Part shown: piece by piece, positions 1 to 11,558 of the stretch
How the letters are laid out: each line of letters begins with the position of its first letter
How positions within the stretch are numbered: position 1 is the first letter of the stretch
From: Candidatus Electronema aureum
Lineage (GTDB): Bacteria > Desulfobacterota > Desulfobulbia > Desulfobulbales > Desulfobulbaceae
Direction: 5' to 3'
Length of the DNA: 11,558 nt
NCBI GenBank assembly: GCA_004284765.1
Contig: NQJD01000052.1
Coordinates: 1-11,558, forward strand
Notes under the pieces: generated by a model
Database searches by the model: none
What the model saw: only the letters and a program-made list of their open reading frames with translations
What the model was told of the DNA's origin: nothing
Position numbers and translations under genes: made by a program

Positions 1-186
1 AGTATGCGAAGATGTCCTTATCACATTCGAGTTTGAAATACTCGCCGCAGATTTCCATAGTGATGACTTCTTCATCTGTTAAGGCAGGGTTAAATCCGCC
101 CCGCCGCAGCCGACATTGCTGCCTGATGACACCGTATTGTTCACAGACAAGCAGAAAGACAGCAATAACAAAATCGTCTCGATCCA
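1..186 (-). CDS. DDE transposase, N-terminal 62 codons only (IS982 / IS4-IS5-like); open at the window edge
   Basis: The minus-strand ATG at 186 lies 8 nt after AAGGAG (195-200). It translates to MDRDDFVIAVFLLVCEQYGVIRQQCRLRRGGFNPALTDEEVITMEICGEYFKLECDKDIFAY with no stop before position 1. It is absent from the ORF track because it is open-ended. The pattern 'RRGGF.P.L.DEEVITMEI.GEYF...DKDIFAY' is what I recall from N-termini of IS982/IS4-type transposases. The family call is from memory and is not verified. Confidence 0.7.
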
Positions 187-281
187 TTGGCGCACTCCTT
201 GTGAATAGGGCTTAGATACCACTATTCTACAGGATGCGCCCAATGGATCGGGCATCTTTTTTAAGAGTTGCACATTAGGTT
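1..281 (-). mobile_element. Inner (transposase-proximal) 281 bp of an IS element, left copy; the element continues leftward out of the window
   Basis: Bases 1-281 are the exact reverse complement of 11278-11558, compared base by base. Identity breaks at 282 versus 11277. The arm carries an RBS and the N-terminus of a transposase-like ORF reading toward position 1. Confidence 0.8.
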
Positions 282-312
282 AGCTCTTATTTCTGAAACC
301 GATGTTTTTTAT

Positions 313-341
313 TTGACGATATAGTTACCCTGTGGTACTTT
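313..341 (+). promoter_or_regulatory. Candidate sigma70-type promoter for the Tat redox protein gene
   Basis: TTGACG (313-318), a 17-nt spacer, then TACTTT (336-341), about 108 nt upstream of the GTG start at 449. This is a sequence match only. Confidence 0.3.
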
Positions 342-448
342 TAAATGCAGATTGAGATCACTTTGTGGTACAGGCAAAGCAGCTTGTTCTGGCCATTGAA
401 GATAGCAGCTGTTTATTTTAAGAGAGTAAACTAAAAGGAGGTTGTAAG

Positions 449-1267
449 GTGGAAGAGAAATTAGTTAAGGAAATTGGACAAGAAGGCGTGTCAAGACGAC
501 AGGTGCTTGCGGGAACAGGCGCATTGGCGGCAGGTGCTGCCTTGAGTCACCTCGGTGGCTTGGTCAGTTCAGCATCAGCAAAAGACGGCTCTACTGAAAA
601 ATGGCCTTGGCCTTACGAAAAACTTGATCCCGAAAAAACCGCCCAGCTTTGCTATGAAGAATGGTACCGGATTTTTTGCGGTGGCGCGGTAATCAGTAGC
701 ATCTTCACGCAACTACGGGAAAAAGTTGGCGAACCGTACAAGGCGTTCCCGATTGATGCCTACATCTATTTAGAAGGCGGCCAAGCTGGCTGGGGTACCA
801 TCTGCGGCGCACCAGCAGGGGCTAATATGGTTTTCAACCTGATTATCGGCCCGCGTATCAGTGGCAGCACTGTTGCTCACAAAATGTGTGAAGATGTCAT
901 GGCGTGGTACTCGCAGGCTTTAATGCCAATTTATATGCCGAAGAATCCGAAAGTCACCGCTGAATTGGCAAAAACAGTAAGCAACTCGCCGCTTTGCCAT
1001 ATTTCGGTGGGCAAATGGATGAAGGCTGCCAACAAGCCTTTAGTCAGCCCAGAGCGGAAAGACCGCTGTGCGCGGGTCGCCGCCAGTACGGCCTTTAAGG
1101 TTGTTGAGATGCTGAACGATTGGAAAGACGGCAAATACGAGCAAGCCACTGACTTCAACTGCGGTAAGTTGCACGGCATCACTGGCCAGCAAAATTGCCA
1201 TGAATGCCACGGCTCTAAGATTCCTCAAGCTCCGCCTCCTCCGCCAGAAGAGCCAAAAAAGGCGTAA
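449..1267 (+). CDS. Tat-exported C_GCAxxG_C_C-family redox protein with a C-terminal CXXCH haem-c motif (split-Soret-cytochrome-like)
   Basis: The GTG start lies 7 nt after AAGGAGG (435-441). A twin-arginine signal 'SRRQVLAGTGALAAGAA...ASA' is present. The conserved Cys pattern includes 'FCGGAV', 'GTICGAPAGANMV', 'LCHISV' and 'RCARVAA', typical of the C_GCAxxG_C_C family. A single 'CHECH' (CXXCH) lies near the C-terminus, followed by a proline-rich tail 'PQAPPPPPEEPKKA'. Confidence 0.65.
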   Translation: MEEKLVKEIGQEGVSRRQVLAGTGALAAGAALSHLGGLVSSASAKDGSTEKWPWPYEKLDPEKTAQLCYEEWYRIFCGGAVISSIFTQLREKVGEPYKAFPIDAYIYLEGGQAGWGTICGAPAGANMVFNLIIGPRISGSTVAHKMCEDVMAWYSQALMPIYMPKNPKVTAELAKTVSNSPLCHISVGKWMKAANKPLVSPERKDRCARVAASTAFKVVEMLNDWKDGKYEQATDFNCGKLHGITGQQNCHECHGSKIPQAPPPPPEEPKKA

Positions 1268-1364
1268 CGGAGAGGGAGAGAAAAGCGCAGGAGCTATATT
1301 TTTCCGTTCCTGCGCGGAAGCAGCCATTCGCCAGTGGTAGTAAGTGGCGGAAGAATATTTTCTC

Positions 1365-1393
1365 TTGACATTCGGCTCTGTTTTTTATACATT
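1365..1393 (+). promoter_or_regulatory. Candidate sigma70 promoter of the tRNA-Gln gene
   Basis: Perfect TTGACA (1365-1370), a 17-nt spacer, then TACATT (1388-1393). The -10 element ends 14 nt before the mature tRNA 5' end at 1408. Confidence 0.5.
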
Positions 1394-1407
1394 CATTCCA
1401 TCCTTAC

Positions 1408-1481
1408 TGGGGGATGGTCTAACGGCAAGACAGCGGACTCTGACTCCGCTTATCGGGGTTCGAATCCCTGTTCCCCAGCCA
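1408..1481 (+). tRNA. tRNA-Gln (anticodon CUG), CCA encoded
   Basis: A manual cloverleaf fits. Acceptor 1408-1414 pairs with 1471-1477. D stem 1417-1420 pairs with 1428-1431. Anticodon stem 1433-1437 pairs with 1445-1449. The loop is cuCUGac with the anticodon at 1440-1442. T stem 1454-1458 pairs with 1466-1470 around a TTCGAAT loop. Discriminator G is at 1478 and CCA at 1479-1481, followed by a T7 run. Confidence 0.9.
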
Positions 1482-1595
1482 TTTTTTTAGCAAGTATCCC
1501 CTCCTGTAGTCTCTGCTTTCTTCAAGATTTTTTTAAATAAATCCGGCTCATAAAAACACTTAGAGTGTATCAATGGGTTTGCATATCTCAAAGGT

Positions 1596-1647
1596 AAAAA
1601 AAAGCAACAGCAGTACCAGAAAATATCAGCACTGCCGCGCGTTGTTG
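1596..1647 (-). terminator. Candidate intrinsic terminator after the DUF2892 gene / end of the long minus-strand operon
   Basis: On the minus strand a bipartite stem forms: 1643-1647 with 1605-1609, and 1631-1635 with 1610-1614, with a 7-nt internal bulge. It is followed directly by U8 (plus-strand A8 at 1596-1603). The stem is imperfect. Confidence 0.4.
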
Positions 1648-1680
1648 TCTATTCCTCTTTAGATCAAGAGGATAATCTTG

Positions 1681-1923
1681 TTATTTCCCGCAGCAGCTCC
1701 TCCCACTTTGTCTTGTCTCCGGCACGCCCAACTTTTTCAGAATCAGACCCAGCGGACAGAATTTACTGAAGCCGAACTGAAAGAGGTTCAGGCCAACAAA
1801 AAGCGGCAGAAAAAGAAAGTATTGATGGACAAAGAGTGGGTTACTGCCGCAGTCAAAGCCTAATGTTAGCCCAAAGATAATGAAAAATCCGGCGATACTG
1901 TGAATCCAGTCGGTGATAATCAT
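1681..1923 (-). CDS. DUF2892 (YgaP-like) small inner-membrane protein
   Basis: An 80-aa protein with two hydrophobic helices and the C-terminal 'GFSKFCPLGLILKKLGV' signature, comparable to the DUF2892 'tGfCPlY.lLGi' pattern. AGGAGA lies 6 nt upstream of the ATG. The start is only 27 nt downstream of the OM-barrel gene stop. Confidence 0.65.
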   Translation of the reverse strand: MIITDWIHSIAGFFIIFGLTLGFDCGSNPLFVHQYFLFLPLFVGLNLFQFGFSKFCPLGLILKKLGVPETRQSGRSCCGK

Positions 1924-1950
1924 GATGATTCTCCTAATGTTGATGATTTT

Positions 1951-3231
1951 TTAGAAGTTGTAACGTAGTCCGACAAAGGCATTGCTGTTGTCTTGGAAGC
2001 GGCCCCAGAAGGTATGCTCCTCGTCACCAAAAAAGAAATTCAAGCCGCCGTCAAGCTGCCAGTGATCGTTTAGCTTGTACTTGACCTTTGGTCGTACATT
2101 GCCGTCATTGTCCGTGGGCGAGTAATAGGCGAAGAGCGAGAGGGTTAGGTTCTGATTCATCATCAGCTTGGTCAGGCGCAGAGTGAGCAGATGCCGGTAT
2201 TCATCCCGCGTTTTCATGCCGGGCGGCAATGCCTGCTCGTAGTCGTCATAGCCGTCAATCGCCTCAATGTAATACTGCACGCTGCCGGTCAGCTCGTGGC
2301 CGATCTCGCGTTCGAATCCGGCGAGAATGCGGAATTCTGAAGGCCGGACAGCGGGATTGCTGCCGCTTTCGTCATCGGTGGAGTCATAATAGCCGAATTC
2401 GGCATTGCCGATGCCGCCGAACATGGGCGAACGCGCCGACGCGCCATAGACATTGAGCGGCGGATAGACTGCCTTGCCGGAAGCCATGTCCATGCCTTCC
2501 GGCTCCTGCCAGAAGCCGCTGTAGGCGTAGAGGGCCGCTTCGACCTGAGCAAAACTGCGGGAAAGCCGCATGGACAGCTCATCGTCGCGGAACCAGCGGT
2601 CCGGCTCGCTGTCCTCCATGACCATGTCCTGGCCGACAATCCGTCCGGCAGAGGGGTTGTAGTAGGAAAGCCGCTCGCCGTCAATGTACTCCGAGCCTTG
2701 GAAAAGCGGCGCATAGACGAGATCAAGCGAGTAATCGCCGAAAAAAAAGCCGGTCTTGATGACATTGGAAGCCTGCTTCAGGTATTCGTCATCGCGGCCA
2801 ATGAAGAAAGACTGCCAGTCCTTGGGAAACATGTCATTGATGAAGATCATGTCGCCAGTTCCCCAAGTGGAGACCATCCGGCCAATTTTGACATCAGCCC
2901 AATCTGTCGGGCGGAAGGAGACATTCAGCTCGCGGATGTCGGCATCCAGCTCCTCAGTCACTGCGTCAGCGAGCAGGTCGCCTTTAAACTGGACAAGGAA
3001 GGAGTCAAAATCGCGGCTCAGGCGCAGCTGCGTCCGCGCCTCGCCAATGCTCATCGCGTCTTCGTGCTCGTCATCAACGAGCCGCGCTCCGACGCGGGTT
3101 TCAGCGAAACCGAGCAGCTCCACCTCGTACTTGTCATAAAGCCGCTCGGCGAGCGTCTGCTTCTCATCCGCCGCCCAGACAGCAGCCGGGGGCAGGGCGC
3201 AGAGCAGCAGAGCGGCAATTTTTTTCTTCAT
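1951..3231 (-). CDS. Outer-membrane beta-barrel protein associated with the MMPL/LolA-like export cluster
   Basis: Signal peptide 'MKKKIAALLLCALPPAAVWAADE'. The sequence is rich in alternating aromatic/Gly/Asp beta-strand patterns and has a C-terminal 'GLRYNF' with terminal Phe, typical of OM barrels. The ORF track starts at 3237 (MIM...). The ATG at 3231 is better spaced from GAGGA. The gene starts 6-12 nt after the LolA-like stop. Confidence 0.7.
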   Translation of the reverse strand: MKKKIAALLLCALPPAAVWAADEKQTLAERLYDKYEVELLGFAETRVGARLVDDEHEDAMSIGEARTQLRLSRDFDSFLVQFKGDLLADAVTEELDADIRELNVSFRPTDWADVKIGRMVSTWGTGDMIFINDMFPKDWQSFFIGRDDEYLKQASNVIKTGFFFGDYSLDLVYAPLFQGSEYIDGERLSYYNPSAGRIVGQDMVMEDSEPDRWFRDDELSMRLSRSFAQVEAALYAYSGFWQEPEGMDMASGKAVYPPLNVYGASARSPMFGGIGNAEFGYYDSTDDESGSNPAVRPSEFRILAGFEREIGHELTGSVQYYIEAIDGYDDYEQALPPGMKTRDEYRHLLTLRLTKLMMNQNLTLSLFAYYSPTDNDGNVRPKVKYKLNDHWQLDGGLNFFFGDEEHTFWGRFQDNSNAFVGLRYNF

Positions 3232-3243
3232 GATCATCCTCGC

Positions 3244-4026
3244 TTATCTGATTTCACGGGGCGGACGGCGCAGGTAACGCTCGGTGAAGAGGTCTTCGGT
3301 CAGGCCGATGTTGTATTTGACATTGCTGAACTTGGACACGGTTGAGCTGCCTGCGGCGATGTCTGTCACCTTGGATTCCGTCACAGTCGGAATGCCGTCA
3401 ATTATTTCTGTTTTCACCGCCTCGACGATGCGGTATTCCTTGCCGTTTTTGTCGAGATAGACCGCCTTCACCGGCAGAAAGGTCTTTTTGTCAATCTGCA
3501 CGGTGTAGGAGGAGAATTCCACCTCTCCCGGCTTTTTCGGCGTGTTCTTGATCACATAATGCGTGTTTGTGCTTTGCGCCAGCTCGTGGCTGTCTTCAGC
3601 AAGATTGCGACCGGAAACATCCTCGTACATGAAATTGCTGCCGACAAAAGATGTGCGTTTGTCCGAGGCAGCGATGCGCTTGACCAAATCCAAGGCGGGC
3701 AGATACATCCAGCGGTCGTCGTCTTTGTCGGTGTTCTTATGTACCATGAAGACCATTTTGCTGACATCGCTTGGTTTCTTGAAATAAACGTAAAAGAGCT
3801 GCGCCCCGCCGTCCGCCTTGTCCTTGCGCAGGATGACAAATTCCCGCTCCCGCTCGCGTCCTTGGCTGTCCTTGATCGTCATCTTGACCTCAGCACGCCC
3901 GTCATCGCCGCCGTAATAAGCGGCCAAATTGGCCTTGCTGATGATCTCGTCCACGCTGGGATCAGCGGCAAAAGCCGGGGATACAACCAGCAGGGCCAGC
4001 AGACTGAACAGCATTGTTTTTTTCAT
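3244..4026 (-). CDS. LolA-like outer-membrane lipoprotein-sorting protein family (periplasmic)
   Basis: Signal peptide 'MKKTMLFSLLALLVVSPAFAADP'. The motifs 'DEIISKAN', 'WMYLPALDLVKRIAASDKRTSFVGSNFMYEDVSGR' match my recollection of the LolA_like family that accompanies MMPL/RND exporters. AGGAGG (4033-4038 on the plus strand as cctcct) lies 6 nt upstream of the ATG. Confidence 0.85.
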   Translation of the reverse strand: MKKTMLFSLLALLVVSPAFAADPSVDEIISKANLAAYYGGDDGRAEVKMTIKDSQGREREREFVILRKDKADGGAQLFYVYFKKPSDVSKMVFMVHKNTDKDDDRWMYLPALDLVKRIAASDKRTSFVGSNFMYEDVSGRNLAEDSHELAQSTNTHYVIKNTPKKPGEVEFSSYTVQIDKKTFLPVKAVYLDKNGKEYRIVEAVKTEIIDGIPTVTESKVTDIAAGSSTVSKFSNVKYNIGLTEDLFTERYLRRPPREIR

Positions 4027-4050
4027 GACTTTCCTCCTGTTTGATGAAAA

Positions 4051-4650
4051 TTAAACATCGCAAATAAACGATTTCAAAATACCGACAATTTTTCTCCCGT
4101 CCTCGAAAGAATAGAGACAGCTGTCAATCGTGACAGTATTTTTCTGAAGCGAAAGGAATTGCCAGAGCACTCCGTCAGTCACCACACCGTAAATCGGCCA
4201 GACTTGATTTCCTTCTTGCTCGTTGAATATCCGCGCCGCCTCCATTTCCGCGACACATTGCGCCAATCCGCTGCCCAAGTCTGATTTCTTAGCCTCCACC
4301 AGCATGACAACCGGCGCGGTGATGTAGAGCTGATTCTCGCTTTTACTGATCAATCCGTCCGGGTTGCCTGTCAGTCCTTTGCCTGCGTCAACGTTGAAGG
4401 TGTTTTGCAGAAAAAAGCTGACAGGCACATGCCGATCAAGCTCCATCAGCACATGATTGACGATCAGAGACTGCCGTCCGCTCTCCGTGTTGATGCGCAC
4501 CGCCTTCGGATAAGCCATGCGCATGGTCTCAATAAACCATTGCGATACTTCCGCAGGCGGAATGTGCGCATAGAGTCCGTCTGCGTCATGAATGCTGATG
4601 CCAAGCTCTTTATGCACTTGATCGAGTGTTTTAAAATCACTGTAGGACAT
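4051..4650 (-). CDS. PD-(D/E)xK nuclease-fold protein, HsdR N-terminal-domain-like (intact paralog)
   Basis: A 199-aa protein. The canonical motif order is 'NPDGLI' (PD), then a hydrophobic strand 'VVMLVEAKK' (ExK), then 'GLAQCVAEM' (Q in the following helix). An upstream 'NTESGRQSLIVNHVLMEL' helix is as in HSDR_N-type domains. It is about one third identical by eye to the decayed gene at 10762-11277. Confidence 0.7.
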   Translation of the reverse strand: MSYSDFKTLDQVHKELGISIHDADGLYAHIPPAEVSQWFIETMRMAYPKAVRINTESGRQSLIVNHVLMELDRHVPVSFFLQNTFNVDAGKGLTGNPDGLISKSENQLYITAPVVMLVEAKKSDLGSGLAQCVAEMEAARIFNEQEGNQVWPIYGVVTDGVLWQFLSLQKNTVTIDSCLYSFEDGRKIVGILKSFICDV

Positions 4651-4678
4651 TCTGTCTCACCCTTCCACCGCATGAATT

Positions 4679-4698
4679 TTTCAGCTTGCAGGCTGAAA
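4679..4698. other. 7-bp hairpin between the repeat array and the nuclease gene start
   Basis: tttcagc (4679-4685), a 6-nt loop, then gctgaaa (4692-4698). No U-tract follows on either strand, so it is not a canonical terminator. Confidence 0.3.
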
Positions 4699-4700
4699 CA

Positions 4701-5070
4701 AGGCCATTCTTTTTCCCTGCGCTCAATTCCTGTTCAAGAATGAGGCTGTCATTTTTTCCATCGGACAGCCCCTCTTAACGAACGCGCCTCCTCTCTTTTA
4801 AAGAGAAAGACTGCTCTTAACGAATGGACTGCTTCATTTTTAAAATTGACATCTCCTCTTTAAAAGAGGGCTTGTCCATTTTTTAAGAGAACGGCTCCAC
4901 TCAAAAAGTGGGGAGGCACTCTTTAAAAACTCACGACCGCTTTTCACGAAAGGGCTGCTCATCTTTTTAAACGGAGACGTTCCTGCAACGAACGGAGAGC
5001 TGCGTTTCAAGGAGGCCGTGGCCTGTCCTTTAAATTTGACCGTGCATTTTTCAATTAAATTATAAATATG
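4701..5070. repeat. Degenerate tandem array, about 8.5 units of 41-45 bp
   Basis: Units start at 4701, 4743, 4785, 4827, 4871, 4914, 4955, 4996 and 5041 (partial). Hand alignment gives unit 4701 vs 4743 at 26/42 identical and 4743 vs 4785 at 24/42, with an identical 11-mer ctcttaacgaa. Each unit has a G/C-rich start (rGCTGyTCA), a T4-6 run, an A-rich stretch, and a 3' block like CCTCTTAACGAAyGG. Confidence 0.75.
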
Positions 5071-5121
5071 TTTACCTTAAGAGGTGTCTATCTTGAAATA
5101 AGTACATAGTATGTGTTGTTT

Positions 5122-6027
5122 TTATGGTATATCAAAAATTACCCCCCAGTTAGATGGCGATCCTGTATATAATATATCACCATCTGTCTCATAATCTTCT
5201 TTTGGTTCCCATGCCCCGAAGAAATCCTCAGTGTGACCTTCAGTCATAATGTGTAAAATGTTAGGAGGCATTGGCCATTTCCTTCTCAAATAATCTAACC
5301 TAGACCAATCTTCATCATCATAAAAGACATTCTTCCCAATCGTAATGCGGCTTAAATCATCGATATATTTAGTTTTGAATTTAAAGTTATTTTTATTGGC
5401 ATTTTTTATTATGGATTTTTCCAAAATTTCAGAGTTAAACTGTCCAAGTTCGACCAGAAGCGTGCAAAGCTCTTTAATATCAAATTCGTTATCCAAACCA
5501 TAATCACCGCTGCTTGGTGCTTTATAAGATATAAGCTCACGACATGCTTTTTTAAAAATGACTTTTTCTTTTAATTCGCTTGACATGTTTTTGTCAAAAT
5601 GGCCAAGATGATCAAAGGTGATATTAATCACCTTTGAATGGTCCATACTAAATAACCGCCCGTCAGCCCAAGGAATATTGGGCAATGTTGCCACAACGCA
5701 ACGGCATGCTGAAAAAATAGCGTAATATTCCAAGTAGGATGTAACAACTCTTAAATTTTTTTCGATAGCGAACTCTAAACTCATAAGTTGAAGAGTAGCC
5801 TGAAATACCATCTTGGCAGAAAAATATATTCTGCATAGCCATTCAGAATTCGTATCTTCTGACCAATCATTGGTAATCTTTGAATATTCTTGAAACATAC
5901 GGGCTGCATTATTCGCGCATATTTTATCATCGAAAACACGAGTTAATTCTCTAAAATTATAAAACCATTTTATTTCTGAAAAACCATGATAAGTTGACAG
6001 TATTTTTCTTGTTGCTATTGAACTCAT
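5122..6027 (-). CDS. AT-rich orphan protein, 301 aa, function unknown (weak HEPN-like features)
   Basis: A long uninterrupted ORF in a region where sampled 60-nt lines are 27% (5341-5400) and 32% (5701-5760) G+C. No clear Shine-Dalgarno precedes the ATG at 6027, so the start is uncertain. The helical segment 'SYLEYYAIFSACRCVVATLP' is followed by 'GRLFSMDH' (R124-x5-H130). Confidence 0.6.
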   Translation of the reverse strand: MSSIATRKILSTYHGFSEIKWFYNFRELTRVFDDKICANNAARMFQEYSKITNDWSEDTNSEWLCRIYFSAKMVFQATLQLMSLEFAIEKNLRVVTSYLEYYAIFSACRCVVATLPNIPWADGRLFSMDHSKVINITFDHLGHFDKNMSSELKEKVIFKKACRELISYKAPSSGDYGLDNEFDIKELCTLLVELGQFNSEILEKSIIKNANKNNFKFKTKYIDDLSRITIGKNVFYDDEDWSRLDYLRRKWPMPPNILHIMTEGHTEDFFGAWEPKEDYETDGDILYTGSPSNWGVIFDIP

Positions 6028-6076
6028 CGCTGTTGTTTGTATAGTTTTTTTTATGGATTTGAATAGTTCACAATAT

Positions 6077-6114
6077 TGTCCCCGACAATATCTAAATGGA
6101 TATTGTCGGGGACA
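6077..6114. repeat. Perfect 16-bp-stem inverted repeat (6-nt loop) at the MMPL stop / AT-rich insert junction
   Basis: tgtccccgacaatatc (6077-6092), loop taaatg, then gatattgtcggggaca (6099-6114), which is the exact reverse complement. ATATTGTC occurs three times: 6073-6080 forward, 6084-6091 reverse, 6100-6107 forward. Confidence 0.85.
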
Positions 6115-6129
6115 CAGCTGCCTGTTGCC

Positions 6130-8748
6130 TCAGCCCTTCTCCGCAAACTCCTTCAGCTCCTTCTTGAACACCCAGCCCTTCATCACCGTCAGCAAGGCGG
6201 GCAAAATCCACAGGGTCGCAAAGCCGGAGTAGAACATAATTGAGGCCAAGAATACGCCCACAGTCTGATACGGCACCAGCGGGGCCAGCAGCAACGGAGT
6301 GAATCCCACCGCTATCACGATGATATTGCGGAGTATTGCCCTTGCTGGCTCATCAAACATGTCGCGGACAGCGGCAGCCCAATCGCCAGTTTTGGCCATC
6401 GTCATCCGAGTACGTTGGAGGAAGTGGATAGCAAAATCAACCGCCAAGCCCAAGGTCAGCGAGGACAGCACTGCTACCGGCATGTCGTAATCCTTGCCGA
6501 TCCAGCCGAGGATGCCGTAAATAAACACGACAGTGAAAGTTAGCGGAATCATCGACAGCAGACCCCATACTACAGAACGGAACATAAACGCCATCATGAT
6601 AAAAACCATGACAAAGCTGGAGAGAAAGGAATTTCTCATGCCTGTTGTCATCTTTGCTTGCCAGATCACGTTAATGTAAGTCAATCCTGCCCATTCATGC
6701 TTTAATTCCACCGGCGGCGGATTTTTTGCAAAATACTGTTCCACGTCGGTAAGCACCCGCTCGGTGTCTTTGTTATCACCGCTTCGCAGCTGAATCCAAA
6801 GATTGGCCTTCGTGTAATCCGGTGTGACTAAATGCCAGAGGTCATCCGGCTTGTGGCTGTTCTGGAAGGAAATTAACGTCTCAGCCACAGCGTTGACTGT
6901 ATCCGGGATAACAAACCGCTGCGGATTACCTTCATACAGCTCCTGATGCACCTTTTTTACTACATCGCTGATGCTGTTGGATTTCCCTACATCGCCCTGT
7001 TTGGCCAAGTGTGCTTGGAAATCGGCGAGATAGCGTAGCATGTCGGGCCGCTTGAAGATTTCCTTGCGGCTGCGAACTTTTTCCAAAGCCTCGATAGCCG
7101 CCGTCCAAAATTGGTAGCCTGCTTCATCTTCTGCCGGAACATTGTCTAACTCACTGTTCCACGCCTCCGCCAAGCTGTCAAGCAGTGCTGCGCCGGGCTG
7201 CCCTGCCGCAGCTTCCTCGGCCACAGCCTTCAGTGCGGTTTCTTTCAAATCACCAGCCAGCAGCTCTAGTTCCTTTTTCAGCAGATCAGCAGCTTCGGCA
7301 GAGGTCAGCTCCTTAGCCTCACCGGAGAGCACAAGATAGGCTTCGTAGGTGCCGCCAAAATGGCTATTCAATACCCGGTCGGCCACGCGGACTTCATGAC
7401 TTTTCTTGAACCACTTCACCGGGTTGTCATTGACCTGAATCATCGAAATACCGATCACACCCACCAGCATAATGCCGATGTTTACGCCGATCACTAACCA
7501 AGGTTTGCCGGATGAAGTTTTACCGATCCAGCGCAAATGCCGGTTCAGCGGTGAGCTTGCATGAGCCGGATGCTCTGCGGATGCACCAAAATTCTCCAGA
7601 CTGCTTTCTGGAATCAACATGACATAAGCCGGAATAAACAGCATAGTCAGCAGCCAAGCCAGCATAATGCCGATACCAACAAAAATACCAAAAGACTGAA
7701 TCGGTGGAATCGGCGTGGTGGCTAAAGAAGCAAAACCAGCTGCCGAGGTCAGCGAGGTAAAAAACATGGAGACAAACAGCTCGCTCATCACGTGCATGAT
7801 GGCTTTCTTTTTGTCTCGGAAACGATGATACGTATCAAAAAATTCAGAAAGAATATGCACCGAATCTGTCACCGCGATCGGCATAATGAAGATCGGGATC
7901 ATCGAACTCATGATGTGCAAGGTATGACCAGTGCCGATCAGCAGACCCATCGTGATGATCACCGAACAAACCGCCAGAATCATCGGTGCAGTGATCAGCT
8001 GCAAATTACGGAAGAAAAAATACATCAGCAGGAAAATCATCAACATGGCCATTGGTGCAGAAATAGCCATCTGAATGAACATTTCCTTGCCAAAGGTGTC
8101 CTCTGCTACCGGCAGACCCGTGATGTGGAATTCATCATCGCCCGCGCCGATCTCTTTAATCTTGGCCCGCAGTCGCTCCGCCACTGTGTGAGCAAAATCT
8201 TTTTTGGTAATCGGTAAATAAATGGCCAGAGCTTTACCGTCCTCCGAAACCATCGTCCCTTTGAGCAGCGGATTCGCCAAAGCTGCGTCGCGAATTTTCA
8301 AAGCCTCTTCGCGGGTAGTCGGCGGTTCCTTCATCAGCCACTCAAAACGTACTTGTCCCAGTCCGGCTTGAATGATGTTATCGACGTTGTCCGGGGCAAT
8401 GATGTCACGGCCAACCACCCGCCGTTCCGCATTGTTAGGGTCAGCCAGCGTGGCCGCGAATTTGCTCAGAGCATGGGCTTTTTTGAGTGTCGCGGGGTTG
8501 AATACGCCGTCAGGATGCTTCTCATTGACCACGCCTACAGCTACCACATCGTGTAGGCCAAATTCCTTCTTGGTCAGGTCATGAAAAACTCGCACTCGTT
8601 CATGCTCTGAAAGCATGTTCTCCGGGTCTGTATCAACATGAACCCGCACGATGAATGCTCCGATGACTAATGTGGCCAAGAGCATGGCGGCAATGACCGC
8701 TTTGGGTTTTTGCAAAGAAAAACCCACCATTATTTCCGCTAACCGCAT
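6130..8748 (-). CDS. MMPL-family / RND-superfamily exporter (COG1033-type, two 6-TM bundles with large periplasmic loops)
   Basis: An 872-aa protein. AGGAGG lies 5 nt upstream of the ATG at 8748. It has an N-terminal TM helix, then a periplasmic domain, then a TM cluster ('MAISAPMAMLMIFLLMYFFFRN...'). A second periplasmic domain and second TM cluster follow ('MVFIMMAFMFRSVVWGLLSMIPL...LGLAVDFAIHF'). This is the typical duplicated MMPL architecture. Confidence 0.85.
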   Translation of the reverse strand: MRLAEIMVGFSLQKPKAVIAAMLLATLVIGAFIVRVHVDTDPENMLSEHERVRVFHDLTKKEFGLHDVVAVGVVNEKHPDGVFNPATLKKAHALSKFAATLADPNNAERRVVGRDIIAPDNVDNIIQAGLGQVRFEWLMKEPPTTREEALKIRDAALANPLLKGTMVSEDGKALAIYLPITKKDFAHTVAERLRAKIKEIGAGDDEFHITGLPVAEDTFGKEMFIQMAISAPMAMLMIFLLMYFFFRNLQLITAPMILAVCSVIITMGLLIGTGHTLHIMSSMIPIFIMPIAVTDSVHILSEFFDTYHRFRDKKKAIMHVMSELFVSMFFTSLTSAAGFASLATTPIPPIQSFGIFVGIGIMLAWLLTMLFIPAYVMLIPESSLENFGASAEHPAHASSPLNRHLRWIGKTSSGKPWLVIGVNIGIMLVGVIGISMIQVNDNPVKWFKKSHEVRVADRVLNSHFGGTYEAYLVLSGEAKELTSAEAADLLKKELELLAGDLKETALKAVAEEAAAGQPGAALLDSLAEAWNSELDNVPAEDEAGYQFWTAAIEALEKVRSRKEIFKRPDMLRYLADFQAHLAKQGDVGKSNSISDVVKKVHQELYEGNPQRFVIPDTVNAVAETLISFQNSHKPDDLWHLVTPDYTKANLWIQLRSGDNKDTERVLTDVEQYFAKNPPPVELKHEWAGLTYINVIWQAKMTTGMRNSFLSSFVMVFIMMAFMFRSVVWGLLSMIPLTFTVVFIYGILGWIGKDYDMPVAVLSSLTLGLAVDFAIHFLQRTRMTMAKTGDWAAAVRDMFDEPARAILRNIIVIAVGFTPLLLAPLVPYQTVGVFLASIMFYSGFATLWILPALLTVMKGWVFKKELKEFAEKG

Positions 8749-8780
8749 GACTTCCTCCTGTTTTTAAATACTGTTGTCTT

Positions 8781-9068
8781 TCAGGCAATGCCGCAGAAGA
8801 GCTGTTTCATGGTCTTCATCAGCTCGATGATCCTTTTATCTGCAATTCGGTTGTAGATGAAATTGGCTTCTTTACGGGAAGCGACAAGACCTTGATTACG
8901 CATAATATTGAGATGCTGACTGATGTTTGCACCGCTGGTCTCCAAGCTCTCCCGGATTTCACTCACTGACAGCTCCTGATGTTGGAGCAGGCAGAGGATT
9001 TGCAGCCGGATGGGATGGGATATTGATTTGAGCAGTAAGGCTAACTCGTTGACTTCTTTATCCGCCAT
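8781..9068 (-). CDS. ArsR/SmtB-family winged-helix transcriptional regulator
   Basis: A 95-aa protein. 'LKSISHPIRLQILCLLQHQELSVSEIRESLETSGANISQHLNIMRNQGLVASRKEANFIYNRI' is the classic ArsR HTH core. The ELCVCD-type metal site is absent, with only a single Cys in 'ILCLL'. GGAGA lies 5 nt upstream of the ATG. The gene ends 32 nt upstream of the MMPL gene. Confidence 0.85.
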   Translation of the reverse strand: MADKEVNELALLLKSISHPIRLQILCLLQHQELSVSEIRESLETSGANISQHLNIMRNQGLVASRKEANFIYNRIADKRIIELMKTMKQLFCGIA

Positions 9069-9098
9069 AGTTTCTCCGATGGTTCATTAATTAAGTTA

Positions 9099-9136
9099 TT
9101 AAGTATAAACTTAAATCATGAGTAACTTTTTGTCAA
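9099..9136 (-). promoter_or_regulatory. Candidate promoter of the arsR-MMPL operon with an overlapping palindromic operator
   Basis: Minus strand: TTGACA (plus-strand coordinates 9131-9136), a 17-nt spacer, then TAAGTT (9108-9113). The palindrome ttaagt-ataa-acttaa (9099-9114) overlaps the -10. A further ttaagt copy lies at 9091-9096. This would be a plausible autoregulatory ArsR site. Confidence 0.45.
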
Positions 9137-9148
9137 TAAGTTTTCTGC

Positions 9149-9180
9149 AAAAATCCGCCCGCTGCTGAGGACAGGCGGAT
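9149..9180 (-). terminator. Candidate intrinsic terminator after the pilD / small-membrane-protein unit
   Basis: Minus strand: stem atccgcc / ggcggat (9174-9180 pairing with 9153-9159), a 14-nt loop, followed by U-rich 'uuuuugc' (plus-strand A run 9149-9153). It starts 10 nt after the stop at 9190. Confidence 0.55.
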
Positions 9181-9189
9181 CAACAGAAC

Positions 9190-9447
9190 TTAGAGATTGG
9201 CATCTGGGGTTTTATAATACTTTGCGTTTTCGTCGTGTTCCGGGCCTTTTTCATTTAAGACACGGTTAATGCGGCCCGGCATTTTGGTCACGGGTTCATC
9301 CATCATCAGCTCGTAGCCGATTGAAAAAGCTAAGACAACGGCAACAGTGATGAATGTTTTTTTCTTTCGATACTCTGGTGGCAGAAAAAACATGCCGACG
9401 AGCGCGGCACTCATGATGTAGAGATGATACTGGATAAGCAACGACAT
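9190..9447 (-). CDS. Small membrane protein, 85 aa, unknown function
   Basis: AAAGGAG lies 6 nt upstream of the ATG at 9447. It has two hydrophobic segments ('IMSAALVGMFFL', 'FITVAVVLAFSIGY') and a hydrophilic C-terminal tail. I recognise no family. Confidence 0.55.
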   Translation of the reverse strand: MSLLIQYHLYIMSAALVGMFFLPPEYRKKKTFITVAVVLAFSIGYELMMDEPVTKMPGRINRVLNEKGPEHDENAKYYKTPDANL

Positions 9448-9536
9448 AGCGCACTCCTTTGTAAGAAAAATATATCTAATGAGTTCTCATCTTGAGAAAT
9501 TCTTATTCAGCAGTTTGCACAAAAATCACATGACGA

Positions 9537-10316
9537 TTACAACACCCTAAGATACCACTGCCAGCCTGCCAAAATTCCATCTTGGAAGAAAAGCCACGAC
9601 AAGGCGGCCAGCGAGAGAAAGGGGCCAAAGGGAATGCGTGTTTGACTGTCTTTCTTTTGCAGCAGCAGGGATAGCCCGCCGATCAGCGAACCAACGAGCG
9701 AGCTGGCAAAGACCACATAGAGCAGGCTTTGCCAGCCGAGAAAGGCTCCGATCATCGCCAGCAGCTTAATGTCGCCGCCGCCCATGCCTTCCTTGCCAGT
9801 CAGCAGAGCGTAACCAACTGCCACGCCGTATAAAATGCCGCCGCCGATAAGGATGCCCAGCCCGGCCTGCTGCCAGGTCACTATCGGGTTTAGAAAAGAG
9901 CCAAGAAAGCCGATGACTATACCGGGCAGGCTGATTTTGTCAGGGATAATTTGGTGATGTAGATCAATGAAGATGACCACAAGCAGCGCGGCGACAAAGA
10001 GAAAATAGTAGAACAGGGCAAAGGAGGGGCCGAAGTTTCGGTAAAGTGCGCCGGAGAGCAGGGCCATGCACAATTCCACCACTGGATACTGAAGGGAGAT
10101 AGGAGCCTTACAGGTGCGGCATTTGCCACGCAGAGCCAGCCAGCTCAAGATAGGGATGTTCTCAAACCAGCGCAATTTCGTGTTGCATTTTGGGCAGTGC
10201 GAGGCCGGGAAAATCACAGACTGCCCTTCCTCCGGCAGGCGAAAGATGACCACGTTGAGAAAGGAGCCAACCAGCGCACCGAAAACAAAGCTGTAGATGA
10301 AAAAAAGCGTGTCCAT
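9537..10316 (-). CDS. pilD: Prepilin peptidase / N-methyltransferase (peptidase A24, PilD-type)
   Basis: 'FGALVGSFLNVVIFRLP', the four-Cys motif 'CPKC...CRTC', 'IDLHHQIIPD' and 'GGGDIKLLAMIGAFLGW' are the hallmark A24 motifs. I place the start at the ATG at 10316 (MDTLFFIY...). The ORF track's start at 10412 adds 32 non-conserved basic residues. Confidence 0.85.
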   Translation of the reverse strand: MDTLFFIYSFVFGALVGSFLNVVIFRLPEEGQSVIFPASHCPKCNTKLRWFENIPILSWLALRGKCRTCKAPISLQYPVVELCMALLSGALYRNFGPSFALFYYFLFVAALLVVIFIDLHHQIIPDKISLPGIVIGFLGSFLNPIVTWQQAGLGILIGGGILYGVAVGYALLTGKEGMGGGDIKLLAMIGAFLGWQSLLYVVFASSLVGSLIGGLSLLLQKKDSQTRIPFGPFLSLAALSWLFFQDGILAGWQWYLRVL

Positions 10317-10546
10317 GCCTCTGCCTCGCCTTGAGAAGTGTTTTTGTTGAACGGGAAGCCTGCGCCGGGTATTATACCTGACCGGCGGGCAAAGCACCGC
10401 CCGATTTTGCACCTGTTGCTTTTTCGGCTGAAGAATTGTGGGGGAGAGTGTCCTGCGGCCGACCTTGGGAAGCTGATCAACTGCCGGGCAGGGCCAAGCA
10501 ATGTAGTAGTCATAAGGATTTTTTCTCTATCGAACTGGTTAATTGT

Positions 10547-10759
10547 ATGCGTACTTCAATAGCTGAAAACAACAATTTTCGATGTCCAATATGTGGTGAC
10601 GATCTGACGCAAGATAAGGCTGGTCGTGGATTTGTGAGGCATAAAACCAATCCAGATTGTAAGTATGGGAATGGCGAGAGAGATGATACTGATAACTCGC
10701 AACCAACGATACGAAGAGCACAAGCGGATCGTGCGTGCAGCAAAGCACATAAAGCGTAG
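10547..10759 (+). CDS. Small zinc-ribbon-like protein (70 aa), hypothetical
   Basis: 'FRCPICGDDL...RHKTNPDCKYG' forms a CxxC...H/C pattern. The stop TAG (10757-10759) lies 2 nt before the ATG of the downstream PD-(D/E)xK pseudogene. The SD is weak. The ORF track's TTG start at 10436 adds an implausible-looking leader. Confidence 0.4.
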   Translation: MRTSIAENNNFRCPICGDDLTQDKAGRGFVRHKTNPDCKYGNGERDDTDNSQPTIRRAQADRACSKAHKA

Positions 10760-10761
10760 TT

Positions 10762-11277
10762 ATGCCCTACAGCGACTTTGATCTGAAATCCGTCAAGCAG
10801 AAGCTCGGCGTTCATCTGCGTGAGCAGCAGGGTTTGTTCGCTTCCGTGCCCTGCGCTGATCTTCGTCCGGCATTTCATGAGATTCTGCAAGAGAATGTGC
10901 CGCTGGCCCGCGCTGTCAACACGGAGAAAGCCCGCTCGGAGCTGATTATCTCCCCTGTGTTGGTGGAGCTGCGGAAGATGCTTCTGCACCGCATCAGCCT
11001 GTTTTCCGGTATCGAGTTCAATGTTGATAAAGCGCAAGGGTTGAACGGTTTCTGTGATTTCATCATCAGCGCGTCGCCGGAACAGTTTATTCTGAACAGC
11101 CCGGTCATTGCTGTGGTTGAGGCGAAAAATGAAAACATCATCGGCGGACTTGGGCAGTGCATCGCGGAAATGGTGCGGCAAAAATCTTCAATGAAGCGGA
11201 GAAAAGCAAGAATGCTGGAAACGTTTACGGCCTTGTGACCAGCGGCACCGCGTGGAAATTTCTGAAAATAGAAGAAC
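10762..11277 (+). pseudogene. PD-(D/E)xK / HsdR-N-like nuclease paralog, frameshifted and 3'-truncated by the IS
   Basis: The frame from 10762 gives 'MPYSDFDLKSVKQKLGV...CDFII...VIAVVEAKN...GLGQCIAEMV', then runs into junk and a stop. The homologous continuation 'AAKIFNEAEKSKNAGNVYGLVTSGTAWKFLKIEEQ' is in the frame of ORF 11157. This implies a 1-nt loss near 11173-11176. Homology to the intact paralog ends at 11277, where the IS arm begins, and about 30 C-terminal residues are missing. Confidence 0.75.
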
Positions 11278-11558
11278 AACCTAATGTGCAACTCTTAAAA
11301 AAGATGCCCGATCCATTGGGCGCATCCTGTAGAATAGTGGTATCTAAGCCCTATTCACAAGGAGTGCGCCAATGGATCGAGACGATTTTGTTATTGCTGT
11401 CTTTCTGCTTGTCTGTGAACAATACGGTGTCATCAGGCAGCAATGTCGGCTGCGGCGGGGCGGATTTAACCCTGCCTTAACAGATGAAGAAGTCATCACT
11501 ATGGAAATCTGCGGCGAGTATTTCAAACTCGAATGTGATAAGGACATCTTCGCATACT
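11278..11558 (+). mobile_element. Inner (transposase-proximal) 281 bp of the same IS element, right copy, inverted relative to the left copy
   Basis: It is the exact reverse complement of 1-281. It interrupts the PD-(D/E)xK paralog reading frame at 11277/11278. Confidence 0.8.
11373..11558 (+). CDS. DDE transposase, N-terminal 62 codons only (same as 1-186); open at the window edge
   Basis: The ATG at 11373 lies 8 nt after AAGGAG (11359-11364). The translation is identical to the left copy, with no stop before the window end. Confidence 0.7.

What the first reader, a model, noticed from the sequence alone, without database searches (positions are those of the whole stretch)
4027..6129. A 2.1-kb compositionally foreign, co-oriented module splits a conserved arsR-MMPL-LolA-like-OM-barrel export operon
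The exporter gene (stop at 6130) and the LolA-like gene (start at 4026) belong to a recurring envelope-export cluster. As I recall these clusters, the two genes are normally neighbours. Here about 2.1 kb lies between them on the same strand. Composition changes sharply. Hand counts of 60-nt lines give 27% and 32% G+C inside 5122-6027, against 48% in the MMPL gene (6301-6360) and 67% in the OM-barrel gene (2401-2460). The insert carries four elements in transcription order: a perfect 16-bp hairpin, an AT-rich 301-codon orphan ORF without an SD, a 370-bp degenerate repeat array, and a PD-(D/E)xK nuclease-like gene. The nuclease gene's stop (4051) is only 24 nt from the LolA-like start, which leaves that gene's AGGAGG RBS intact. 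An orphan plus a nuclease dropped into a housekeeping operon looks like a small defence or addiction island. I cannot match it to any named system.
Basis: partly seen in the sequence, partly recalled or inferred. Interest (0 to 1): 0.75.

Follow-up and report, generated by a model that had tools for sequence, protein, structure and literature searches.

The report
Variable gene hotspot inside cable-bacterium operon
The 2.1-kb stretch is not one foreign module but a mosaic: only a 1-kb AT-rich piece carrying one uncharacterised gene is a recent import, and it sits in a spot between two transporter genes where every cable-bacterium genome examined carries a different set of same-direction accessory genes.

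Summary
The window comes from Candidatus Electronema aureum GS, a cable bacterium.

The interval is not a single two-gene module.
- **Composition.** The foreign signal is confined to about 5053-6076. This piece holds the 301-aa gene (GC 0.34, GC3 0.30).
- **Nuclease gene.** It has native composition (GC3 0.585). It sits beside the LolA-like gene in most Electronema and Electrothrix relatives, and its divergence tracks that of the flanking genes.
- **Hairpin.** It is a lineage-conserved RNA stem-loop after the MMPL stop, with compensatory changes.
- **"Degenerate repeats".** These are 13 in-phase 21-nt units, conserved in all six Electronema loci.

Two non-cable Desulfobulbales have MMPL and LolA-like genes 30-91 bp apart. 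In cable bacteria the gap holds 1-9 kb of strain-specific cargo, always co-oriented. Cargo includes toxin-antitoxin pairs, an nSTAND NTPase, RNase H and PD-(D/E)xK paralogs.

The 301-aa protein is not an orphan. About 380 relatives were found. They are lone genes, usually lower in GC than their hosts, and often on mobile elements or near defence genes. The fold matched nothing in the two libraries I could search.

The two protein families never co-occur elsewhere. My reading is a cassette-replacement hotspot, with a candidate single-gene defence protein as this strain's cargo. The function of that protein is untested.

The parts
6130..8748 (-). MMPL/HAE3-type RND transporter gene; upstream conserved flank of the hotspot
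   Evidence: Pfam MMPL 1.4e-40 and NCBIfam HAE3 2.2e-55. 81% aa identity to relatives L003/L004.
6077..6114 (-). Conserved RNA stem-loop just after the MMPL stop (16-bp perfect stem, 6-nt loop, no U-tract); native, not part of the import
   Evidence: I16. Homologous hairpins follow the MMPL stop in L038, L104 and L004, and precede RNase H in L003. 96% of cells are paired, 5 of 16 pairs show compensatory changes, and the U-G wobbles are valid only on the sense strand. Not called as a terminator.
5053..6076 (-). The truly foreign AT-rich segment (GC 0.33): short leader, 301-aa gene and a 69-bp tail of GC 0.23
   Evidence: Composition. Homology to relatives stops after the hairpin and resumes at about 5052.
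5122..6027 (-). 301-aa protein of an uncharacterised, horizontally scattered single-gene family; candidate defence or accessory protein
   Evidence: No Pfam, NCBIfam, PADLOC or credible PHROG hit. 208 and 381 relatives. 37 invariant residues. AF2 model pLDDT 87, pTM 0.90, all-alpha, with no PDB or BFVD match. No conserved neighbour. Lower GC than host in most loci. On an ICE in L107.
4746..5052 (.). Electronema-conserved non-coding element: about 34-bp leader plus 13 in-phase 21-nt units, consensus GTCCnTTTnTAAAGAGnAGnn, alternating two subtypes (42-nt super-period)
   Evidence: periodicity and units. (67-92% nt identity in L036, L004, L003, L103 and L100/L101, and only in this gap). No Rfam hit. 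No covariation support for one RNA fold.
4051..4650 (-). 199-aa PD-(D/E)xK nuclease-like gene; long-standing resident of this gap in cable bacteria
   Evidence: PADLOC PD_DExK 6.9e-44. D98/E119/K121 motif. AF2 pLDDT 82.5 with weak restriction-endonuclease-like fold hits. Orthologues 79-93% identical at the same place in L002, L003, L004, L103 and L104. Native GC3.
3244..4026 (-). LolA_like (TP_0789-like) periplasmic carrier gene; downstream conserved flank
   Evidence: Pfam LolA_like 1.9e-51. AGGAGG RBS at 4032-4037.
1951..3237 (-). Putative outer-membrane barrel gene of the operon (weak DUF1302 C-terminal match)
   Evidence: Syntenic in all relatives.
8781..9068 (-). ArsR-family regulator at the head of the operon
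   Evidence: Pfam HTH_5 3e-14. Syntenic in relatives and outgroups.
10762..11277 (+). Second, frameshifted paralogue (about 40% identity) of the 199-aa nuclease gene, cut off by an IS copy
   Evidence: (PD_DExK 3.9e-31).

Best explanation
The interval 4027-6129 is the E. aureum GS allele of a cable-bacteria-specific cassette-replacement hotspot. The hotspot lies between the MMPL and LolA-like genes of an ArsR-MMPL-LolA-like-barrel-p80 operon.

**Shown**
- The ancestral state, seen in two non-cable Desulfobulbales, is adjacency (30-91 bp).
- In Electronema and Electrothrix the junction has a lineage-conserved backbone. It consists of an RNA stem-loop after the MMPL stop, a roughly 300-bp array of phased 21-nt units (Electronema only), and one to three PD-(D/E)xK nuclease paralogues next to the LolA-like gene.
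- Around that backbone each genome carries different cargo, always in the operon's orientation.
- In this genome the only recent cargo is a roughly 1.0-kb AT-rich segment encoding the 301-aa protein.

**Inferred**
- Cargo is exchanged by recombination in the conserved flanks and backbone, as in Neisseria minimal mobile elements. There is no dedicated recombinase.
- Orientation is kept because the downstream LolA-like and barrel genes depend on read-through transcription, and so does the promoter-less, SD-less cargo.
- The 301-aa protein acts alone. It is most likely a defence or abortive-infection-type accessory protein with many invariant charged residues (possibly an enzyme).
- The 199-aa protein is an active metal-dependent nuclease inherited vertically here. 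It is not a partner of the 301-aa protein.
For: **Adjacency versus cargo**
- Adjacent in outgroups L105 and L106.
- Different co-oriented cargo in nine cable-bacterial alleles:
  - L002, L003, L004
  - L038 and L036
  - L100/V4, with VapB-like plus PIN, and L103/JC
  - L104, L110, L112

**The backbone is native**
- Hairpin homology and covariation.
- The array is conserved and found only in this gap.
- p199 identity tracks the flanking genes. For example, in L104 p199 is 79% identical, LolA 77% and barrel 70%.

**Only the 301-aa gene is foreign**
- GC3 0.30, against 0.55-0.73 for neighbours.

**No pairing**
- 0 of 31 and 0 of 64 loci.

**The p301 family behaves as mobile accessory genes**
- No conserved neighbour.
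- GC below the flanks in most of 28 loci.
- The nearest homologue (61%) sits two genes from an ICE integrase.
- One homologue lies in a plasmid accessory region.
- About 11-12 of 88 immediate neighbours, and about 5-6 of 64 genes lying 3-6 kb away, hit PADLOC models at 1e-10.

**No mobility genes in the gap**
- No integrase or transposase was called inside any of the gaps.
Against: - No function of the 301-aa protein is demonstrated. It has no hit to any PADLOC model and none in phage genomes.
- The defence-neighbour rate has no proper genome-wide control. Distal genes in the same loci hit at a similar rate. Some neighbours are housekeeping genes such as ThiC, IMPDH and GMP synthase.
- The recombination mechanism is inferred from synteny only. 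No breakpoints were mapped statistically.
- The role of the 21-nt array is unexplained.
- Persistent presence of PD-(D/E)xK genes at a hotspot could mean they take part in generating it.
- Relatives are mostly metagenome contigs. Only a dozen alleles were seen.
Confidence: 0.62

Rival explanations
1. First reader's reading. Hairpin, 301-aa gene, repeat array and nuclease gene arrived together as one foreign two-gene defence or addiction module.
For: They are contiguous and co-oriented, and they lie between genes that are adjacent in outgroups. Sister alleles carry TA and defence-type genes.
Against: - The composition differs sharply between the two genes: GC3 0.30 versus 0.585.
- The nuclease gene, hairpin and array are present in relatives without the 301-aa gene.
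- The families never co-occur in 31 plus 64 other loci.
Confidence: 0.04
2. The PD-(D/E)xK nucleases create the hotspot, possibly with the stem-loop or the 21-nt array as cis sites. This would be a nuclease-driven, orientation-specific gene-capture system, integron-like but without a tyrosine recombinase, or a set of homing-endonuclease-like selfish genes that stimulate local recombination.
For: - One to three paralogues sit in the gap in 8 of 9 cable-bacterial alleles.
- The family is multi-copy, has no conserved neighbour, and often lies just downstream of co-oriented genes in 64 metagenome loci.
- All cargo is unidirectional.
- The array leader is duplicated on both sides of RNase H in L003.
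Against: - V4 has cargo and the array but no nuclease gene.
- Electrothrix has nucleases and cargo but no array.
- Only one strong hairpin occurs per locus, not one per cassette.
- No repeated boundary motif was found. The 8-nt direct repeat flanking the 301-aa ORF is at chance level, reached in 375 of 2000 shuffles.
Confidence: 0.08
3. The backbone genes, and perhaps the 301-aa gene, are functional additions to the envelope-export operon. They would be a cable-bacteria-specific elaboration of the transporter system rather than selfish or defence cargo.
For: - Co-orientation and tight spacing. The p199 stop is 24 nt from the LolA-like start here and overlaps it by 4 nt in L002.
- p199-type, CoA_binding_2, Fer4 and p202-type genes recur in Electrothrix alleles.
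- The array is conserved between MMPL and LolA-like genes in all Electronema alleles.
Against: - A cytoplasmic restriction-endonuclease-like protein has no obvious role in lipid or lipoprotein export.
- V4 lacks it.
- The same family occurs in dozens of unrelated contexts.
- The 301-aa gene is unique to this strain at this site, and it is foreign in composition.
Confidence: 0.1
4. The 301-aa gene is a neutral or selfish passenger with no benefit to this host. It might be an ICE or plasmid maintenance or anti-defence gene stranded by illegitimate recombination, possibly not expressed.
For: - No SD and no convincing promoter of its own.
- The nearest homologue is on an ICE.
- It is absent from all sister genomes at this site.
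- Several homologues lie among housekeeping genes.
Against: - The ORF is intact and full-length, with all 37 family-invariant residues.
- The family is under strong purifying selection across phyla, with 58% mean column identity.
Confidence: 0.16

Closest known systems
Minimal mobile elements (MMEs) of Neisseria (Saunders & Snyder 2002; Snyder et al. 2004; both listed in the references of PMC1538595; the definition is from my own knowledge)
   Same: A site between two conserved genes holds different whole-gene cassettes in different strains. There are no integrase or transposase genes in the site, so exchange presumably runs through homologous recombination in the flanks.
   Different: - Here the site is inside an operon and every cassette keeps the operon's orientation.
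- The site has its own conserved backbone (stem-loop, 21-nt array, nuclease genes).
- Natural transformation is not known for cable bacteria.
- Recombination is not demonstrated.
Defence islands and core-genome defence hotspots (own knowledge: Makarova 2011; P. aeruginosa and E. coli hotspot surveys of 2023)
   Same: Strain-variable clusters of TA modules, STAND NTPases and nucleases lie between conserved genes. Cargo is low in GC.
   Different: - The gap is small (1-9 kb), intra-operonic and strictly unidirectional, with no mobile-element hallmarks.
- Cargo also includes non-defence-looking genes (CoA-binding, Fer4, RNase H).
- No cargo was tested against phage.
Integron cassette arrays / CALINs
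   Same: Arrays of promoter-less, co-oriented, mostly small genes, including TA pairs, are read from an upstream promoter. Two distant homologues of the 301-aa gene (L008, L012) are followed by long imperfect palindromes that I recall as attC-like (not tested against an attC model).
   Different: There is no integrase and there are no attC-like sites at cassette boundaries here. Only one strong hairpin occurs per locus, and it lacks the R''/R' consensus boxes.
'PD-DExK' CRISPR-associated ancillary profile (PADLOC PDLC01472) within the PD-(D/E)xK nuclease superfamily
   Same: Strong profile match over residues 55-196, E=6.9e-44. The D...ExK motif is present. Weak restriction-endonuclease-like fold hits.
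   Different: - No cas genes or CRISPR array in the window or in L001.
- An extra conserved N-terminal domain of about 50 residues (MxYSDF...).
- No Pfam or NCBIfam family.
Intercistronic stem-loops that stabilise upstream mRNA (own knowledge: REP in malE-malF)
   Same: A stable stem-loop without a U-tract lies directly after the stop codon of an upstream cistron. The structure is conserved while the sequence varies.
   Different: It is single-copy, not a dispersed REP family as far as could be seen. Its effect on mRNA is untested.
Iteron or centromere-like arrays of ~20-bp tandem repeats (own knowledge: plasmid origins, parC sites)
   Same: About 13 units repeat at exactly two helical turns (21 bp). 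Units have partial dyad symmetry (CTCTTT/AAAGAG; reverse-strand self-hits). One indel between relatives is exactly one unit long.
   Different: - The array is chromosomal and lies inside an operon.
- Units are only about 40-50% alike.
- No Rep or Par protein gene is nearby.
- No binding protein is known.

Membership tests
PD-(D/E)xK nuclease superfamily (199-aa protein) | Catalytic D ... (D/E)-x-K motif on the core strands | tested here: met
   D98, E119-A-K121. D98 and K121 are invariant in both alignments. E119 is nearly invariant: 2 of 23 sequences (A3) / 30 (A6) sequences carry G or Q there.
PD-(D/E)xK nuclease superfamily (199-aa protein) | Restriction-endonuclease-like alpha/beta fold | tested here: inconclusive
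   AF2 model pLDDT 82.5. Foldseek hits include a putative restriction endonuclease domain protein (9y1l, prob 0.96), BpuSI and NucC. All E-values are 5.6e-3 or worse, and the top hits are mitoribosomal chains.
PD-(D/E)xK nuclease superfamily (199-aa protein) | Metal-dependent nuclease activity | not testable with these tools
   Needs biochemistry.
CRISPR-associated ancillary gene ('PD_DExK', PADLOC PDLC01472) | Profile match | tested here: met
   E=6.9e-44, covering 140 of 146 profile positions.
CRISPR-associated ancillary gene ('PD_DExK', PADLOC PDLC01472) | Location next to cas genes or a CRISPR array | tested here: not met
   No cas domains in the window or in the 20.9-kb L001. No repeat-spacer array in the window.
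Two-gene toxin-antitoxin / addiction or defence module (301-aa + 199-aa) | The two gene families recur together in other genomes | tested here: not met
   tblastn found 0 of 31 p301-family loci (327 kb) with a p199 relative, and 0 of 64 p199-family loci (454 kb) with a p301 relative.
Two-gene toxin-antitoxin / addiction or defence module (301-aa + 199-aa) | Shared origin (composition, co-inheritance) | tested here: not met
   GC3 is 0.30 versus 0.585. p199 is present without p301 in L002, L003, L004, L103 and L104.
Known anti-phage defence families (301-aa protein) | Match to a described defence protein model | tested here: not met
   No PADLOC hit at E<=1. No Pfam or NCBIfam hit. The only PHROG match has E=0.08.
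Defence-island resident (301-aa family, guilt by association) | Family members preferentially lie next to known defence genes | tested here: inconclusive
   About 11-12 of 88 immediate neighbours (26 loci) hit PADLOC models at 1e-10: PDC-S06, PD-Lambda-2 B and C, bSEFIR, PDC-S09, mad2 and others. About 5-6 of 64 genes 3-6 kb away also hit. There was no genome-wide baseline.
Integron cassette array / CALIN | attC recombination sites at cassette boundaries | tested here: not met
   Hairpin scan of nine cable-bacterial loci found one strong hairpin per locus, after the MMPL stop only.
Integron cassette array / CALIN | Nearby integron integrase | tested here: not met
   No Phage_integrase gene is adjacent to the gap in L001, L103, L104 or L110. 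The one in L100 lies 5 kb upstream, beyond unrelated genes.
Minimal mobile element-type hotspot | Different gene content between the same two conserved genes in different strains | tested here: met
   Nine distinct alleles plus two empty outgroup sites.
Minimal mobile element-type hotspot | No mobility genes inside the site | tested here: met
   No transposase or integrase was called in any gap (same calls).
Minimal mobile element-type hotspot | Exchange by homologous recombination in the flanks | not tested
   One hint: the array is 92% identical between the window and L004, while flanking genes are 77-83% identical. No formal recombination test was run.
Intrinsic (Rho-independent) terminator (hairpin 6077-6114) | GC-rich stem followed by a U-tract | tested here: not met
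   The stem is followed by AUAUUGUG. The scan did not call it.
CRISPR array (21-nt repeats 4746-5018) | Near-identical repeats separated by unique spacers | tested here: not met
   Units abut without spacers and are only about 40-50% alike.
Described RNA families (Rfam 15) | Covariance-model match | tested here: not met
   The only hit in 3900-6300 is CopA at 22.6 bits against a gathering score of 60, E=0.56, on the hairpin.

The most novel reading that the evidence does not exclude
Cable bacteria may carry a previously undescribed, recombinase-free, orientation-specific gene-capture site inside an envelope-export operon. In this reading, resident PD-(D/E)xK nucleases and conserved cis elements (the post-MMPL RNA/DNA stem-loop and, in Electronema, the phased 21-nt array) promote the insertion or swapping of promoter-less cassettes. 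The 301-aa protein would be one captured member of a new single-gene immunity family with a fold that matched nothing in the libraries searched.
Probability: 0.08. Interest if true: 0.85.

Novelty: new variant of a known kind. Interest (0 to 1): 0.5.

Why it matters
- **Cable-bacterial genome evolution.** Cable bacteria are uncultured in pure culture, and their genome dynamics are little studied. An intra-operon hotspot that grew from about 30-90 bp to 1-9 kb only in this lineage, always in one orientation, is a compact and easily surveyed model. It can show how accessory and defence genes turn over without classic mobile-element machinery.
- **The 301-aa family.** About 380 cluster representatives are scattered across several phyla. 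It is an untested candidate single-gene defence or accessory family. Its confidently predicted fold matched nothing in the two structure libraries I could search.
- **The 21-nt array.** It is a conserved non-coding element with no known counterpart, and it may be a protein-binding scaffold.
- **Scan method.** Contiguity plus co-orientation does not make a module. Composition and synteny separated one recent import from three native elements.

Tried and rejected
- **Two-gene module.** Rejected on composition, synteny and lack of co-occurrence.
- **Hairpin as the insert boundary or as an attC site.** Rejected. Homologous hairpins with compensatory changes occur in relatives lacking the insert. 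No hairpins lie at other cassette boundaries.
- **Repeat array as part of the insert or of the nuclease gene's mobile unit.** Rejected.
  - In V4 and JC it lies about 70 bp after the MMPL stop, and V4 has no nuclease gene.
  - It is absent upstream of 60+ other family members. The periodic signal in L039/L040 is an unrelated 42-nt REP-like tandem repeat.
- **Array as a structured RNA.**
  - MFE z = -2.5.
  - The RNAalifold covariation term is +2.4, which is unfavourable.
  - No Rfam hit.
  - GGA motifs are not conserved, so a CsrA sponge is unlikely (by eye).
- **Array as ArsR operator copies.** The motif CNTTCGTTAAGAG occurs only inside the array. The arsR promoter carries a different palindrome, TTAAGT-N4-ACTTAA. 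Unresolved, but unsupported.
- **Target-site duplication around the 301-aa ORF.** AAACAACA occurs at 6031-6038 and 5114-5121. This is at chance level, reached in 375 of 2000 shuffles.
- **Function of the 301-aa protein.** All of the following were negative:
  - PDB by sequence.
  - Foldseek against PDB and BFVD.
  - Domain fusions: one 798-aa relative, with no Pfam domain.
  - Phage genomes.
  - A canonical HEPN Rx4-6H motif is not conserved (by eye).
- **The 199-aa protein against PDB by sequence.** Nothing meaningful.


Full report
**Source and layout**

The window is from the closed chromosome of Candidatus Electronema aureum GS (GCA_942492785.1, OW818638.1). This is a freshwater cable bacterium whose closed genome is described in PMC10030654.

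On the minus strand the window carries, in order:
- p85
- ArsR (8781-9068)
- MMPL/HAE3 (6130-8748)
- a 301-aa ORF (5122-6027)
- a 199-aa ORF (4051-4650)
- a LolA_like gene (3244-4026)
- a barrel gene (1951-3237)
- p80 (1681-1923)

**Checking the observation**

- The 16-bp perfect hairpin lies at 6077-6092/6099-6114.
- The 301-aa ORF has no SD before its ATG.
- The 199-aa ORF stops 24 nt before the LolA-like ATG, and the AGGAGG is intact.
- The hand GC counts are about right.
- The repeats are real although TRF misses them. Autocorrelation peaks at lags 21, 42 and 63 (0.42-0.48, against a shuffle 95th percentile of 0.34). The sequence resolves into 13 in-phase 21-nt units, 5018 down to 4746, with consensus GTCCnTTTnTAAAGAGnAGnn.
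- The 199-aa protein matches the PADLOC PD_DExK profile at 6.9e-44 and carries D98...E119-A-K121. Its AF2 model (pLDDT 82.5) gives weak restriction-endonuclease-like fold hits.

Two parts of the observation fail.
- **Composition.** The foreign signal is confined to about 5053-6076 (GC 0.33). Within it the ORF has GC3 0.30 and the 69-bp tail has GC 0.23. The nuclease gene (GC3 0.585) looks like MMPL (0.599) and ArsR (0.594).
- **"Orphan".** The ORF has 208 relatives in one search and 381 cluster representatives in an exhaustive HMM search. Nearly all are 285-305 aa single-domain proteins.

**Synteny**

Two non-cable Desulfobulbales have ArsR-MMPL-LolA_like-barrel with MMPL and LolA_like only 30 and 91 bp apart. 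These are Desulfolithobacter L105 and an unnamed 4.6-Mb genome, L106.

In every cable-bacterial locus retrieved, the junction is filled, and filled differently.

| Locus | Content of the gap |
|---|---|
| Electronema sp. V4 (L100) | array, VapB-like, PIN |
| Electronema sp. JC (L103) | array, DUF4160, DUF2442, 331 aa, p199 orthologue |
| L004 | RNase H, array, 181 aa, 63 aa, DUF2442, 331 aa, p199, DUF4160, DUF2442 |
| L003 | Metallophos fragment, nSTAND/TPR NTPase, array, RNase H, p202 (27% paralogue), p199 |
| L002 | nSTAND, DUF2442 fragment, p199 |
| L038 | p199-like gene directly after MMPL |
| L036 | array, p199 (98% aa), then p80; LolA_like and barrel deleted |
| Electrothrix laxa (L104) | 7 cargo genes |
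| Electrothrix AW1 (L110) | 13 cargo genes |
| L112 | 5 cargo genes |

The three Electrothrix-type loci include p199-type and p202-type nucleases, CoA_binding_2, Fer4, RNase H, an AAA_15 ATPase, Unstab_antitox and MqsA-like antitoxins, DUF1963 and NYN.

Every called cargo gene in every allele is on the operon strand. No gap contains an integrase or a transposase.

**What is native**

*The p199 nuclease gene.* Its identity to orthologues tracks that of the flanking core genes.

| Locus | p199 | LolA | barrel | MMPL |
|---|---|---|---|---|
| L002 | 93% | 89% | 87% | - |
| L003 | 82% | 90% | 81% | 81% |
| L104 | 79% | 77% | 70% | - |

This indicates co-inheritance since before the Electronema/Electrothrix split.

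*The hairpin.* It aligns with hairpins after the MMPL stop in L038, L104 and L004, and with one upstream of RNase H in L003.
- 96% of cells are paired.
- 5 of 16 pairs have compensatory changes.
- No shuffle out of 500 reaches the observed covariation score.
- U-G wobbles are valid only on the sense strand.

It is therefore a conserved RNA stem-loop. It has no U-tract. V4/JC and L003 have unrelated strong hairpins at the same place, which suggests the structure rather than the sequence is selected.

*The 21-nt array.*
- It is 67-92% identical in L036, L004, L003, L103 and L100/L101.
- In V4 and JC it lies about 70 bp after the MMPL stop.
- nhmmer finds it nowhere else in 0.96 Mb of fetched loci.
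- One indel between relatives is exactly 21 columns.
- Reverse-strand self-hits reflect unit dyad symmetry.
- It has no Rfam match and no covariation support for a single RNA fold.
- It is not detectable in Electrothrix.

Its function is unexplained. A phased protein-binding array is my best guess.

**What is foreign**

Homology to relatives stops after the hairpin and resumes at about 5052. The import is therefore about 1.0 kb: essentially the 301-aa gene with AT-rich flanks.

The family has these properties.
- 37 invariant residues, many of them charged.
- A confident all-alpha model (pLDDT 87, pTM 0.90).
- No sequence or Foldseek match in PDB or BFVD.
- No Pfam, NCBIfam or PADLOC hit.
- No conserved neighbour in 31 genome loci spanning several bacterial phyla.
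- Gene GC below the flanks in most loci, by up to 21 points.
- The nearest homologue (61%) lies two genes from the integrase of an ICE that carries a relaxase and a T4CP.
- Three of 72,556 plasmids carry one, in an accessory region with TA genes and transposases. No phage carries one.
- About 11-12 of 88 immediate neighbours hit PADLOC defence models at 1e-10, as do about 5-6 of 64 genes 3-6 kb away. This is suggestive, but it lacks a genome-wide baseline.

**No pairing**

tblastn finds no p199 relative in the 31 p301-family loci and no p301 relative in the 64 p199-family loci.

The p199 family itself has no conserved neighbour and is often multi-copy per locus. The window holds a second, frameshifted copy at 10762-11277, truncated by an IS.

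**Interpretation**

The interval is one allele of a cable-bacteria-specific, unidirectional cassette-replacement hotspot. It has a conserved backbone. In concept it is closest to Neisseria minimal mobile elements and to core-genome defence hotspots (otherwise my own knowledge).

The steps below are inferences, not demonstrated results.
- Exchange runs by recombination in conserved flanks. One hint is that the array is 92% identical to L004 while flanking genes are 77-83% identical. Another is that the array leader is duplicated around RNase H in L003.
- Orientation is maintained by the need for read-through transcription.
- The 301-aa protein is a stand-alone defence-type protein.

A role for the resident nucleases in generating the hotspot is not excluded. 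It is weakened by V4, which has cargo but no nuclease, and by the lack of boundary motifs.

**Verdict**

It is a new variant of a known kind. Interest is moderate, driven by three things:
- the lineage-specific intra-operon hotspot
- an uncharacterised, widely scattered protein family
- an unexplained conserved 21-nt phased array

Noticed in passing
window 1-288 and 11272-11558 (L001 3735-4756 and 15740-16762): The whole window is bracketed by two inverted copies of a ~1,023-bp stretch shared by both IS copies (the full element may be longer) (DDE_Tnp_1_3 transposase, 297 aa), 99.2% identical. The first and last 281 nt of the window are perfectly complementary. The arrangement is composite-transposon-like and encloses the entire operon plus the prepilin peptidase gene.
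   Followed up: partly
window 10762-11277 (+), with a small upstream ORF at 10436-10759: A second PD-(D/E)xK paralogue (about 40% identity to the 199-aa protein; PADLOC 3.9e-31) is frameshifted and truncated by the right-hand IS. It is preceded by a small ORF with a CPICG...C motif that looks like a zinc ribbon.
   Followed up: partly
L036 199-1428: A metagenome relative has the array and a 98%-identical (amino-acid) p199 gene followed directly by p80. The LolA-like and barrel genes are cleanly deleted between window positions 4041 and 1927.
   Followed up: no
L003 6296-6601 and 7293-7364: The first ~70-100 bp of the 21-nt array element occur twice, on either side of the hairpin-RNase H unit. 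This looks like a footprint of rearrangement within the hotspot.
   Followed up: partly
L008 6910-6963 and L012 1044-1098: Homologues of the 301-aa gene in a Colwellia MAG and a Halomonas genome are followed by 15-bp-stem palindromes with 22-23-nt loops (…GTTGGTT…AACCAAC…). They look attC-like, so the gene may travel as an integron cassette in some hosts.
   Followed up: no
L040 5314-5481 (also L039): A 42-nt tandem repeat (4 copies, 98% identical) contains a GGGCGAAC...GTTCGCCC palindrome and lies about 500 bp upstream of a p199 homologue. It is unrelated in sequence to the Electronema array.
   Followed up: yes
L107 301-11659: The closest homologue of the 301-aa protein sits in the cargo end of an integrative conjugative element. 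The order is integrase, 316 aa, homologue, DUF4062, UPRTase, HTH_17, ParA, RHH antitoxin, relaxase, T4CP.
   Followed up: no
window 9190-9447 (-): An 85-aa small membrane-like protein gene just upstream of arsR has a same-length (85-aa) gene at the same position in V4 and JC (sequence similarity not checked). Its family is unknown.
   Followed up: no
window 5106-5135 (-): A sigma-70-like TTGATA-16/18-CATACT/TACTAT match overlaps the 3' end of the 301-aa ORF and points towards the array and nuclease gene. The imported segment might supply a promoter for downstream genes. The count of such sites in the region is not above the shuffle expectation.
   Followed up: no

Follow-up and report, generated by a model that had tools for sequence, protein, structure and literature searches.

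What is a degenerate tandem repeat doing immediately upstream of a nuclease-like gene in a cable bacterium? The window analyzed here is an 11,558-nucleotide stretch of Candidatus Electronema aureum GS (contig NQJD01000052.1), and its initial annotation had offered three readings of the repeats at 4701 to 5070: an antitoxin RNA, iteron-like protein-binding sites or curved DNA, and a decayed coding repeat. The repeats lie between co-directional genes of the minus strand. The spacer is anchored upstream by an MMPL/HAE3-type RND transporter gene (6130 to 8748; Pfam MMPL, 1.4e-40) and downstream by a LolA-like (TP_0789-like/DUF1329-related) gene (3244 to 4026; Pfam LolA_like, 1.9e-51), which is followed by the last conserved operon member, a 428-aa gene with a weak DUF1302-like match (1951 to 3237) whose order is conserved in the genomes L001 to L003, L140, L143, and L144. 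Two further minus-strand genes flank the repeats in the window. One, of 199 aa (4051 to 4650), belongs to the PD-DExK family, with PADLOC PD_DExK (6.9e-44) as its sole match, no match in Pfam or NCBIfam, and 833 homologs; the other, an orphan of 301 aa with ~35% GC (5122 to 6027), is an insertion that separates the array from the MMPL gene.

The repeats are real and far above chance, and their period is exactly 42 nt, i.e., 2 × 21 nt. Self-similarity within 4701 to 5070 peaks at lags 42, 84, 126, 168, and 210 (0.485, 0.479, 0.471, 0.465, and 0.425, respectively), above the control maxima of 0.351 in 500 mononucleotide shuffles and 0.390 in 300 first-order Markov controls. The autocorrelation peaks are exact multiples of 42 without drift, up to lag 210, and a 21-nt subperiod is visible at lags 21, 63, and 105 (0.40 to 0.44). 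Segmentation by dynamic programming resolves 14 minus-strand units, the first starting at 5016 and the last at 4743, with an exact 21-nt spacing that is also found throughout L001 and L003. The core array, which is supported by autocorrelation, segmentation, and nhmmer, occupies 4723 to 5016 in strict register (7 super-units of 42 nt, or 14 units of 21 nt); what had been described as about 8.5 units of 41 to 45 bp is in fact this series, with no variation in length. Tandem Repeats Finder, run at a minimum score of 30, left the array undetected, so autocorrelation was needed. Heptamer repeats like the TAACTGA of Beggiatoaceae (PMC4679880) were considered and rejected, as lags 7 and 14 both stay at or below the autocorrelation reporting cutoff of 0.33.

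Read on the minus strand, the units have the consensus CCnTTYnTnAARAGnAGCnGY, whose core is a quasi-palindrome of the CCTCTTTTAAAGAGG type. Only positions 2, 5, 8, 10, 11, 14, and 16 are conserved at 79% or more, with 8, 10, and 16 scored as the base classes W, R, and R. Neighboring 42-mers share 17 to 25 of their 42 positions, and mean pairwise identity amounts to 52% for the 42-mers and 46% for the 21-mers. Several details of the initial annotation were recovered as described, namely, a T-run followed by an A-run in all units and the small palindromes at 4855 to 4869 and 4897 to 4911; the block CTCTTAACGAA, which it had listed as shared by neighboring units, is found at 4772 to 4782 and 4814 to 4824. 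The array is preceded by a leader remnant (5017 to 5051, minus strand; cttgcgggaaaaacgcacggcccaatg...), which ortholog alignments place ahead of the array in all orthologs and the 5' end of which has been swapped in the window for AT-rich inserted DNA. It is followed on the same strand by a tail (4651 to 4722) comprising a last degenerate unit (gcgcagggaaaaagaatggcc), the previously noted hairpin with a 7-bp stem (4679 to 4698), and, ahead of the ATG at 4650, a ribosome-binding region rich in purines. This hairpin is not followed by a T-tract, and the terminator scan made no call from the array to the start of the gene; as a promoter, whether of the sigma-70 or the sigma-54 type, the tail gave weak, nonconserved matches only, and the sole Rfam match at an E value of ≤1 is a tRNA at 1408 to 1478, with none for the array.

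Since 21 nt equal seven codons and no frameshifting indel is seen, the array could be taken for a decayed or cryptic coding repeat made of SPFxKxx-type heptads, all the more as a 78-codon stop-free stretch is present in the window. The initial annotation had weighed this reading and stated that the unit length breaks the frame, which is wrong for units of exactly 21 nt. Even so, a coding origin is highly improbable. In the four orthologs compared, none of the six frames is open: each contains 1 to 9 stops, differently placed from one ortholog to another, and the ATG at 4962 is AGG in L141, where the corresponding 40-codon ORF is not conserved. Relatives have no such gene, their MMPL and LolA genes abutting, and the sister array between fabH and acd repeats every 23 nt. 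The comparison of orthologs shows the frames to be closed.

Unit for unit, the array is conserved across seven genomes of the Electronema clade, always in the spacer that separates the MMPL transporter gene from its LolA-like partner, and in L002, L003, and L142 it stands directly 3' of the MMPL gene. In distant relatives, the LolA-like gene follows the MMPL gene after 10 to 60 nt. The gene 3' of the array changes with the genome, being PD-DExK in the window, DUF4160 in L003, a 181-aa gene in L141, and RNase H in L140. L143 possesses a PD-DExK gene, 93% identical, without an array, and none of about 45 other PD-DExK homolog loci has one. Over 918 kb, the nhmmer array profile matched the orthologous locus only. 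Viral contigs gave two matches to a leader 18-mer, both of them without an array by nhmmer and hence chance matches, and no spaced TTCGTTAAGAG pair; a search of the literature on intergenic repeats of cable bacteria found nothing relevant. The array is a fixture of this spacer, shown to be orthologous in seven genomes and independent of the PD-DExK gene. Its place directly upstream of a nuclease-like gene, as first described, holds for the window but is not a conserved relationship.

This independence bears on the proposal that the repeats form a type III toxin-antitoxin locus, with an antitoxin RNA that is processed into units and neutralizes the 199-aa protein. In the known type III loci (ToxIN, CptIN, and TenpIN), repeats lie upstream of a small gene on the same strand; these repeats, near-identical and about 34 to 45 nt long, encode the antitoxin RNA, the toxin is a ToxN/AbiQ, CptN, or TenpN endoribonuclease, an intrinsic terminator lies between the two, and repeats and toxin gene are inherited together. 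The array resembles them in lying immediately upstream of a small gene on its strand, with a hairpin in between, but it departs from them in several respects: identity among units is about 50%, the gene is of the PD-DExK family and outside the type III toxin families, the hairpin lacks a U-tract, and array and gene are uncoupled in L003, L140, L141, L143, and about 45 other loci. Similar arrays, moreover, precede housekeeping genes, e.g., acpP. An antitoxin function is scarcely credible on these grounds, and a wrong annotation as a type III-like pair with a PD-(D/E)xK toxin is avoided. The 199-aa gene is, by all comparative indications, cargo without a functional tie to the array.

We picture the array as a short palindromic spacer element that was probably amplified in tandem. 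The spacer, once 10 to 60 nt long, is now an island with foreign genes inserted on either side of the array; the cargo includes PD-DExK, DUF4160/DUF2442, RNase H, an nSTAND NTPase, and AT-rich orphans. The 301-aa gene of the window is foreign cargo as well. It is missing from the orthologous loci and has scattered homologs, a family of hypothetical proteins; its product has no match in Pfam, NCBIfam, PADLOC, or PHROGs, and its AlphaFold2 model is helical (pLDDT of 86), with no PDB match in sequence or fold. As a Tas-like, Nop-like, or DNA-binding partner of the array this protein was rejected, the model being confident and helical without a fold match.

The latter point also concerns guide RNAs. 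TIGR arrays are built of dual-repeat units with alternating short blocks and short variable segments (PMC12045711), number 5 to 15 units, and show weak overall sequence conservation (PMC12045711; bioRxiv 10.64898/2026.09.09.750476). The array has a comparable geometry, in which A-type and B-type halves alternate as two semiconserved blocks of a 42-nt unit with variable segments of about 9 to 10 nt and weak conservation, and PADLOC labels the PD-DExK family as CRISPR associated. Nevertheless, guide RNAs like those of TIGR or CRISPR arrays are extremely improbable here. Box C (CNA)-9 nt-box D (YG) gives 3 to 4 matches per strand, close to the value of about 2.3 to 2.4 expected from base composition, and box C-N9-box D at fixed phase occurs in at most 12.5% of units in sense and 14% in antisense; the window encodes no Nop-domain protein, the 301-aa protein next to the array does not resemble Tas or Nop proteins in fold, and the neighbors vary by genome. 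Furthermore, each unit's "spacer" is conserved from one species to the next, whereas the "repeats" of a single array are not conserved among themselves.

How much of the array is under constraint? Across the five full-length orthologs, it has accumulated at least 158 substitutions and one 21-nt deletion but no smaller indel, although T and A runs abound, whereas 3 small indels accompany about 79 substitutions in the leader and tail on either side, a contrast that is built on few events. Divergence between orthologs is lower at consensus positions than at other positions (0.147 versus 0.191; permutation p = 0.02), and the slowest unit positions are 5, 6, 11, and 14. About 300 bp have been kept in seven genomes whose synonymous divergence reaches about 0.47. 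In the L002/L003 pair, array divergence (0.36) exceeds that of four-fold degenerate sites (0.14 to 0.20), indicating that sequence constraint, if any, is weak. The number of units varies from 9 to 15, and the array is dispensable, as it is missing in L143.

These last observations would suit a neutral relic, whereby slippage or template switching peculiar to the Electronema lineage amplifies short palindromic elements of spacers and the arrays then decay; degeneracy would keep the array stable, and it would simply be tolerated in an untranslated operon spacer. Close relatives without arrays and the distinct unit sequence at each locus agree with such a history, and template switching at quasi-palindromes could yield "compensatory" changes without selection. 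Neutral decay is possible, though we lean against it: phase-breaking indels are absent despite the many homopolymer runs, consensus positions evolve more slowly, the array has persisted over considerable synonymous divergence, and the strict register is common to the other 21-nt arrays. What constraint there is would act on the spacing and the dyad core rather than on the overall sequence.

The dyad symmetry itself is evident from the nhmmer array profile, which matches both strands and its own reverse complement down to an E value of 4e-15. The motif is of the form C-N2-T...A-N2-G around an AT-rich center, and the symmetric positions C2/G14 and T5/A11 are conserved at 79 to 92%. Good hairpins are formed by about a third of the units; the per-unit hairpin register surpasses shuffles and slid controls, with a paired share of 65.4% and both partners altered in 12 pairs, and for these 12 unit-specific compensatory changes the covariation is 0.169 versus 0.125 in shuffles. 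In the first hairpin, L001 and L002 differ by three compensatory pairs. Such changes are more readily explained by hairpins, or by template switching at quasi-palindromes, than by simple recognition of half-sites.

A string of hairpins within a polycistronic MMPL-LolA mRNA, modulating processing, 3'-to-5' decay, or translation in the manner of REP/BIME elements, would exploit this pairing. The flanking genes are co-directional without a terminator call between them, all four array types found in Electronema occupy co-directional spacers, and the array between fabG and acpP starts directly after the upstream stop codon. However, the RNAalifold covariation term is only -0.11 kcal/mol, about zero, and several units are unable to pair properly (34 to 49% paired). 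Fixed-column covariation in the 21-mer gives no clean signal because hairpin registers vary from unit to unit, and whole-array minimum-free-energy folds contain long-range pairings between units and score alike on the two strands, which makes them uninformative. Neither strand is preferred: wobble pairs number 27 of the sense type versus 22 of the antisense type (a tally from unit pair counts), and RNA folding z-scores of the antisense strand are similar to or better than those of the sense strand. Considering also that no Rfam family matches and that a hairpin string does not need an exact 21-nt register, we regard a function at the RNA level as unlikely. A sponge for CsrA (GGA) or Hfq (ARN) was likewise rejected, with GGA in only about half of the units and in none of the other arrays.

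The reading that we tentatively prefer, at somewhat below an even chance, is that the array works at the DNA level, as a set of dyad sites two helical turns apart that are phased for cooperative binding by a putative dimeric or shape-reading protein. The array is a noncoding, locus-specific minisatellite of the Candidatus Electronema clade, fourteen 21-bp dyad units in exact register, which would most likely act as double-stranded DNA with its phased dyad sites on one face of the helix. The candidate binder would be a dimeric or shape-reading nucleoid-associated or regulatory protein acting cooperatively, and its binding could govern expression or topology along the interrupted operon. The model for such cooperative protein binding is provided by iterons, sopC, and parC, whose direct repeats are in helical phase and have internal dyads. 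In the sopC site of F, a 43-bp repeat that contains an inverted repeat occurs twelve times, and parC is a comparable centromere array; in plasmid iterons and centromere arrays generally, near-identical units adjoin rep or par genes. The array shares with them direct repeats in helical phase, internal dyads, and a period near a whole number of helical turns, but it is chromosomal and lies inside an operon, has degenerate units (about 46% identical) instead of a near-identical recognition sequence, and is not accompanied by a rep or par gene. An ArsR-type regulator (8781 to 9068) is the only DNA-binding protein among the window ORFs, and in L054 the equivalent position is taken by a 104-aa ORF; no rep, par, or other cognate binding-protein gene occurs among the window ORFs, nor does any rep, par, or regulator gene come and go with the array.

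Of the earlier suggestion of iteron-like sites or curved DNA, the first half is thus viable and supplies the preferred mechanism, while the second is not borne out. In a wedge model with Bolshoy parameters, which passed a sanity check on A4T4 (0.16) and T4A4 (0.997), the end-to-end/contour ratio of the array is 0.918 versus 0.90 ± 0.07 for shuffles, so that no intrinsic curvature is predicted, and the array ranks 61st among 113 window segments. Its T/A tracts are of the TnAn type.

Two families of chromosomal spacer repeats invite comparison. The REP/BIME elements of enterobacteria are imperfect palindromes in transcribed intercistronic spacers, with reported binding of gyrase and IHF and an effect on mRNA stability; REPs form a genome-wide family of about 35 nt in alternating orientation, mobilized by RAYT transposases. 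The array similarly is a cluster of short imperfect palindromes in an intercistronic spacer, but its units are direct repeats in an exact 21-bp phase with a locus-specific sequence. The mycobacterial interspersed repetitive units (MIRUs) constitute one dispersed family with a 46- to 101-bp unit at about 40 loci, their near-identical copies vary in number among strains, and they carry small ORFs overlapping the neighboring stop and start codons. Like the MIRUs, which Supply et al. reportedly described in 1997, the array places short tandem repeats in a co-directional operon spacer; it differs in its 21-bp unit, in copies that are about 46 to 52% identical, in its confinement to one locus, and in its closed frames.

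Further arrays with internal palindromes are present in other Electronema spacers, at fabG-acpP, ribD-M16, and fabH-acd, with periods of 21, 21, and 23 nt, respectively, and the 21-nt arrays among them keep a strict register too. The MMPL-LolA, fabG-acpP, and fabH-acd spacers are inside gene clusters, and the ribD-M16 spacer separates co-directional genes. The fabG-acpP array is missing from E. aureum, E. halotolerans, and Electrothrix; its membership in the same family as the MMPL-LolA array was rejected, position weight matrix and nhmmer both being negative, and motifs shared by eye between arrays (GTGAAAC, GCGCAGGGA) are within chance. The unit sequence differs from locus to locus, which argues against one sequence-specific protein. 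Unrelated 21- to 23-nt arrays in several spacers look like a lineage-wide habit of Electronema, a hint that arrays of this type arise again and again in these genomes. Their density is roughly one array per 20 kb in the small amount of sequence covered.

A broader and more speculative generalization, which we consider doubtful at present, is that the freshwater cable bacteria of Candidatus Electronema harbor an undescribed class of elements, 10 to 16 degenerate palindromic units in an exact 21- to 23-bp register, built independently from different sequences in many co-directional spacers. Their common period would in that case stem from machinery specific to the lineage and not from chance slippage, and the arrays might regulate or insulate genes within operons. 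Such machinery could be, for example, a DNA-binding or chromatin-like protein with a two-turn footprint or a mechanism that adds or copies units. If the constraint on the register is confirmed, the arrays would offer a handle on nucleoid and operon organization in cable bacteria. To our knowledge, these organisms have neither a pure culture nor a genetic system yet, which leaves sequence-encoded regulatory features as one of few accessible subjects of study. The MMPL-LolA locus, dated by comparing seven genomes, exemplifies how a 10- to 60-nt operon spacer became a cargo island with phased repeats. Arrays of this kind also mislead gene callers, as between ribD and M16, where the called M16 peptidase ORF swallows the array.

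The region at 4701-5070 is truly periodic, as the initial annotation had claimed: its self-match fraction peaks at lags 42 (0.485) and 84 (0.479), with secondary peaks at lags 21, 63, and 105 (0.40 to 0.44). Over all lags, no value exceeded 0.351 among 500 mononucleotide shuffles or 0.390 among 300 first-order Markov sequences. The autocorrelation peaks lie at exactly 42, 84, 126, 168, and 210 and drop sharply at ±1; therefore, the array keeps its phase without drift. A dynamic-programming segmentation permitting spacings of 19 to 24 nt placed all 14 units at 21 nt (minus-strand unit starts from 5016 down to 4743; array span, 4723-5016), and the unit lengths of 41 to 45 nt described earlier are an artefact of alignment by eye. 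Tandem Repeats Finder did not detect the array because its units are only ~46% (21-mers) to ~52% (42-mers) identical. The unit consensus on the gene strand is CCnTTYnTnAARAGnAGCnGY, a quasi-palindrome centered on the junction of the T-run and A-run, and alternation of two unit flavors, a TTCGTTAAGAG type and a TTTAAAAGAG type, produces the 42-nt super-period.

All relevant genes around the array are on the minus strand: an ArsR-type regulator (8781-9068), an MMPL/HAE3 RND transporter (6130-8748), a 301-aa orphan (5122-6027; ~35% GC in a context of ~50%), the 199-aa gene (4051-4650), a LolA-like gene (3244-4026), and a 428-aa gene (1951-3237). The window is part of the closed chromosome of E. 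aureum GS (OW818638.1); locus L144 carries the reverse complement of a 60-nt window stretch and the same gene order. Downstream of the operon, on the plus strand, is a tRNA gene (1408-1478; Rfam RF00005, 59.6 bits). Directly 3' of the MMPL stop codon is a perfect 16-bp-stem hairpin, TGTCCCCGACAATATC / GATATTGTCGGGGACA (6077-6114); at this position the fetched loci L002, L003, and L142 carry a different hairpin with a 13-bp stem. The 301-aa gene is exactly flanked by a 15-nt direct repeat, TGTTGTTTTTATGGT / TGTTGTTTGTATAGT (13/15 identical; 5114-5128 and 6031-6045), which could be an insertion footprint or chance in AT-rich DNA.

The 199-aa protein matches the PADLOC PD_DExK model (6.9e-44), and the earlier label "nuclease-like" is therefore fair; it has no match in Pfam, NCBIfam, or PHROGs and no significant sequence match in the PDB, and its family as a whole has neither a Pfam family nor a solved relative. 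The family comprises 833 matches, typically 65 to 78% identical, from several phyla. Members at this identity (L004 to L049) occur in Desulfobulbaceae, Beggiatoaceae, Achromatium, Thiosymbion, Competibacteraceae, Moduliflexus, and a Prochlorothrix MAG, and single MAGs hold several copies (e.g., L009/L021/L035 and L015/L020/L027/L039); the gene seems to be horizontally mobile, of a selfish or defence kind. In a Parabeggiatoa MAG (L009, 2311-2478), a PD-DExK paralog is preceded by a 42-nt repeat, AAAATTTGGTGTTTGTAGGGGCGAACCTACGTGTTCGCCCAT, in four almost exact copies (98% matches) whose sequence bears no relation to that of the window array.

The array is independent of the PD-DExK gene, next to which the initial annotation had described it, and belongs to the spacer between the MMPL and LolA-like genes. 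Among 51 fetched loci encoding the 199-aa family, a 21/42-nt periodic array is found near the PD-DExK gene only in the 4 closest, all of the Electronema clade. L002 and L142 share the arrangement MMPL gene, hairpin, leader, array, and PD-DExK gene. In L003 the array also follows the MMPL gene, but next come a DUF4160/DUF2442 pair and a gene of 334 aa, with the PD-DExK gene 1.5 kb beyond and without an array of its own. The array of L141 is flanked by an RNase H gene on one side and a 181-aa gene on the other, and that of L140 by genes for an nSTAND NTPase and an RNase H. L143 carries a PD-DExK gene 93% identical to that of the window and has no array. A type III toxin-antitoxin RNA, the reading in which the repeats precede their toxin gene, is thus left with next to no probability. 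Insertions of AT-rich genes separate the array from the MMPL gene in the window and L001, and the inserted genes differ between the two. Neighbors vary on both sides, and thus the array is a landmark of the MMPL-LolA spacer, where cargo genes come and go. A second partial leader copy with the first units follows the RNase H gene of L140 (3279-3364); this placement of leader sequence on both sides of a cargo gene hints at recombination at the leader.

The array is absent from 80 more distant orthologous loci (LolA-like protein 53 to 83% identical); where the MMPL gene is still adjacent in these, the spacer is only ~10 to 60 nt, which is its ancestral length. In Electronema this spacer is a hypervariable cargo island (window 4051-6129; L003 1000-3000; L140 2240-4000; L141 880-5200). 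Its cargo, always oriented like the operon, comprises RNase H, DUF4160/DUF2442 pairs, an nSTAND NTPase, a 331- to 334-aa protein, AT-rich orphans, and PD-DExK. Cable bacteria have a second intra-operon insertion hotspot between the two ETF subunit genes of a fab/ETF cluster (L132 6912-7697; L134 6146-7906; L136 6766-7959; L138 6705-7639; L139 6877-7924), and its cargo varies by genome (HicA, MazE/PIN, AbiJ, an Mrr-like nuclease, a vWA protein).

The array is non-coding. Each of the six frames contains 1 to 9 stops across it in the window, L001, L002, and L003, at places that differ between genomes, and the ATG of the 40-codon ORF from 4962 is lost in L141; the suggested decayed coding repeat is accordingly most improbable, and the heptad pattern SPFxKxx is the mere translated look of a 21-nt repeat. 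Rfam gave no match to the array. In TIGR arrays, two semi-conserved blocks alternate, separated by variable segments of ~9 to 10 nt (PMC12045711; TIGRFinder preprint). A TIGR guide array was considered and rejected, being hardly credible here: unlike in TIGR arrays, no more than 12.5% of units (sense) or 14% (antisense) contain box C-N9-box D at a fixed phase, its total count is near the expectation from base composition, and the window encodes no Nop-domain protein. The neighboring 301-aa protein has a confident all-helical AlphaFold2 model (pLDDT 86) and no PDB match by sequence or fold; its relatives are hypothetical proteins of ~296 aa scattered over Proteobacteria, cyanobacteria, and Campylobacterota, and the array neighbors in other genomes are unrelated to it.

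Evidence for constraint is mixed but leans in its favor for the register and dyad core. Across five full-length orthologs, the array shows 158 or more substitutions and a single deletion, of exactly 21 nt, with no smaller indel, even though its abundant homopolymer runs should favor ±1 slippage; in the leader and tail that flank it, ~79 substitutions are accompanied by 3 small indels. L003 is longer by one 21-nt unit where array and tail meet, and 1-nt insertions (one or two) are present in L002/L142. Between orthologs, consensus positions diverge less than other positions (0.147 versus 0.191, p = 0.02), and positions 5, 6, 11, and 14 of the unit are slowest. The overall sequence is unprotected: the array difference is 0.14 between the window and L001 (four-fold degenerate sites, 0.27 to 0.47) and 0.36 between L002 and L003 (0.14 to 0.20). 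This fast change, together with the dispensability of the array, speaks for a neutral relic, which we regard as a serious but doubtful possibility.

The unit dyads are real and partly maintained, as judged from a targeted test with one 5-bp hairpin per unit imposed at the consensus dyad, from wobble pairs without strand preference (27 sense-type versus 22 antisense-type in the unit table), and from the strong match of the array profile to its own reverse complement. Per-unit hairpins gave 65.4% paired cells versus 62.2 ± 0.7 in shuffles and a covariation score of 0.169 versus 0.125 ± 0.011, with 12 pairs changed on both sides; of seven slid registers, the true one scored best by every measure, but 6 of the 14 units pair poorly (34 to 57%). 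A row of RNA hairpins within the polycistronic mRNA would suit the location of the array and the compensatory changes, which quasi-palindrome template switching could mimic. The structure evidence does not single out the sense RNA: whole-array folds are only moderately better than shuffles, equally on both strands (window z = −2.7 each; L003 z = −3.3 sense, −5.2 antisense), and the RNAalifold covariation term over seven orthologs is −0.11 kcal/mol; such an RNA is unlikely.

Intrinsic curvature, also suggested initially, is not borne out in silico. A dinucleotide wedge model using Bolshoy parameters, validated by its separation of curved A4T4N2 (0.16) from straight T4A4N2 (0.997), was applied to the array. 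The resulting end-to-end/contour ratio, 0.918, does not stand out from shuffles (0.90 ± 0.07) or from the other window segments, with a rank of 61 among 113. The array tracts are of the TnAn type, the straight kind, and curved DNA is a highly improbable explanation. Exact two-turn spacing, both-strand symmetry, and conserved symmetric positions lead us to propose, tentatively, that the array may act as double-stranded DNA: a short palindromic spacer element would have been amplified in tandem and retained for its register and dyad core, presenting on one helix face dyad sites that a dimeric or shape-reading protein might bind cooperatively.

The array is, in sum, a locus-specific, strictly phased 21-bp minisatellite of the spacer island, and searches of the accessible literature on cable bacteria and bacterial repeats turned up no account of such arrays. 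Its closest known analogs are MIRUs and REP/BIME elements, which are likewise intercistronic repeats, and iteron or sopC-type arrays, likewise phased direct repeats bearing dyads, but it lacks defining features of each. A degenerate-periodicity scan of all fetched sequence (918 kb, a small sample partly biased by locus choice) found further arrays concentrated in Electronema, with only about four of any period in ~830 kb of other sequence. A 21-nt, 16-unit degenerate array (unit ~CGCAGCGTGAAATGAGGCATT) occupies the fabG-acpP spacer of Electronema sp. JC, V4, and a JGI contig (L022 5650-6000; L132 9640-9960; L133 1700-2040) and has no counterpart in E. aureum, E. halotolerans, or Electrothrix (spacers of 76 to 112 nt). 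The spacer between fabH and acd (acyl-CoA dehydrogenase) holds a degenerate array with a 23-nt period, whose TCATGnnCATGA core is palindromic (L132 4711-5011, where some units are inverted; L134 4070-4225), and ribD is separated from an M16 peptidase gene by an array of ten 21-nt units (~CGCATGTGAGGCCGNATCTGC; L132 15760-15970). Their unit sequences are unrelated to that of the MMPL-LolA array; all Electronema arrays found lie between co-directional genes, and both further 21-nt arrays keep strict register. The gene caller absorbed the ribD-M16 array into the M16 ORF, which as called starts within the array; the ATG near 15994, which immediately precedes a signal-peptide-like sequence, is probably the true start codon.
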